From contig JBHLPW010000002.1 of assembly GCA_048939015.1 (NCBI GenBank), positions 88,743-152,742 on the forward strand: a DNA stretch of 64,000 bases, read 5' to 3'. The translations under genes were made by a program, and so were the position numbers. Of this stretch, positions 1-64,000 are shown piece after piece; the first letter of the stretch is position 1, and each line of letters begins with the position of its first letter. The notes under the pieces were generated by a model. The model searched no databases. It was not told the DNA's origin and saw nothing but the letters and a program-made list of their open reading frames with translations. The stretch comes from Promethearchaeota archaeon. Its GTDB lineage: Archaea; Asgardarchaeota; Lokiarchaeia; Sigyniarchaeales; SOKP01.

Positions 1-249
1 TCCCCAAAAAATACAAAAACCTTGACCACTAATCCAATATCCTACATCCCCGATATCACATTCCGTTTGTGAATTCTCTGTAGGAATTTTAACAGGACAA
101 TCTCCATAAAGCTCCTCTCCCCATCTTGATAATTCAACTTCAAATGGAAGAGCATCCCAAATTGCTTGACATGTTTTTGGGTTTTTTTCAGGTAATAACT
201 TTGCTTTTACTTCTCCGATTTTTTCATTTTCGATTATAATATAATTCAT
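1..249 (-). CDS. Cyclophilin-like fold protein (TM1367/AF2241-like), partial; runs off the window start
   Basis: Not in the ORF track. Manual translation from ATG at 249: MNYIIIENEKIGEVKAKLLPEKNPKTCQAIWDALPFEVELSRWGEELYGDCPVKIPTENSQTECDIGDVGYWISGQGFCIFWG. The 'P.T..AIWDALP...WGEELY' and 'GDVGYW...FCIF.G' motifs fit this family. Confidence 0.85.
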   Translation of the reverse strand, partial: MNYIIIENEKIGEVKAKLLPEKNPKTCQAIWDALPFEVELSRWGEELYGDCPVKIPTENSQTECDIGDVGYWISGQGFCIFWG

Positions 250-348
250 TGTATACCCTCAAAATTATAATTTTAACAATATATAAGAATCACTAGTATT
301 TAAACAAAATAAATATAATTTACAAATAAAGCATTAGAGTTTTATAAA

Positions 349-792
349 ATGATAAAAACTAATAGGGATGACCTACCTGCAAATCCCATAGAAGCTCAAG
401 GATTGTTATTAAAAGCTGTTTACAAAAAGTTTGGTAAAGAAGTTTTACCTATAATAAGAACTGTTTGCCAAAAACAAGGAAAAGCATTAGGGCTAAAAAT
501 TAAAAACAAACTTACAAAGAACAATTTAATTACTGTTGCTAATGCATTTTCAAAAAGTTTTGACCAAAAATATATTGAAATAATCTCTATATCAGATGAA
601 AAGTTTCATATTCGTGGTACTAAGTGCCCATTTGGTCTTGAGAATACCTCTAGAGAATTATGTGAAGCAGTTATGACAATTGATCATGAATATTTTCGTG
701 AAGCAGTTAATGATAAGATTGAACTCAAGATTCTTAAAACTGTAGCTACTGGAGACCCTTATTGTGATACAATTTATGAGATAAAAGATTAA
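349..792 (+). CDS. ATC-hydrolase/V4R-like small ligand-binding protein
   Basis: 147 aa; 'TKCPFG', 'LCEAVMTID' and 'KTVATGDPYC' Cys pattern typical of the V4R/L-2-amino-thiazoline-4-carboxylate hydrolase-like family. Confidence 0.65.
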   Translation: MIKTNRDDLPANPIEAQGLLLKAVYKKFGKEVLPIIRTVCQKQGKALGLKIKNKLTKNNLITVANAFSKSFDQKYIEIISISDEKFHIRGTKCPFGLENTSRELCEAVMTIDHEYFREAVNDKIELKILKTVATGDPYCDTIYEIKD

Positions 793-818
793 TTTTTATT
801 TTAAGAATGTTTTAAACC

Positions 819-1634
819 ATGATTTTAGAAAAAACTGTTGATTTAATTAAACAGATTTATAAAATTCACAAGATTGTACCTCCCAAAATAACAAAGGTTG
901 TAATTGGATTAGGATATACTGGGGTAGAGGTTACTGCTTATGCTTATGAACCTTTTTTAGGTTTAGCATCAACCCTACAAAGCGTATTAAAGAAAACTAA
1001 TTGTAGTAAAATTAATTTTGCTGGAGAGCTGACAAGGTATCCTATTACAGAACTTTTAAATTGGTCATTCAAATCTCCTAGCCTTGAAAAAATCATCGGT
1101 ATCGCTACTCTAAATGGAGTATCTCAACATATTTTAAAAATTATAAAACCTTATAGGAAAGTTAAAGAAGAAAGTTTGACAAATATTATAGAAATTAATT
1201 CAGATACTAGAGTTACTTTTATAGGATTAATTAAACCATTGATAAAAGAGATTCATAAAATTACTTCCTCAGTCATAGTTATAGAGGATTCACTTTTAAT
1301 CTCCTCTGAATTCAAGAATATTATTTTCAGACATAATATCGAAGAACTAAAAGATGATGAACTTTATACTGATGTATTAGTTTGCACTGGAACAGCTTTA
1401 ATTAATAACACTATTGAGTCAATATTAGAAAAATTCAAAAATAAGGCTCGAAAAATTATCTTAATTGGTCCTACTGCAAGTATGATACCTGATATTTTGT
1501 TTGATTATGGAGTAGATATAGTTGGTGGAATGAAAATCTTGAATTCAGATGCTACAATAAGAGTTTTACAGGAAGGAGGGGGTACTAGATTATTTAGTAT
1601 GTATGGAAAAAAATATAACTTAATTAAGGAGTAA
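819..1634 (+). CDS. DUF364/DUF4213 family Rossmann-like protein (putative metal-binding)
   Basis: 271 aa; 'IGLGYTGV', 'IGIATLN', 'TGTALINNTIE', 'IGPTASMIP..LF'. Confidence 0.8.
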   Translation: MILEKTVDLIKQIYKIHKIVPPKITKVVIGLGYTGVEVTAYAYEPFLGLASTLQSVLKKTNCSKINFAGELTRYPITELLNWSFKSPSLEKIIGIATLNGVSQHILKIIKPYRKVKEESLTNIIEINSDTRVTFIGLIKPLIKEIHKITSSVIVIEDSLLISSEFKNIIFRHNIEELKDDELYTDVLVCTGTALINNTIESILEKFKNKARKIILIGPTASMIPDILFDYGVDIVGGMKILNSDATIRVLQEGGGTRLFSMYGKKYNLIKE

Positions 1635-1743
1635 GTTGTTTTAATACTAGAACCTTAGTAATCATCTGTATTTTTGTTATCTGGATATTCAAAAAGTTTA
1701 TAATTTTGTAGAAACCAATAATATAATAGGAAGTGTATTAAAA

Positions 1744-2274
1744 ATGTCTGAACAGGTATTTTCTTTCAAGCTAATTGTAATCGGTCCTGCTGCTGTAGGC
1801 AAATCCAGCCTCATCCGAAGATTTGTCGAAAATAAATTCACTCTTCATTATAAATTTACGATTGGAGTAGATTTTATGACTAAAACTGTAGATTACGAAA
1901 CAGGTAAATCTGCTAAACTAACATTATGGGATATTGGAGGTCAGGAACGGTTTAAAGTATTACGTAGAAGTTTTTATGAAGGAACCAATGGTGCATTAGT
2001 TGTTTTTGATCTTTCAAGAGCAAATACATTTACTAAAATGAAAGAGTGGCTTTCAGATGCACGACAATCTATTTCAAATGCATTTCCAGCAATAATTATT
2101 GGAAATAAATCTGATTTAATTCCAGAAATTGGAGAAATAATCGATCGAAATGAGCCTCTTCAATATGCAAAATCTGAAAATAGCATTTATATTGAAACTT
2201 CTGCTAAAACGGGAGAGAATGTTGATAAAGCATTTCTGGATCTTACTCGACAGATGGTACAAAAATTCTCGTAA
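1744..2274 (+). CDS. Rab-like small GTPase (tandem copy 1)
   Basis: G1 GPAAVGKS, G2 TIGVDF, G3 WDIGGQERF, G4 GNKSD, G5 ETSAK; no C-terminal Cys prenylation motif. Confidence 0.95.
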   Translation: MSEQVFSFKLIVIGPAAVGKSSLIRRFVENKFTLHYKFTIGVDFMTKTVDYETGKSAKLTLWDIGGQERFKVLRRSFYEGTNGALVVFDLSRANTFTKMKEWLSDARQSISNAFPAIIIGNKSDLIPEIGEIIDRNEPLQYAKSENSIYIETSAKTGENVDKAFLDLTRQMVQKFS

Positions 2275-2427
2275 TTTAAATCTTTAGAAAACTATTCCTT
2301 CTGTTATTAATTATTAAAATTTTTTTTTGAATAATTCAACTTTTTAAAATTTTCGAAAAGTGTACTATATAAATTATAAATCTTTTATAGAGAAGATATA
2401 AAAGCATATTTTTTAGATCTCATCAAA

Positions 2428-2958
2428 ATGCAAGATTATTCATTCAAGGTTATTGTTATTGGGCCCGCAGCAGTAGGAAAGTCATCTCTAATACGTCGAT
2501 TTGTTGATGATAAGTTTTCACTCCAATATAAATTCACTATTGGAGTAGATTTTTTAAGTAAAAATATTGAATATAAGCAAGATAAAAAAGCTAGATTACT
2601 TATATGGGATATTGGAGGTCAAGAACGTTTTAAATCATTACGAAGAAATTTTTATGATGGAACTAATGGTGCTTTAGTGGTTTTTGATCTTTCAAGAGCT
2701 GAAACTTTCCCAAAAATGAAAGAATGGCTCTCCGATTTGAAACAGTTCATTGGAGAAAGCATTCCGGTTGTAATAATAGGAAATAAAGCTGATTTAATTT
2801 CTGAGATAGGTGAAGTGGTTGATCGAAATGAATTAGATCAATATAATAATTGTAAAAACTGTGAATATATTGAAACTTCAGCTAAAACTGGTGAAAATAT
2901 AGAGGATGCATTCGTCCATCTTACTCAGAACATTATAGAATCACTTCATTCTACCTAA
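2428..2958 (+). CDS. Rab-like small GTPase (tandem copy 2)
   Basis: GPAAVGKS, TIGVDF, WDIGGQERF, GNKAD, ETSAK; close paralog of copy 1. Confidence 0.95.
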   Translation: MQDYSFKVIVIGPAAVGKSSLIRRFVDDKFSLQYKFTIGVDFLSKNIEYKQDKKARLLIWDIGGQERFKSLRRNFYDGTNGALVVFDLSRAETFPKMKEWLSDLKQFIGESIPVVIIGNKADLISEIGEVVDRNELDQYNNCKNCEYIETSAKTGENIEDAFVHLTQNIIESLHST

Positions 2959-3072
2959 ATTTTGATTAATTTACTCAAAAAAAATTATTATTTAAACTCG
3001 ATCGTTTCGAAAATGTTTAAATATCTAATAGAGATTATTTATTAGAACTGCATTATTAATTGGTAATCTCCT

Positions 3073-3609
3073 ATGCCACTCTATGTATTTAAGGTCATAA
3101 TAATAGGACCTGGAGCTGTCGGTAAGACTTCACTTTTACACCGATTCGTTGAAAATAAATTCTCATTTAGATATAAACTTACAATTGGAGCAGATTTTCT
3201 TTCAAAGATCATCACACATCCAAAAGATTCAAAGTCAACAGTAAAGTTGCAGATCTGGGACATTGGAGGCCAAGATAGATATAAATTTTTAAGATCAAGC
3301 TTTTTTGATGGTGCAAATGGTGCTTTAATTGTTTTCGATCTATCAAGATGGCATACATTTGAAGAACTTGAAGAATGGTTAAAGGATTTGCGTGAATATG
3401 CTGGTGAACATGTACCTTTTATATTAATTGGTAATAAATTTGACTTGGTTGAAAAAAGTGATGAACTTTATGAAAGAGAGAATGCTCAGGTGTTTGCCAA
3501 AAAGGAAAAAACATATTATGTTGAAACTTCTGCTAAAACTGGTGAAAATGTAGAAGAAGCTTTTCTAAATTTAACAAAGAGCATGTTGAAAAATATAAAT
3601 AATAAATAG
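3073..3609 (+). CDS. Rab-like small GTPase (tandem copy 3)
   Basis: GPGAVGKT, TIGADF, WDIGGQDRY, GNKFD, ETSAK. Confidence 0.95.
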   Translation: MPLYVFKVIIIGPGAVGKTSLLHRFVENKFSFRYKLTIGADFLSKIITHPKDSKSTVKLQIWDIGGQDRYKFLRSSFFDGANGALIVFDLSRWHTFEELEEWLKDLREYAGEHVPFILIGNKFDLVEKSDELYERENAQVFAKKEKTYYVETSAKTGENVEEAFLNLTKSMLKNINNK

Positions 3610-3618
3610 GTTTCGCTC

Positions 3619-6600
3619 TTATATCCGTATTATAGCAAAAGATAATAAATTCGTGTAAAATTTAGCTAAATTCCTTCTTTTCATCTCATTTCTTAAATCT
3701 TCATACTCAAAAGCTAAATCATCCAATTTTTTTTCGATTAATTGAATGTCTCTTAGATTGAATTTAATTTCTTCTTCCAATTTTATAATATTTTCTAATT
3801 TTTCTTGCTTTTTTGCTGAATCTGTAATTCTTTCGATATTTTGACGCTGTCGTGGACTCGGAAGTCTGTTTTTATTTCTCTCTAAAGTTCCATTTAATGA
3901 TTCGCGTTTAAGATTTAATATTCTTTTTTTATGTGAGAATATTTTGTCTTTTTTCTTTTTTTCTTGATTGAATATCTTTTCATTTAGGATACTAATCTCC
4001 TTTTTCCAAGTTGAAGTTTTTGATTTAATTATGGTTTTAGCACTCTGCTGAATATTTAAAACCAAATTATAATCTAGATTGATTATATTATCATCCTTAT
4101 GAAACAAAAACATTTCATTGAAACCATTAATATCCAATACAATTTCTGCTAAATTATTAATTTCATTTCCTTTCATATCCACAATTGTAGAAAGAATTTG
4201 GTTTTCAATAATATATCCTTGAAATTTAATAGAGAAAATGAACAGATATAATTGATCGTCTCTAATTAATCCCATATCAAATTTCTTTTGTAATTCCCTC
4301 TTATTTAGATGTAGAATGCTAAAATTTCCTTTAAATTCATCAACTATAATAAAATCTAAAACGTTGTTAATTAAGGGATGTCCTAAGGCAAAAAAATCTA
4401 TTTCTTCTCTTTTTCTAGCCAATTCTAAGTTAAAAGTTCCCATATATTCATTTTTAAATTTATATTTAGTATTGCTTAATAGATTATCATTCAATTTAAT
4501 TTTTGATTGAAAGCCAATATCCTGTGAAAATTCTTCTTTCGAATCTCGAATATCTTCAAGAAGTCCAAATTTTTTATTATTAAGATTGAAAAAGGATTTT
4601 ATTAAAAGATACAATTCATTATGTGTAAGTTTTACTTCCACACATGATGCTAATGAACTAATAAGCCCCTCCATTTGAAATGATCTTTTATCGATCATTA
4701 AATCATCCAATTGCATTTCGATTTCTCTTGCCTTTCTTATTTCATCATCAAGAGTTCGATAAAACTCATTTAATCTTTTACGCTTTTTCCCATCTTCTTC
4801 AGCAAAAATTACACTTTTAAAGTCATTTTCAATTCTACCGATGATTGGTTCCAAGATCCCTATAGATTCCTCAAAAAGATTTATCCTTTTAATTAAAGCA
4901 TGAATCACATCGGTTTCTACAGTCCCTTCCAAAAAGATATTATAGATATATATTTCTTGAGATTCTTGTCCAATTCTATCTAATCTTCCAATTCGTTGTT
5001 CAAGCTTCATAGGATTCCATGGAAGGTCATAATTAATAAGAATGCGGCAAAATTGGAAATTCCGACCTTCACCACCTATTTCTGTAGAAATTAAAATAGA
5101 GGACTTCTTACTACTCCTAAATTTCTCAACAGCCTCATCTTTTTGTATACTATCCAATCCACCATAAAACAAATTTACGCTATTTTGTGGGTTATTATTC
5201 TCGATTAGGGATTTTAAATGATTTAATGTATCAACAAATTGAGTAAAAATAATAATTTTTTCATTTGGATTCTGAGAGTAAATATTATTTAATATTTCCA
5301 ATAGTTTATCTGATTTTGAATCATAAGGTAGCGCTTTTAATTTATTATAAAATTCTTTCAATATTTTTTCCTGATTGAGAAGGTCAATTTCTTCATCTTT
5401 TTTTTCCTTCTGTGCCTTGTTGTTAAAAATCTCATCGACATCTAGAAATTGTTCTTCTAATTCTGATTCATAATATTCTGGATTTTCTTCTCTTATGATG
5501 TTAGTATCAAGAAATATATTTTTGTATCTATCAATCTGGTCAAGTCTCCGTTCAAGACTCCTCAGAAATGCATATTTTGAGCTAGTTAATAGTTTTTGGA
5601 GAGTTGTTATTACAAAACCAATCCCTACATTTTCTTTACTTATTGAAGAATTATATATTTTCGCTAAATAAAGCCGAATTTCATTATACACTTCCAATTC
5701 TTCCCTAGTAGGATTTACCATAATTGTATTTACAATTCTTTTATTCAGTGCGTCATCAGTAAACACATTTTTCTTGCGGTTTCTAATTAGAAATTTCGAT
5801 AAAGTATGGTCTTCTGCAATTTTACTCAATAAGTTCAATTTAAAGGAGTCACTTTGAAGTTTTGAAAGAAACTCATTAATATTTCTATTTTTATCTATAT
5901 ATCTAAGATCTTTCAGAAGTTTTATTGTGTTTTTTACTTCAAAATTGTTTAATTTCTCAATATTATTCAAGTTGGTAGTTAATAAATTAATAAACGGCAT
6001 ATTTTTTCTAAAATGCTCAAAATCACTAAAGTTTTGAAATATTTCAGGATGAATAAGCTCAATTAGAGAAAATAATTCAAAAGAATGAAGTTGTAGAGGA
6101 GTGGCTGTCAATAGTAGCATACTTTCTGATTTTAAACTTAAATTTCTCGCTAATTCATAATTAAGAGTTTCTCTATAATTTCCTGTTGTTGCATTAATAA
6201 GATATCTTCTTAAATGGTGTGCTTCATCAAAAATAACTATATCCCAAGATATACTTGATAGTAATTCGATATATTTTCTATTTCTCGCAAATTGAAGTGA
6301 GCAAATAATTAGATTATCATAATAGAAAGGGTTTTGAAGAATTTCTGGGTGTTTATAGCTCCCTTTTCCTTTTAATTCTTTAATTTTTTTTCCGTCATAA
6401 ATTGTAAATTTTAAATTAAACTTATTTTGCATTTCAAATTGCCATTGCTTCACTAATGAGGCAGGGACAATGATTAAAATACGTTCTGCTAAATCCCTTG
6501 CCATCATTTCCTTTATATAAATACCTGCTTCAATAGTTTTTCCAAGGCCAACCTCATCAGCCAAAATTATTCTTGGAAAGTGTTCTTCAGATAATCTATG

Positions 6601-7215
6601 AGTGACATTTATCTGATGGGGCATTAATGACAAGCGCGAATTTGTAATGCATTTAATTTGATACGATTTGTAATAAGAGTAAAATAAATTTGCCCAATAT
6701 TTAATTAAAAAGTTCTTAGGAGGATCAATTAATTGTTTTGAAATCAGATTTTCTAAAGGCGTTTTGTATTTAGAATAAATTTCATGCTCAAAAATCTGAG
6801 ATACTTTACCATTTTCCATTAGAAATTCATAGGAAATTACTCCATCTTTAACAAGAAAGTCCTTAATATTGATGTACCCTATTCCTTGTTTAGTAACGAC
6901 CTTATCATTAAATTCATAGACATAGTGAATAAGATCAATGGGATGGATAATTTTAACTACATTATTTTTAAAAGACACCTTGAATTTAGTTATGAAGAAG
7001 GTATCATCCTCGTCTAAAGATTTTGAAGCTGGTATTTCTACCCTCTTTATTACACGCCCTATTCCTAAATCAGTATTTAACCTATATATGACTTGATTAC
7101 CTACATTAAACTTTTGACCTTGACAGTAGATATTAAAACATTTAGAGTATTTCGTTTCTATTTCCTTTCCACAAAAGGGGCAGTTAAAATTCAGAGGATT
7201 TATCTTTGAAACCAT
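3619..7215 (-). CDS. SNF2-family helicase/ATPase (RapA/HepA-like) with N-terminal Zn ribbon and C-terminal coiled coil
   Basis: 1198 aa; LMPHQ, ILADEVGLGKT, DEAHH, LLLTATP, STEIGGEGRNFQ, NYDLPWNPMKLEQRIGRLDRIGQ; N-terminal CPFC...CFNIYC. Confidence 0.9.
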   Translation of the reverse strand: MVSKINPLNFNCPFCGKEIETKYSKCFNIYCQGQKFNVGNQVIYRLNTDLGIGRVIKRVEIPASKSLDEDDTFFITKFKVSFKNNVVKIIHPIDLIHYVYEFNDKVVTKQGIGYINIKDFLVKDGVISYEFLMENGKVSQIFEHEIYSKYKTPLENLISKQLIDPPKNFLIKYWANLFYSYYKSYQIKCITNSRLSLMPHQINVTHRLSEEHFPRIILADEVGLGKTIEAGIYIKEMMARDLAERILIIVPASLVKQWQFEMQNKFNLKFTIYDGKKIKELKGKGSYKHPEILQNPFYYDNLIICSLQFARNRKYIELLSSISWDIVIFDEAHHLRRYLINATTGNYRETLNYELARNLSLKSESMLLLTATPLQLHSFELFSLIELIHPEIFQNFSDFEHFRKNMPFINLLTTNLNNIEKLNNFEVKNTIKLLKDLRYIDKNRNINEFLSKLQSDSFKLNLLSKIAEDHTLSKFLIRNRKKNVFTDDALNKRIVNTIMVNPTREELEVYNEIRLYLAKIYNSSISKENVGIGFVITTLQKLLTSSKYAFLRSLERRLDQIDRYKNIFLDTNIIREENPEYYESELEEQFLDVDEIFNNKAQKEKKDEEIDLLNQEKILKEFYNKLKALPYDSKSDKLLEILNNIYSQNPNEKIIIFTQFVDTLNHLKSLIENNNPQNSVNLFYGGLDSIQKDEAVEKFRSSKKSSILISTEIGGEGRNFQFCRILINYDLPWNPMKLEQRIGRLDRIGQESQEIYIYNIFLEGTVETDVIHALIKRINLFEESIGILEPIIGRIENDFKSVIFAEEDGKKRKRLNEFYRTLDDEIRKAREIEMQLDDLMIDKRSFQMEGLISSLASCVEVKLTHNELYLLIKSFFNLNNKKFGLLEDIRDSKEEFSQDIGFQSKIKLNDNLLSNTKYKFKNEYMGTFNLELARKREEIDFFALGHPLINNVLDFIIVDEFKGNFSILHLNKRELQKKFDMGLIRDDQLYLFIFSIKFQGYIIENQILSTIVDMKGNEINNLAEIVLDINGFNEMFLFHKDDNIINLDYNLVLNIQQSAKTIIKSKTSTWKKEISILNEKIFNQEKKKKDKIFSHKKRILNLKRESLNGTLERNKNRLPSPRQRQNIERITDSAKKQEKLENIIKLEEEIKFNLRDIQLIEKKLDDLAFEYEDLRNEMKRRNLAKFYTNLLSFAIIRI

Positions 7216-7284
7216 TATCTTTATATTGTATTTAATATGAAGAAAAGTAAAAATTTTAGCATTTTGAACTAAAAGTGATAATAA

Positions 7285-8145
7285 ATGTCAGATGCAGGAA
7301 TTGAACCGACATATATTGGTAAAAATGAAAATCTTATCTTTATTGTTCCTAAAGAACTCTTCAATATGAGTTTAGGACCAGCAGAAGTTTTAGATCGAGA
7401 AACTGCGAAATTATTCAGTAAGTATCTTAGAGGAACATTTAAAGGTTTCAACGAAGCTAGGAAGACTAAATATGGAAATGAGAATAATAAAAGAACCGAG
7501 ACAATACCAGAGTTTTGGGAGGAATTTGAAAAAAAAGCTAAAGAACTTAACGTGGATCTCATAGGATACACACCTGTAAATGAAAATTACATTTTTAAAG
7601 GATTAAAAGTATATGGTAAAAATGCTATTATCCTCGGAATGGAAATGAAATGGGATAAAATCAAAAAAGCTCCAGGAGCTATCTGCGAAATAGAGGTTTT
7701 TCGAGTTTATAAAGTATTAGGAGATGTTACAATTGAATTAGCAGAATACATGAAAGAGCAAGGTTATAAAAGCGAAGCACACCATCCATTTGGAGGGAAA
7801 TTGCTATATGGTCCTCATGCGACGGCAGCAAATTTGGGAATTATGGGTAGAAATGGATTAATTCTTACACCTGAGTTTGGTCCTCGACAGAGATGGGGCA
7901 TAATTACTACCGATGCTGAAATCCCTGAAACTAAAGAGAGAGATTTTAATGAATTAAAAGAGTTCTGTGAAAAATGTGGTGCTTGTGTGAGAGAATGTAA
8001 AGGTGGTTCTGTTCTAGAAACTCCAATTAAAAAAGAAAATGGTGTTATCACCCATATAGACCGCTCTAAATGCATTCAAAGCATCTTGGATAATAATTAT
8101 TGTAGTTATTGCCTAAAGATATGCATGCCCTCAAGGCATGACTAA
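7285..8145 (+). CDS. Reductive dehalogenase/epoxyqueuosine reductase-like cobalamin Fe-S protein
   Basis: 286 aa; 'A.AANLG.MGRNGLILTPEFGPRQR...ITTDA', then CxxCxxCxxxC and C...CxxCxxxC ferredoxin motifs. Confidence 0.8.
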   Translation: MSDAGIEPTYIGKNENLIFIVPKELFNMSLGPAEVLDRETAKLFSKYLRGTFKGFNEARKTKYGNENNKRTETIPEFWEEFEKKAKELNVDLIGYTPVNENYIFKGLKVYGKNAIILGMEMKWDKIKKAPGAICEIEVFRVYKVLGDVTIELAEYMKEQGYKSEAHHPFGGKLLYGPHATAANLGIMGRNGLILTPEFGPRQRWGIITTDAEIPETKERDFNELKEFCEKCGACVRECKGGSVLETPIKKENGVITHIDRSKCIQSILDNNYCSYCLKICMPSRHD

Positions 8146-8249
8146 AAACTATTTTATATAAATTTTTTATAATGAAAATATAATAGTTATATTCATATTA
8201 TAACAAGCTTTTTAATCAATTATAAGAAACTGAATTTTCTTGACTTAAA

Positions 8250-11015
8250 ATGACTGAATCTGATAAAAAAACAGCAGAGGATAAAATCACAGGAGCTGCC
8301 TCAATAGAGTTACTTAAAAAAGTAAATACTGCTGCAAATTATTGTTATAATTGTAATCGTTGTAATAATGTATGCCCAACAGCTTTTCTTGGCATTTTTT
8401 ACCCACGAAGCTTAATTACTGATTTGATTTTCGAAACTCCAGAAGTAGCTTTGAAAAACAACGATATATGGAAATGCCTTACATGCGGGCTATGTTCAAT
8501 TTACTGTCCAATGACAAAAGAAAAGACAGGAGTCAATTTTACTCAAATTATCAAGGATCTACGCTCTCTTGCTTCAGAGTATGAACCATTACAAGAAGGA
8601 TTATTAAGCTGTAATCATGAGAGAGTATATTCAAGTTTACCAAAACTAATGGCAGAGGATAAAATAAAATTTACCAACCGATTAGGATTTCTCGATGGAA
8701 CTAGATTAAAAGTAAAAGATAAAGGAGAAATTGGGTATTTTATGGGATGTGTTCCCTTCTTGACAGGAACAGCACCATGTGTTGTTGGATGCCCTGCAGG
8801 GGTTGATGTTCAAGGATATGTATCACTTATAGCAGAAGGAAAATATCAAGAAGCTCTCGATTTGATAAGAGAAACAAATCCATTACCATATTTATGTGGA
8901 AGAATTTGTACTGCTCAATGTGCCTTAAATTGCAATCGTCAGAATTTTGATGATCCTGTAGCGATACGTGAACTCAAACGGTTTGTATGTGATTGGGAAG
9001 CAGAACATCCTAATCAAAGTAAGATTAAACCAGTACCTCAAAATAAGGAAACGGTTGCAATTATCGGTGCTGGACCTGGTGGATTATCAGCCGCATATTT
9101 TCTCGCAAGAATGGGATATAAACCGACAATTTTTGAGAAAGGTGATAAAGCTGGAGGTGTAGTACGATATGGTGTTCCACAATACAGGCTTTCTGATGAA
9201 GCTCTTGATCATGATATTGACTTTATCAAGAATATGGGTGTAGAAATCGTTTTGAATAAAGAGTTCGGTCCAAATTTCACCTTAAAAGATATAAGGGATC
9301 AAGGTTTTAAAGCGGTTTTCATTGCTATAGGTTTATATGTACCCAAGACTCTGAGACTCGAAGGAGAAGATTTACCTAATGTGGATGTTGCACTTGATTT
9401 TCTTTTAGAACGAAAATATGGTTGTTCTGAAAATCCAGAAGAATTTAAAGGCAAAACTTTTGGTATCATTGGAGGGGGTGCTGTAGCTGTGGACGTCGGA
9501 GAAACAGTACTTCGATTGGGGGCTACTAAAGTTGATCTTGTTGATATTTTAACTGAAGAGGCTTTGAAAACTGTTCTTGATGACTTACATGAAGCTGAAA
9601 GAGAAGTCATGGAATATCATTTTAAAACTTCAACAGCTAAGATTACCCAAGAACCTGATGGTAAATTAGCATTAAATTGTTATAAAATTGAATGGGGTGA
9701 CCCAGATCCAGAAACAGGAAGAAGACCCTTAAATAAAATTGAAGATTCAGATTTTAAGATTGTTGTTGACAACATTGTTATTGCTATTGGTCAAGGACTT
9801 GATCCAGAACCATTAAATGCCGCTACTAATAATCAATTAAAAATTGAAAGAGGTAAAATTGTAGTAGATGACCTTACTTATGAAACTGGTATTCCAGGTG
9901 TTTTTGTTGGTGGTGATTTAATTTTTAATTCTTTAATGTGTGCCGTTGATGCTATAGGAAATGGAAGAGAAGCAGCATTCACAATAGATCGTTATCTCCG
10001 AGGTATTGATTTAAAAGAAGGAAGGATAAGAAAGAATGATTTAAAGCGATCGACAATACCCAAGAAATATATTCAAACACAATCATGTCAAGATATGAAT
10101 TTTATGCCAGGTAATGAAAGACTTGTATGCTTTGATGAAATGGAATTGGGTTTTACTGAAGAACAAGCAAAAAGAGAAGCAAATCGATGTTTAAACTGTA
10201 ATCTATGCTGTAATTCTGACCAAAAACCAGAAGATTTTGAAAAAGCACTAAATGATTCGGGAGTTATGATATGTGATTATGGAAGTCAAGATAACTGGAG
10301 TTCTATAAATGCTCCTAATTATTTAGAAATCCCAAAAAGCATAATTGGAATCTTAAACCAGAATGATATCACTCCAGTTGTATTGTCTGAAGAAAAATGT
10401 TGCGGTCACGACAGCATTTGGCGTGGTGATATTGAGAGCTTCAAAAAACTTGCTGAATATAACGTAAAACTATTTAAAGATGCAGGAGTTAAGACCCTAA
10501 TCTTTGGTTGTGCTGAAGGATATTATACTTGGAAATATGAATATAACAATTTATTTAAGGGAAAGGATGAATTCGATTTTGAGATTTATCACATTACTGA
10601 GTATATTTTAAAAGAAAACCTATTAGAAACTTTAACATTTCCCAAACTAATTGATAAAATTAAAGTGACTTACCATGACCCTTGTAGACTTGGACGAATG
10701 AGTAAAGTATTTGATGCTCCTCGTGAAGTGTTGAATCAAATACCATCCCTTGAGTTAGTTGAAATGGAAGATTCTAAAGAAGACGCAGAGTGTTGTGGAG
10801 TTAATGCATATATTTCATGCAACCAAGATTCAAAAAAATTACAGGAGAAAAAAATATTACAGGCAATCGAAACTGGGGCGGAATATCTTATTACTGCTTG
10901 CCCTAAATGTATAGCTCATTTGAATTGTTACCTAAACGAAAATAGAGAATTAAAAGATAAAATAAAGGTTATGGATTTCGTAAGTTTTCTCGGTAAATTA
11001 CTCTTTTTACTGTAA
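8250..11015 (+). CDS. Multidomain oxidoreductase: HdrC-like 2x[4Fe-4S], inserted GltD/NfnB-type FAD/NAD(P)H module, and HdrB/D-type CCG domains
   Basis: CYNCNRCNNVCP and WKCLTCGLCSIYCP; GYFMGC; APCVVGCPAG...CGRIC...C; GAGPGGL; GGGAVA; RCLNC; EEKCCGH; TYHDPCRLGR; ECCG; TACPKC. Confidence 0.85.
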   Translation: MTESDKKTAEDKITGAASIELLKKVNTAANYCYNCNRCNNVCPTAFLGIFYPRSLITDLIFETPEVALKNNDIWKCLTCGLCSIYCPMTKEKTGVNFTQIIKDLRSLASEYEPLQEGLLSCNHERVYSSLPKLMAEDKIKFTNRLGFLDGTRLKVKDKGEIGYFMGCVPFLTGTAPCVVGCPAGVDVQGYVSLIAEGKYQEALDLIRETNPLPYLCGRICTAQCALNCNRQNFDDPVAIRELKRFVCDWEAEHPNQSKIKPVPQNKETVAIIGAGPGGLSAAYFLARMGYKPTIFEKGDKAGGVVRYGVPQYRLSDEALDHDIDFIKNMGVEIVLNKEFGPNFTLKDIRDQGFKAVFIAIGLYVPKTLRLEGEDLPNVDVALDFLLERKYGCSENPEEFKGKTFGIIGGGAVAVDVGETVLRLGATKVDLVDILTEEALKTVLDDLHEAEREVMEYHFKTSTAKITQEPDGKLALNCYKIEWGDPDPETGRRPLNKIEDSDFKIVVDNIVIAIGQGLDPEPLNAATNNQLKIERGKIVVDDLTYETGIPGVFVGGDLIFNSLMCAVDAIGNGREAAFTIDRYLRGIDLKEGRIRKNDLKRSTIPKKYIQTQSCQDMNFMPGNERLVCFDEMELGFTEEQAKREANRCLNCNLCCNSDQKPEDFEKALNDSGVMICDYGSQDNWSSINAPNYLEIPKSIIGILNQNDITPVVLSEEKCCGHDSIWRGDIESFKKLAEYNVKLFKDAGVKTLIFGCAEGYYTWKYEYNNLFKGKDEFDFEIYHITEYILKENLLETLTFPKLIDKIKVTYHDPCRLGRMSKVFDAPREVLNQIPSLELVEMEDSKEDAECCGVNAYISCNQDSKKLQEKKILQAIETGAEYLITACPKCIAHLNCYLNENRELKDKIKVMDFVSFLGKLLFLL

Positions 11016-11135
11016 TTATTATATTCTTTCTCTATTTTAACTAAAATCCTTTATTCTCTAAGTTTTATATATAAACTTAAAAAGAATAATCTCTTACTAA
11101 AAAGTTAATGGGCAGTTTTCAATAAAATATGAATT

Positions 11136-12941
11136 TTGATAATTATGAGTGAAAAAGAAATTGCCTGGGATTTAAGTGAGATTTTTGCTGGTTGTGATGA
11201 TCCAAAAATTTCAGAATCAATGGATGCTCTTTTGAAAGATACGGATGAGATTGTCAAGGGTTATAGGGGCAAAATTAACACAAACAGTTTTTCTGCTCAA
11301 AATTTATTTAACCTTTTAAAAAAACAAGAAAAAATTCTTGCAGATATGGAAGAATTAAAGGTTTTTTCAGTCAATTTATTCAATGCAAATATGACAGTTC
11401 CAGAAACCGAAAATCTTTATAACAAATTTAAGGATTTTCATAGTACTATTTTGAAAAAATTAGCATTTCTAGAAATTGAAATTGGAAAACTTATCAATGA
11501 AAACCCACAGTTGATAGATGATGAGTCTCTTATTAATTACAAAAATTATCTTTTTAAAGTTAAAAGAAGATTTCCGTTCAAACTGTCAGTAAAAGAAGAA
11601 AAGTTAATTTTGGAAAAAGATCAGTACGGAGTTATCGCATGGGAGCAGTTAAGAGATTCTTGGATAAGTAGTAGAAAATTTAAAGTCATCGTAGAAGGGG
11701 AAGAAAAAATAATATCGTTTAGTGATTTCATGCCATTGGCGATGCATCCTGATAGGGAAACAAGATTGTCCGTATTTAAATCAGTCTCTGATTTGCTAGG
11801 AAAAGATGAAAGCATAATATCCTCTGCATTACGAAATATATGCAGTGATTGGGTGAAAATGGTGAATCTTAGAAATTATAACAGCCATATGCATCAAAGT
11901 CTTATAGATTTTAATACAAAACAGAATATAATCGACAATTTGATGAAGACAATAGAAGAAAATATACATATATATCATCGATTCCTAAAAATTAAAGCTA
12001 AACTCTTAAATCTTCCAAAATTGCATGGTGCTGACATCTGGGGAAGACTTCCATTTAAAAAAAAATATACTTGGGAAGAAACAAAAGAACTTACTATTCG
12101 ATTATTCAGTAATTTCGATAAAGAATTTGGAGAAATTGTCTCAGATATCTTTGAAAGACACCATATTGACGCTAGTACAAGAGAAGGTAAATCCGGAGGA
12201 GCCTACTGTTCACCATGGTTTAATGGAAGAACAGTATTTATTCTTACGTCATTCAAAGGCTTAATAAATGACGTTCTTCCTCTCGCTCATGAATTAGGGC
12301 ACGGAATTCATTGCTATTTATCTTCTCGTGAGCAAACATTTATAAATTATATTGCTGAAAAATTATTAGCAGAATCAGCTTCAAATTTTGGAGAGTTATT
12401 ATTAGCAGAACATTTACTCAAATTTGCAGAATCATCTAAAGATAAAATAACAATTTTAACTAATGAATTAACAGGAACTGGAAGTGTATTATTCTATGTG
12501 AGTGCAAGAATGTGGTTTGAGCAGAGTCTTTATGATGCTATTCAGAAAGGTGAATTCTTAGATGGGAATACTATCTCAGAATATTGGTGTTCTGCAAGAG
12601 ATAAAATATTTGGAGATTCTGTTGATTGGTTTGATGAGATGAAATGGCTGTGGATGACGACACCTCATTATTTTTTTTCCGATACTCGTTTTTATAACTA
12701 CCCTTACGTATATGGTAAGCTTTTTGTTTATGCATTATACAAGAGTTATAAAAATGAAGGTGAATCATTCATTCCTAAATTTAAAAAGCTATTAAGTTTA
12801 GGAGACAGTTTATCTCCTGAAGAGCTAGGAAAAATTGTAGGTATGGATGTAACAAAACCTGACTTTTGGCAACTTGGGATAAAACAATTTGAGGAATTTG
12901 TAGAGGAGCTAGAAAAACTCATAGAATTACCAGGCGAATGA
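11136..12941 (+). CDS. pepF: Oligoendopeptidase F (peptidase M3B)
   Basis: WDLSEIF N-terminus, GKSGGAYC, zinc motif HELGH, AESAS, HYF...FYNYPY; ends in TGA. The true start may be the ATG at 11145. Confidence 0.88.
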   Translation: MIIMSEKEIAWDLSEIFAGCDDPKISESMDALLKDTDEIVKGYRGKINTNSFSAQNLFNLLKKQEKILADMEELKVFSVNLFNANMTVPETENLYNKFKDFHSTILKKLAFLEIEIGKLINENPQLIDDESLINYKNYLFKVKRRFPFKLSVKEEKLILEKDQYGVIAWEQLRDSWISSRKFKVIVEGEEKIISFSDFMPLAMHPDRETRLSVFKSVSDLLGKDESIISSALRNICSDWVKMVNLRNYNSHMHQSLIDFNTKQNIIDNLMKTIEENIHIYHRFLKIKAKLLNLPKLHGADIWGRLPFKKKYTWEETKELTIRLFSNFDKEFGEIVSDIFERHHIDASTREGKSGGAYCSPWFNGRTVFILTSFKGLINDVLPLAHELGHGIHCYLSSREQTFINYIAEKLLAESASNFGELLLAEHLLKFAESSKDKITILTNELTGTGSVLFYVSARMWFEQSLYDAIQKGEFLDGNTISEYWCSARDKIFGDSVDWFDEMKWLWMTTPHYFFSDTRFYNYPYVYGKLFVYALYKSYKNEGESFIPKFKKLLSLGDSLSPEELGKIVGMDVTKPDFWQLGIKQFEEFVEELEKLIELPGE

Positions 12942-13109
12942 AGCTAACTAAAATAAGGTTTAAATATTCAATTAGTGGTAAATTGAAGTTTTTGGTGGTA
13001 GTTTTAAATTTTAAAGAGTAAAAACAACCAATACTCTTTTTAAATGTTTTTATTCTAATTGATATAATAGATTATATAAATCTCAATTCACTTCTGGTGA
13101 AAAGATAAA

Positions 13110-15707
13110 TTGAAAATAAATACCAAAATTAAAATTCTAATTGTATGTTTAGTAGAATTTCTGTTTATATTGCCTGTTTTTTTCAGCTCAACTTATTTAT
13201 CTACAAAACCAAATGAAAAATTTGTCATAAATAATGGATTAAACACTTCAGGCTCTATGGGTTTGATATTGCAAAATAATTATATTTATGATTACCCTAA
13301 CACTCAATCAGAATGGTGGGGCAATGCTGAGGCAGTAATGAATCCTTCAAATCAAATTGTAGATGGGTTTTTTGTCAGCCGTTCTGCCGGAGATTATTAT
13401 TCAAACCAAAAAAGAGGTTTACTAATTAGATTCGATGTCAATGGAACTGTAGAATGGCTAAGAACAACTAAAAACTCAACATACATAGCAGCTATGGTTG
13501 CCGCTTTGCCTAATGAAACAAGCGTTTTGGGAGCCTATCATTATAATTATGAGAATATTGATTATTTCAGCTTCGATAAAGATGGGAATTCAATCTACAA
13601 CTGGACATATGATCCATTGGAAAATATAACATTAGTATCTATGAAATGGTCTAATGGATTGTGGGCAGTAGGTGATATTGAAACACCCACTAAAGGGATT
13701 TTCATAAGAAAAATGGAGTATACTAATGGATCCACATTAGCTTCAAATATTTGGAATTTAGGGGTGGATACACATGTCGTGGGTATCTGTTCTGATAACA
13801 GTGGCGGTTTATTTATTACTGGTTGGATTTTAAATAATTCTAAACATCAATTATTCATTGCACACTCAAATTCATCAGGTAATATAGTGAGTTCAAATAT
13901 AATTTATGATGATCTTCTTAATGTTAGAGGAGTAGCATGTACCTATAATGGAACTCAAGTTTACGTTGTTGGAATGTATCAAAATGGAATATCTGAAGAC
14001 AAATATAATACTTATTTATGGTCTTTCAATAGCACTTGTAGCCTAATAGGGTCAGTTTTGCTTACCTCTGAAGCAAAATATGGGATAGGATATTATTCTA
14101 AAGGTGAAGATACAAGTTGGATTTATTTTAACTATGATATTAAAATTTTGAATTCAAGTACCAATTATTTAATAATATCTGATGTGATAGAGAAAGACTA
14201 TGCCAATACAATGATCCATCTTTTAGATTCTTCCCTAAATGAAATTGATTATTTTGAATACAAATCTGATACAGAATCCGTGAGCTATCATGATTCTTGC
14301 GGAAAAATAGTCATTACTGAGTATTGGAGCTTATTTTCTATAATGTTTAGTTCTGTAACCTATTCTGATCATCCCTATATTCGGATGGTAGAATATTCAC
14401 TTGACATTGTTGATAAACCGATTAATATAATTGGAGATGCTGCTGGTATCGATGCTCATAATTGGACATGGGCAGTTTCCCAAGATTGGTGCAATGGGTC
14501 AGGTACTTCTTCTGATCCTTATATAATAGAAGACTTACTGATAGATGGCAGAGGAATGGGGAGTTGTATTCTAATTGTCAATTCGAGTGTGCACTTTAAG
14601 ATTGAAAATTGTACTCTTTATAATACAGGGGGAAGTTGGGATGATGTGGGAATTTATCTCGAAAATGTTCAAAATGGACAAGTAGTTGAAAATATTATTT
14701 ATGACGCTTCTAATGGTATACTCTTGGAACATAGTAATTATAACAATATTATTGGAAATTCCATTAGTCAGAATCGACTCGATGGCATAAGAATAGACAA
14801 TAGTGATCATAACTATATTTTTGGAAATACAGTGTCCAACAATGGTGAACAGGGAATTCATCTATACTTTAGTGATTATAATACTATTTCTGAAAACACT
14901 GCAAATTCCAATTCTCATGGGATCCATTTATACTATAGTAACTATAATGATATCACAGAAAACAACCTAAGGTATAATTCTATTGGTATTTATCGATATT
15001 ATGGTAATGGTAACAATATTTCAAATAATAATTTTATCGGTAATGGAGAGAATATTAGCGAAATTCCAAATTATGATTGGGATTGGGATTGGGATGACTG
15101 GGATCCCTGGCCTGATGATGATCCATATAACCCATTAGCTGCTATTGCTGGTTTTGCTTTTTTTGTTATAATCATAATAGTTGCTATTGCAGTGAAAGCA
15201 AGTGGAAGGACTTCTCAAAGAAATGTAGAAAATCTATCATATTTGAAAAAATATAAAACTTCAAGGACCATACCCCAAGTTAAAGTAAAAGAAGTTAGTT
15301 CACAACCTTCCTTAATTAAAAAAGAAGTAGAATTAATTAAAAATTGTCCTTATTGTGATCAGGAACTTTATTTAGACGCAAAATTCTGTAGGAAATGTGG
15401 TAAAAGACTCGAAAAAGAACCAATAGGTTCTCAAAAAACACCTTTAGAAGTTCCATTAGCCCCCCGAATTCCAGAAAAAGAAGATGCTAAAATAATTCCA
15501 TTAATTCCTCCAATAGAATATGAAAAACTACACAGCAAAAAAATAGAGTCTTCACCAAAAATTGAAAAACAACCTGCTCAGTCTGCTTTTGATACAGAGC
15601 AAGAGAAAATTATAGTAAAACCTCATTTTTGTGAGTTCTGTGGAATGGAATTAAATAAGGATGCAGTATTTTGTCCCCAGTGTGGTACTAAGATAAAAAA
15701 AAAGTAA
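13110..15707 (+). CDS. Membrane-anchored surface protein: N-terminal signal/TM, beta-rich domain, NosD-type parallel beta-helix repeats, TM helix, two cytoplasmic zinc ribbons
   Basis: Hydrophobic N-terminus; 'GSGTSSDPYIIE' followed by repeated GI.L..S.YN.I..N; TM LAAIAGFAFFVIIIIVAIAV; CPYC..FCRKCG and CEFCG..FCPQCG. Confidence 0.8.
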   Translation: MKINTKIKILIVCLVEFLFILPVFFSSTYLSTKPNEKFVINNGLNTSGSMGLILQNNYIYDYPNTQSEWWGNAEAVMNPSNQIVDGFFVSRSAGDYYSNQKRGLLIRFDVNGTVEWLRTTKNSTYIAAMVAALPNETSVLGAYHYNYENIDYFSFDKDGNSIYNWTYDPLENITLVSMKWSNGLWAVGDIETPTKGIFIRKMEYTNGSTLASNIWNLGVDTHVVGICSDNSGGLFITGWILNNSKHQLFIAHSNSSGNIVSSNIIYDDLLNVRGVACTYNGTQVYVVGMYQNGISEDKYNTYLWSFNSTCSLIGSVLLTSEAKYGIGYYSKGEDTSWIYFNYDIKILNSSTNYLIISDVIEKDYANTMIHLLDSSLNEIDYFEYKSDTESVSYHDSCGKIVITEYWSLFSIMFSSVTYSDHPYIRMVEYSLDIVDKPINIIGDAAGIDAHNWTWAVSQDWCNGSGTSSDPYIIEDLLIDGRGMGSCILIVNSSVHFKIENCTLYNTGGSWDDVGIYLENVQNGQVVENIIYDASNGILLEHSNYNNIIGNSISQNRLDGIRIDNSDHNYIFGNTVSNNGEQGIHLYFSDYNTISENTANSNSHGIHLYYSNYNDITENNLRYNSIGIYRYYGNGNNISNNNFIGNGENISEIPNYDWDWDWDDWDPWPDDDPYNPLAAIAGFAFFVIIIIVAIAVKASGRTSQRNVENLSYLKKYKTSRTIPQVKVKEVSSQPSLIKKEVELIKNCPYCDQELYLDAKFCRKCGKRLEKEPIGSQKTPLEVPLAPRIPEKEDAKIIPLIPPIEYEKLHSKKIESSPKIEKQPAQSAFDTEQEKIIVKPHFCEFCGMELNKDAVFCPQCGTKIKKK
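15075..15110 (+). repeat. Coding microsatellite (GATTGG)x3 plus degenerate copies encoding DWDWDWDDWDPW
   Basis: Read directly: gattgg gattgg gattgg gat gactgg gatccctgg, just upstream of the TM helix. Confidence 0.85.
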
Positions 15708-15849
15708 TCCGCAAAAACTCACAATAATTTTATTATTTAATCCTGCGAACTTTTAAATAATTTTAAGTTAGAGAGTTTTAGTCTTTTATTAATTGTTAAT
15801 TCATAAAGTTTTAGTTCTTATAATTTTTAATCCAAATTAAGTGATTTAA

Positions 15850-16380
15850 ATGAAAATATTGGTTGCTTATTTCTCAAACACAGGAAATACTGAAAAAGTA
15901 GCAAAAGCCATAAAAGAAGGAATAACTGAACATGAAGTGGATCTCTTAAATATAAAAAAAGCTGATCCAAATTCAATGGGCCCATACGATCTTGCTTTCA
16001 TAGGTTCAGGTCTCTATGCATTTAATGTTAATCGGAAAGTTCCAACTTTTCTTAAAAAAATTCCTTCACCTCCCCCTAAGTTCGCATATTTCTATACACA
16101 TGAAAATCCTCAACAAGGAGCATATCCAGACTGTTTTAAATCGGTGAATACAATTATAGAGAAAAGTGATTGTGAAGTATTGGGTACTTTCGATTGTTGT
16201 GGAGAAAATTTAGTCGAAAAGGCAAAAGAACAAAGAGAAGCTATGATGAGTAGATTATCACCAGAAGAAAGAAAGAAATCTGAGGAGGATTGGTTAAATT
16301 TGGTTAAGGGACATCCTGACGTGCAAGATCTTGAGAATGCTAAGATTTTTGCCGCCTCTATAGTAAATAAACTTACCTAA
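15850..16380 (+). CDS. Flavodoxin family protein
   Basis: FMN-binding loop YFSNTGNTEKVAKAI; FIGSG. Confidence 0.85.
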   Translation: MKILVAYFSNTGNTEKVAKAIKEGITEHEVDLLNIKKADPNSMGPYDLAFIGSGLYAFNVNRKVPTFLKKIPSPPPKFAYFYTHENPQQGAYPDCFKSVNTIIEKSDCEVLGTFDCCGENLVEKAKEQREAMMSRLSPEERKKSEEDWLNLVKGHPDVQDLENAKIFAASIVNKLT

Positions 16381-16606
16381 TATTCTTTTTTTTTATCATT
16401 TTAATAGGCTTAGAAAGTCTCGGATCTTTTTTTAAAAGCCTTTTTACAGATTTGTTAAATTTATTACTTTCTTTTTTCAAAAAATCATTTCTGAGATCAC
16501 TCATTTTATAGAGAGAGATTTTTAAGATTAACAAATAACCTTTAAAATTTTGATAATTTATTTTTAATATCTACAATCTATTCAAAATATAAATAAACAA
16601 CTAGTT

Positions 16607-18541
16607 GTGAAAAACATGAGTAAAATTAAGGAAATACCTGTTCCTGATAAAGTTAAAGGTTTTACACAAGTTCGGCTCGATGTTGATTTAACAGATGGAA
16701 AGATCAGCAAATCTACGCTATCCAATGAATTTTGTCGAGATTGGGTAGGAGGTTATGGTTTCGGTGCTAAAGTTCTTTGGGATGAATGTCCTACAGGAGT
16801 CGATCCTTTAAGTCCTGAAAACGTATTTGTATATGCTCACGGTCCATTTCCAGGAACAATACTTCCTACAAGTTCCAAATATGGTGTATTTGCGAAGTCT
16901 CCATTGACAGGAATGTTTGGTATGGCAATATCTTCTGGGTCAGTTGGAGCTCAAGCTCGACGTGCCGGAATAAATATGATCGTAGTCAAGGGTAAAGCTC
17001 CAGAGCCCGTTTATATGGTAGTTGATGATGATGATTATTATTTAGTACCATGTAAAGATACAATATGGGGTAAAGGTTGCTGGGAAACAGAGGAACTTTT
17101 AAGGGAAGAATTTCAAGATCAACGACTTGGGATAATGAGCATTGGTCCTGGAGGTGAACGTGGTAGTCATATGGGATGTATCACCAATGATCGCAATAGA
17201 CAAGCTGGGAGAACTGGAATGGGTGCTGTTATGGGTTCAAAAAATCTTAAGGCAATATGTTTTAGAGGAACCAAAGGGATAAGTGTAGCTCACCCTGTTG
17301 AGTTCTTTAAATTAGCTAAAAAGCTAATTAAAGTCGCAAATGGACCTGCTACCGCTAAATATCGTGATTTAGGTACCCCTGCTGGAATAACAAGTTATAA
17401 TAAGCTTGGAATGATGCCTACTTTCAATCATCGTGAAGGTACTTGGGATAAAGTTGATGATGGAACCTTTACAGGGGATACACTCAATCAAGATTGGGTT
17501 GTAAAGAAGGTAGCATGTTCTCAATGCTCAATTGGATGTGATCATATTACTAAAGTACCAAAAGATCATCCTCATTGGCCAAATCTTTATTCAAGTATAG
17601 ACCAAGAATTATGTTATAGTTTTGGAAGCGCATGTGGAAATTATGATTGGCCATCAGTGTTCAAATGCGTATCATTAACAGATGATTTGGGCATAGATGC
17701 GATAAGTGGCGGAGTTACTGCAGCTATGGCATGCGAATTATTCGAGGAGGGTATAATTACTAAAGAAGATTTAGGATATGAGCTTCCTTTTGGGTCAACA
17801 GTAAATCTTGTTAGATTTACTGAAGAGATGATTCTTGGTAAAGGTTTTGCAGGGAAAATTTTTGGAGATGGGACACGAGAGGCTGGAAAACGATTAGAGG
17901 AAATGGGTAGAAAAAATGCAAGTTATTATGGTATGCATATTAAAGGATTAGAAATACCCGCTTTTGATGTTCATGGCATGAATTCATTCGCAGTTGGAAT
18001 GAGTGTATCAATTCGCGGTGCGTGTCATTTAAGAAATGGTTCTTATGGTCTTGATGCTAAAGGGAATTTTGATAGATTCGCTTATGACAAACCTCTTGAA
18101 AGAGGTAAAGCAATCAAAAATTTAGAGGATATCTATGCTATAATTGATTCATATATTGTATGTAAATTTACTCGCGGTATATATGAAAATGATGCAGAAA
18201 TGGCTAAAGTATTTGAATTAGTTACAGGAATCCCCGTAACTGATGAATTCATACAACATAGAGGAGATGCAATTCTTAACCTCTCAAAATGCTTTAACAT
18301 AAGAGAAGGATGGACAAGAGATGATGACAGACCCCCTGAAAGATTTTTCAAACAAGCTCATACAAAGGGACCAGCAAAAGGAGTTACCTTAAAAGAAGAC
18401 GGTTATCAAAAGCTTTTGAGTGGTTATTATGAAGCACGAGGTTGGGATACTAAAACTGGAATTCCAACTGATGAAACATTAAAGTCGCTTGGATTAGATT
18501 TTGTAATCGGTAAATTAAAGCCTGCTGGAGGTAAAAAATAG
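16607..18541 (+). CDS. aor: Tungsten-dependent aldehyde:ferredoxin oxidoreductase family protein
   Basis: KSPLTG, SIGPGGE, GRTGMGAVMGSKNLKAI, CSQCSIGC, DDLGIDAIS, RGACHLR, YYEARGWD. The start may be the ATG at 16616. Confidence 0.92.
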   Translation: MKNMSKIKEIPVPDKVKGFTQVRLDVDLTDGKISKSTLSNEFCRDWVGGYGFGAKVLWDECPTGVDPLSPENVFVYAHGPFPGTILPTSSKYGVFAKSPLTGMFGMAISSGSVGAQARRAGINMIVVKGKAPEPVYMVVDDDDYYLVPCKDTIWGKGCWETEELLREEFQDQRLGIMSIGPGGERGSHMGCITNDRNRQAGRTGMGAVMGSKNLKAICFRGTKGISVAHPVEFFKLAKKLIKVANGPATAKYRDLGTPAGITSYNKLGMMPTFNHREGTWDKVDDGTFTGDTLNQDWVVKKVACSQCSIGCDHITKVPKDHPHWPNLYSSIDQELCYSFGSACGNYDWPSVFKCVSLTDDLGIDAISGGVTAAMACELFEEGIITKEDLGYELPFGSTVNLVRFTEEMILGKGFAGKIFGDGTREAGKRLEEMGRKNASYYGMHIKGLEIPAFDVHGMNSFAVGMSVSIRGACHLRNGSYGLDAKGNFDRFAYDKPLERGKAIKNLEDIYAIIDSYIVCKFTRGIYENDAEMAKVFELVTGIPVTDEFIQHRGDAILNLSKCFNIREGWTRDDDRPPERFFKQAHTKGPAKGVTLKEDGYQKLLSGYYEARGWDTKTGIPTDETLKSLGLDFVIGKLKPAGGKK

Positions 18542-19096
18542 ATGTCAAAAGCTACTAAGAAGAGAGGTGGAGTAGTTCACCAATTCATAATTGTCGATCC
18601 GAATTTATGTACTGGATGTGAAACCTGCGAATCAGTCTGCTCATTTGTCCATGATGGTGAATTTAATCCAATTAACACGAGAATTCACAGAGTAAGGATT
18701 GAACCTATATTAAATGTTGCACTAGCATGTCAAAAGTGTGATGATGCTCCATGTGTTCGAAGTTGTCCTGAAAAGGCTTTGGAACAAAATAAAGAAACGG
18801 GTTCCATTATCGTTGATGATGATAAATGTAATGGATGCGCTTTTTGTATCCGCGCATGTGATTTCGGTGTATTAAGTTTACATATACAATCTCAGAAGGC
18901 TCTAATTTGTGATCTTTGCGAGACCATGAAAGATGATTATATTGATTCCGAACGAGGAGAAAAATACCCCGCTTGTATTGATGTTTGTCCAAAGGAAGCT
19001 ATCTCACTAAAAGATGTAGAACAAATCGGTGAAGAGAAGCGAATTGATGCTGTAAAACGACTCTTCGGTGAGATTTTAGAGGAAACTAAAGCTTAA
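18542..19096 (+). CDS. 4Fe-4S dicluster electron-transfer subunit (AorA/DmsB-like), abutting aor
   Basis: CTGCETCESVC, CQKCDDAPCVRSCP, CNGCAFCIRAC, CDLC...PACIDVCP; starts on the base after the aor stop. Confidence 0.9.
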   Translation: MSKATKKRGGVVHQFIIVDPNLCTGCETCESVCSFVHDGEFNPINTRIHRVRIEPILNVALACQKCDDAPCVRSCPEKALEQNKETGSIIVDDDKCNGCAFCIRACDFGVLSLHIQSQKALICDLCETMKDDYIDSERGEKYPACIDVCPKEAISLKDVEQIGEEKRIDAVKRLFGEILEETKA

Positions 19097-19219
19097 AACA
19101 ATTTTTTTAAATTTCTTTTATTTTTATAAGTACTTTTTTATAAGTTCTTGAAGCGAGTAAATAAAATATTAAGAATATTCCTTTATTTATAGTGAAGGAT
19201 TAAATATTCCTTCAATTAA

Positions 19220-19696
19220 ATGATAATTATGTACTCATTAAGAAAAGCTAATCTGAATGATATTGACAAATTAATAGAATTTCGAATTGAATTTTTGAAG
19301 GAAATTCAAGAATATCCGCCCTATAAGGAATTCGAGATATTTCAAAACTCTTTAAAAGAATATTTATTAACTAAAATGAAAAATAATAAGTTTGTTGCAT
19401 GGTTTGCTGAGTACGAAAATGAAATAATTGCTACAAGCGGATTGTCGTTTCTCCAAAAACCACCTCATTTCATCAACATAACAGGTAAATTTGCCTATAT
19501 CATGAATATGTATACTAATCCTGAATGGCGTAGAAAAGGTATTGGTTCAGCATTACTAGAGAAATTGTTTGAAGAAATAAAACAAAAAGGGATACATTCA
19601 GTTGTTCTACATGCGACTCCATCTGGGAGGTTTTTATACGAGAAATATGGTTTTAGAGAAAATGAGGGAGATAAAGAAATGATCTTAAAATTATAA
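19220..19696 (+). CDS. GNAT family N-acetyltransferase
   Basis: NMYTNPEWRRKGIGSALL acetyl-CoA motif; LYEKYGF. Confidence 0.9.
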   Translation: MIIMYSLRKANLNDIDKLIEFRIEFLKEIQEYPPYKEFEIFQNSLKEYLLTKMKNNKFVAWFAEYENEIIATSGLSFLQKPPHFINITGKFAYIMNMYTNPEWRRKGIGSALLEKLFEEIKQKGIHSVVLHATPSGRFLYEKYGFRENEGDKEMILKL

Positions 19697-19833
19697 ATAT
19701 ACATCTATAAAAAATTCTAGCCCTTGAGAAGACGGAAATCTTTATAAATGAATAAGTTGAAATTTGAATCGGAGATATTCAATTTTTAAAATTTTCATAT
19801 CTTCATTAATAATGAAATTTACGTGATGGTCTA

Positions 19834-20481
19834 ATGAGTGATTCAAGTACGTTAGATAAATTAAAAAAAGCAGTTCTTGAAGGAGATGATGAAATCGCCC
19901 AAGGACTAGCTAAAAAAGCACTAAAGGAAAAAATAGAGCCGCTTAAAATAGTAAGTGAAGGTATTGTTCCAGGAATACAAGAAGCAGGTGAATTGTGGAA
20001 ACAGAATGTGTATTTTCATACAGATATAATATTATGTGCTGAAGCTTTCCGATTGGCTATGGAAATCATAGAACCAAAATTGTCAGCGGGAGCGCTTGCA
20101 AAATCAGGGAAAATTGTAATGGGAACAGTAGCAGGAGATATGCATAATCTTGGTAAGATTATGGTTAACGCAACTTTACGAGGCGGAGGCTTTGAAGTTA
20201 TTGATCTAGGGGAAGATGTATCTCAAGATACTTTTATACAAAAAGTAAAAGAATTGAATCCTAACATTTTGGGATTAGGTTGTTATATGTCAACCACGAT
20301 GTTAGAAATGAAAGAAATTATGAGCAGACTTAATAATGAAGGTTTAAGAGATAAAATTAAAGTAATGATAGGTGGTGTCCCCTGTACCCAAGAATATGCT
20401 AACGAAATAGGTGCTGATGCTTGGGGTAAAGATGCATTTGATGCTGTAGAAAAAGCAAAGAAATTGATGGGGGTGTCTTAA
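19834..20481 (+). CDS. Corrinoid (B12-binding) methyltransferase protein, MtaC/MttC-like
   Basis: Cap domain plus GTVAGDMHNLGK (DxHxxG), DLGEDV, VMIGG, IGADAW. Confidence 0.92.
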   Translation: MSDSSTLDKLKKAVLEGDDEIAQGLAKKALKEKIEPLKIVSEGIVPGIQEAGELWKQNVYFHTDIILCAEAFRLAMEIIEPKLSAGALAKSGKIVMGTVAGDMHNLGKIMVNATLRGGGFEVIDLGEDVSQDTFIQKVKELNPNILGLGCYMSTTMLEMKEIMSRLNNEGLRDKIKVMIGGVPCTQEYANEIGADAWGKDAFDAVEKAKKLMGVS

Positions 20482-20482
20482 A

Positions 20483-22063
20483 GTGTCTCAGACAGGAGAA
20501 GTTAAAAAAGACATAGGTAGTTTAATTTCAAGAGGAGATACAGGTGCATTAACTATTGGAGCTCAATGTCATGATCATGTAATGTATCTTACAAAATCAC
20601 CTGCTAAAAAATTCTATAGTGATTTTGCCTTTAATTATGAAATGGGTGAGATAGTAGGGCGTTATTATAATTTAGATAGTCCCGCAGGAGGTCATGATAT
20701 ATATGATCTTGAAGTAGAAGCATTAGGTGGAAAGTTAATTTATGGTGAAAATTCGATGCCTACTATTGATTTTCGTGAACCATTAATTAAGAGTCCAGAA
20801 GATCTTAAAAAACTGAAAATGAAAAAAGTTGATTTCCATACAGCTGGTCGATATCCGTCATTAATGAAGTCGGGTGGATTAGTACAAGCCGATATGGCAA
20901 TGGTTTCTTTTTGTTCACCCTTTAGTTTAGCTGTAGGATTGATGGGGTTTCCAGCACTTATTAAAGCGATGAGGAAACACCCAGATTTCGCTCATGATGT
21001 ATTTAAATTTATCGTTGATGATGTATTAACCCCTTCGATTAAAGCTCAAAATGAAACTATGGATGCTCTCATGGGAGTGGGAGCTGATGCTTGGGCTTGT
21101 GTACCAAATTTATCTCCGAAAGAAATGCAAGAATGGGTAGTCCCTTATAATCAAAGACTTGAGGAGAACGTAAAAAAAATCGGAGTCACCACTATGAATG
21201 TAAGTGGGGATTATTGTGAAGAAAGGATAGAAAAATTTGATCCTAAAATCCTTCATGATAGTTTTGATGTAGAAATTGCTAGCATGGGAGGAACTCCTGC
21301 CATATTTTTAGGTATGGGACGTTGGCATGAGTATCCCCTTGAAGCAGTTCGAAATTACACAGAAAAATTTCGCAAAAAAGGAATTCCTGTGACTGTAACT
21401 GCAGGTATAAACGCCCGATTACTACGTGATGGTCCAATTGATAAAATTGTAGATACTGTTAAGAGATATATTGATGCTTTTGCTCGTGATCATAATTTAA
21501 GTATTTTCCTCATGAATGTACCATATGATACTCCATCAGCTCATATTCATGCTGCTGTAGCTGCTACTCATACATATGGAAAATTACCGATCGCAAATAA
21601 CTTGGATGACATAAATTTTGTGCTGCCAAAGAGAGAGTCTTTTGATGAATGGGTAAATACTGAAGAGGCGAAGAAAAAACCTCCAAAAGAAAAAGAGAGA
21701 AGGGGTCTAGCAGGATTACTATGGGGACAAATGGGGAAAATTAATAATAACCCTAAATTTAAGGAACTATATGCAGATGCAAAGATGAGCTTCTTATATA
21801 ATCTCACTGACCAACGATATGGTGCTTTAATTAAGGTAGAAAATGGAAGATTGGAAGTAGAACATGTGAGGAATGATGAGGAGACATTAAAAAGTCTGAA
21901 GGTAGATGCTTTACTCGCATGTCCAGCAGGTTTATTTTTTGATTTTAGTGCTGGTAAATTATCTAAAGTTGCTATGATAGGTAAAATGCTTACTGGCAAG
22001 CTAAAAGTGAAAGGAGCGAAAAAAATGAAAGAACTGGGAAATATAATGGCTCTAATGAGCTAA
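20483..22063 (+). CDS. UroD/MtaA-CmuA family methyltransferase fused to a C-terminal SCP2 (sterol carrier protein-2-like) domain
   Basis: DLEVEALGG, SPFSLA, 'TPSAHIHAAVAA...YG' TIM-barrel end; C-terminal 'FFDFSAGKLSKVAMIGKMLTGKLKVKG' SCP2-like signature; GTG start 1 nt after the corrinoid gene. Confidence 0.75.
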   Translation: MSQTGEVKKDIGSLISRGDTGALTIGAQCHDHVMYLTKSPAKKFYSDFAFNYEMGEIVGRYYNLDSPAGGHDIYDLEVEALGGKLIYGENSMPTIDFREPLIKSPEDLKKLKMKKVDFHTAGRYPSLMKSGGLVQADMAMVSFCSPFSLAVGLMGFPALIKAMRKHPDFAHDVFKFIVDDVLTPSIKAQNETMDALMGVGADAWACVPNLSPKEMQEWVVPYNQRLEENVKKIGVTTMNVSGDYCEERIEKFDPKILHDSFDVEIASMGGTPAIFLGMGRWHEYPLEAVRNYTEKFRKKGIPVTVTAGINARLLRDGPIDKIVDTVKRYIDAFARDHNLSIFLMNVPYDTPSAHIHAAVAATHTYGKLPIANNLDDINFVLPKRESFDEWVNTEEAKKKPPKEKERRGLAGLLWGQMGKINNNPKFKELYADAKMSFLYNLTDQRYGALIKVENGRLEVEHVRNDEETLKSLKVDALLACPAGLFFDFSAGKLSKVAMIGKMLTGKLKVKGAKKMKELGNIMALMS

Positions 22064-22107
22064 TTTTTTTTTATTATTATTTTTTATATAAAAAGAAGAT
22101 GGTATAT

Positions 22108-22611
22108 TTATTCGATTTTTTTTATATCTCTTTTAAGAATTTTACCTAAAACTGCTCCAAGAACGGAAATACCTACCCCAATAAATGGAAGATAAAGCCC
22201 TGCTTGAATTTCATATGTACTCCAAAAGTTCATATTGGTATGTGAATAAAAACCATTTTGTATTCCTAAAATATATCCGATCAAAGTACTTAACTCTAAG
22301 AGTGCCAATATAATCCACAGATGTTCATTTTTAATAAAGACTTTTCTTCCTCTGTAATCCAAAATTGCACTAATAATAAATAAAGCAGAACTTAAAGCTA
22401 TTAGAATTGTAGTGATAATACTAGGAATAAACATTTCATTCGGTAACCAATCTAGCACATCGCCTGCTGTTACATGACGAATCCTTCCATTAATCCAAAT
22501 ATACTCTATCCAAGGCGAAGGACTATACCATACTGGAAACATAAACACCAGTAGAGAGATTATTCCTCCTACTATAGGTAAGAGACAATTTAATTTCTTT
22601 ATTTTGCTCAA
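22108..22611 (-). CDS. Hypothetical membrane protein (about 4 TM)
   Basis: 167 aa ORF with four hydrophobic segments. Confidence 0.7.
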   Translation of the reverse strand: MSKIKKLNCLLPIVGGIISLLVFMFPVWYSPSPWIEYIWINGRIRHVTAGDVLDWLPNEMFIPSIITTILIALSSALFIISAILDYRGRKVFIKNEHLWIILALLELSTLIGYILGIQNGFYSHTNMNFWSTYEIQAGLYLPFIGVGISVLGAVLGKILKRDIKKIE

Positions 22612-22669
22612 GATTTTAATTCCTCATTTATTTGTGCGATTTTATTATTTTTGATTTTTTTACAATTGA

Positions 22670-22728
22670 ACATGAAAATTCATAATTTATATTTAAATTT
22701 TAATCAGAATCACATGAAAATTCATAAT
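22670..22728. promoter_or_regulatory. Two identical 17-bp direct repeats ACATGAAAATTCATAAT, each containing the palindrome ATGAA-N2-TTCAT; putative transcription-factor sites upstream of hdrA
   Basis: Exact copies at 22670-22686 and 22712-22728 (42-bp period) in the divergent intergenic region. Confidence 0.6.
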
Positions 22729-22769
22729 AATTGAGTTTTAATAATATAGACTATTTACTTTATCATTAG

Positions 22770-22808
22770 TATTTCTGGGATTATTATGAAAAACTAATCC
22801 AAGAAATA
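22770..22808. promoter_or_regulatory. Inverted repeat/hairpin upstream of hdrA
   Basis: TATTTCTGGGATTA (22770-22783), 11-nt loop, TAATCCAAGAAATA (22795-22808); 13 of 14 positions complementary. Confidence 0.45.
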
Positions 22809-22855
22809 ATCGATCTGTAAAAGTTAGGAGGTTAGACTAACTAAAGGTGAGAGAT

Positions 22856-24832
22856 ATGTCTGATAAACAGACCAATGAAAACAATAACGAAGATCAACCA
22901 AGAATAGGTGTGTTCGTATGTCATTGAGGTATCAATATCGCAGGAATCTTAGACATACCAAAGATAGTCGAAGAAATAAATAAATTAGAAAATGTTTGGG
23001 CTTATCCATATTTATCATTATGTACTGAAGGTGGTTCCACCGTGATCAAAGAAAAACATGAAGAAGTTAATTTTAATAGAGTTTTGGTCGCTGCTTGCAC
23101 TCCAAAAACACATCAGCCTGTTTTCCATGCAATATTAACAGAGATGGGGTTACCTCCAAGATACTTAGAATTTGTAAACATTCGAGAACATTGTTCTTTT
23201 GTACATCAAGCTCCAGAAGTACGTGAAAAGGCTGCTCTAAAAGCAATTGAATTAATTAAAGCGGGGATTGCCAGAGCAAAATTATTAGAAGATGTCCCTA
23301 CAAAAACAGTACCAGTAGAACCAGCAGCTTTAGTTGTAGGTGGAGGAATTGCTGGTTTGTCTACCGCTATAGATTTAGGTGATGCGGGATATAAAGTCTA
23401 TTTAGTTGAAAAAAATACGACTATAGGAGGACGTATGTCCCAACTTGATAGAACTTTCCCTACAGATGATTGTTCTATATGAATATTGGGACCAAAAATG
23501 CTTGAAGCTAACCGCCATCCAAATATAGAAATCTTATCTTATAGCGAAGTAAATGAAATTGATGGATATATTGGGAATTTTGAAGTTAAGGTAAGAAAGA
23601 AGGCTCGATTTGTTCTTGAAGATAAATGCACGGGTTGTGGTACATGTACAGATGTTTGCCCCGTTTACATAAGTAATTACTTTGATGAACATCTTTCAGC
23701 AAGAAAAGTCATCGATATTGCATTTGCACAAGCAGTTCCCGCAATATCACAGCTGGATAGAACAGCATGCATCGAATGTTTTGCATGTGTAGATGCTTGC
23801 GAGCAATCTGCAATAGATTTTAGTCAGCAGGATGAGATAATAGAACTCAAAGTAGGTACAATAATAGTTGCCACTGGTTGGGATCTCTATCAAGGAGATG
23901 ATTATGGTTATGGTACTTATGATAACGTTATTAATCAAATAGAATTAGAGAGAATACTTGCTCCAAATGGTCCAACTTATGGTCATCTAAAGCGTCCATC
24001 TGATGGTAAACGTCCAACCAAGGTTTTATTCATCAACTGTGTTGGATCAAGGGATGTAAGTAAGAATGCTCACTGCAGTGTTATCTGTTGTAATCTTTCC
24101 CTGAAAAACTCAAAATTAATTAAATCTGAGTACCCTGATTCGCAAATAGTTTGTTGTTACATAGATATGAGATGTGCAGGAAAAGATTATGAAGAATACT
24201 ATAGAAGATCTCGAGATGCGGGAATAATCTTTGTTAAAGGATTAGTTGGAAAAATTGAAGAAGATCCTCTAACAAAAAACCTTACTGTTCAATTTGAACC
24301 TGTTGGAACGGACTCAGTAGTTACTATGGAATTCCATATGGTAGTATTATCACCTGCTTCACTCCCATCTCAAGGAACAGTTGAAATTGCAAAAGTATTA
24401 AACATGGAAAAAAGTCCCGATGGATTTTTAAAAGAATATCATGCTCGTTTGGATCCAATTAGTACAAAAGTACCTGGAATTTATATTTGCGGTTCTGCTC
24501 AAGGTCAGAAAGAAATCGATAAAGCAGTAAGTCAAGCAAGAGGAGCTGCATCAGTAGCAGGGATTCCTATGGGTAAGGGAGAATATACTATGGAACTAAT
24601 TCGAGCAACTCCTTCGGATGAAAGATGCGCTAAATGCTATAAATGTATTGAAGCCTGTCCTTATTCTGCGATTTCTGTAAATGAACAAGGCAATATAGTT
24701 GTTAACCTTATTAATTGTCGAGGTTGCGGTACTTGTGCTTCATTATGCCCTTCAAAAGCAATTGAATTAACATACTTTAGAGATGATCAATATATGGCAT
24801 TAGTTGACGAATTATTACCAATGGAGGAATAA
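22856..24832 (+). CDS. hdrA: Heterodisulfide reductase subunit A, selenoprotein with two Sec (658 aa)
   Basis: ATG at 22856 after an AGGTGA RBS. One frame continues through TGA 22925-22927 (RIGVFVCH-U-GINIAG) and TGA 23480-23482 (TFPTDDCSI-U-ILGPKM), both at conserved HdrA Cys positions. This joins track ORFs 23042..23482 and 23486..24832. Also GGGIAG, CVGSRD, HCSVICC and two ferredoxin pairs. Confidence 0.93.
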
Positions 24833-24845
24833 AGAGGTAATTAAA

Positions 24846-25304
24846 ATGGCTGAAGATAATGATATTAAAATAATAGTATTTGCTTGCTGGAAATGAGGTT
24901 ATGGTTCAGCGGATATGGCAGGGACTATTCGAGCCCAATATCCGGATTCGATTAGAAACGTATTAGTGCCTTGCTCAGGACGTGTAGGACCAGATCTAAT
25001 TATGCGAGCATTTGGAAGAGGTGCAGATGGTGTCGTTATTAATGCTTGATATCCTGGTGAATGCGATTATGAGACAGGAAATTACCATGCATATAGACAG
25101 GTTGAATATATAAAAGAAATCTTAAAAGTAGTCGGTATAAGTCCTGATAGGTTAAAAATAATCTATTGCACCGCTGCTGAAGGTCAGAAATTTCAAAATG
25201 AGGCTATTGAAATCGATAAAACAATCCGTAAATTAGGACCAAGTCCTTTACATACAAAAGGCACACCTAAAAAAGAAAAAGCTAAAGCGAAAGCTAAAGC
25301 TTAA
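24846..25304 (+). CDS. mvhD: MvhD/VhuD [2Fe-2S] subunit, selenoprotein with two Sec (152 aa)
   Basis: Not in the ORF track. MAEDNDIKIIVFACWK-U(24894-24896)-GYGSADMAG...VPCSGRV...GADGVVINA-U(25047-25049)-YPGECDYETGNY...GISPDRL...AAEGQKF...LGPSP; TAA at 25302-25304; GAGGT RBS upstream. Confidence 0.93.
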
Positions 25305-25310
25305 AAAATA

Positions 25311-25384
25311 ATGTGTTGACTGATGAAGCTGAGTTAAAAAAAATGAGAACTCAGCTGAAGAAATGGGTGCACCATATAACACAT
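25311..25384 (+). ncRNA. Eukaryote-type SECIS element (cis-acting 3' UTR stem-loop)
   Basis: ATGA (25323-25326), perfect 9-bp stem AGCTGAGTT (25327-25335)/AACTCAGCT (25348-25356), A-rich loop AAAAAAAATGAG, then GA (25357-25358). Outer pairing ATGTGTT (25311-25317)/AACACAT (25378-25384). Located right after the mvhD stop. Confidence 0.85.
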
Positions 25385-25483
25385 AAAAAAGTAATAATAA
25401 AATATAAAAAAAAATCAAAAATTTGATTCATAAATTTGGAAAATTTAAAAAATAGTTTAGTATATAGTTAGAGTTGGAATTTC

Positions 25484-26623
25484 ATGGAAGTCATAGCAGA
25501 ATACTTAATAAAGATTGAAGATTTTCCTAAGATCTTAACAACTTTATTAAAGGAAAAAGCTGTAGATAAATTCATAGGTGCTGAACTTAGGGTGGATAAA
25601 AAATCTGGTGCTATAGACCGATTTACTGTTCAGCCTAAATTAGCAGAAAAAGAGGAAGATGTTAAAGATTTTCCTTTAACTCCTCTAATTGCATTTGGAT
25701 ACGCAAGAACAGACTCGGCTTCAAAGTATCTGCATAAATCAGTTGCAGGTGCGATGAATGAAAAAGTAGGATTGGTTGCTCGTCCGTGCGACACAAGAGC
25801 CCTAATAGAACTTGCAAAGATTCGACAAGTAAACCTAGACAATCTCTTTGTGATTGGTATTGAAGATCGGGGAATGCTTCCAAAAGCAGGACGAGAAATG
25901 AAAGCGATTAAGGATGTTGATCCAACTAAAATTGTGAAAGAAAAAGTAGGCGATACTGGTCTTATCGTGAAAATGGAAGATGGAAGCACAAAAGAGCTTA
26001 ATCTTACTGTAGCAGAAAATTGTTTAAGATGCTATCGTAAAATTCCTGTAGTCGCTGATTTAACTGTGAGTGATCTTGGAATTCCAGTTGATTCGGATGA
26101 GATAATCCTAAAAGTTTATTCAGATAAAGGGAGTGAAATTTTAGATAAATCAGGAATTAGTAAAAAACCTCTCCCCGATAAAGAAAAAAAAGCTCATTCA
26201 GATAAATATAATGAAATAATCGAAAAAGCAAAAGAAAAACGAGCAAAAGATTTGGAAGAATGGGATACACTTTCACAAGATGAAAAAATTGCTGAACTTC
26301 TTAAATGTACAATGTGTAACACTTGTATTCGTGGTTGTCCTGTTTGTTATTGTGTGGATTGCATATTAATGAAAAAGAGAAAGGATAAAGCTATTGATAA
26401 AGCAACATATCAATTAACGAGAGTAGCTCATGATGCTGATCGCTGTGTTGAGTGTGGGAACTGTGATAATAATTGCCCTCAAAATTTACCTCTTTCGCTC
26501 TATTTTCAATCTTTGAATGAAGCTTTTAAAGAAAAGTTTGGTTATGAGGCAGGGATGTCTCTCGAAGATATTCCATTTCGATCTGGAAAAGCAATTTCTC
26601 AGATGGAATTAGAGAAAACATAA
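25484..26623 (+). CDS. FdhB/FrhB-like (F420 hydrogenase/dehydrogenase beta family) subunit with C-terminal 2x[4Fe-4S]
   Basis: VGLVARPCDTRALIEL, NCLRC...ADL, CTMCNTCIRGCPVCYCVDC, RCVECGNCDNNCP. Confidence 0.82.
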   Translation: MEVIAEYLIKIEDFPKILTTLLKEKAVDKFIGAELRVDKKSGAIDRFTVQPKLAEKEEDVKDFPLTPLIAFGYARTDSASKYLHKSVAGAMNEKVGLVARPCDTRALIELAKIRQVNLDNLFVIGIEDRGMLPKAGREMKAIKDVDPTKIVKEKVGDTGLIVKMEDGSTKELNLTVAENCLRCYRKIPVVADLTVSDLGIPVDSDEIILKVYSDKGSEILDKSGISKKPLPDKEKKAHSDKYNEIIEKAKEKRAKDLEEWDTLSQDEKIAELLKCTMCNTCIRGCPVCYCVDCILMKKRKDKAIDKATYQLTRVAHDADRCVECGNCDNNCPQNLPLSLYFQSLNEAFKEKFGYEAGMSLEDIPFRSGKAISQMELEKT

Positions 26624-26806
26624 GACTAATTATTTTAAATTCTTTATTTTATAATTTTATTGAAATAATAAAGGTCCTTTTTAGAGAATTTCTTTTTTTT
26701 AACTTTTTTTGTAAAAAAATAGGTATAAATAGTGCAATTTTTTTATCAAATTTAAGAAAATTTACATAAAGTAAATCAAAAAGCTAAATAAGTTTATGAG
26801 AAATTT

Positions 26807-27730
26807 ATGTTATTACAAATTCTAGATAGCGAAATGGTATTTAATCTTTCAACAGCGCCTGTACTCGCATGTAGTTTGCTTTTTATTGGTTATTTGATAT
26901 TACGAAGAAACGGAAGAGGTATAAAATCCACAGAGTTTAGGGTTATTTTCATGTTCCTTACGTCAATAGCGGTAATGGTAACCATTACAATATTAGTAAA
27001 TGTAGTGTTTGAATATGGTGGTCTCCCTCTAATTTTTGCTTTTATCATAGGAATCGGTTATATGTTATTTTGTTTATTTTACATCGGTAGGACAATTTAT
27101 AGAGCGAATAACCAGATAGCTAATTTATTAGATAATGTGATCAAATCAAGTTCAGATGTAGCTGTGAATGTAGCGAATATAGCTACGGAGTTAGCAGCAA
27201 ACGCAAGTGAAATAAATGCCGCCTCAGAAGAGATTGCATCATCTACTTTAGAAGCAACCAATCTTACAGAAGGGATAATGAGAGCTTCAAGTGAAATAAA
27301 CAATGTTAATTCTCTTATTACGAATATAGCAGATCAAACAAATTTATTAGCATTAAATGCCAGTATTGAAGCTGGTAGAGCAGGTGAACAGGGGAGGGGA
27401 TTTGCGGTGGTCGCGGATGAAGTAAGAAAGTTAGCAGAAGAGTCAAAAAGAGCAGTCAGTAATACTGGTAATAAAATTTCAGATATCATTAATAACATCC
27501 AACTTTCATTTAACAATATGGAAGGAATTAGTTCGGCATCGGAACAACAGAGTGCTTCTATGGAAGAAATTACTGCAACAGCTAATAAATTAGGGACAAT
27601 GGCAGAGGTTCTAAAAGAATCCTTGGAAGTAAAAGAGGAATCGAATAAACAAAAGAAGAAAATGACCTTAAAAGTAAAAGGCAGACATAAAAATCAGTCA
27701 GACAAAAAATCTGCTAAGAAGTTTAAATAG
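26807..27730 (+). CDS. Methyl-accepting chemotaxis protein (short, N-terminal TM helices)
   Basis: Signalling hairpin [40 protein letters not shown]; three N-terminal TM segments. Confidence 0.92.
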
Positions 27731-27770
27731 AGTATCCTATTTTTATTTATTTTTTTTTATTTATTTTTAT

Positions 27771-27920
27771 TTATAGGAATGAACTAAGAAGACTAATTTT
27801 TTCAGGTAATAATATTTCAATTAAGGATTCTATTGATGATTTGACAATAGTATCCTTCATGATGTAATTTATTTCATTAAATGATCTATCTTTTCACATT
27901 AATTTTAGAAAAAAGGTACC
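27771..27920 (-). pseudogene. 3' remnant of a paralog of the GNAT gene at 28737-30014
   Basis: The minus strand reads GTFFLKLM*KDRSFNEINYIMKDTIVKSSIESLIEILLPEKISLLSSFL*. This aligns with the GNAT C-terminus ATLFKLILGDRTFDEINYIVKDAIVNISSKLLIETLFPKKLSLLGSYV*. Confidence 0.8.
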
Positions 27921-28024
27921 AAATTTCAAAAATTAGTCTTTTTATTTGATCAATTCTCAAAAAAAAATTAGAACTGTTTATTAACTTCAAAAGTTTTTAA
28001 ATAAATAAGTTATCAGAGGGATTC

Positions 28025-28684
28025 ATTATTTCGGTACTGATAAAAAATATTAGGATTGGAGTAATTCTTGGTCTTTTTGGTGCATTATTTATCATAATAT
28101 TTCTCCTGCTAACTGCGTTACTTACTCCTGGATTTACCCCCTTTGTCTATCCTATAAGTTCTTTAGGATATAGTGCTGCTAATTCGTTATTTGGAATTGG
28201 ATTACTAGTGGGGGGTTCATTGCTAATTCCCTTTTTTATCTATTTAGAAAGAGCATTATTGAATATAAGTATAGGTGTGAGAAGTCTGACCACGGCAATT
28301 ACAGTATTTACTAATGTTTGTGTTGCTTTAGTTGGAATCCCTCCAAATCCAATTAATATAAAAGCTTTTCAAATGTTTCATGCATTTGTGGCAGTAGGAG
28401 GTCTAATTGGGACTTCAATCCTAATTGTATTTTACAGTATTATGATACACCGAAGTTCTAAGCCTATTTTATTTAAAGGTCCAATCTTTAAAAAATACTT
28501 AGTGTATTTTGGCCTTTCCATTGGAGTTTTATTGGGGATATTTCTCATTACACGATATGCGATATTAGAATGGATAGTGGGAGCTCTTATAGTATTCTGG
28601 GTTTTAATTACAGCAAAACAAGGAATTTCATTCAAGTTTTCTAAAGTGAAAGGAACATACTATAAAAAATCCAGAGTTACATAG
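28025..28684 (+). CDS. DUF998-like membrane protein; the true start probably lies upstream of the track's GTG at 28208 (start uncertain)
   Basis: The frame is open from 28001. The upstream part encodes a TM helix and PGFTPFVYPISSLG (DUF998-like 'P.....ISxLG'). There is no ATG/GTG/TTG before 28208; ATT at 28025 follows GAGGG. Confidence 0.55.
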   Translation: MISVLIKNIRIGVILGLFGALFIIIFLLLTALLTPGFTPFVYPISSLGYSAANSLFGIGLLVGGSLLIPFFIYLERALLNISIGVRSLTTAITVFTNVCVALVGIPPNPINIKAFQMFHAFVAVGGLIGTSILIVFYSIMIHRSSKPILFKGPIFKKYLVYFGLSIGVLLGIFLITRYAILEWIVGALIVFWVLITAKQGISFKFSKVKGTYYKKSRVT

Positions 28685-28736
28685 CCTTACAGCTATTTTT
28701 CTATTCTATTTAGTGTTTCAGGAAATAATTCAATTT

Positions 28737-30014
28737 CTATACATATGAACCAAGTAGGCTTAATTTTTTTGGAAATAAAGTTTCAATAAGCAATTTGGAT
28801 GATATATTCACTATAGCATCTTTCACAATATAATTTATTTCATCAAATGTTCTGTCTCCCAATATTAGTTTGAACAAAGTTGCTTCTGGAATCATGAGAT
28901 CAGTTATTTTCGGATCTGGATGCTCTGTTAATGTTTCAATTTTCTTAATTTTACCATTGCTAAAATCTATTAGAATTGTTTCAGAATAATTACTAATTCT
29001 AACAGTTTTTGTAAGTCCCTTAAAATCAGAATTGCTGATTCTATTTTCCAAAATATTCTTTATCAAAGAAATAAAATTCTTCAAATTTGGAATTTTTACT
29101 TGCCATCCATATGTCGAAATAGGTTGTCCTCCTAAGTTTCTGATAAAATTGTACAATGACGAATGCTCATTTATACTTAGAGTGATATTATCATCATTAG
29201 TATAATTTCCTATAGCTTTAATGAATTGAAGCAAGGTTATCATTTCATTTTTATTTAAATCTGGACAGCTAATTTCAAAATTCTGATTGTCATAACTCAT
29301 TCCAAAGGAGAAATAATTCATAGATATGCCAGAATCCTGTAAAATATACGTTGAACGTAGTTCTGTGTTATATTGATCATTTAAATATTTAAACTTAAAG
29401 CATTCAATATCAAATTTGTTAAAGATAAAATAATTTTTGTGGAATTCAGAATATTTTTCTTCAATAAAGGGAAGATCGTCAAGATTAGCTAATTTAATGA
29501 TTACATTTTTCAATCTTTCATTAGGTATTTTCGATGCGGGAATCATTATTCTGTCATCGAGAGATGAGATATATTCGTATCCTAAAATACGATAAAAATA
29601 TGGTATTCCTGTAATAGCTGAAAGAATAAAACCATTTTGGTCCATGATTTTTTCATAGAGTTCATTTAAAATTTTAATAAAGCCTTTTCCCCTATATTCT
29701 TCGAGAGTCCCTACAAATTCCATTTCACAAACGGGTAAGATAGTATCTTCTATTTGCCATTCTAAAGGAATTAAACAGATAAGAGAAACAATTTCTTTTT
29801 TCTTATCATCTCTGATATATAACCATAAGATCTCATTTTTTTGCGGATATTCTAAAAATATTTGATGAATAAGAGATTTTAACACCTCATCTTGATGAAC
29901 TTCCATACATAAATTGGTGATGGCAACTTTTTCCTCTTCACTTTCTTCAGCAATATGAATACTGAAGCGTTCATCAACTTTAACGCCATATCCTTTTCTA
30001 AATTCCATAATCAT
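28737..30014 (-). CDS. GNAT family acetyltransferase (Eis-like, multi-domain)
   Basis: MEFVGTLEEYRGKGFI, ITGIPYFYRILGYEY; C-terminal region resembling the SCP2-like end of Eis. Confidence 0.8.
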   Translation of the reverse strand: MIMEFRKGYGVKVDERFSIHIAEESEEEKVAITNLCMEVHQDEVLKSLIHQIFLEYPQKNEILWLYIRDDKKKEIVSLICLIPLEWQIEDTILPVCEMEFVGTLEEYRGKGFIKILNELYEKIMDQNGFILSAITGIPYFYRILGYEYISSLDDRIMIPASKIPNERLKNVIIKLANLDDLPFIEEKYSEFHKNYFIFNKFDIECFKFKYLNDQYNTELRSTYILQDSGISMNYFSFGMSYDNQNFEISCPDLNKNEMITLLQFIKAIGNYTNDDNITLSINEHSSLYNFIRNLGGQPISTYGWQVKIPNLKNFISLIKNILENRISNSDFKGLTKTVRISNYSETILIDFSNGKIKKIETLTEHPDPKITDLMIPEATLFKLILGDRTFDEINYIVKDAIVNISSKLLIETLFPKKLSLLGSYV

Positions 30015-30154
30015 AAAAAGAAAAAGTCTAATTTCAATTTTTTTATATTCTTTATTTTTTAAATTACATCATTTGATTTTTATAAATTTAAAAAAATTAC
30101 TTAGGTTAATTTTTGGCGGACATTTAGTATTGAAAAATAGAAAAGAAATATATA

Positions 30155-31084
30155 TTAATCCGGTTTGTAATAAAATGAATTTTTATCTGCATTTAATATA
30201 CATTGTTCTAACAATTTCAGAATTTCATCTCGATCGTGAAGTGAAGGATCATAATAAGAGTGTACATATGAACCTTTCTGAGAAATTCCAAATTTGATCA
30301 TCAAATAAAAATCTTTGAAAAATCGCTCTACATGGAAAAAACTATTCAATTTCTCAGGTTCATCTACAAACTGCCAGAATTTTTTTTCTTCAAAAGGATC
30401 GAATAATGAAAATAACCATTCTTTAATCTCATGAATATCAAGTTTATTTCGTAATAATGCGGTATAAACTGCTGAAGCTATTCTTAATTCTTCCTTGCCA
30501 TTGAAGATTATGGGGGAAGGTGAAGATAACTTTTGTTTGAAAATTTGGAAGATTTGAAGAATTTCTCTTTTTTCAATAAAACGATGTTTCGCGAAATTCT
30601 TGAACAAATCAGCACCATGGGCAATAGAATGTGCCCACCCCTTCCCAATTACATATGCTCTATAATCTTTTTCTTGCTGATAATATTCCAGCGCTTTTTT
30701 AAACCATTTCTTGACTATTTCGGGTGTTAGAAAAGCTTTTCTCTCCTCAATTTCTCCTTTTACACAACTTTCATCAAAAGACAAGATTCCAACTACTTCT
30801 AATGCAGCAAATGCCCTTAAAAATACAGAGTCGGATGTTTCTTGTCCTAATCCCCTATGTGTTAATGAAATAAGTTGATCACCTAACGATATAAGTGTTG
30901 TATTATCATATTCTCCGTTCATTATCCATGTATACAAAATATCCAAGCAACCTTCCCGAATATCAGAATCTATATTACCCAAATTATCTATTACCCAAGG
31001 AGTTATCTCCATGAGAGAAATTTCCGAAGGAAGTTGAAAATTATTTTCCGCAATAGATTTAATTTGTTCTATTGTTAATTCCAT
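30155..31084 (-). CDS. DUF2785 family protein
   Basis: DSVFLRAFAAL, EKDYRAYVIGKGWAHSIAHGAD, EELRIA. Confidence 0.8.
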   Translation of the reverse strand: MELTIEQIKSIAENNFQLPSEISLMEITPWVIDNLGNIDSDIREGCLDILYTWIMNGEYDNTTLISLGDQLISLTHRGLGQETSDSVFLRAFAALEVVGILSFDESCVKGEIEERKAFLTPEIVKKWFKKALEYYQQEKDYRAYVIGKGWAHSIAHGADLFKNFAKHRFIEKREILQIFQIFKQKLSSPSPIIFNGKEELRIASAVYTALLRNKLDIHEIKEWLFSLFDPFEEKKFWQFVDEPEKLNSFFHVERFFKDFYLMIKFGISQKGSYVHSYYDPSLHDRDEILKLLEQCILNADKNSFYYKPD

Positions 31085-31116
31085 TTTGTCTTACCCTATT
31101 TTATTTAAAGTCTAAT

Positions 31117-32103
31117 CTATTTTTGAAATTCTTTTGGGATATGAACAGCAAATTTACAGAGTAAACCTCCAGTAAGCGGTGATTCAATAGGTTCAACTTT
31201 AATTGGTTGGTCAAAAATGACATCCCAGTATTTTTTTGTGTATCCTGCGCTACAATAGCAAAAGTGGGAGAATATTTCTTTTTCAGTACCATTTTTAATT
31301 GCACCTCGTATCCAAGGGCAATAACAACTATAGAAACCTTTCATTTTATTATCTTTTGCTTGTATATATTTTTTTGTTTGGTAAGGGAGCTTAGCTTCGA
31401 TAATTATTTCACCTTTTCTTATTCCAGGATTAATTTCAGGCGTATTTTTTACAAATTCTATTACCTCATCATCGATATATTGCGCAAATTCTAAAGTTCC
31501 CTCCTGCTGATGTTTTTCCAATCGTTCAATTAATTCTTGCTTTTTTATCCTTAAAAATTCATCAATATCAGCTATTCTTAAGAAATCTTCTCTTTCTTTT
31601 TTAAGATCTCCAGGATGACCATGTAAGCATGGCTTCAATAGCTCTATAGTCTTTTCTTCTCCAATTTTCTTTTTTAATCTTTCTAAGACTATTTTAGTAA
31701 ACTCTGGTTTTTTTTCGGGATGAGTTCCTAATGGAGGAATTTTAAGATCTTTAAAAATTTCTTCTTGTATTGATTTACTGTGCTCTTCAGCAACTCTTTG
31801 GTAAAGATTATCCATTGCATTATAAGATTCTGAGATATCAATAATTTCTACGATATAATCATATTTCTTTATGAAATTAGCATAATTTATTAATGCTCTT
31901 AGAAAATCTAATACCTCTTCACTTCGCTTTTCCACTAAATAATCCGAATACTTAATTATTTCTCCATTGGGAATTGTGTCAATATCAGTATTTTGTTTTT
32001 TAAGAAAAGTGCGAAATTTGTCTAATTTAGAGATATATATCTCAGCTTGTTCTTGAGATAAGTTATTATCTATGAGATACTTCAAGAAAGCGTCCTTGTT
32101 CAA
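31117..32103 (-). CDS. Hypothetical protein with C-terminal Cys-rich V4R-like (DUF6144-like) domain
   Basis: CYCPWIR...FCYCSAGYTKKYW...VEPIESPLTGG..CKFAVHIP. Confidence 0.6.
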   Translation of the reverse strand: MNKDAFLKYLIDNNLSQEQAEIYISKLDKFRTFLKKQNTDIDTIPNGEIIKYSDYLVEKRSEEVLDFLRALINYANFIKKYDYIVEIIDISESYNAMDNLYQRVAEEHSKSIQEEIFKDLKIPPLGTHPEKKPEFTKIVLERLKKKIGEEKTIELLKPCLHGHPGDLKKEREDFLRIADIDEFLRIKKQELIERLEKHQQEGTLEFAQYIDDEVIEFVKNTPEINPGIRKGEIIIEAKLPYQTKKYIQAKDNKMKGFYSCYCPWIRGAIKNGTEKEIFSHFCYCSAGYTKKYWDVIFDQPIKVEPIESPLTGGLLCKFAVHIPKEFQK

Positions 32104-32252
32104 TTTGCATTACCTAAAAATGAAATTATAATTAAATACAATGACTAGACTAAAAGTATATTTCTTTTTAAGGAGATCTATTTATGTAAATAGTTAGATT
32201 GATTAAGTCGATTATTCAAAATATCATGAATTTTTATTTGAATATTGTATTT

Positions 32253-35200
32253 TTATTTCTTAAACAATCGTATTGTAAAGGTAGAACCTTTGTTTCTTCC
32301 TTCAGATTCTAACATAATTTGACCACCATGTAATTCAACGATCTCTTTTGAAATGAATAATCCAAGTCCTGAACCCTCAATATCAACATCTAAATCCATT
32401 CCATAGCGTTCTATTTTTCCAAACTTTTGAAAAATTTTCTCTTTTTCTTCTTGTGTAAAGCCAACTCCAGTATCTTTTATTTTTATATCAATGAAATTTG
32501 CGTTATCAACTAGATCGATTAGAATTTTACCTTCTTTTGGGGTATTTTTAATTGCATTAGAGATAAGATTTGTGAGAACTTGTCTAAATCTGAGTTTGTC
32601 AATATTCATATAAGCTTCATGTGGTAGTTTTAAATCCATTATTAGTTGGCGATTCGATGATAAATATTTCATATCGTTAGCGCAATCAATTATTATTTCT
32701 ACAAGATTTTGTTTTTGAAAATCAAGTTGGAACTTTTTTGCCTCTAATCTTGAGACGTCTAATAGATTATCTACTAATTCTTTTAATCTTAAACATCCAC
32801 GATGGCCAATTTCAACATATCTCAGAATTTCATCATTCAATTCTTTAATATGGATTTTTAGAATCATTTGGACAGCACCATAAATGGCTGTTATTGGAGT
32901 TTTTAATTCATGTGAGACTCGAGTAATAAGATCCTTCCGTAATTCACTAAGTTCTAATAATCTCTTATTCTCTTCTATTATAAGCGCTTCAGCTTCTTTT
33001 TTATCTGTTATATCTATTGACATTACTAAATCTGCTGGTCTTCCTCCATAATTAATTGTTTTTGAAAAATTCTCAACCCATCCAACGGACCCATCTTTTC
33101 TTATCGAACGATAAATATAGTTATTTATAACATTCTCTTCACCAGACTGCTTTTTTCTAGCTTGTTCTAATACAAAATCTTTATCGTCTGGATGAATCAC
33201 CTTTGCAAATTCATATGAGCCCCAATTTTTTATTTCTTCAGCAGAATATCCTAATCTTTTCGGTAATCTTTCATTAAAGTATTTTAAAACTCCATCTTGT
33301 AGAACCATAATACTCATAAATGATTGTTCTGCTATTACTCTAAACTTTTCTTCGGATTCTTTTAACTCCATTTCTGCTTGGATTTTTTCTATTATAGTAC
33401 CAATTTGATTTCCAATAGATCTAAATATTTCTTTCTCCTCATCTGAAAAATGATATCTTCTTTTCGATGTAATATTTAATGCTCCTATCACTTTATTTTT
33501 TGAAGTAAGAGGGATACTAGCAACAGCTAAAAAACCCCATTTTTTATATATCTCAGGATCTATATCACGATAATCTTCAGTAAAAAGTGGTTTATTGTCC
33601 TTGAGAATACTTTTATATGGATTTTTATCAATTGGTACGTATTGGTTCATATCAACAAAATCTAACGGAAGTCCTTTATGATATATTAACTCTGCTTTAT
33701 TAATATCCTCATTAATCAAATAAACGCCTCCACCATCAAAATCAAGCAATTCTAGTGAGTTTTTCAAAACATTGGTTAATAATGAGCTCAAATCTGAAGC
33801 TTTTGTTCCTCCAATTATAATTTCATTTAGAAGTTCTAATTTATGAGCATGTTCCTTTAATTTAAACTCGATTTCTTTACGATCAGAAATATCTCTTGTA
33901 ACCATTAATAGTTTTCTGCTATTTTCTTTATCTTTGAACATCTTCCCCTTTATTTCTGCCCATATATAACTACCATTTTTATGTTTAATTCGAGCTATTA
34001 CTAAACCATTTCCAGATTTAATTATTCTATTCATTGCTCGCAAGACATTTTCTTTATCATCAGGATGAATAAGGATAATTCCATTCATACCAATAAGCTC
34101 ATCTTTGTTATAACCTACTAAACTCTTGTGAATCTTTTCATTAACATATTCAAATTCAAATTTATTATTAATAACTGAAATTAAGTCATTAGCATTTTCT
34201 GAAATACGTCGATATTGTTCTTCAGATTCCATGAGTAACTTCTCTGATTCAAACTTTTGAATTATTAATCCCATTTGCTTACCTATCGCTACTAATATCT
34301 CTAATTCTTTTTGAGGAAGTGTTTGACAGATAGAAGAACCAATATTCATACTTCCAACATATTGATCTTTTGAACGGAGAGGAACAACTATGGCAGAATG
34401 TATACCCAATTCTTTTGAATCTTTCATAAATTCTGAGAAATCTTTAATATATAATGGTTTATTTTTATCAAATATTTTAGTAGCGACTCCTTTTGAAATA
34501 TTTACATCCTTAACTGCGGCTATAAAGTCAGGATGGACATTTTTATGATGTACTAAAATATTATGTTGAGGTTTAGCATTGTAAAGGAAGACTCCTCCTC
34601 TATCGAACCCAACAATTTCCAAGACTTCATCAAAAGATTTAGATAAAAACTCTTGAAGAGTAGTTGACTCGTTTCCCAAGGTGATTATTTTATTTAAACA
34701 GTTTTGCATTCTAGCATTTTGTTTTAATTTCTGTACAGATTTCTTTCTCTCAGTTATATCTTGTATTATAACCTGTATAAATAATTTTCCATTGATCTCT
34801 ACTTTTGATCCTTGCCAACGTAACCATATCTTTCTGCCTTTCATAGTAAGTACGTAAAATTCAATTGGATCTATTGGTTTTCCTTTGGATAAACCCTTAA
34901 AGTTTTCAGTTAATAGTTGAATAATTTCATCTGAATTTGCAAAATGTGAGGCTATATTAATGAAACTTTGACCTTTAAAATCAAATTGAGTATAATCAAC
35001 CAATTTCTCTATAATTGTTCCGTTAGTTTCAACTAGATTTCCATACGCATCAAATAAAGAAATATTATAAGGTGATTTATTAAACAAATGGTAATATTTT
35101 TCTTCAGATTCTTTTAATTTTTGATCCATCTCAATATATTTGGTAACATCATGTCCAATACCAAGAATAGCATAAATCTTTCCATTAGTTTTAAGAGGAA

Positions 35201-35519
35201 CAGTATTGGCTTCAACATAAATAAGATTTCCATCTTTCTTCTTTACTTTCTTCATTTTAGGTGAATTTATTAAACCAGTTTCCATTGTTTGCTTGATTTC
35301 AGCAGAAACTTGAGATGAAACTTCTTCAAGTAAGAAATCAGTTACTTTCATTTTTTGTATTTCCTTCTTAGAATATCCAAGATTTTTAACAACTACATCA
35401 TTTACATCAATAATATTACCGTTTTTATCGTGAAGGTAAATATAATCAATGGAAGTTTCAAGGATTTCCATGAAATGATTACCATATTCTTCTATTAAAG
35501 TTTGCATAGCTTGAACCAA
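32253..35519 (-). CDS. Cytoplasmic multi-PAS/GAF sensor histidine kinase
   Basis: About 4 PAS domains (e.g. IHPDDK, DITERK) and 2 GAF domains; H-box SHELKTP; N-box NLISNAIK; DTGVG; GSGLGL; no TM. Confidence 0.92.
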   Translation of the reverse strand: MVQAMQTLIEEYGNHFMEILETSIDYIYLHDKNGNIIDVNDVVVKNLGYSKKEIQKMKVTDFLLEEVSSQVSAEIKQTMETGLINSPKMKKVKKKDGNLIYVEANTVPLKTNGKIYAILGIGHDVTKYIEMDQKLKESEEKYYHLFNKSPYNISLFDAYGNLVETNGTIIEKLVDYTQFDFKGQSFINIASHFANSDEIIQLLTENFKGLSKGKPIDPIEFYVLTMKGRKIWLRWQGSKVEINGKLFIQVIIQDITERKKSVQKLKQNARMQNCLNKIITLGNESTTLQEFLSKSFDEVLEIVGFDRGGVFLYNAKPQHNILVHHKNVHPDFIAAVKDVNISKGVATKIFDKNKPLYIKDFSEFMKDSKELGIHSAIVVPLRSKDQYVGSMNIGSSICQTLPQKELEILVAIGKQMGLIIQKFESEKLLMESEEQYRRISENANDLISVINNKFEFEYVNEKIHKSLVGYNKDELIGMNGIILIHPDDKENVLRAMNRIIKSGNGLVIARIKHKNGSYIWAEIKGKMFKDKENSRKLLMVTRDISDRKEIEFKLKEHAHKLELLNEIIIGGTKASDLSSLLTNVLKNSLELLDFDGGGVYLINEDINKAELIYHKGLPLDFVDMNQYVPIDKNPYKSILKDNKPLFTEDYRDIDPEIYKKWGFLAVASIPLTSKNKVIGALNITSKRRYHFSDEEKEIFRSIGNQIGTIIEKIQAEMELKESEEKFRVIAEQSFMSIMVLQDGVLKYFNERLPKRLGYSAEEIKNWGSYEFAKVIHPDDKDFVLEQARKKQSGEENVINNYIYRSIRKDGSVGWVENFSKTINYGGRPADLVMSIDITDKKEAEALIIEENKRLLELSELRKDLITRVSHELKTPITAIYGAVQMILKIHIKELNDEILRYVEIGHRGCLRLKELVDNLLDVSRLEAKKFQLDFQKQNLVEIIIDCANDMKYLSSNRQLIMDLKLPHEAYMNIDKLRFRQVLTNLISNAIKNTPKEGKILIDLVDNANFIDIKIKDTGVGFTQEEKEKIFQKFGKIERYGMDLDVDIEGSGLGLFISKEIVELHGGQIMLESEGRNKGSTFTIRLFKK

Positions 35520-35647
35520 CCCATAGTTGTAGATCTTAATAATATCATATCTATGATTATTTTCTTACTATAAAAATTAGAAGAAAGCAATCAACATATT
35601 TAATAGAGTTATTATTATTATACCTTTTGCTATTATAAAATAAATTT

Positions 35648-35752
35648 AGCGGACTTGAATTTACAGTTCCAAAAGGTTGTGATTGTGCTGATGAAAGTGC
35701 CTGCTCTGACATGGGTTTTACCTGCTGTGGAGAAACAATGAAGAAAGTTTAA
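35648..35752 (+). pseudogene. 5'-truncated desulforedoxin-like small Cys-rich metal-binding protein
   Basis: Reads SGLEFTVPKGCDCADESACSDMGFTCCGETMKKV*. The 'CCG..M' ending matches desulforedoxin. There is an in-frame TAA at 35636-35638 and no start codon before the Cys cluster. The stretch is locally more GC-rich than its flanks. Confidence 0.55.
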
Positions 35753-35876
35753 TTCATTTTCATATTTTTTTTTAATTTTTGGGTTGTTCTTCTAATTTGG
35801 AACTTTATTGAAACTTTTATTATCTTATATGAATTATAAATAATTAATCTAAAATTCATAATGAAGTAGAGAGAAA

Positions 35877-36650
35877 ATGAGTCTACCCTCAAAGAAAGCT
35901 ATACAAGTTGATGAAAACACTGTAGATTATGAGTACAAGATGTTAAATCATGTTATGCAACTTCGATATCATGAAGATAAATGCATTGAATGTGGATTTT
36001 GTCACCGTGTATGTCCTGTTACAGTCTCAATTTACGATGAACCTTTAAAAAAGACAGCTATAGGAACACCAAAAGAAATGAGGATTGAATCCGATAAGAA
36101 GATCGTGGTTGACACAGAGAAATGCGTCTGGTGTGGTTGTTGTACATGGATCTGTCCTGGTTATACTCTAGAACTTTTCGTTAATGGTGAAAAGAAGTTA
36201 AATGTGGTTGAAAATGGTTCACTTCCAGAATTTGAAGAAGAAGTGAGAACATTAGAAAATGGACAGAAAGTACGTAAAGTTGTAGAAGGTTCTATTACAA
36301 TAACTTGTAATGAAAAGGATACAAAAGTAATTGATGCTTTTTGTGATGAGTGTGCTGTGAGTGCTATGGAAAGAAAAAACAAAGAAATAGAAGTTGATCG
36401 TGATAAATGTATTCTATGCTTTAAATGTACAGAAGCTGCTGAGAACTATGAGAAAATCAGCGTTGAAGTCCATCGTGATAGGTTTAAAGAAATAAAAGGA
36501 GACCCTTCTTCTGTCTGGAACGGCATCATGCTACGTGTACTTGGAAAGGAAGGAAAAGTAAAAGGTATATTGAGTCGAAGCCAAAATAAACTTGCTGATG
36601 CCGTCATGAGATTAATGGGAAAAGAATTTGAAGAAGAAGAGGAAGCTTAA
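35877..36650 (+). CDS. Polyferredoxin / 4Fe-4S protein (FwdF-like)
   Basis: CIECGFCHRVCP, CVWCGCCTWICP, degenerate FCDECAV, CILCFKC. Confidence 0.8.
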   Translation: MSLPSKKAIQVDENTVDYEYKMLNHVMQLRYHEDKCIECGFCHRVCPVTVSIYDEPLKKTAIGTPKEMRIESDKKIVVDTEKCVWCGCCTWICPGYTLELFVNGEKKLNVVENGSLPEFEEEVRTLENGQKVRKVVEGSITITCNEKDTKVIDAFCDECAVSAMERKNKEIEVDRDKCILCFKCTEAAENYEKISVEVHRDRFKEIKGDPSSVWNGIMLRVLGKEGKVKGILSRSQNKLADAVMRLMGKEFEEEEEA

Positions 36651-36749
36651 ATTAAATATCAAGTTTCCATAAATTTTTATTATAAAATCTGTTTTTAAGC
36701 TGGTATTTTTACGCCTAATTTATTATTTAAAATTTCAAAATCCTCTCAA

Positions 36750-36772
36750 ACTTTCATATTACTTTTGAAATT
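36750..36772. promoter_or_regulatory. Palindromic site ACTTTCA-N9-TGAAATT, copy 1
   Basis: ACTTTCATATTACTTTTGAAATT, 20/23 identical to 41971-41993; directly upstream of a TATA-like TTATATCTATATA. Confidence 0.55.
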
Positions 36773-36866
36773 ATATCTATATATGAAGGTAAAGATACTT
36801 TTCTAATTGGTCATCCTTATGGTGATTTATCCAAAAAAAATTATAAAGAAGAGTTGAACAAAAAAA

Positions 36867-37262
36867 ATGACCGAAATTAAAAAACTTACAAAAATTGTAC
36901 TTATAGTGTTTACTATAATTTGGTTATTAATGGGGACTCTGGTTACATTTCTATATGATATAGCAATGAATCCTGAGGGCTGGACAAATCCCTTTTACCC
37001 AAGATTTTTTGGGGGCGTTATTTACGTAAGTGCCATATTCGCGTTTTTAATGTTTCGCAAAAACGAGTGGGAAGAAATCAAAATGACATTTGAGTTCCTT
37101 TTAGTTTTTATTTTATCAACACTAACCATTCAAATTATTGTCTGGCCTATTTTTGCCCCCACTTTTGGAGCTTCAATTACTCAATTAGCTACATCTACTA
37201 CAATTTTAATGTCTATATTATTATTGCTCGCAATTATCTGTTATATTAAACAGAGAAGCTAA
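36867..37262 (+). CDS. Hypothetical membrane protein (4 TM)
   Basis: 131 aa, four hydrophobic helices, 'PFYPRFFGG'. Confidence 0.75.
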   Translation: MTEIKKLTKIVLIVFTIIWLLMGTLVTFLYDIAMNPEGWTNPFYPRFFGGVIYVSAIFAFLMFRKNEWEEIKMTFEFLLVFILSTLTIQIIVWPIFAPTFGASITQLATSTTILMSILLLLAIICYIKQRS

Positions 37263-37415
37263 ACGCCATAATTTAAAAAATTTCTAATAACTTTTTTTTT
37301 TTACTCCTTATTTATAGATAACATTCTGTTTTTTTTCAATGGAATTAAACACTAGATTTAAAATACTATTTAGCTTAGTATTCTCATAAGGTTATAATCC
37401 AAATCTCACAAATTT

Positions 37416-39362
37416 ATGTCTCATCCTGAGCTAAACCAACTCACAAGAGCGGAAGAACTTTTTGATGAAGGTGAGCTTGAAAAGGCTCTTGAACTATTAA
37501 ATGATTGGAAACAGTTTGAAGGGCTTAATCCTCAACAAAAAAGCTATTATCAATTTATTAAGGGTTTGATTCTAACATATCAACATAAATTCGAAGAAGT
37601 CATAGAGTGGGGTGAACAAATATTTGAAGAAGGTCAAAAACACAATAAACATCTCCAATCGTTTGATGGGTTATTTTTTATTATTATTGGATTTATAGAA
37701 GCAGAAAAAATTGACGAAGCACACAAATTACTTGATAAAGCTGAAGATCTATTAAAAAGAATTTCTGATTTATCTAAAAAAGCTGATGTTGTTAGAGAAG
37801 TTCGTATAAACTTGTTAAAAGGATGGACTTATATGCTTCTAGGTAACATTGATTTAGCAGAAAAGAGTTTAGAAAGGATCTTTGATCTATATCAAAAACT
37901 CCCTAATTCTTTCGAAATTGTTTGGCCTTATTTATTAAAAGGTACAATTGAATTTTTTTTAAAAAAAAATACGGTAATATCATTGAAATATCTCAAGAAA
38001 GCATATTCAATCGCTAAGGAAATTAAATTCAACCATTACTGGATCGCTATATGTCACGGTTATTCTGCAGTTATATATACTTCTATTGGGGATTTAGATA
38101 ATTCTTTAAAACAATATGCAAAAGCTTTAAAAAAAATGAAAGGATTTCAAAGCTTTTATTTGAATACGGCTTACTTGAATAACGTCGGAAATATATATTG
38201 TGAAAAAGGTGAATATGACCTAGCTTTAAAAACTTTAGAGGAGTGTTTAATACTCAGTGAAAAAAAACAATCCGTAGGAATTGAAGCTCCACTTAGTAGT
38301 TTAATAGAAGTTGCTCTTATAAAGGGTGATGTTAAACTTGCGAAAAAACATTTTCATCGTTTGGAAAATTTATATAACCAAAAAAAAGATAGTCACATTG
38401 AATTAGTTTACTATTACTCTAAAGCTTTAATATTAGAAAGAAGCTCGCGAATCCGGGATAAAGCAAAAGCTGAAGAATTATTTAAGCAAGTTATTGGAAC
38501 TAAAACCATGGCTTTTGATCTACCTATCAACTCGTATATCCATCTATGTGATTTACTTTTTTCAGAATATCAAATTAGTAATAATGATGATGTCCTTGAT
38601 GAAATCAATGACAATATTACTCAATTATTAGTTATTGCTGAAAAATCACATTCCTATCTAGTCTTCTGCGAAGTTTTCATATTACAAGCTAAATTGGCTT
38701 TATTAACTTTTAAAATAAAAGAAGCGCGACGACTTTTAACTCAAGCACAGAGGATTGCGGAATCTTATGGTATAACACGATTAGCGATGAAAATTTCACA
38801 TGAACATGATGAGCTACTAACACAACTAAATATTTGGGAAAATTATAAAAAATCTGAAGCAACATTATCTGAACGCTTAAGACTAGCTGGTTTAAATGAA
38901 CAAATGGAGGATATGATAAAAAAAAGGATGGCTGAAGTCCCAAAACTCTCAGATGAAGATCCTGTACTTCTTTTAATTGTATCAGAGGGAGGAATACCCA
39001 CATTCTCCAAATTATTTACAAAATCATTAGTTATAGAGGAAGATCTCATTAGTAGCTTTCTAGCTGCTTTTAATACCTTTAGTGCTGAACTTTTCTCTGA
39101 AGGATTGGATCGCGCTTCATTTGGGGATTTTACATTATTAATGAAGCCCATTTCAACATTCTTAGTTTGCTATCTTTTCAAAGGTCAATCATTTTCTGCC
39201 CAGAAAAGAATACAAAGTTTTGTTGAAAACATGAGGAACAATGAAGAATTATTGGAAAAATTTAACCAATATTATAAAACTAATCAAGTTGTAAAACTCC
39301 AAGATGTTCCATTACTCAATTCTTTGATTATAGAAACATTTATAAAAAAAAAGAATTTTTAG
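37416..39362 (+). CDS. TPR protein with C-terminal longin-like domain
   Basis: TPR motifs (e.g. YLNNVGNIYCEKGEYDLALKTLEECL). The C-terminal ~135 aa 'LLLIVSEGGIPTFSKLF...LISSFLAAFNTFSAELF...LLMKPISTFLVCYLFKG' show the longin beta-beta-alpha-beta-beta-beta-alpha pattern. Confidence 0.75.
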   Translation: MSHPELNQLTRAEELFDEGELEKALELLNDWKQFEGLNPQQKSYYQFIKGLILTYQHKFEEVIEWGEQIFEEGQKHNKHLQSFDGLFFIIIGFIEAEKIDEAHKLLDKAEDLLKRISDLSKKADVVREVRINLLKGWTYMLLGNIDLAEKSLERIFDLYQKLPNSFEIVWPYLLKGTIEFFLKKNTVISLKYLKKAYSIAKEIKFNHYWIAICHGYSAVIYTSIGDLDNSLKQYAKALKKMKGFQSFYLNTAYLNNVGNIYCEKGEYDLALKTLEECLILSEKKQSVGIEAPLSSLIEVALIKGDVKLAKKHFHRLENLYNQKKDSHIELVYYYSKALILERSSRIRDKAKAEELFKQVIGTKTMAFDLPINSYIHLCDLLFSEYQISNNDDVLDEINDNITQLLVIAEKSHSYLVFCEVFILQAKLALLTFKIKEARRLLTQAQRIAESYGITRLAMKISHEHDELLTQLNIWENYKKSEATLSERLRLAGLNEQMEDMIKKRMAEVPKLSDEDPVLLLIVSEGGIPTFSKLFTKSLVIEEDLISSFLAAFNTFSAELFSEGLDRASFGDFTLLMKPISTFLVCYLFKGQSFSAQKRIQSFVENMRNNEELLEKFNQYYKTNQVVKLQDVPLLNSLIIETFIKKKNF

Positions 39363-39430
39363 ACCACTTTGTCGAAATATTATTTAACATCTTATCATTA
39401 AATAAGTCAAATACTATAGATTAGATTAAA

Positions 39431-39973
39431 ATGACTAATCAATTTAAATTTAAAATTGTCATCATAGGGGATGGGGGAGTAGGAAAAACATCATTAATAA
39501 AAAAATTCACTCAGGGTACCTTTCAAAAGGATTATATCAAAACAATAGGAGCCCAATTTACCAGATTAGAGAAAAAAATTAATGAGGATAAAATAAGTTT
39601 AATATTTTGGGATATTGCTGGACAAAGCAGTTATGACTTTCTCAATCCTTTGTTTTACAGAGAAAGTAGAGCTTGTATAATTGTTTATAGTCTTGAGAAG
39701 AATGAATTAGGAAGTGAAAGTTTTAAAAATATGGTAAACTGGCATAAAGAGCTTAAGATGCGTTGTGGAGATATTCCTGTAGTTATATTTGCAAATAAAG
39801 TTGATTTAATAGAAGGAGATGATTTAGATACATCCAAACTTCAAAATATTTCAGAAAAACTAAAAATTTTTAGTTTTTATCAAACGTCAGCAAAAACAGG
39901 ACAAGGTGTGAATGATGCTTTTAATGTTATTATAGAGGAGTTATACAAGAAATCTAAGGTATTATCATCATAA
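39431..39973 (+). CDS. Rab-like small GTPase
   Basis: GDGGVGKT, TIGAQF, WDIAGQ, ANKVD, QTSAKTG. Confidence 0.95.
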   Translation: MTNQFKFKIVIIGDGGVGKTSLIKKFTQGTFQKDYIKTIGAQFTRLEKKINEDKISLIFWDIAGQSSYDFLNPLFYRESRACIIVYSLEKNELGSESFKNMVNWHKELKMRCGDIPVVIFANKVDLIEGDDLDTSKLQNISEKLKIFSFYQTSAKTGQGVNDAFNVIIEELYKKSKVLSS

Positions 39974-39989
39974 AATTAATAAAAAGCTT

Positions 39990-41885
39990 TTATAACTCAT
40001 TTTTCAAATCCATAACTTCAGCTAAAAAAAGATCGGCAATTGCTAGCCAATTTTGCTTGGTTTCAAGGTCTTTTACTTTCTCTTGTATTAGATTTCTTCC
40101 CGTTTCAAGATTTTTTTGTGCTAAATCATAGTTTTTGAGTGCTAAATAACATGTTCCTAATTTAACATACGTCTGATATATAAACCAATTATCCATATCT
40201 AAGACTATAGCTTTTAAGAATTTTTTAGTCGCTTCTTCATAATCTTCAAAATATAATAGAATTTCGCCATATGTATCATGGTAAGTTGCATTTTTAGGTT
40301 CTTTTTTGATAAGTTCTTGGACAATTTCTATAGCTTCCTCTTTTTTACCTAAATATCTTAACCAATATGCTTTATAATTTTGAAGTTCGTTGTTATCTGG
40401 ATATTTCTTAATTAAATCTTCGATAATTTCGAAACCTGACATAATATCTTTTTTTATCTTAAGAATTGATGCTTTTTTCATTAGAAGCTCTATTTCTTTT
40501 TCAGGAAATAGTTGGAGCATTTTATCTAATGTTTTTAAAACTTCACTATATTGATTAAAATAAATTAAAATTTCAATTTTCGAATTATAAAGTTCATATT
40601 TTTTTGGTTTTAAGGCTATTGATCTTTCAATTTCTTTAATTTCTTCTTCATATTGCTGTTCTAAAGACTCAGAACTCTGTGAATGAAATATCGTTGCCAG
40701 ATCTTTCCAAATTATTCCTTCCAATTTATCAGCAGTATCTTTTAATTTTCTTTTTGTTTCAATTTTGTAGGCTAAATATTTAATATATTCAGGTAAGAAT
40801 TCCCTTAAAGGTTCCTTTAAATCCTTTTGGAATAGACTTTTACATATTTCATTTAAAATATTGTCAAGTAGACTCTCCGTACTCTCAGATAATCCAAATT
40901 TCTGTAAAAATTTGTTTCTTTTTATCTTATTTTCTGTGATCGCTCGCAGTATCTTTTCCAATTTTTCATTAGATTCAAAGAAGTAGTATTTATTTGGAGG
41001 AACCTTCAGTTGATGAATTTTAATATCATAAATTTTACCAGAGATAATCTCATCTATCCAAAAATCGAGAACTTTTTTTTTAATTTGATATAATTTCGAA
41101 AATTTTTCGAGAGAAATAAAGTTAGGGTAAAAATCGGGATGATTAATAACTATAAACAACAAAATTTTATGAAAATCTATCTCTTCTGTTAATATCATAC
41201 TCACTTTTGAATAATCTAACTTCAAAACTTTATTTAAAAAACGGAATTTAACCTCTTCATCGTTAATATTAAATTCATCAAAGAATTGTGCAGTTTTTGT
41301 TGTGATATCATCTACTCTTTTGCTTTCTTCTTCTAAAATGGTTTGGCGATCCAAATCATAATTACGTAATATCTTGGAATATTCTATTTTACCTGATTGA
41401 GTAATTTTGTATAAATGGTCAGTTTTTTGAATAAAACCCTTTTCTAAAAGATAATTAAGGTCTCTCGTTAAAGCGTTGTGATTAATAGATAATGGTTCCT
41501 TAGTAAAATAAGATCTCTTACAATGCTGGTTGTTATAAAGCATCCATAATATCCAATGGTCATAATTTCTACCACTTTTTAATATAATATCCGGAGGATA
41601 ATTTAAATCATGGTAATCTCGTTTATATTTAGATAATTCATTATATCGGTTTTTTCCTTTTAAAGTGATTTTATAATGCCCCCGAGAAACTTTATTTATC
41701 AGTCCATTTTTATGTAATGAGCCTAAATACCTTGAAAGAGTGGCTTCTGAAATATTGAGAGGTTCATTACAAAAAACAGCCCATTCACATACATCATTAT
41801 TGAATAACATCCAAAGTATAATATGTTCATAGTTCTTCCTCAACATTTCGCGAGGGTTTATTATCTCCTGAGAAGGAAAATTCAT
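39990..41885 (-). CDS. Protein with two tandem winged-helix repeats and C-terminal TPRs (putative regulator)
   Basis: Internal repeat NYEHIILWMLFNN...TLSRYL..L...G.I.K....YKIT.KGK and NYDHWILWMLYNN...LTRDL..L...G.I.K...YKITQSGK; TPRs (NATYHDTYGEILL). Confidence 0.75.
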   Translation of the reverse strand: MNFPSQEIINPREMLRKNYEHIILWMLFNNDVCEWAVFCNEPLNISEATLSRYLGSLHKNGLINKVSRGHYKITLKGKNRYNELSKYKRDYHDLNYPPDIILKSGRNYDHWILWMLYNNQHCKRSYFTKEPLSINHNALTRDLNYLLEKGFIQKTDHLYKITQSGKIEYSKILRNYDLDRQTILEEESKRVDDITTKTAQFFDEFNINDEEVKFRFLNKVLKLDYSKVSMILTEEIDFHKILLFIVINHPDFYPNFISLEKFSKLYQIKKKVLDFWIDEIISGKIYDIKIHQLKVPPNKYYFFESNEKLEKILRAITENKIKRNKFLQKFGLSESTESLLDNILNEICKSLFQKDLKEPLREFLPEYIKYLAYKIETKRKLKDTADKLEGIIWKDLATIFHSQSSESLEQQYEEEIKEIERSIALKPKKYELYNSKIEILIYFNQYSEVLKTLDKMLQLFPEKEIELLMKKASILKIKKDIMSGFEIIEDLIKKYPDNNELQNYKAYWLRYLGKKEEAIEIVQELIKKEPKNATYHDTYGEILLYFEDYEEATKKFLKAIVLDMDNWFIYQTYVKLGTCYLALKNYDLAQKNLETGRNLIQEKVKDLETKQNWLAIADLFLAEVMDLKNEL

Positions 41886-41970
41886 TTTTTCTATTGTCCT
41901 ATTATATAAATTTGGTCATTTAATTATTTAAAGTTCTTTTAATATAAATCTTACTTTTAAAAAGTTTGGG

Positions 41971-41993
41971 ACTTTCATAATAATTTTGAAAGT
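41971..41993. promoter_or_regulatory. Palindromic site ACTTTCA-N9-TGAAAGT, copy 2
   Basis: Perfect 7-bp arms, in the divergent intergenic region between the wHTH-TPR and SIR2-TPR genes. Flanked by further short palindromes ACTTTTAAAAAGT and TACTTATTGAAGTA. Confidence 0.6.
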
Positions 41994-42112
41994 ATGACCA
42001 TACTTATTGAAGTATGAAAAAAAGAATTGTTAATGTGCTCTTTTACGTTTAAAACTGTGGATAAAAGAGATCCTGTTTAGTTAAAAAATCTTAAATAACA
42101 GAGGAAGTTTAA

Positions 42113-44491
42113 TTGATTAATATGAAAAAAGCCAATTTGAAAATAGAAGATCTTCTAGGAAATGACCTAAATTTGACATTTTTGGTAGGAGCTGGGTGTT
42201 CTATTGATGTTCCTTCTTCCCAACCAGCTGGGCGTTCAATGATGGAAGCAATGATAAAGTTTGCATGTGCTGAATCTGAAGTAGAAAATATTCTTAAAAT
42301 AAATGAACTAAGGTTTGAAGGCTTGGTAGAAATTATTAGAGACAATTTAGATCCCAACTTAAAGATAATTGATTATTATGGACTCTGCGATAAGCCTAAC
42401 ACTCAACATTTTTATCTTGCGGAGAAGATAAGTCAAGGACATTTTGTCATGACGACCAATTTTGATTTTTTAATAGAACATGCGTTACTTCAGTTAGGCA
42501 TCCCAAAAGAACAAATTAAAATTATTATTACAGAGAAAGATTTTGAAAATTATCCTAATCCTTCTGAGATGTATTTAAATGGGATAAAAACGTTATATAA
42601 AGTTCATGGTTCTACAAAAAACATAATTAGTGAAGAATATACAAGAGACACTTTAGTAGCGACTATTCAAGCCTTTGGTTCGAATAAAGAGGGCATGAGT
42701 GTATTTCAAGTCGAGCCTTATAAGAAACCCTTATTTGATAATATCTCAAATGGGAGATCTTTAATTGTCATGGGTTATTCTGGAAGTGATGATTTTGATA
42801 TAGTCCCTACATTAAAGAAACTTCAAAATATCGACAAGATTGTATGGGTTAATTTTGTCTGGGATGATAAAGGAAAGGAAGCAATCTATGAAATTGAATC
42901 AACTGATATTAGTACGTCATCTAATATGGAAAAGGTTGATCAAATTCTTTCAGAAATTAAACAAATGAATAATGCGAAAAATGTTTATCGCTTGGACGTC
43001 AACACATCAAGATTAGTTCAAAAGTTATTAAGTGTTTCTCCAAAATTGAGTGAAGATAATTTCTCAATTCCACCCTTAGGATGGTTAAAAGAAAATATTA
43101 CCCCTCCAAATGAATTAATGAGATATTTTATCCCTCAAACAATATATTTTGATTTTAATTTGATGGATGATTCACTCCGCTGTGCTCAAAAATTACTTCA
43201 GATTTCAGAACAAATAAAAGACGATATTATGATTGTAAAATCTCTAAATCTAATTGGTAAGATACATTATGAAAAAGGCAGCTACCCTGAAGCGTTAAAA
43301 CTATACAATCAAGCATTAAAATCTGCTGAAAAAATAGAGACCCCCGAATGGAAGGCTGCTTGTTATAATAATATCGCGAATATTTATAATGCATGGGGGA
43401 AATACGATGATGCTTTAAAGAATTTTAATGAAGCAATTCCCTTATTCGAGCAAATTGATGATTACTTTGCAAAGGCTATAACTCTTAGAAATATAAGCTC
43501 TATTATGAAAAATATGGGAAACAATGTGGAAGCTTTAGAAAAAGCTACTGAAGCATTACAAATCTTTAATCAAATGGGAAAACTTTCAGATAAAGCAGAT
43601 ATGCTCATGATTATTGGGATGATTCAATTAAGTTTAGGTAATGTTGATGCTGCTTATAAGAGTTATGAAGAATCATTAAGAATTAATGATTTATTATCTG
43701 ATCTCGATGCAAAAGTTGCTTGTTTAAATACAATTGGTGAGCTTTTCCGTGCTATTGGCAGATTTTATGAAGCACTTGAATATTTCAAAAATGCACTTGA
43801 TATCTCTATTAAGATTGGGGCTTTATCAAAAAGAGTATCTACACTTAATAACATTGGATTAATCTACACAAATCTTAACAACTTTACTGAAGCTCTGAAT
43901 TATTTTGATGAAGCTTTAAAATTAGGAGATTCATTAAATGATCCTATTCTAGAAGGCACAAACCTCAGTAATATAGCCTTAGTATATTTCTATCAAGGAA
44001 ATCAACCAAAAGCTATGAAAGTTTGGGAAAAGGTTTTAAAAATATTTCAACGTGTGGGATATCAACTTGGAGTAGCAAATACACTTATAAATTTAGGAAA
44101 AATTTATCGTGAAAAAGAAGATCTCAAAAAAGCTCTTGAAGCTTTCGAAGAAGCCTCAGAATTAAGTGCAAAGATGAATCAACTAAATTTACAAGCTAAA
44201 TGTTTAGAAGATATTGGAATGATTTTAGAAGATCAGAAAAATTTGCCTGAAGCTCTTACAATGTATGAAAATGCACTTGAATTATACAAACAAATAGGTG
44301 ATCCTGTAGGAATGGCAGAAGTTATTCACAATATTGGAACTATTGATTTCTATGAAAAAAATTATGACTCTGCAATACAAAAATATCAAGATGCACTACA
44401 AATTTTACAGCAAATTGGCTTAAGTGAAAGTCCACTAGCACAGACTATTATGCGAAATATTGAATATGCAGAGGAAAAAAAACAAGAATAA
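42113..44491 (+). CDS. SIR2-like (SIR2_2) domain protein with long C-terminal TPR array
   Basis: FLVGAGCS, TTNFDFLIE, KVHGS, MGYSGSDDFD, followed by about 11 TPR-like repeats. The start may be the ATG at 42122. Confidence 0.88.
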   Translation: MINMKKANLKIEDLLGNDLNLTFLVGAGCSIDVPSSQPAGRSMMEAMIKFACAESEVENILKINELRFEGLVEIIRDNLDPNLKIIDYYGLCDKPNTQHFYLAEKISQGHFVMTTNFDFLIEHALLQLGIPKEQIKIIITEKDFENYPNPSEMYLNGIKTLYKVHGSTKNIISEEYTRDTLVATIQAFGSNKEGMSVFQVEPYKKPLFDNISNGRSLIVMGYSGSDDFDIVPTLKKLQNIDKIVWVNFVWDDKGKEAIYEIESTDISTSSNMEKVDQILSEIKQMNNAKNVYRLDVNTSRLVQKLLSVSPKLSEDNFSIPPLGWLKENITPPNELMRYFIPQTIYFDFNLMDDSLRCAQKLLQISEQIKDDIMIVKSLNLIGKIHYEKGSYPEALKLYNQALKSAEKIETPEWKAACYNNIANIYNAWGKYDDALKNFNEAIPLFEQIDDYFAKAITLRNISSIMKNMGNNVEALEKATEALQIFNQMGKLSDKADMLMIIGMIQLSLGNVDAAYKSYEESLRINDLLSDLDAKVACLNTIGELFRAIGRFYEALEYFKNALDISIKIGALSKRVSTLNNIGLIYTNLNNFTEALNYFDEALKLGDSLNDPILEGTNLSNIALVYFYQGNQPKAMKVWEKVLKIFQRVGYQLGVANTLINLGKIYREKEDLKKALEAFEEASELSAKMNQLNLQAKCLEDIGMILEDQKNLPEALTMYENALELYKQIGDPVGMAEVIHNIGTIDFYEKNYDSAIQKYQDALQILQQIGLSESPLAQTIMRNIEYAEEKKQE

Positions 44492-44647
44492 AAGATTTTT
44501 ATCCTAATACTAATTCTAACTCTTCCATTTTTATCCCCATAAAATTCCAAATATATAACTCTTTAATGTGGAAAAATTTAAAACTATAAAATTAAAAAAC
44601 TATCTTACACATATTTAGATTGTCATTTCTAACTAAATTTAAAAAAA

Positions 44648-45664
44648 GTGATAAAGATGGCAAAAAGAGTCGCAATTAATGGATTCGGTAGAATCGGAAG
44701 ACTTTTTTTCAGAGCTGTAATGGATAATTATGCGAATGATATTGATATAGTGTCTATTAACGATTTATTTGAACCAAAATATTTAGCGTATGCACTGAAA
44801 TATGATTCCGTCTTTGGAAAATTTAAGGGGACCGTAGAAGCACAAGAAAAAGCTTTAGTAGTAAATGGAAAAACAATTCCAATTACTGCGGAGAGAGATC
44901 CCACGGCATTACCACATGCTGCAAACAATATTGATGTTGCTGCTGAATGTACTGGAAGATTTGTGAATCGAGAAGGTGCTAGCAAGCATTTAACGGCAGG
45001 GGCAAAAAGAGTGTTGATTAGTGCTCCAGCAGTTGATCCAGATATTACTGTTGTCCTAGGGTGTAATGATGATAAATTGACAGCTGATCATAAGATTATT
45101 TCAAATGCTTCTTGTACGACTAATTGTTTGGCTCCCGTGGTAAAAGTTTTACAAGAGTCTGTAAAAATTAAGTACGGAATAATGACTACAATCCACTCAT
45201 ATACTAACGACCAATCCACAGCTGATATGGCACGTGCTGGAGCTCCAGAGAAAATGATCCGAGGAAGAGCTGCCGCAGCCAACATGATACCAACTTCAAC
45301 GGGAGCAGCTAAAGCTATTGGATTGGTTTTTCCTGAATTACAAGGAAAATTAGATGGAATAGCAATTAGAGTTCCAACACCTGACGGTAGTGTTGTAGAT
45401 CTTAAAGCCGTAGTCGAGAATCCAATTTCAGCAGTAGAGATTAATGCAAAGATGAAAGAAGCAGCTAATGGATCCCTAAAGGGTATCTTAGATTATACCG
45501 ATGATCCAATAGTAAGTAGTGATATTGTTGGAAATTCGCATAGTTCTGTCTTTAGTAGCCTCTGGACGAAGGTAATCAATGATCAAATCTCCATTTTATC
45601 ATGGTATGATAATGAATGGGGATTTTCTAACCGTATGGCTGAATTAATCATTAAAAAATTATAA
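44648..45664 (+). CDS. gap: Glyceraldehyde-3-phosphate dehydrogenase, class I (bacterial/eukaryotic type)
   Basis: INGFGRIGR, catalytic ASCTTNCLAP, TGAAKA, RVPT, WYDNEWG. The likely start is the ATG at 44657. Confidence 0.95.
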   Translation: MIKMAKRVAINGFGRIGRLFFRAVMDNYANDIDIVSINDLFEPKYLAYALKYDSVFGKFKGTVEAQEKALVVNGKTIPITAERDPTALPHAANNIDVAAECTGRFVNREGASKHLTAGAKRVLISAPAVDPDITVVLGCNDDKLTADHKIISNASCTTNCLAPVVKVLQESVKIKYGIMTTIHSYTNDQSTADMARAGAPEKMIRGRAAAANMIPTSTGAAKAIGLVFPELQGKLDGIAIRVPTPDGSVVDLKAVVENPISAVEINAKMKEAANGSLKGILDYTDDPIVSSDIVGNSHSSVFSSLWTKVINDQISILSWYDNEWGFSNRMAELIIKKL

Positions 45665-45908
45665 ATATTTAATTTATTTAATTCTTTTTTTATTTTTTTT
45701 GTTTGTTTAATAATTCTTTTGTTCTTTCTGATTTAATTATCTTCTTTTTCAAAGCCACATGGAACTTTTTTACTGGAATGAAGAAAGGAAATTCACATTA
45801 TCTTATTTTTTTATAATTTAACGAGATAATTCTAATAATTGGACTCCTTTTGCTTTAAAATTAACCTCAACAATTTTTATAATATATCCAAAAACTAAAT
45901 ATTTAGAG

Positions 45909-46967
45909 ATGAGTTACATGATAATGAAATTTTGTAGAATCCTCAACGCTCAAATTCTTATTTTAATAATAGTTGTTTCAACTGGAATAATAATGGTTAA
46001 TAATGTTTGTCTCATTAATGTTGAAGCAAATGAAAATATAAATCCTACAAATTGTACAATTTTTACAGTTTCAGATGATGATAATGTTTTTTTTGGTAAT
46101 AGTGAAGATGAAGGGGGAAATCGGAGATATACTGAAATATGGTTTTCTCCTGCGATAAGTGAGAGTACATATGGGTGTGCTTTTTTAGGTTTTAATGGGA
46201 ATGAACCAGGAGGCGATGATATCGATGGATTAGCAATTGGAGGAATAAATACTGAAGGATTATGTTATGATGCGAATGGAATTCTTCCAGTTAGTTTTGT
46301 GAACTATTCATGGTCACTTGGACAAATAATGAGCTATATTTCATGTTGGGAAATTATTTTAAGAGAATGTAGTTCTGTTATCGAAGTTATTGAATGGTAT
46401 GAAAATCATAATATGGGAGGTTGGTGGGGAAATCAAATTCATTGGGCTGATAAAACTGGAGATGCTGTTATTGTTAGTCCATCTCCTGATAATGGAATAG
46501 CATTTACTCGAAAAACAGGAGATTATCTTGTCTCTACGAATTTTAACCCTGTAGATCATTCTCAAGGTTGGTATCCATGTGAGAGATATGAATTTGTTAC
46601 AAATCGTCTTGATGAACTTTCGGTTGAAGGAGACATTTCTCGTCATGATTTAATCCCAATTCTATACGAAGTATCTGACCCAGAAACGGAAGATTACATT
46701 GGAACCGTTTATTCTAACATTTTTGATTTAAAGACACAAACAATTTATCTATATATTCAAAGAGATTTTCAAAACGAAGTAATTTTAAATCTTTATGAAG
46801 AATTAGAGAAAGGTAGCCACACTTACAAAATTCCAAGTTTAGCTGGTAATTATAATTCCACAGGGGTATTAATATTTTTCATTACATTTCCAATTTGCTT
46901 TGTGGGAGTTGTAATTATTGTTTATTTAGCAAGTAAGAAATTCATTATCAGAAAACAAAATAATTAA
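45909..46967 (+). CDS. Secreted/membrane-anchored Ntn-hydrolase (C45/choloylglycine hydrolase-like)
   Basis: Signal-like N-terminus, then nucleophile motif CTIFTV..., FGNSED, GGINTEGL, STNF, CERY, TVYSNIFDL; C-terminal TM. Confidence 0.75.
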   Translation: MSYMIMKFCRILNAQILILIIVVSTGIIMVNNVCLINVEANENINPTNCTIFTVSDDDNVFFGNSEDEGGNRRYTEIWFSPAISESTYGCAFLGFNGNEPGGDDIDGLAIGGINTEGLCYDANGILPVSFVNYSWSLGQIMSYISCWEIILRECSSVIEVIEWYENHNMGGWWGNQIHWADKTGDAVIVSPSPDNGIAFTRKTGDYLVSTNFNPVDHSQGWYPCERYEFVTNRLDELSVEGDISRHDLIPILYEVSDPETEDYIGTVYSNIFDLKTQTIYLYIQRDFQNEVILNLYEELEKGSHTYKIPSLAGNYNSTGVLIFFITFPICFVGVVIIVYLASKKFIIRKQNN

Positions 46968-46987
46968 TATTTACCTTAATATATTTT

Positions 46988-47542
46988 CTATATAATAAAA
47001 TCTAGAATAGTAATTATAATTACTAGGATAAGACTAATTAGAATAATATATAAATTTGAGCTCCGTGTTTTTATTTTTCTTCGCATAAACATGAATTTAA
47101 ATCCAACAGTGATATGGACTATGATGCAAATTGCTAGGAAATAATCATAATAAATATGTACTTCAAATGGAATTACAATTCCGATAGTTCCTGAGTACCA
47201 TTCAAAATATCCTAAACCAGAGATTACAACTAGTACAGCTAGTATAATTATTATTCTGTTTGTTATTAGTTGAATTAACCTATTAATGTATATGGGGCGA
47301 GCTCTCTCATTTTTTAGTCCTTTAAAGATACGAGGGAACCATAGTTTCAAATATTTTTGTGAAAGAACGCAATGTATAATAAGTAATATCAGTAAAGTCC
47401 ATTCAACACCCAAATGAAGAAAGGTATAGAAATTATAGATTTCTAAAATACTACGTAAACTCACTATAATAATCACAATTAAAGAAAAAACAGCGACTAT
47501 CCAAGAAATTTTCCGATGTAATTTTAATCCATTAATTTTCAA
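46988..47542 (-). CDS. Membrane protein with His-bearing TM helices (cytochrome b-like)
   Basis: Duplicated 'SW/NR...L...SG....H.....l...H' pattern across about 5 TM helices. Confidence 0.5.
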   Translation of the reverse strand: MKINGLKLHRKISWIVAVFSLIVIIIVSLRSILEIYNFYTFLHLGVEWTLLILLIIHCVLSQKYLKLWFPRIFKGLKNERARPIYINRLIQLITNRIIIILAVLVVISGLGYFEWYSGTIGIVIPFEVHIYYDYFLAICIIVHITVGFKFMFMRRKIKTRSSNLYIILISLILVIIITILDFII

Positions 47543-47544
47543 GA

Positions 47545-48207
47545 TTACATTTCACTTTTTTTAAAATTTAATTGATATATAAACCAATTTCCAAATTGTT
47601 CGTCTAATTCAAACCCAGCTTCTTTAGCCCATTTCTTTTCTGTTTTTCGTCGAGGATAATCGGGATCAGGAAGCATTTCACTTAGGGATAACAACCCATT
47701 TGGCTTTAAAACTCGTTGAATTTCCATAAGAGCTCTTACAGGGTCAGGAATTTCAGGTAGACATGCAATCATTAGTACACGATCGACAATTTCATCTTCA
47801 AATGAAAGATTGTATGCATCATCTATTTTAGGAATAATATTTGTAATACTCTCCTTTTCAATTTTTTTCTTTAAACGACTTATTACCGGTTCTTGGATGT
47901 CGATTGCATACACTTTTCCATCGGGTAAAACATTTTTCGCAATAGCTTTTGTATAATTTCCTTTACCGGGACCAATCTCTATAATTGTCATACCAGGTTT
48001 GAGTTTCATTCGTTTAACAACAGTTTCAGGTTTTTGGATAAATTTTCTTCTGAAAGGATTGTCAATTAGACGTGTCATAAAAGTAGGAACAGGGAATTTA
48101 TGGTATTTACGAATTATTCGTAGAACGATGAAAACAATAAAGAAGAAAATTCCGAAAATTATCAAAATAATGAAGAAAATAATTCTTAAAATTAGCCAAA
48201 AATCCAT
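47545..48207 (-). CDS. Class I SAM-dependent methyltransferase with N-terminal TM anchor
   Basis: IEIGPGKG, YAIDIQ, DAYNLSF, RVLKPNG. Confidence 0.88.
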   Translation of the reverse strand: MDFWLILRIIFFIILIIFGIFFFIVFIVLRIIRKYHKFPVPTFMTRLIDNPFRRKFIQKPETVVKRMKLKPGMTIIEIGPGKGNYTKAIAKNVLPDGKVYAIDIQEPVISRLKKKIEKESITNIIPKIDDAYNLSFEDEIVDRVLMIACLPEIPDPVRALMEIQRVLKPNGLLSLSEMLPDPDYPRRKTEKKWAKEAGFELDEQFGNWFIYQLNFKKSEM

Positions 48208-48301
48208 ATCTTGAAACTCTCGAAATTTTGAAATAATATTAAATATAATTAATTGAATAAAAGAATAATCCTTTTAAAGTTCTTTAAATAATACAATAAG
48301 C

Positions 48302-49231
48302 ATGGATCTTAGCAAGGGAAAACCAATTGAAATAACTCATAAAGCACTATTTGATGAGTTTTTTCAAAAATATCCTCCAGAAATATCTGAATTTACATTT
48401 ACAAACCTCTTCATGTGGAGAAATTATTATAATTTCTTATTTATGGAATTTAAGGACCATTTAATCTTATTTTCTTATGATTATTTAAAAAATAGAAGAA
48501 AACCAATCAATGTAGGTACTAAAGATTATCTTTATTTTTTTCCACCAATAGGTCCATCACCAGACAAGATCATTATTGAAATTTTTGAAAATCTTAGAAA
48601 TGTAGAAGTTCATAGAGTACCAGAGAATATCTGTCAAAAGTTAATGGAAAATCAGAATTTTCCCAAATTAAATTTAGATTGCCTTGAAGATCGAAATAAT
48701 TGGGATTACATTTATAATAGAGATGAAATATTGAACTTGGCAGGAAATAAGTATAGGCAGAATAGAAGATGGTTGCAGAAATTTTTAAATACATATGATT
48801 TCGATTTCCAATTATTAACAGAAGATCTAATTGAGAAATGTAAAGAATTGCAATTAGAATGGTGTATAATGAGAGCGTGTACAGAGGATGAAAGTTTAGA
48901 TGCTGAACAAGATGCAATCTATGAAGCCTTAAACAATTTTAAAACTCTTGGATTTAGCGGAGGATTAATCTGTGTGGATGATAAATGTGCTGCTTATACA
49001 TTTGGAGAAATATTAAATAATAATACTTTAGTAATCCATATTGAGAAAGCACATATGGAATATGAAGGATCCTATCAAGCAATCAATAATTTCTTCTTAA
49101 AAAACTGTTGTATAGATGTTATATTTGTTAATCGGGAACAAGATTTAGGGATAGAGGGCTTAAGAAGAGCAAAAGAGTCCTATAAGCCAATTAAAATGAT
49201 AAAAAAGAGTATTATCTATAAAAAAATATAA
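48302..49231 (+). CDS. DUF2156 / phosphatidylglycerol lysyltransferase-like domain protein
   Basis: SEFTFTNLFMW, DYIY....L..L.G.KY, HIEKA, YQAIN, VNREQDLGIEGLRRAKESYKP. Confidence 0.88.
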   Translation: MDLSKGKPIEITHKALFDEFFQKYPPEISEFTFTNLFMWRNYYNFLFMEFKDHLILFSYDYLKNRRKPINVGTKDYLYFFPPIGPSPDKIIIEIFENLRNVEVHRVPENICQKLMENQNFPKLNLDCLEDRNNWDYIYNRDEILNLAGNKYRQNRRWLQKFLNTYDFDFQLLTEDLIEKCKELQLEWCIMRACTEDESLDAEQDAIYEALNNFKTLGFSGGLICVDDKCAAYTFGEILNNNTLVIHIEKAHMEYEGSYQAINNFFLKNCCIDVIFVNREQDLGIEGLRRAKESYKPIKMIKKSIIYKKI

Positions 49232-49461
49232 TTGATATATTTTTTTTTCTTAAATATTAAATTCCTTCAATTTCTTCAACTAGAATTTTAACAGGTATGC
49301 CCATGTGAAACCAATAGATATGTTTCTCTTGATTAGGGTTTTCCTTTTGCTCCTTGATACGTGTTCCTCAAATTCCATAGCAAATTTAACAAATAGTTTT
49401 TGCCATCTCTTTCATTGGTCATCAGTAAAAAAAAAATTGAAGAATTTAGAAAAATTATAAG

Positions 49462-50394
49462 TTAAAATGAGGTTCGAAGGTTTTTAAGATCTTCAATAGT
49501 CCCTATCTCTACTACTTTTGCTTCAGTTATTAACCATCTCTTTCTCTCTTGAGAAAGACTTTTTTCCTGAGCTTCGCTTAATTTTTGTCCAATTAGGGTA
49601 AATTGATTAAAGAGTTTTGAACTAAGGGAATGATCATGGTCATCTTCTATCATTATCAAATCTCGAAAGAATAAACCAGCATGTCTTCTACATTCGCTCC
49701 AAACTCCAGCATTCCACCAATGTCCATGATTATTTCCATCATTTTTTTGCAAATATCTTAACCAAGAATCGTAAGCATCTTTTCCAGATTTATAATGAAC
49801 TGAATCCTCAGGTTTTTTCGAATAATTCCCTTGAATTGATTTTTCAGCAAACGTAAGGGCATTAATAATAACTTTTTTCGGGGTTTGAGGTTCTATTTTC
49901 TGAACCGCCCATATCATTGCATGGAATTCATTTCCCATTTCATTCCAGGTTGAATAAGTTATTCTTTGAGGGAAAAATTCAGGATATTCAGGATCAAATG
50001 GATCTAGCAAAAAACCACTTTCATCAAAACCATATATTATTTGATTATCCATATTTTGTATAATCAATGGGATTTTATTTGAAAGATATTCCTTTATTTT
50101 TGATTCAAGATACTCTAAATGAGATTTATTAGCTGTATTATGAAGAAATCCCAAAGGAATAATTTCTAATCCAACATTTCTTGCTAATTCTATAAAGGGA
50201 TCATAGTCAAAAACATATGGTCCAGATGGACATAAATCCTGATGGATGTTTATAAAGAATGCCATTCCAGTAGCTCCCATTAACCATTGTTGGGAAATAT
50301 GATAACGGTAATATTTAGCAATGCCATGTAATGCTCCAATGAAATTATTATTCATCTTTGTTGCTTTTAAATTATCTAAAATAATTTTCTTCAT
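49462..50394 (-). CDS. Hypothetical protein
   Basis: 310 aa ORF; 'LMGATGMAF', 'SG..AYD.W' and 'ECRRHA..F' look like conserved segments, but I cannot assign a family. Confidence 0.65.
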   Translation of the reverse strand: MKKIILDNLKATKMNNNFIGALHGIAKYYRYHISQQWLMGATGMAFFINIHQDLCPSGPYVFDYDPFIELARNVGLEIIPLGFLHNTANKSHLEYLESKIKEYLSNKIPLIIQNMDNQIIYGFDESGFLLDPFDPEYPEFFPQRITYSTWNEMGNEFHAMIWAVQKIEPQTPKKVIINALTFAEKSIQGNYSKKPEDSVHYKSGKDAYDSWLRYLQKNDGNNHGHWWNAGVWSECRRHAGLFFRDLIMIEDDHDHSLSSKLFNQFTLIGQKLSEAQEKSLSQERKRWLITEAKVVEIGTIEDLKNLRTSF

Positions 50395-50641
50395 TTTTTT
50401 ATCACATCAAATAATAAAAGATCACACAATATTAATTTATCATTTTAAAATTAGATTCGAATTTTGGAAGCAATGATACTAATATTATATACCTTAAATC
50501 TTATCAAAATAAAGAAGACAAGGGTGTGTTTTTATTAAATTTTCCAAAATTCTCAATATTATTTTTTGGTACTATGAATATTTATATTAATATATGTGAA
50601 ATTACTTATAATACTAAAAAACTGAATAATGTGAGAAATTT

Positions 50642-52315
50642 ATGTCGGATGAAGGTTCAGGTGAAGGATTACAGGAGGAAAAACCTGTAGGTAGATTAAC
50701 TGGTAAAACCACAACTCATACGGTTACTGTCGTATTTGAAGGTGCTCCTGTTGATAGAAATAATTATTTGACAATTTATGGAGAAAAAGATGATGAAGGA
50801 AATCGAGAGCATTTTGTACTTTATATCATAGATATGTGGACAGAAGATAAAGGTCGTATGGCTAAATTATCTGTTTTAGGAGAAAGACCAAAAAGACCAT
50901 TTGAAATTGGATTAGATGTTTTTCTAGCAAAAGAGGAACAAATTTCAAAGATTTTAGGAATTTTTAATCCTCCTGAGGAATCGCTCTCTTTAGGAAACCT
51001 CATCGGTTATCCTTATGAAGTATATTTATTAATTAAAAATTTTGGAAGGATTTTCATTACGGGAAAATCTGGTTCAGGTAAATCATATACAATGGGCGTT
51101 TTATGTGAGGAATTTCTTAAAAAAGGAATTCCTTTAGTTATATTGGATAGACATGGTGAATATGGAAGCCTTAAAGTGGCTGGTGAGGATTTACCGGAAG
51201 GAGAGAGTGAATTTGTAGATCGAGTAGTAGAATTTTCTGATTTAAAGAAAAATAAAGGTGGAGATGTCGATATCGAATACTTATTTTCATTAAAACCAAC
51301 GGATATTGTTGCAGCTAACCTGTGCACAGTAGTAAATTTGAATGGAATGGCCTTAGAGGTACAAGAGGCTATAGCTGGTAAACTACTCAAAAAACTCTAT
51401 GATGCAAGTACAACAAGAGGAATACCTCCGTTCTACTTATTTTTAGATGAAGCGCATTTATTTGCAGGTAAAAAGCAAACAGAAACGTGTGAGGTGGTTA
51501 AATTATTTGCTCAAGAGGGAAGAAAGTTTGGAGCTAACATAGTTATTGGGACTCAAAGACCTCAGCTACTTGACACAACCATTCGAGCTCAAGCAGGTAC
51601 ATGGGTTGTTCATAATTTATCAGATGTAAGAGATATTGGCATTACAATTTCCAGTGCTGAGGATTTAAGTAATGAAAATAAATCAGATATTTCTGGTTTG
51701 GATAAAGGACAAGCAATAATATGTGGTGAAGCTGTTAAGGGGATTCCACTATTTGTTAAGATAAGAAAAAGACGAACTAAACATGGAGGTGTTAGCTTTA
51801 ATCCATTGGATTTTCTATCAGAACAAACTGTTGAAGAATTACAAAAAAGAAAAGAGAGACTTCTAGGAGGTAAATCCGCTGATGAATTAGAAACTGGAAA
51901 ATCAATGTTTGAAGAAATGTTAGAACCAAAAAATGCTACTGATTATCTAGATGAAATTGCCCTCTTAAAAGTGAGAATTCAGGAATTAGAAGATGAAGTT
52001 TCTCGTTTAAAGGAGAAGGTAGCCAATGTTAAAGAAGGAGAGGGTATCCCATTAATTGCAACCGATGAAACTATCGAAGAATTACAAACAGAAATTAATG
52101 TTTGGAAGGAAAAATATAAATTCTTAAAAGAAATGGCGGAACAAGGAGGAGAAGACATAGTTCCCTTAGGTGATGATAGTGAGAGGATATTAGACCTAAA
52201 CAATAAAATAATCGAACTTGAAGCGCAAGTAAAAAAATATAAATCGAGATCTGATGATGCTATTATCTTAGCTGAGAAATCTATATCTGAATTAAAAAAG
52301 CATAAGAAGAAATAA
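50642..52315 (+). CDS. HerA/FtsK-superfamily (DUF87) ATPase with N-terminal HAS-barrel-like region and C-terminal coiled coil
   Basis: Walker A ITGKSGSGKS, LDRHGEY, Walker B LFLDEAH, QEGRKFG, TQRP; heptad-rich tail. Confidence 0.85.
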   Translation: MSDEGSGEGLQEEKPVGRLTGKTTTHTVTVVFEGAPVDRNNYLTIYGEKDDEGNREHFVLYIIDMWTEDKGRMAKLSVLGERPKRPFEIGLDVFLAKEEQISKILGIFNPPEESLSLGNLIGYPYEVYLLIKNFGRIFITGKSGSGKSYTMGVLCEEFLKKGIPLVILDRHGEYGSLKVAGEDLPEGESEFVDRVVEFSDLKKNKGGDVDIEYLFSLKPTDIVAANLCTVVNLNGMALEVQEAIAGKLLKKLYDASTTRGIPPFYLFLDEAHLFAGKKQTETCEVVKLFAQEGRKFGANIVIGTQRPQLLDTTIRAQAGTWVVHNLSDVRDIGITISSAEDLSNENKSDISGLDKGQAIICGEAVKGIPLFVKIRKRRTKHGGVSFNPLDFLSEQTVEELQKRKERLLGGKSADELETGKSMFEEMLEPKNATDYLDEIALLKVRIQELEDEVSRLKEKVANVKEGEGIPLIATDETIEELQTEINVWKEKYKFLKEMAEQGGEDIVPLGDDSERILDLNNKIIELEAQVKKYKSRSDDAIILAEKSISELKKHKKK

Positions 52316-52422
52316 TTATAAATCCATATTTTTTGAATTTGATTTTATTCTATATTTTTTATTTATTCCAATAATTTGATTAATTAGTTTTAATTATCTC
52401 AATTTATTTATCGCTAGTAATT

Positions 52423-53517
52423 TTGAACTTTTTTATTATGAATAATGATGTATTAAATATTGAAAGCATTAAGGAATATCAGAAGAAATTATCAGATTTA
52501 CTTGGTGTATCTGGACACGAGGAGGAAGTAAGGAATTATATTCTTGATGAAATCGAAAAAAAAGGTTTAGCTGATAAAGCGTGGATAGATCCACTCGGAA
52601 ATGTTTTAGCTACAAAAGAGGGAACTATTGGAGAAAATAGAATTTTATTAGATGCTCATATTGATGAAATCGGATTTATAGTTTCTCACATATTCAAGAA
52701 AGGTTTTTTAAATTTTGTATCGATTGGTGGTTGGGATAATAGAGTTCTTTTTGGACAATCTATTATCTTAAAATCTGCTGATGGAAAAATATATCACGGA
52801 ATTATTGGATCAAAGCCACCTCATCTTACTACAGCTGAAGAACGAAAGAAGGTGGTTCCTATTGAGGATTTATATATTGATATAGGAATGACTTCTAGAG
52901 AGGAGGTTAAAGGAAATAAGATTGATATAGGAACAATAGGCACATTATATAGTCCTTTTATTGAATTTCCTAATGGTATGATTCGTGGTAAAGCATTTGA
53001 TGATCGCACTGGTTGTAATGTTTTACTCCATACAATGATGCTTTTAAATAAAGAGGAACATACTGATACAGTTCTTTTCAATTTTGCAGTACAAGAAGAA
53101 GTAGGAGGATTTGGAGCAATTACTGGAGCTTATGAACTTAAACCAACAATGGCAATTGCGATTGAAAACACGACTGCTGGTGATGTACCTGGAATTAAAG
53201 ACTCGAAAAATCCAGTTAGTATAGGAGAAGGTCCAGCAATTACTGTTGCAGACAAATCAATAATTTCAAATCCTAAAGTGAATAATAGATTGATCAAAAA
53301 TGCTGAACATGAGAACATTCAATATCAATATAAGAAACCTAGGTATGGAGGAACTGATGCTGGTAAAATTCAATTTAGCCGCAGGGGTGTTCCAAGTACA
53401 GTTGTATCTGTTCCTTGTAGATATATTCATTCACCGACCTCATTATTGAAACTTGATGATATTTATAAGACCATACAGCTGATTGATGCATTTATACGAA
53501 ATCCAGCTAATATCTAA
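52423..53517 (+). CDS. M42 family aminopeptidase (TET/Frv-like)
   Basis: VSGHE, DAHIDEIG, KAFDDRTG, VQEEVG, GGTDAG, PCRYIHSP. The start may be the ATG at 52438. Confidence 0.92.
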   Translation: MNFFIMNNDVLNIESIKEYQKKLSDLLGVSGHEEEVRNYILDEIEKKGLADKAWIDPLGNVLATKEGTIGENRILLDAHIDEIGFIVSHIFKKGFLNFVSIGGWDNRVLFGQSIILKSADGKIYHGIIGSKPPHLTTAEERKKVVPIEDLYIDIGMTSREEVKGNKIDIGTIGTLYSPFIEFPNGMIRGKAFDDRTGCNVLLHTMMLLNKEEHTDTVLFNFAVQEEVGGFGAITGAYELKPTMAIAIENTTAGDVPGIKDSKNPVSIGEGPAITVADKSIISNPKVNNRLIKNAEHENIQYQYKKPRYGGTDAGKIQFSRRGVPSTVVSVPCRYIHSPTSLLKLDDIYKTIQLIDAFIRNPANI

Positions 53518-54969
53518 TTATTCCTTTAGAAGGATATCTTCTTCAGAAATTTCAATGGCATCTCTTTTTATAAATTTTTCATCTACCTTGATTTTTCTTA
53601 GAAAGGAATAGCTAATTAAGTAGAAGAAACCCATTGAAGCCAAGATTATTGTAATTATTACAGGATTCTCAGCATTGTGACCTGTAAGAACTAATCCTAT
53701 TATGAACGAAGCCAGTGATTGACCTGCTGCCATAATAAAAGAACTCAAACCAAAATAGGCTCCAGAAATATTTGAAACAACTGTATCAAAATCTACATCT
53801 TTTGTTCTATCAGCTGCCTCATAAACTAAAACACTTGCTAAAGGTGGATTAAACAAACCTAAACCATACATTGAACCCAAAATTGTACCCATAGTAAAAA
53901 TGAATAAAATAATTTCGAATTCAAGGGTTAAAGCTTCTATCAAGAAAGATAATTCTAAAAAACAAGCTATAATAGAAGATATAATACAGATTTTATATGT
54001 TTTAAGGTTTGAGTTCTTCTTAAGTAATCTCCGCCAAATATAAAAACCACCTAATTTACTCAAAATAGAAACTATTACATAAATATAATATTTTGTCCCC
54101 GTAAATACAAGTGTATATGTTAGAAATGGTATTATAATTATGCCAAGAATTTTTCCAGATATACTATTGAAAAATCTTACAATTAGATACTTACGATATT
54201 TTCTATCCCATAATGGTTCTCTCATTTGTTTTAGAAAATAATTTAGCTTAATTTTGTTTCTTGTAGCTTCTACATTACTAGTTTTATGAAAACTCTCATC
54301 TACTGATAAAAATGAGATTAATATTGTTAACAAACCAAATATTGTAAAAGCTGTTCCTATCCAAGGTAAAAAAGTAAGTACTATACCTCCTGAAGGTTCC
54401 CACCATTTTACATTGCTAGGTTCGGGTAAAAAACTTTGTACTATTAAAGGAAGCATCATAGCTAAAATAGATGCTATTATTTGAAAAATAGTCATAACTG
54501 CTGCTATTTTCTCTCTATTTTGATGAGTCTGAGATTGTTCAGTTAACATAGAAAGGTGAACAGTCATAATCGATGATCCGGTTATAGATTTAATAATCAG
54601 TGTGGTCCAAAGGAATATTGCGGTAGGTAAAAATAATGCATCATTTTGAGGACTTCTAGGTGGTATCCACACCAGAATACTAGTTATAAACCATAGTGGT
54701 AAGCCATATAAAAGAAATGGTCGGCGTTTTCCTAATTTTCCAGGTTTTTTATTATCAGCAATTATTCCAAATATAATTGAGGAAATGGCAAATGTAATAA
54801 ATTGGAATGATATACCAACTGACGTGAGGATTGAATCCAAATTAATGGTATAAACATAAAATTGGAAAACAAAAATACCCACCAACATATTAGATAATAT
54901 CATGCCAAAGTTTCCTAAGGCATATCCAATAAGGCGTTTTCCATGTAATTCTCGTGGTATTTCTACCAT
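53518..54969 (-). CDS. MFS transporter (GPH/MelB-like)
   Basis: About 12 TM helices; 'GIIADN....LGKRRPFLL' motif. Confidence 0.85.
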   Translation of the reverse strand: MVEIPRELHGKRLIGYALGNFGMILSNMLVGIFVFQFYVYTINLDSILTSVGISFQFITFAISSIIFGIIADNKKPGKLGKRRPFLLYGLPLWFITSILVWIPPRSPQNDALFLPTAIFLWTTLIIKSITGSSIMTVHLSMLTEQSQTHQNREKIAAVMTIFQIIASILAMMLPLIVQSFLPEPSNVKWWEPSGGIVLTFLPWIGTAFTIFGLLTILISFLSVDESFHKTSNVEATRNKIKLNYFLKQMREPLWDRKYRKYLIVRFFNSISGKILGIIIIPFLTYTLVFTGTKYYIYVIVSILSKLGGFYIWRRLLKKNSNLKTYKICIISSIIACFLELSFLIEALTLEFEIILFIFTMGTILGSMYGLGLFNPPLASVLVYEAADRTKDVDFDTVVSNISGAYFGLSSFIMAAGQSLASFIIGLVLTGHNAENPVIITIILASMGFFYLISYSFLRKIKVDEKFIKRDAIEISEEDILLKE

Positions 54970-55051
54970 GATAATATAATATGTCTATTTAAAATTAATT
55001 TTTCGATTTCGAAAGCAGAAAAGATGTAAACCCTAAAAAAGAGAAAAAAAA

Positions 55052-55939
55052 TTACTTTTCTTCTTTATCCTTTTTTCGTTTTTTAATTTTTTTTTGCTGT
55101 TCTACGATAACATTACTGATAAATTGAGTAGTAGAATACGCTGATTCAGCTTCACCAAGACTTAATCCTTCTAAATCTTTTTCAATTTCCTCAGCCTCAG
55201 CATCGGAGAACGCCATTTCAGATTGGACATAATCTTTAGCACTCATTTTGTGCCTTTTTGTCCTTAATTCCGCTCTCTGCAAATAATAGTGACTGGTCAT
55301 ATGTAGAACAGTACCCTCGCCATAATCAAATGTAATAACTATTGGCGCTTCCCCATATTTTTCTTGCATTTCCTTGCTAACAATTAAAAGTTTAATTTGG
55401 GATTTATCTAATATTTGAATAGGATATGAAGAACTTTCTAACCACCAAATTGGATCTGATTTTTCATCAAATAGTCCCTCTAAAAACTTATTACTCTTAT
55501 CCAATATTTCTACTCTTACGCAGTCATCTCCTGTCGGACGTTGATTATATTTTAAAAAACGAGGAAAGATTTTTTCAAGGATATTTTGTAGAGCCCAATC
55601 CGTAGTAAAAAGAAATCCTCCACTCTTAACAAATTCTTTTATTTTAGGTAAAGCATCATCATTTACATTCCCAGGACAATTAATGATTAAGATTTGATCT
55701 GCCCTTAATTCAATTTGACTTACTTCGTGAGGTTCGATTAGAATAAATGGAACTTTTATCATTTCTAATACTAACTCAATTTTATCATAAGCGCCAGTAA
55801 CGATAATAATTGAAGATTCTTTTACTTTTCGTAATATATCAAAATCTACTGGTCGTTCCTTTGCCATTCGTTTTTCTAATATTTTGGAAGAAGCTTTATA
55901 AGCTTGTTCCATCTTTTTAAAATCTCCCATTTTAATCAT
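55052..55939 (-). CDS. Hypothetical protein, class I glutamine-amidotransferase-like fold
   Basis: 'ILIINCPG...IKEFVKSGGFLFTTDWAL' and 'YGEGTVLHMTSH'. Confidence 0.55.
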   Translation of the reverse strand: MIKMGDFKKMEQAYKASSKILEKRMAKERPVDFDILRKVKESSIIIVTGAYDKIELVLEMIKVPFILIEPHEVSQIELRADQILIINCPGNVNDDALPKIKEFVKSGGFLFTTDWALQNILEKIFPRFLKYNQRPTGDDCVRVEILDKSNKFLEGLFDEKSDPIWWLESSSYPIQILDKSQIKLLIVSKEMQEKYGEAPIVITFDYGEGTVLHMTSHYYLQRAELRTKRHKMSAKDYVQSEMAFSDAEAEEIEKDLEGLSLGEAESAYSTTQFISNVIVEQQKKIKKRKKDKEEK

Positions 55940-56061
55940 ATAACAAAATTTCTTTTAAAAAATTATGAAAAAGAAATAAAATAAATTTATTTTTTTTTTG
56001 AGTTTTATTCATTATTTAAAATTAAAAATTTTATATTGGAATAAGTCTTATTTCTTCAATA

Positions 56062-57099
56062 ATGACACAAAACCAGATATTGAGTGTTACATATTTTGAC
56101 CAAATTATCGGTCCGAACATTTTGTATTCAAGTGAATCATTATCTGGATCAATAGATACACCTGACATTAATAGAATTCTTGAATTTAATGATGAAGAAG
56201 GCACATTCATTTTTGCTTATAGAAAGTATCAAACTGTTAATCATATCTTTTTTATAGATTCAGAATTAGCTCGAGGTGGTAAAGAACTAATGATGATTAC
56301 TTATATGATTAAAACAGCTATTTTCAAGGATGAAATTGTAGATGTGTTTAAATATTTAGACTCTAAAGCTCCCGTATTAGAAGAATTTGCTGCAGAGATT
56401 AGAAAATTAGAGGATATTAAAGAAATACTGCATACAAAGAAAAGTGCCTTTAATAGTGAATATGCTTTAGATTTAGCAAATGATGAATTAAAAAATAATT
56501 TTTTAAATATTTTCAATAAATATTTCAAAAAATTAGCTCCTAAATATCGTTTAGAGACCCCTATAAGGGATAAACGACTTATTAAAAAAATTTTTATTAT
56601 AGGTGCGCCAAGAGCAGGTAAAACAACGTTTTTGAAGAATCTTGAGTTGATTCAATTTTTAAATATTAAAAGGAACGATTTACCTAGTAGGATTTATGAG
56701 GTCGTTATTGAGAACCTTGAAGTACTACAGTATGATAATCAAATGAGTGAGTTTGAGTGTAGAGATTTTGAGAATCTGGAGAATTGTGTGAATTTTGCGC
56801 AAGGTTTTATAATCCTTTTCAACCTGTCAGACAAAAATTCAATTATTCAAACAAAAGAGCTTTTTAAAATAGTTGACAACACTCGATTAGACCTAAACGC
56901 TGAATTAGTCCCTATTCTAATAATAGGTAATAAGTTTCATGGAAAGGAGAATTTTAATCTTGAATATGTAAATGAAATTTTTGAGATCAATGAGTTAAGA
57001 GAACTTGGCGTTAAAATCAAATATATTCCTATAAATATTTTAAAAGATGATGAAAAGTTAATGAATGCAATGCGATGGTTAATTAGAAAAATAGTCTAA
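56062..57099 (+). CDS. uDENN/longin-like N-terminal domain fused to a divergent small-GTPase domain
   Basis: N-terminal 'LSVTYFDQIIGPNILY' (FD...GP motif) and 'ARGGKELMMIT'; C-terminal IIGAPRAGKTT, GFIILFNL, ILIIGNK; no DxxG and no SAK. Confidence 0.65.
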   Translation: MTQNQILSVTYFDQIIGPNILYSSESLSGSIDTPDINRILEFNDEEGTFIFAYRKYQTVNHIFFIDSELARGGKELMMITYMIKTAIFKDEIVDVFKYLDSKAPVLEEFAAEIRKLEDIKEILHTKKSAFNSEYALDLANDELKNNFLNIFNKYFKKLAPKYRLETPIRDKRLIKKIFIIGAPRAGKTTFLKNLELIQFLNIKRNDLPSRIYEVVIENLEVLQYDNQMSEFECRDFENLENCVNFAQGFIILFNLSDKNSIIQTKELFKIVDNTRLDLNAELVPILIIGNKFHGKENFNLEYVNEIFEINELRELGVKIKYIPINILKDDEKLMNAMRWLIRKIV

Positions 57100-57239
57100 T
57101 ACTAAATCTAATAAATATTGTATGATTTAAGATTTATCTTTATTAAATTGAACATCCAGCAAATCTTTTAAATCATCATAAACATAATAAATAAAAATAT
57201 CGAAGGATTCTTCTCTATATAAAAAGTGAATTTAAAACA

Positions 57240-57590
57240 ATGGCGGTTAAAGGAATTGCATGGGGGATTGTTTTTTTTCTCACAGCAATTATATATTCTG
57301 CAATACCCACTTACCTAATAGTAAGATTTTGGGTGTGGTTAAACAGTTTTCCAGTATATACTTTATCGTTATTTATGTTATTTTTATGGATTGTGGCAAT
57401 TATCATAGTTTTTATTTATATTGTTGCAATGGTAAGAGCTTTTATTCAGAGAAATAATGAAGAAGGGTTAGGAATACCGAAAGGAGTAAAAGGTTTTGGG
57501 TTAGTATCAACCGTTATTATTGTTGTATTTATGCTAGTGTGGTATTTGATCTTTGGTCAAATTGCATTTTTTTCTATGGTCCCATTGTAG
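57240..57590 (+). CDS. Hypothetical membrane protein (3 TM)
   Basis: 116 aa, strongly hydrophobic. Confidence 0.7.
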   Translation: MAVKGIAWGIVFFLTAIIYSAIPTYLIVRFWVWLNSFPVYTLSLFMLFLWIVAIIIVFIYIVAMVRAFIQRNNEEGLGIPKGVKGFGLVSTVIIVVFMLVWYLIFGQIAFFSMVPL

Positions 57591-57612
57591 GATAATGTAA
57601 TAGAATGTATCT

Positions 57613-58788
57613 CTAAAAACTTAGGGGATAATTACCATACTTATGAGTTGCCTCAATCATCCATTTTAAATTTTGAACTTTAACCGCTGGGTGCATATTT
57701 GCTGCACTAACCATAAAACCACCTCCAGGTCCACCAGTTTTAATAGCAAATTTGACTGCATCAAAAACTTCTTCTTTCGTTCCATATGTTAAAACATGAG
57801 CAACATCAATATTACCCATAAGACAGAGTTTATGGCCTACTTTTTTCTTTATTAATGCTAAATCAACGCCGGCAGTAGGTTCAAGAGATTGGAGCCCATC
57901 AAACCCACAATTCATAATAAAATCTAAGAGTGGAGTTATTTGGCCATCAGAGTGCAGTACTATTTTGCCCCCTCTTTCATGAACAGTTTCAGTAATTATT
58001 TTATAACCGGGTTGGACCAATTCTGTGAACTTTTTTGGGCTCATCATAGGACCAGTTTTATAAGCAAGGTCTCCAGATTCAACAAATACTTCTGCACCCG
58101 CGTCCATATAGCTCTTATATAATTCTGCGGTAAATTGGGCAATCACGGTATGAACTTCTTTTATAAAATCAGGGTCTTTTTTTAACATTCTCGCATAAAA
58201 AGGCCATCCTAATCCTTGGTTGGCTGCTTCAAAAGTTCCAAGGTAATCATTAGTGACAATGACAAATATTTTATCTTTATGTCTCTTATTAATCCTTCTA
58301 AAGAATTTTTTCACAATTTTTTTATATTTTTCAGTAGCAGGTCCTTCAATGTTTTCTCGAACTTCTTTCCATCTATCTTTCGAGTTTGTTGTACCATATA
58401 GATAATAAGGATTAAAATTACCTTCATTATTCAATACTGACCATACTCTACCATAAATATCCCCCAAAAGGAGCGTTCCATTTTGATCTTCTCCTATTGC
58501 ATAAAATGGGATAACTCCAACTTGCATAGCATCTAATCCTATTTTTGCTGCAGCTTCAACACAGCGAGAAAATACAGTTGTTTCAATTCCTTCAATCAAA
58601 TTACTCATTTCTGCAATCCAACCTTCAGGATTATATGCTTTAACCTGTTCCAAAGTACCAAAATCATCAACTTCAGGTTTTCCGAGAATTTCATCACTGT
58701 TATTAGCATCAATCAGAATTGTGTGACAAGGTACACGATCTGGTTCTTCTAAATTAAGAGCAGCAAGAACTCTCTCTCTACATTCCAA
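57613..58788 (-). CDS. Uroporphyrinogen decarboxylase / MtaA-CmuA family protein
   Basis: RERVLAALNLEEPDRVP, GDLAYKTGPMMSP, LHSDG, LMGNID, GPGGGF. Confidence 0.88.
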   Translation of the reverse strand: MECRERVLAALNLEEPDRVPCHTILIDANNSDEILGKPEVDDFGTLEQVKAYNPEGWIAEMSNLIEGIETTVFSRCVEAAAKIGLDAMQVGVIPFYAIGEDQNGTLLLGDIYGRVWSVLNNEGNFNPYYLYGTTNSKDRWKEVRENIEGPATEKYKKIVKKFFRRINKRHKDKIFVIVTNDYLGTFEAANQGLGWPFYARMLKKDPDFIKEVHTVIAQFTAELYKSYMDAGAEVFVESGDLAYKTGPMMSPKKFTELVQPGYKIITETVHERGGKIVLHSDGQITPLLDFIMNCGFDGLQSLEPTAGVDLALIKKKVGHKLCLMGNIDVAHVLTYGTKEEVFDAVKFAIKTGGPGGGFMVSAANMHPAVKVQNLKWMIEATHKYGNYPLSF

Positions 58789-58865
58789 ATTAATCTCACT
58801 TTTCGACCATTAATATATTTCTTTTGAACTATTTAATCTTTCAATTGTGAAAAATATAATTGGTT

Positions 58866-60071
58866 TTATTTAGTGATTAACCTTAAAAATTTAACAAGCA
58901 TGTCAGGATTCTTAGATATTAATCTCACAAAAAAGGAGATTACTAAAGGATTTTTTATTAGCTTTAAAATTAAAGCTTTTGGAAAATCCATATCACCATA
59001 AATATTAATTAAATTCTCGATTTTATTAATTTTTACTATTTCAAATAATTTTATAAAGTCATTTTTATCTAACCTTTCCAGAATCAACCTAATTAAATAA
59101 TGAAGTTTCAATTCTTTTCCAATAGTTAGGCGACAAGGAATTTCATAATATTTTTTAATCATATTTCTTGAAAAATTATCAAACTTAAAACAATTTTTAA
59201 TGCAATTAGCAGCATACTTTGCTGCCGTTAAAAGCATTATAATACCCCCTCCTGTTGTTGCTTTCACCTGACATGCTGAATCACCTAATAATAAAACATT
59301 TTCAAAAGCAAGTTTATTCATCAATCCGTAGGGTATTATTCCCCCTTGTTGATCAATTCTGTGATTAGAACTAATTTTTAGATTATTTAAGAAAGTTTGA
59401 AACTTTTTATGTATATTTTTAGAAGTTGCTATTCCAATACGGTAAATTTTGTTTCCCTCTGGCACAATCCAACCAAATAATTCACTCCATCGCCGATTAA
59501 AAAATAAAACCGCTTCATTTTCATCAAATTGACCTTTAATTCGAATCTGGGAAGCAAATAAATTATTATTTTTTACACCTAATATCTTTCCCACAGACGA
59601 TAAAGGTCCATCACATCCAACCAAAATATTAGCTCTTATATTTCGCTTATTAGTCTTTATTAGAACTAGTTTTTTGTGATTATGTTTTACAATTTTAAGG
59701 TTTTTAAATTTTTCTCCAAGATTATATTGGATATTGTTATTATGTTTTATCTTTTCATAAAATAAACGATCTAATCCAATCCTATCAATAATATATGGTT
59801 TTTCATTTCCAGATAATTTAATATATTTTCCTGCTGGTGCTACAATTTTAGCTGTTTTTACACGATTCAGTATAAGTTCTGGAGGTAATTCAATTAATTT
59901 ACTTAATTTTTGAGAGACAATACCTGCACATTGAAGAGGTACTCCTATTTGATCATGCTCTTCTATGACTATTATTTTTAAGCTTGTTTTGGATAATAAA
60001 TAACTTAGATAATTACCTGCAATACTCCCACCAATAATACATACATCAAAAACAGCTAATTCTCTATCCAT
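58866..60071 (-). CDS. Geranylgeranyl reductase family (digeranylgeranylglycerophospholipid reductase-like)
   Basis: DVCIIGGSIAG, PLQCAG, VGCDGPLS, FGWIVP, LLGDSACQVKATTGGGI. Confidence 0.85.
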   Translation of the reverse strand: MDRELAVFDVCIIGGSIAGNYLSYLLSKTSLKIIVIEEHDQIGVPLQCAGIVSQKLSKLIELPPELILNRVKTAKIVAPAGKYIKLSGNEKPYIIDRIGLDRLFYEKIKHNNNIQYNLGEKFKNLKIVKHNHKKLVLIKTNKRNIRANILVGCDGPLSSVGKILGVKNNNLFASQIRIKGQFDENEAVLFFNRRWSELFGWIVPEGNKIYRIGIATSKNIHKKFQTFLNNLKISSNHRIDQQGGIIPYGLMNKLAFENVLLLGDSACQVKATTGGGIIMLLTAAKYAANCIKNCFKFDNFSRNMIKKYYEIPCRLTIGKELKLHYLIRLILERLDKNDFIKLFEIVKINKIENLINIYGDMDFPKALILKLIKNPLVISFFVRLISKNPDMLVKFLRLITK

Positions 60072-60129
60072 TATAAAATCTAATGATAATTAATAATTAG
60101 AAGTTTTTGGAAGGAATAAGTTAATGTTT

Positions 60130-61152
60130 TCATTGTATATATTTCATTTCTTCTTGAGGGATTTCTCTAAATCCAAGAGAGAGCATCATTCCATATACAA
60201 TTCCCAATACAATATTTACGAAAAGGGAATTACTATCAAGGGATAAATCAGTTCGAGGTAATAATTCTGGAAGTATTTTTTCTAGAATATATTTAGTTTC
60301 TGGTTTCTCATTATAATATTCCGTGATGAGGTTCTTAAATTTCCTCATGAATTCTTCATGCTCAATTATTATTTGCCGAACATTGTTCTGTCCAGAAACA
60401 ATACCAAAATGTCCATAACCTGCCTTTAAAGGTTTCAATTTTTTTAGATTTTCTAAAGAGTTCATGTAATCTTCATGATTATAATATATTGGCATGGAAG
60501 TGGGCATTGTTAATAATTTTGAATCATGATATATAGTTCCAGCAGCTTCTCCCAAAAAAATAAAATCAATAGAATTATTTTTAATTAAGACTGGAGTTTG
60601 GTGATCAGGAGTGTGACCTGGTGTTTTTAAAATAGCCAATTTTATTTCTGAATTATTTATATTAAATGTATCAACAATGTCAAGATTTTCAGGATTTGAA
60701 GTAAAATTTGTACTTGGTTCAATTATTTCAAATGCTTTATCTTCAATAGCTTTCATTTCGCCTACCAAATTTCCGTATGTACTTCTTCCACGAGCTAGAT
60801 GATGTTCATAATCATTCAAAAGTAACTTAGTGGTTGCGTTAGTAAGTATTTTTACCTCAGGATTATACTTTTTTATTATTTCATATAATTTCCATAGACC
60901 ACCATTGTGGTCAAAGTGATGATGGGAAGTTATTAGATATTTGAATGATGACAAGGGGATATGATTTTTTTTGAAGTATCTTATTCCTTTTTTGACATCC
61001 AAAGAAGAACCACAATCAAAAAGAATCGAACAATCTTCAAATTCCCCTAAAAACGAGGATAACATTCTTGTAGTACCATAAGATCTCATATCAATATGAT
61101 GCAAGTATTCATTAACTTTCCCCGAATTAAGAATTATAGCCTCGTTATCCAT
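60130..61152 (-). CDS. MBL-fold metallo-hydrolase
   Basis: FDCG, TSHHHFDHNGG (HxHxDH), TPGHTPDH, GHFG; ends in TGA. Confidence 0.9.
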   Translation of the reverse strand: MDNEAIILNSGKVNEYLHHIDMRSYGTTRMLSSFLGEFEDCSILFDCGSSLDVKKGIRYFKKNHIPLSSFKYLITSHHHFDHNGGLWKLYEIIKKYNPEVKILTNATTKLLLNDYEHHLARGRSTYGNLVGEMKAIEDKAFEIIEPSTNFTSNPENLDIVDTFNINNSEIKLAILKTPGHTPDHQTPVLIKNNSIDFIFLGEAAGTIYHDSKLLTMPTSMPIYYNHEDYMNSLENLKKLKPLKAGYGHFGIVSGQNNVRQIIIEHEEFMRKFKNLITEYYNEKPETKYILEKILPELLPRTDLSLDSNSLFVNIVLGIVYGMMLSLGFREIPQEEMKYIQ

Positions 61153-61248
61153 AAGAGAAGTAATTTATTATGTTATAATAAGTATTTTATTATAAAAATA
61201 AACAGTTAAATAGAGATATAAGATTAAAAATAATAAAAAAAGAATCTC

Positions 61249-63456
61249 TTAAAGATTGAGTTTTTGCTTCCAAATTTTCATTGAAAGTTTAAGTTCTTCC
61301 TTTTCAGGGTGACTTAATATCTCAGATTTATCCTTAAGCTCTGTACTAGTATTATGAATGCTTTTTAACACACTATTATATCCTTCTCTCTTAACATATT
61401 CATTTTGAAATCTTTCTAATGCTGCTGAAACTTCTCTACCTGTTAATGTATCAAGATTATTCAAAACATCATGGAATTGTTTTGATAGGAATGTCTCTTT
61501 TGGAACTTCCAAAGGTTCTTCCTTTACCTCTTTACGTTCTTCAGGGGGGATGATTATTGTAGGTTTTGTTATAATTGGCTCTTCTTTTAATGGTGCTTCT
61601 AATTGAGGTTTTGTTTCTAAAGACACTGGTTTTTTAATTGCACGCATTACTTCTTTTCGTGCCCCCACCCAAGCATCTTCAAGAATAGGTACAAAAATTT
61701 TAATATGTTCTTCAATAATACTTCCAATTCCCGCGATTTCAGTAACATAATCTCCTCTAATTTCTGTTTTTGAGAGAACGCATAAAATAACTTCTTCATA
61801 GTCTTTATTTATTCCCCATAAATTTTGTAGAGCTCGATTTCTATAATCTACATTATCCATGTTATCCATTTCTCGCATAATAGCTTCATGTATAGGATTT
61901 GTAGGGTCAATATTTGCAGCAATTCTAAAATTAATGCGTGATGGACGGGTTTTAATTACGTCTATATCAACGTCAGAAAGGGTTGGAGCAACAATTAAGA
62001 CTCGCATCTTTGCGTTTGAAATTTCTTCATTTATGTGAGCTTTAGCTGCTTCTGGAGATCGAATAAACCAGATATCTTTCATAGTGAACCCTCTCTGGCT
62101 TTTCGCTTGATCCCAAAATTCGCGTGTAGTAACTTCACTAACTTCTAATCTTTGTAAAATATCTGATAAAGTCTGATCTAGTGTGTCAATAATTCCTTTT
62201 CCAAAGAGTTCTTTTATATTCCCAAAAGACTCAAAAATACCTCCAGAAAGACCATCGATACGTTGTTCTGCTAATTTTACTGCTTCATTAAAATTATTTG
62301 AAATATTTGCAAACATCTTTTCCTTATCCTCTCCTGATTTTGATTTGATAGATTCAATATTCTTTGCCGCATCCTCAAGTGAATCCTTTAATTTAGAAAT
62401 AATTTCTGTGTTTAATCCTTGTGTCGCTTTTTTCAATTCATCGGCAAATACGGTTTGACTCACACTTAATTGAACATTTAGATTATCAGTTATATCCTTT
62501 AAACGTGTAGAAATAACGCCGTCAATAATATCACCTACTGCTTGTTGAATCACTCCTAAACGGAGTTTCTGCAAATTATCGGTAATCGTCGTTTTGATAT
62601 CACCAAATTGATTTTTTAAATCATCAACCTGATTTTTAATGATTTGAGATGTTCTTGTATTAAGGTTTTCAAATTGTCTTGAAAGAGAACCAATTTGATC
62701 ATCGGACAGAGTTTTAGATAAATCTCCAATATTAGATATATCATCTGTAATTGTTCTAATTTGATCAATTGCAGAAATTGTATCATTAAATTCTTTCTTT
62801 TGAGCGTGAATTTGAGTAAGCATTTTTTCTTTCAAATCACTCATTACAGCGCCAGAATCCTTCATTTTCTCCATATCTTTAGCTTCAACTTGAAGTTGAG
62901 CAAAAGATTTATCTAATTGCTTTGGAATAGTAGCTTTAATATCTGCTATATATTTATAGAATCTCTTTAATTGCGCAATTAAAGCAGCATATGGTGGCAA
63001 TGCTTGATAATGGGGAGTTGCACCAACGATCTCCTTAAATAACCCTTTCTCTACAAATTTTTCTGCTATTTCTTTACATTTTTCTTTTGGTTTATCAATT
63101 AGAATTGCCATTTCTCCAATCGATACAGCTTCTCGTCCTGTTGTTCGAAAGTAAAGATCTATTTCTTCATCTGTAAGATCAATCTCACTTAAGACTTGTT
63201 TTGTTAATTCTTTAGAATAAGCAACATCCTTATCTTTTTCAATTACATCTTTAATTTCAAAATTTTCGACTTCTAGGTATTGATTAATAAAAGCTATTAG
63301 TTTATGAGGAGGGTCTCCATGAACATTTTCTTTTTTAATCGGAAATTTAGTAATTCTTTTATACTCATCTATTGTAACTGGAAATTTTATTTCTTTTAAA
63401 CAAATTTTGCATGTAATAGAGACGTCGACTATATCTTTATCTTTAAATTGATACAT
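61249..63456 (-). CDS. TrmB-like protein: Zn-finger-like N-terminus, TrmB-type HTH, long coiled coil, PLD-like effector domain
   Basis: CKIC...H...H; 'LTDEEIDLYF..TG...SIGEMAIL...FVEKGLF...YQALPP'; about 300-aa helical region; 'AHINEEISNAKMRVLIVAP'. Confidence 0.6.
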   Translation of the reverse strand: MYQFKDKDIVDVSITCKICLKEIKFPVTIDEYKRITKFPIKKENVHGDPPHKLIAFINQYLEVENFEIKDVIEKDKDVAYSKELTKQVLSEIDLTDEEIDLYFRTTGREAVSIGEMAILIDKPKEKCKEIAEKFVEKGLFKEIVGATPHYQALPPYAALIAQLKRFYKYIADIKATIPKQLDKSFAQLQVEAKDMEKMKDSGAVMSDLKEKMLTQIHAQKKEFNDTISAIDQIRTITDDISNIGDLSKTLSDDQIGSLSRQFENLNTRTSQIIKNQVDDLKNQFGDIKTTITDNLQKLRLGVIQQAVGDIIDGVISTRLKDITDNLNVQLSVSQTVFADELKKATQGLNTEIISKLKDSLEDAAKNIESIKSKSGEDKEKMFANISNNFNEAVKLAEQRIDGLSGGIFESFGNIKELFGKGIIDTLDQTLSDILQRLEVSEVTTREFWDQAKSQRGFTMKDIWFIRSPEAAKAHINEEISNAKMRVLIVAPTLSDVDIDVIKTRPSRINFRIAANIDPTNPIHEAIMREMDNMDNVDYRNRALQNLWGINKDYEEVILCVLSKTEIRGDYVTEIAGIGSIIEEHIKIFVPILEDAWVGARKEVMRAIKKPVSLETKPQLEAPLKEEPIITKPTIIIPPEERKEVKEEPLEVPKETFLSKQFHDVLNNLDTLTGREVSAALERFQNEYVKREGYNSVLKSIHNTSTELKDKSEILSHPEKEELKLSMKIWKQKLNL

Positions 63457-63485
63457 TTTTTTAAATCATCTCTCATTTTTTTTTC

Positions 63486-64000
63486 TTAAAATGATACCTT
63501 CTCAGGATATGTTATTTCTAATAAACTAAGAGCTTTTTTAGCGATTTCATATGTAATTACCCCATCAGAATCTGGTGACTTATATGCTGCTCTAATTTTA
63601 GGTAGTAAATACTCTGGAAAAATTATTAATGGCTTAATATCCGTTAATAGACAAATCCACTTTCTATCATTATCATCTACAATCTCTGTTATAATATTCA
63701 AATGCCTCAAATCGTCCAACAACAGCTCTGTAACGGCAAATTCAGAGAAAATTTTCGGTATTTTATCCAATGGATAATGGTTATGCCTCATTAATATAAA
63801 GAAATCGTAAATATCGGGTGAAAGAAGAATTGAGGCTAGCTTTTTCAAATCATCAATTGGTTGTTCATATGGATCATAGTCTGAGAAATATTCAACCACT
63901 TTTTGTTTGTATAAAGGTAGTAAATCATTTTTTGTATCTTTAAAATGATTTAATAGATTTTCATTAGGTACGCGAGCAAGCATCAAGTCTTTAACAAGAA
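63486..64000 (-). CDS. Hypothetical protein, C-terminal part (N-terminus beyond the window end)
   Basis: The frame stays open upstream of the track's TTG to the window edge. A wHTH-like segment 'LLDDLRHLNIITEI' is present. Confidence 0.65.
   Translation of the reverse strand, partial: LVKDLMLARVPNENLLNHFKDTKNDLLPLYKQKVVEYFSDYDPYEQPIDDLKKLASILLSPDIYDFFILMRHNHYPLDKIPKIFSEFAVTELLLDDLRHLNIITEIVDDNDRKWICLLTDIKPLIIFPEYLLPKIRAAYKSPDSDGVITYEIAKKALSLLEITYPEKVSF

Follow-up and report, generated by a model that had tools for sequence, protein, structure and literature searches.

Four in-frame UGA codons in two adjacent archaeal genes, hdrA and mvhD, are almost certainly read as selenocysteine, as judged from homology and from their conservation in related genomes. 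The genes lie in a window of 64,000 nucleotides, which is the whole stretch of DNA that was analysed. The best explanation, to which we assign a probability of roughly 0.8, is that one SECIS behind mvhD serves the four UGA-Sec codons of both genes, which would form a selenoprotein pair of the Loki type. In the proposed mechanism, hdrA and mvhD would most likely be co-transcribed from a promoter ∼100 nt upstream of hdrA. At any of the four UGAs, the ribosome would then receive Sec-tRNA(Sec) from the archaeal SelB/EFSec, and this factor would be brought in by one kink-turn SECIS of eukaryote-like type (AUGA...GA) located 18 nt past the mvhD stop. Acting in this manner, the SECIS would work over distances of 273 to 2398 nt and, for the UGAs of the upstream cistron, across the TAA stop of hdrA. 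The features of the locus are listed in Table 1.

Table 1. Features of the hdrA-mvhD locus, in coordinates of the window.
Feature	Coordinates	Strand	Description
Putative hdrA promoter	22724..22766	+	AT-rich block with TATA-like box; nearly invariant in 32 orthologous loci, with variable flanks
5' leader	22824..22850	+	Two Shine-Dalgarno-like motifs, TTAGGAGGTTAG (22824-22835) and AAAGGTGA (22843-22850); (nearly) invariant in orthologs
hdrA	22856..24832	+	Heterodisulfide reductase subunit A; 658 aa with 2 Sec; homology and Pfam
Start-codon hairpin	22858..22872	+	GUCUG-N5-CAGAC; G of the start codon within the stem
UGA, predicted Sec24 of HdrA	22925..22927	+	VCH-U-G; Cys in 9sfi_A; TGA in 32/32 orthologs
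UGA, predicted Sec209 of HdrA	23480..23482	+	DCSI-U; X in 9sfi_A; canonical HdrA Sec position; TGA in 32/32 orthologs
hdrA/mvhD spacer	24833..24845	+	13 nt; GAGGT Shine-Dalgarno-like site for mvhD, read from sequence
mvhD/vhuD (FlpD family)	24846..25304	+	152 aa with 2 Sec; Pfam PF02662 and PDB match
UGA, predicted Sec17 of MvhD	24894..24896	+	CWK-U-GY; Cys in 9sw2_D; TGA in all orthologs
UGA, predicted Sec68 of MvhD	25047..25049	+	NA-U-YPGEC; Cys in 9sw2_D; TGA in all orthologs
Whole SECIS fold	25311..25384	+	Three-way junction: lower helix 25311-25317/25378-25384, SECIS stem, side hairpin 25363-25375
lokiSECIS core	25323..25358	+	AUGA, 9-bp stem, 12-nt A-rich apical loop, GA; R1 model, covariation
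frhB-like iron-sulfur gene	25484..26623	+	Conserved third cluster member; Pfam FrhB_FdhB_C and Fer4 domains

With TGA read as selenocysteine (U), hdrA forms a single frame of 658 codons (22856-24829) from its ATG at 22856 to a TAA stop at 24830-24832, and mvhD forms a frame (24846-25301) from its ATG at 24846 to a TAA stop at 25302-25304, with U17 and U68 spaced by 51 codons. In the ORF list made with translation table 11, hdrA was broken into two parts (23042-23482 and 23486-24832), and mvhD was present only as a 44-aa piece. The first-pass annotation, made from the letters of the window, had reported this splitting of hdrA, the four in-frame TGAs (22925, 23480, 24894 and 25047) and a gap of 13 nt between the two genes; all of these were reproduced, and every coordinate proved exact. 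The spacer is 12-17 nt long in most orthologs. The frhB-like gene was found ∼180-195 nt 3' of mvhD in 31 of the 32 orthologous loci, and the conserved module is hdrA-mvhD-SECIS-frhB-like.

The identity of both genes was established by comparison with solved structures and protein families. HdrA was matched over its full length by PDB entries 9sfi_A (685 bits) and 5odc_A (654 bits), and Fer4 and FAD/NAD-binding domains were assigned by Pfam. MvhD was matched by Pfam PF02662 at 143.5 bits, covering profile positions 1-123 of 123, and by PDB entry 9sw2_D at 125 bits. The four UGAs had been described as Cys positions of ordinary HdrA and MvhD, and in the solved structures all four fall on Cys/Sec positions: U24 of HdrA and both U residues of MvhD were aligned to Cys, and U209 of HdrA was aligned to a non-standard residue printed as X in 9sfi_A, at the canonical HdrA selenocysteine position.

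Conservation was analyzed in a comparison set of 40 related loci in other genomes, and 32 loci, the window's own locus counted, were orthologs of the pair. TGA was present at HdrA positions 24 and 209 and at both MvhD sites in all 32 of these loci, which are from Promethearchaeota MAGs. Two further HdrA positions alternate between Cys and TGA, namely residue 56 (TGA in 4 orthologs, Cys in 28) and residue 81 (TGA in 1, Cys in 31), and such switching is what would be expected of selenoprotein sites. All 32 orthologs end hdrA with TAA or TAG, and no TGA column was found near the C-terminus. The mvhD gene of one ortholog (L038) stops with TGA only ∼20 nt ahead of its SECIS, a proximity that fits the published notion of a minimal UGA-SECIS distance.

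Contig C21, which contains the window, belongs to an assembly of 4.86 Mb with 30% GC, 94.9% completeness and 6.5% estimated contamination. The closest loci (85-95% protein identity) were all from MAGs titled Promethearchaeota or Promethearchaeia, including 'Loki_b32'; NCBI applies these names to Asgard archaea of the Loki type, and by these matches the host is classed as a Lokiarchaeia-type Asgard archaeon. The genome was searched for the selenocysteine machinery named in the first-pass annotation. A tRNA-Sec (61 bits, anticodon TCA) was found directly upstream of SepSecS (477 bits), and aSelB (archaeal SelB/EFSec, with an aSelB_III domain) was located ∼4 kb away; two selD genes, each with one in-frame TGA, were also recovered. 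Searches for PSTK with NCBIfam, Pfam and tblastn using the PSTK of a congener gave no gene in the MAG, which is 95% complete. Because PSTK was present in 20 of the 20 relatives searched, the missing gene is read as an assembly gap. A weak KTI12-like match on another contig (C33) was considered as PSTK and rejected, given that its motifs look like those of adenylylsulfate kinase, and a 226-aa ORF after SepSecS showed neither a Pfam match nor an obvious P-loop. TGA also serves as a stop codon in this genome, as had been claimed: it ends 413 of the 2986 long ORFs (∼14%) and, within the window, a pepF-like gene (Peptidase_M3; TGA at 12939-12941, with the Pfam match ending at residue 580 of 602) and an MBL-fold gene on the minus strand (TGA at 60130-60132).

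The SECIS behind mvhD was defined by its core motifs and by covariation. AUGA begins at 25323, GA is located at 25357-25358, and the apical loop opens with eight A; the loop measures 11 to 13 nt in the orthologs, as set by the length of the A-run. Stem pairing was observed in 96% of the cells, compared with 28-45% when the partner was slid, and compensatory changes were found at eight of the nine pairs. These values were obtained from a gap-free alignment of 39 columns and 23 elements of two paralog classes, which is also the basis of the covariance model R1. When both SECIS classes were aligned together with their flanks by MAFFT, the result was structurally misaligned and was replaced by the gap-free alignment. 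Similarly, a genome scan with a hand-written AUGA-stem-loop-GA descriptor gave mostly chance matches in AT-rich DNA, and the covariance model was used instead.

With filters off, R1 matched 25323-25358 at 45.2 bits (E 1.8e-10), and this was the sole strong match in the window. Six R1 elements were found in the host's own genome: four of them correspond to one after each mvhD with two TGAs, and the remaining two lie 3' of other candidate selenoprotein genes. Matches were also obtained in 12 of the 12 congeners searched (3-9 each). By contrast with R1, Rfam gave no match at gathering score in the window and no SECIS family up to E=10 in 22400-25600. On these matches, the element is assigned to the lokiSECIS and not to the eukaryotic SECIS family as modelled in Rfam. 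As a separate observation, a small membrane selenoprotein family, possibly new, was noticed on another contig.

The core is part of a larger predicted fold. The SECIS region (101 nt) has an MFE of -20.8 kcal/mol (z -4.3), and folding gave the three-way junction listed in Table 1. The lower helix and the side hairpin are invariant within the orthologs, so that there is no covariation in these two parts. The three-way topology was also obtained for most of 14 SECIS flanks of unrelated sequence, and the flank-shuffle z values were all negative (mean -1.9). No mention of the third arm was found in the main text of PMC4989117 or PMC11227280, nor of the lower helix in that of PMC4989117, and the third SECIS arm may be new.

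Whether one SECIS suffices depends on whether hdrA has a signal of its own, and the first-pass annotation had proposed scanning the interior of hdrA for further SECIS-like folds. No such fold was found by any of four approaches, which together cover structures that are lokiSECIS-like, Rfam-listed or evolutionarily conserved. R1, with filters off and up to E=10, had no match within 22856-25304 besides the element after mvhD, and up to E=1 neither hdrA nor mvhD contained a match in any of 39 related loci. Rfam, searched at E up to 10 in 22400-25600, returned only chance matches resembling miRNAs or riboswitches. The synonymous-site diversity of hdrA in the 32 orthologs was flat at ∼0.41 and dipped only in the first 20 and the last 20 codons, the latter dip sitting ahead of the mvhD ribosome-binding site. 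The consensus folds of 70-nt windows just after the hdrA UGAs ranged from 0 to -0.64 kcal/mol in the same 32 orthologs, with a gene-wide mean of -0.7. A SECIS of the bacterial type, with a hairpin immediately 3' of each hdrA UGA, was ruled out by these near-zero folds. Because all four tests for a second signal were negative, the single-SECIS reading has all the support that sequence analysis can give. The earlier proposal of a single shared SECIS for four UGAs in two cistrons, over ∼2.4 kb, is supported accordingly by one lokiSECIS per pair and none in hdrA.

An RNA hairpin is present at the start codon of hdrA. It has a folding energy of -5 kcal/mol (z -2.7) and is the strongest consensus fold in hdrA (z -5.35). 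Synonymous diversity at the hairpin was 0.08, compared with the gene mean of 0.41. The stem is invariant in the 32 orthologs and is kept in family-level orthologs with loops of 5, 6 and 8 nt. In two of the family-level orthologs, the 6-nt loop turns the peptide S-x-x-Q-T into S-x-K-T-D-Q; the stem is thus kept though the peptide changes, which argues for selection on the RNA and not on the protein. Across the 4.86 Mb of the genome, the motif has just two copies, each located at the start of a Sec-hdrA gene. No Cys-type orthologs of the hairpin-bearing hdrA class were found, all strong hdrA matches listed from 60 genomes of the order having an in-frame TGA. A wider pattern scan of contigs for the hairpin was discarded as too loose: its matches were mostly bacterial chance matches, and the Sec-only outcome among its hdrA matches is circular. 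Inspection by eye revealed no complementarity of the 5' hairpin to the SECIS region.

The start-codon hairpin on Sec-hdrA may be new. A functional role in the long-range recoding for both the hairpin and the three-armed SECIS fold is an unlikely proposal; initiation at hdrA might, for example, be delayed by the hairpin for as long as the distal SECIS is still to be transcribed and bound by EFSec. If true, such a delay would bear on the question of how a UGA located only 70 nt from the start can be served from the 3' side in an organism whose translation may be coupled to transcription.

The conservation of the hairpin also bears on the alternative in which the 3' SECIS acts for mvhD only and the hdrA UGAs are recoded by another signal, such as the start hairpin, the 5' leader or a trans-acting factor. 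A SECIS in the 5' UTR has been reported in a methanogen, and both the RNA-level selection on the hairpin and its restriction, in the host genome, to two Sec-hdrA genes would agree with a role of this kind. However, the hairpin contains neither the AUGA/GA nor the GAA_A feature and was matched by neither R1 nor Rfam, and its distance from the first UGA varies among the orthologs. Moreover, two of the genome's four Sec-hdrA genes are without the hairpin, yet each of them has at least three in-frame UGAs. A separate signal for hdrA is therefore considered quite improbable.

A shared SECIS presupposes a common transcript, and hdrA and mvhD might instead be placed on separate mRNAs, or the hdrA mRNA might end before the SECIS, in which case the hdrA UGAs would terminate translation or be read through at a low level. 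The final 60 nt of hdrA, where the synonymous diversity dips, include an AT-rich, TATA-like stretch, and the gene may have an internal promoter within its 3' end. Against separate mRNAs, 32/32 orthologs retain both hdrA UGAs, and purifying selection acts on the hdrA frame downstream of them; a truncated product of 23 aa would leave the 658-aa frame pointless. The short spacer with its Shine-Dalgarno-like site and the presence of only one T5 run from the hdrA start to the SECIS also speak for a single unit, and separate transcription is regarded as very unlikely. The reading of the TGAs as sequencing or assembly errors, pseudogene lesions or a genome-wide reassignment of TGA, which has nothing in its favor besides the estimated contamination of the MAG, is already refuted by the comparative data, since the same four TGAs were found in independent assemblies of 32 species, the tRNA-Sec, SepSecS, aSelB and selD genes are present, and TGA is in use as a stop codon.

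The preferred reading, a single SECIS shared by hdrA and mvhD, agrees with known systems. The HdrA and VhuD genes of Lokiarchaeota have been described as invariably in tandem, with very short spacers and one shared lokiSECIS (Mariotti et al. 2016, PMC4989117). In hundreds of Asgard MAGs, hdrA and frhD were always neighbors, almost all with a common eSECIS-like structure (Huang et al. 2024, PMC11227280), and a 2026 review repeats the shared-SECIS picture. The first-pass annotation had offered the shared SECIS as an inference of its own; the reading itself is supported, but the arrangement is already known and not new, because it was published in PMC4989117 and PMC11227280. No experimental test of a shared SECIS was found in the accessible literature.

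The locus resembles the Loki HdrA-VhuD pairs of PMC4989117 in gene order, strand, very short spacer and the UAA/UAG stop of hdrA, in a multi-Sec HdrA that includes the canonical site, in a VhuD with two Sec ∼50 codons apart, and in a single AUGA/GA SECIS, present only after the second gene, whose stem has 9 bp and whose loop is A-rich. It differs from them in its apical loop (12 nt here, 11 there) and in having only two HdrA Sec sites. The Asgard type I eSECIS-like elements of PMC11227280 share the AUGA_GA core, and nothing substantive differs; the AUGA_AA variant described in the same study was also seen in a paralog of the host's own genome (contig C76).

The vhuD and hdrA genes of Methanococcales and Methanopyrus have in common with the locus the protein families, the Sec positions (two in VhuD, and near residue 200 in HdrA) and a 3' UTR SECIS, whereas they differ in a SECIS with a GAA_A bulge, in the element of its own that is described for each gene and in a single-Sec HdrA (PMC4989117, PMC11227280). 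In reporter work with M. maripaludis, a methanogen 3' SECIS tolerated distances of 520-679 nt (PMC9622424). The eukaryotic SECIS (Rfam RF00031) and the SelP mRNAs share the AUGA/GA kink-turn core and the unpaired adenines of the apical loop, and multi-UGA mRNAs of the SelP type would also have in common with it a 3' element that serves several UGAs over a long range. Unlike these, the element described here was unmatched by the Rfam model even at E 10, and its mRNA would be polycistronic; Lokiarchaeota have no known SBP2 (PMC4989117).

The action of a 3' SECIS over 2.4 kb, across a stop codon and on a polycistronic mRNA, is the feature for which Lokiarchaeota were proposed to bridge archaeal and eukaryotic Sec decoding. 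Compared with the published pairs, the present locus is one more clean and well-conserved example and adds no new principle, and with a 2.5-kb unit, four UGAs, one SECIS and many orthologs it provides a defined test case for this mode of decoding.

Two RNA structures were found at the two ends of the hdrA-mvhD selenoprotein gene pair. The hairpin stem at the hdrA start was retained in different genera, including cases in which a lengthened loop altered the encoded peptide, and only two copies of it were found in the genome under study, each located at the start of a Sec-containing hdrA. On the 3' side of mvhD, the lokiSECIS (the AUGA/GA element with its core at 25323-25358) was enclosed in a three-way junction, and the same topology, built from other sequences, was seen again 3' of other selenoprotein genes. 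No mention of this junction was found in the main text of either PMC4989117 or PMC11227280.

Features analyzed in and outside the window (G000, the genome under study; C12 and C121, contigs; L084 and L085, loci)
Feature	Position	Strand	Remark
B12-binding corrinoid protein and 526-aa URO-D-family methyltransferase	19834-22063		upstream of hdrA-mvhD
Conserved hairpin GUCUG-N5-CAGAC	22858-22872		G of hdrA start codon inside
Three-way junction around lokiSECIS	25311-25384		lower helix, SECIS stem and small 3' side hairpin (AUGG-N5-CCAU)
frhB-like iron-sulfur gene	25484-26623		downstream of mvhD
Protein with methyl-accepting chemotaxis signalling domain	26807-27730		downstream of hdrA-mvhD
~116-aa protein	G000:C12, L084:2176-2526	minus	outside window
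Small Sec protein, ~80 aa	G000:C121:12653-12898 (L085:3154-3402)		outside window

The frhB-like gene was kept ∼180–195 nt 3' of mvhD in 31 of the 32 orthologous loci, and the TATA-like stretch immediately 5' of it suggests that this gene has its own transcript, possibly a leaderless one. Neither the corrinoid/URO-D upstream side nor the chemotaxis-domain downstream side was kept in most of these loci.

When the whole assembly was searched for the Sec machinery, tRNA-Sec, SepSecS, aSelB and selD were all found and PSTK was not. PSTK was found in every relative searched (20/20), and its absence here is most simply an assembly gap.

The lokiSECIS was also found with two proteins without a Pfam match, both encoded on other contigs. 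The protein on C12 carries two UGA codons side by side (H-A-D-U-U-A-D), with the element 3' of its stop. In the protein on C121, a single transmembrane helix precedes a Gly-rich stretch and Sec (G-G-G-G-U-G-C). Among 40 congeners, at least 20 had look-alike matches to it with an in-frame TGA, and a lokiSECIS lay directly 3' of the stop in all 12 homologous ORFs examined (this genome and 11 congeners). PMC11227280 lists seven Asgard selenoprotein families, and this membrane protein is not one of them, so it may represent a new selenoprotein family.

In one ortholog (locus L038, about 3948-4007), the mvhD stop is apparently TGA, only ∼20 nt before the AUGA of the SECIS. According to a published minimal-distance rule, a UGA near the SECIS acts as a stop, and this terminal TGA fits that rule.

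Follow-up and report, generated by a model that had tools for sequence, protein, structure and literature searches.

The element described here, which lies in a window of 64,000 nucleotides (the whole stretch of DNA that was analysed) from a Lokiarchaeial (Promethearchaeota) genome, is, with a probability of roughly 90%, the SECIS of an hdrA-mvhD operon and serves all four UGA codons of that operon. The kind of element is already known and this copy is one more member, with nothing new in kind; the comparative data sharpen its model by a predicted kink-turn with a covarying C stem, a covarying side hairpin (P3) with a conserved loop motif, and an outer helix (P1). Asgard SECIS elements have been proposed as a link between archaeal and eukaryotic selenocysteine decoding. 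A first, sequence-only reading had called the element a SECIS of eukaryote type (AUGA...AA...GA), and the definition of lokiSECIS, the Sec-type hdrA-mvhD genes, the Sec machinery, the contrast with Cys-type genes and the covariation all agree with this call. Its remark that eukaryote-like SECIS had already been reported in Lokiarchaeota was also correct, since the text of Mariotti 2016 (PMC4989117) presents such an element as lokiSECIS.

All the features which that reading had listed (P1, ATGA, the upper stem P2, the apical loop, GA and the side hairpin) were found in the sequence of 25311-25384 on the forward strand and were reproduced by RNAfold, in which the three-helix structure was both the MFE and the centroid fold (Table 1). 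The folding energy was -20.8 kcal/mol, whereas shuffles averaged -9.1 (z = -4.75); none of 200 dinucleotide shuffles folded as well. P2 is an uninterrupted, A/U-rich run of nine Watson-Crick pairs. P1 begins 6 nt and AUGA 18 nt downstream of the mvhD stop codon. A stable structure right behind a stop codon would also suit an element that only terminates transcription or protects the 3' end of the hdrA-mvhD mRNA, a reading that we consider hardly credible. Archaeal termination uses oligo-T, and no T run of four or more was present in 25385-25483, while T5 or longer runs occurred in only 10 of 30 orthologous spacers. Moreover, a role in stability would leave unexplained the invariant unpaired AUGA and GA, the A run and AG of the apical loop, and the GC of the P3 loop.

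Table 1. Parts of the element and neighbouring genes, with positions in the window.
Feature	Position	Strand	Evidence
hdrA (heterodisulfide reductase subunit A), 661 aa, TGA read as U	22847..24832	+	E 6e-205 to solved HdrA chains
mvhD/vhuD (FlpD family), 152 aa, TGA read as U	24846..25304	+	Pfam PF02662, E 4e-42
P1 outer helix, 5' strand AUGUGUU (ATGTGTT)	25311-25317	+	RNAfold MFE; two-sided changes in all 7 pairs over 91 copies
Putative kink-turn C stem, 5' strand CU, partner AG 25359-25360	25320-25321	+	Pair counts over 91 copies
Three-nt bulge GAU, putative kink-turn L1-L3; its AU is the first half of AUGA	25322-25324	+	Counts over 91 copies
ATGA (AUGA) core	25323-25326	+	Sequence; invariant in 29 orthologues and 91 copies
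GA of AUGA, opposite GA 25357-25358 (SECIS core)	25325-25326	+	Invariant in 29 orthologues and 91 copies
P2 upper stem, 9 bp, 5' strand AGCTGAGTT	25327-25335	+	MFE and covariation
Apical loop AAAAAAAATGAG, 12 nt, eight A then UGAG	25336-25347	+	Sequence
P2 upper stem, 3' strand AACTCAGCT	25348-25356	+	MFE and covariation
3' GA of SECIS core	25357-25358	+	Sequence; invariant in 29 orthologues; counts over 91 copies
Putative kink-turn C stem, 3' strand AG	25359-25360	+	Pair counts over 91 copies
P3 side hairpin, AUGG, loop GUGCA, CCAU (ATGG-GTGCA-CCAT)	25363-25375	+	MFE and covariation
P1 outer helix, 3' strand AACACAU (AACACAT)	25378-25384	+	MFE and covariation
FrhB/FdhB-like iron-sulfur protein gene, 379 aa, syntenic downstream neighbour	25484..26623	+	Pfam PF04432, E 1.5e-12

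Both genes of the upstream operon carry two in-frame UGA codons. In hdrA they are at 22925-22927 and 23480-23482; U27 lies opposite Cys in solved HdrA chains, and the second U lies opposite the X of the DDCxxX motif, the canonical site. Those of mvhD (24894-24896 and 25047-25049) are both opposite Cys in solved MvhD chains. A spacer of 13 nt with a GAGGT motif separates the hdrA stop from the mvhD start. All four codons stand at Cys or Sec positions of solved homologues and are upstream of the element, at distances of 276 and 429 nt in mvhD and of 1843 and 2398 nt in hdrA. On the other side, the element sits, as the sequence-only reading had it, between mvhD (ending at 25304) and an fdhB-like gene (the FrhB/FdhB-like gene starting at 25484). 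In 30 of 30 orthologous loci such a gene comes next after mvhD in the same orientation, at a distance of 125-199 nt. Possibly, as the same reading suggested, the element is internal to a longer transcript. The spacer ahead of this gene has short conserved A/T-rich strings close to the gene start (in this genome and in locus L013), possibly a promoter or leader. Elsewhere in the window (19834-22063), a single nucleotide separates a gene for a B12-binding corrinoid protein from the URO-D/MtaA-family gene behind it, whose product has a long extension at its C-terminus (Pfam match to residues 65-365 of 526).

The host genome (4.86 Mb, 125 contigs, 29.8% G+C) encodes tRNA-Sec, SepSecS (477 bits) and a SelB-like factor on the element's own contig, whose score of 236 bits is just below the curated cut-off. 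Furthermore, it has two selD genes with one UGA each (C80:174-1181, motif HGUSCK; C81:18849-19859, motif FGUNCK). Only two L7Ae-family ORFs were found in the genome, of about 125-130 aa each, and a search of the genome for an SBP2-like protein (an L7Ae-domain SECIS-binding protein) found none, in agreement with the text of Mariotti 2016 (PMC4989117).

The distribution of the element follows selenocysteine. The sequence-only reading had staked itself on the structure being kept downstream of orthologous Sec genes and not standing equally behind Cys-only orthologues, and these checks came out in its favour. Among the 12 mvhD homologues of the host genome, the element was found behind all four of Sec type (UGA at both sites) and behind none of the eight of Cys type. 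Among orthologues it was kept, with covariation, in 29 loci, where its column identity is 90% while the flanks diverge and MvhD drops to about 70%. In these loci, compensatory changes were seen in five of the nine P2 pairs and the P3 stem was invariant; the apical loop was 11-13 nt long, because the A run varies, and its terminal AG was invariant. Two-UGA mvhD homologues were widespread among 120 matching genomes of the same order.

Searches with patterns and models extended these results. A strict pattern (core, 9-bp stem, and A-rich loop ending in G) had 14 matches in the 4.86-Mb genome compared with 2-4 in shuffles, and the convincing ones lay behind UGA-containing ORFs. In other genomes, nearly all exact-pattern matches belonged to MAGs with the label Promethearchaeota or Promethearchaeia, as Lokiarchaeota are now called. 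A covariance model (R2), built from the convincing strict-pattern elements of the host genome and the orthologues, found seven of the eight elements of the host genome, and its sole match on the contig of the element was the element itself. Over a phylum-wide sample of 151 genomes it gave about 170 strong matches; each of the 25 genomes of the same family had them, and none of the 125 other genomes did. In the loci fetched around 85 of its matches, some 20 nt or less mostly separated the match from the stop of an ORF with in-frame UGA in a conserved motif, and most of the loci showing no UGA had too short an upstream stretch for the whole ORF to be read. The upstream ORF families were MvhD, PrxL, HdrA-like and several unnamed ones. 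In other families of the order R2 gave weak or no matches, and in the GC-rich genomes of one family (f4) nothing interpretable; in two single-contig genomes of a neighbouring family (f2), the same layout was recognised by eye despite weak R2 scores. A model built from the orthologues only (R1) was too specific and was rejected, as it returned from the genome this copy and two chance-level matches (C82, C6) in coding-like sequence. Two weak R2 matches, on C13 and C11, were likewise not accepted, one being within coding sequence and the other behind a small UGA-free ORF. The match at C13:22365-22432 (-) (E 0.003) comprises AUGA, a P3-like hairpin and a stem in which two pairs are mismatched. It lies behind a small zinc-ribbon-like ORF without UGA and could be the remnant of an element or a chance occurrence.

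The element agrees with the published description of lokiSECIS. According to the text of Mariotti 2016 (PMC4989117), lokiSECIS consists of AUGA, a 9-bp stem, an 11-nt loop which starts with adenines and whose last base is G, usually as AG, and then GA; it is present as a single copy shortly past vhuD, common to each hdrA-vhuD pair. As far as the texts go, the same single-element arrangement is found in all Loki and Asgard hdrA-vhuD pairs (PMC4989117, PMC11227280). In our copy we found AUGA and GA in these positions, the 9-bp stem, the A-rich loop ending in AG, the place behind vhuD and the Sec machinery. The multi-Sec HdrA, the two-Sec VhuD, the shared element and the lack of SBP2 also correspond to what these texts describe (PMC4989117, PMC11227280). 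The loop differs in length, with 12 nt in this copy and 11-13 nt in its orthologues versus the 11 nt in the text of Mariotti 2016 (PMC4989117). Huang et al. 2024 (PMC11227280), whose text reports a survey of more than 400 Asgard genomes and seven selenoprotein families, use the name type I eSECIS-like structure and a model with an upper stem of 7-15 bp and at most two mismatches. The sequence-only reading had remarked on the shortness of the 9-bp upper stem; it is indeed shorter than the eukaryotic one, but 9 bp is the norm in Lokiarchaeota and no deviation.

With eukaryotic SECIS (RF00031, form 1) the element shares the AUGA/GA non-Watson-Crick core, the unpaired apical adenines and the lower helix, as well as the location 3' of the coding sequence and, as we infer for this copy, distant action on several UGA codons. 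It differs by its shorter upper stem (9 bp), the third hairpin, the polycistronic mRNA and the fact that no SBP2 homologue was found. Rfam SECIS_1 / RF00031 had no match in the window at the gathering score and none at E up to 10 in 25200-25500; a local Rfam scan gave only chance-level matches, to C/D sRNA and a coronavirus UTR, and no SECIS family. With the euryarchaeal SECIS of Methanococcus and Methanopyrus it has in common the 3'-UTR location and an archaeal SelB-dependent system. For the euryarchaeal VhuD elements, the text of Mariotti 2016 (PMC4989117) describes AUGA and GAC/AAC around an extra stem. However, the GAA/A bulge, the 2-3 G-C pairs and the short loop were not found in our element, which has a long A-rich loop where the euryarchaeal one is short and non-conserved.

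The core of the element can be described more closely as a predicted kink-turn. In sequence and secondary structure we found a CU/AG stem, a GAU bulge, GA opposite GA, and then P2; judged at this level, a C stem, an R-A-U bulge, tandem G·A/A·G (or A·A) and an NC stem are the consensus pattern of a kink-turn. By analogy, the GA of AUGA and the 3' GA would form tandem sheared G·A/A·G pairs. Over 91 distinct copies aligned to the model (alignment A4, in which the fit to the model makes the pair counts lean towards the structure), AUGA was invariant, the nucleotide before it (L1) was A in 63 and G in 23 copies (A or G in 86 of 91), and the 3' partner of its GA was GA in 72 and AA in 19. Pair -1 of the C stem was paired in all 91 copies (G-C 57, U-A 30, U·G 3, A-U 1) versus a shuffled mean of 48, and pair -2 in 75 versus 39, while pairs further out were at chance. 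The layout of C stem, 3-nt bulge, tandem G·A/A·G and NC stem is like that of the kink-turn and k-junction (Klein 2001; Wang et al. 2014, PMC4005666). It also resembles the k-junction in having a three-way junction built beside the kink-turn, but differs from it because the third helix of the k-junction sits at the kink-turn itself, stacked on the C helix (PMC4005666); in our element, compared as secondary structure, the junction is 2 bp away.

A kink-turn that fits the L7Ae-binding consensus raises the idea that the RNA has another role and only an indirect link to selenocysteine; it might, for instance, be a small RNA of the box C/D kind, or a 3' structure that is bound by L7Ae and has a regulatory or stabilising effect. 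This copy does contain CUGAUGA and CUGA, strings like boxes C and D, and the best weak Rfam match was C/D sRNA (14 bits, E 1.2). However, that family has a gathering score of 50 bits, and the orthologues, with UAAUGA and UUGA, do not keep the boxes. C'/D' boxes and a free guide region are lacking, the interior being taken up by a covarying stem of 9 bp. By score, by the boxes of the orthologues and by its paired interior, the element is not a member of the box C/D sRNAs. Against any other kink-turn role speaks the fact that, in the copies examined, those upstream ORFs that could be read far enough carry an in-frame UGA, and that the element is absent behind the Cys paralogues. We regard this explanation as most improbable and retain that of a SECIS.

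The outer helix and P3 are integral parts of these elements. All eight elements of the host genome have the same layout, namely P1, a short joiner, AUGA, P2, an 11-12-nt loop, GA or AA, 2-5 nt, P3 and P1'. The two selD elements share it although they belong to a separate 'type II-like' class: in these SECIS ('SPS type') the stem has 7 bp and the apical region is larger, yet the outer helix, a C stem of 2 bp (UU/AA; UC/GA) and the third hairpin are all present. The architecture is common to every SECIS class of the genome, that is, to those of mvhD, PrxL, selD and the unnamed selenoproteins. The sequence-only reading had taken the 3' side hairpin to be atypical. This view has to be given up, as an equivalent hairpin was present in 10 of 10 SECIS elements of the host genome and in 91 of 91 related copies.

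Over the 91 copies, 92.7% of the cells were paired, compared with 52.6% after shuffling and 33-45% with the partners slid, although the shuffle statistics overstate the significance because the relatives are kin. All 20 pairs had two-sided changes (P1 7/7, P2 9/9, P3 4/4). Since alignment A4 is model-fitted, alignment-independent tests were added. In unconstrained folding of the segment from the 3' GA to P1', a hairpin was formed in 91 of 91 copies, and its loop contained GC in 83 of 91, where about 30 were expected from shuffled loops. Whole elements took the three-way topology in their unconstrained MFE fold in 68 of 91 copies compared with 39 of 455 shuffles. As a stand-alone test, a loose descriptor of the three-way junction was discarded: its 45 matches compared with 26-37 in shuffles, and so it is not specific alone and serves only as a conditional test. 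Used in that manner, only 2% of the loose core matches in the genome also had P1 and P3, compared with eight of eight real elements.

In the texts of the published work, the Asgard elements have a core, an upper stem, a loop and a generic 'internal loop and lower stem' (PMC4989117, PMC11227280). By comparison with these texts, the 3' side of the 'internal loop' is here the covarying P3, and a covarying 2-bp C stem and 3-nt bulge precede the G·A pairs. The main texts on Asgard elements, as distinct from their figures and supplements, make no mention of a hairpin or junction, and a literature search on SECIS and three-way junctions returned nothing on Asgard elements; set against these main texts, the refinement to a kink-turn on a three-way junction is possibly new. 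We tentatively propose, at somewhat less than even odds, that P3 (with the conserved G-C/U step in its loop) and the outer helix are required parts of the Lokiarchaeial SECIS, that this SECIS is a kink-turn on a three-way junction and not merely a shortened eukaryote-type hairpin, that P3 is a second recognition surface for the archaeal SECIS reader, replacing the missing SBP2, and that the architecture is apparently undescribed. Such a reader would be aSelB itself, L7Ae with a partner, or a new protein. The kink-turn, P3 and the outer helix define a minimal unit of about 75 nt, and a covariance model of this unit finds selenoprotein genes independently of homology, including families without a Pfam match.

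From these observations a mechanism may be sketched. The RNA would fold into a kink-turn with a 2-bp C stem, an R-A-U bulge, tandem G·A/A·G pairs and a 9-bp stem presenting an A-rich loop that ends in AG; the short C stem would open onto a three-way junction closed by P1 and carrying P3 with its GC-containing loop. If eukaryotic and euryarchaeal (methanococcal) systems are a guide, the kink-turn and the apical loop would recruit a SelB/EFSec-like factor with Sec-tRNA(Sec) to ribosomes on the same mRNA, directly or possibly via a kink-turn-binding protein such as L7Ae, which is a plausible binder. Ribosomes would then insert selenocysteine at all four in-frame UGA codons of mvhD and hdrA, two in each gene. 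In this scheme the partners that bind the RNA, its action on both cistrons and what P1 and P3 do are presumptive. That one element serves both cistrons is also what the published texts infer (PMC4989117, PMC11227280), and no experimental test of any Asgard SECIS was reported in the texts searched.

That the element acts on hdrA, whose codons lie beyond a stop codon and up to 2.4 kb away, we assumed only because no other element was found. If the element served mvhD alone, the UGA codons of hdrA would be recoded by another signal, for example one inside the coding sequence. The hdrA codons are 1.8-2.4 kb away and in a different cistron, and we know of no experiment that shows a prokaryotic SECIS acting across cistrons. 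Nevertheless, we consider service to mvhD alone unlikely: the hdrA-mvhD spacer is merely 13 nt, R2 gives no second match on the contig, and the literature, to the extent of its texts, describes a single element for all Loki and Asgard hdrA-vhuD pairs (PMC4989117, PMC11227280). Furthermore, in some relatives an HdrA-like ORF directly adjoins its own element, so that this type of element does serve HdrA. We therefore keep to a SECIS shared by both genes.

Several other loci deserve mention. HdrA-like ORFs (DCAIUVLAP) with their own SECIS directly 3' and no mvhD between were seen at L056, L057 and L070, and hence the hdrA-mvhD pairing is not universal in the family. The exact Loki-type hdrA-mvhD SECIS pattern was also met on contigs labelled KSB1 bacterium, Odin-, Hod-, Thor- or Hermodarchaeota (L115, L118, L122, L127, L128), which suggests that these contigs are mis-binned or mislabelled. 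In the host genome, an ORF of about 160 aa at C12:165100-165630 (-) (L156:43-528 (-)) has two in-frame UGA codons side by side (HAD-U-U-ADV) and no Pfam match, and a SECIS with the complete three-way junction lies right behind it. Its family occurs in relatives with HADUUAD or GCUUEKV motifs at seven loci at least (e.g. L063, L088, L092, L097, L099, L102, L109) and is outside the seven families given in the text of Huang et al. 2024 (PMC11227280), and it is therefore a candidate new tandem-Sec selenoprotein. Another contig of the host genome (C121; L157:154-402 (+)) encodes an 82-aa ORF with a hydrophobic N-terminal segment, a GGGG-U-GC motif and no Pfam match; with a SECIS 12 nt past its stop, it is a candidate small selenoprotein. 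Finally, short one-UGA ORFs (DLPIUHRYI, GGPSULCFN, KCKPUFSHF, SIIAUGHIL and GTGTUG) were located just upstream of strong R2 matches at L098, L104, L105, L108 and L086, and may represent additional selenoprotein families.
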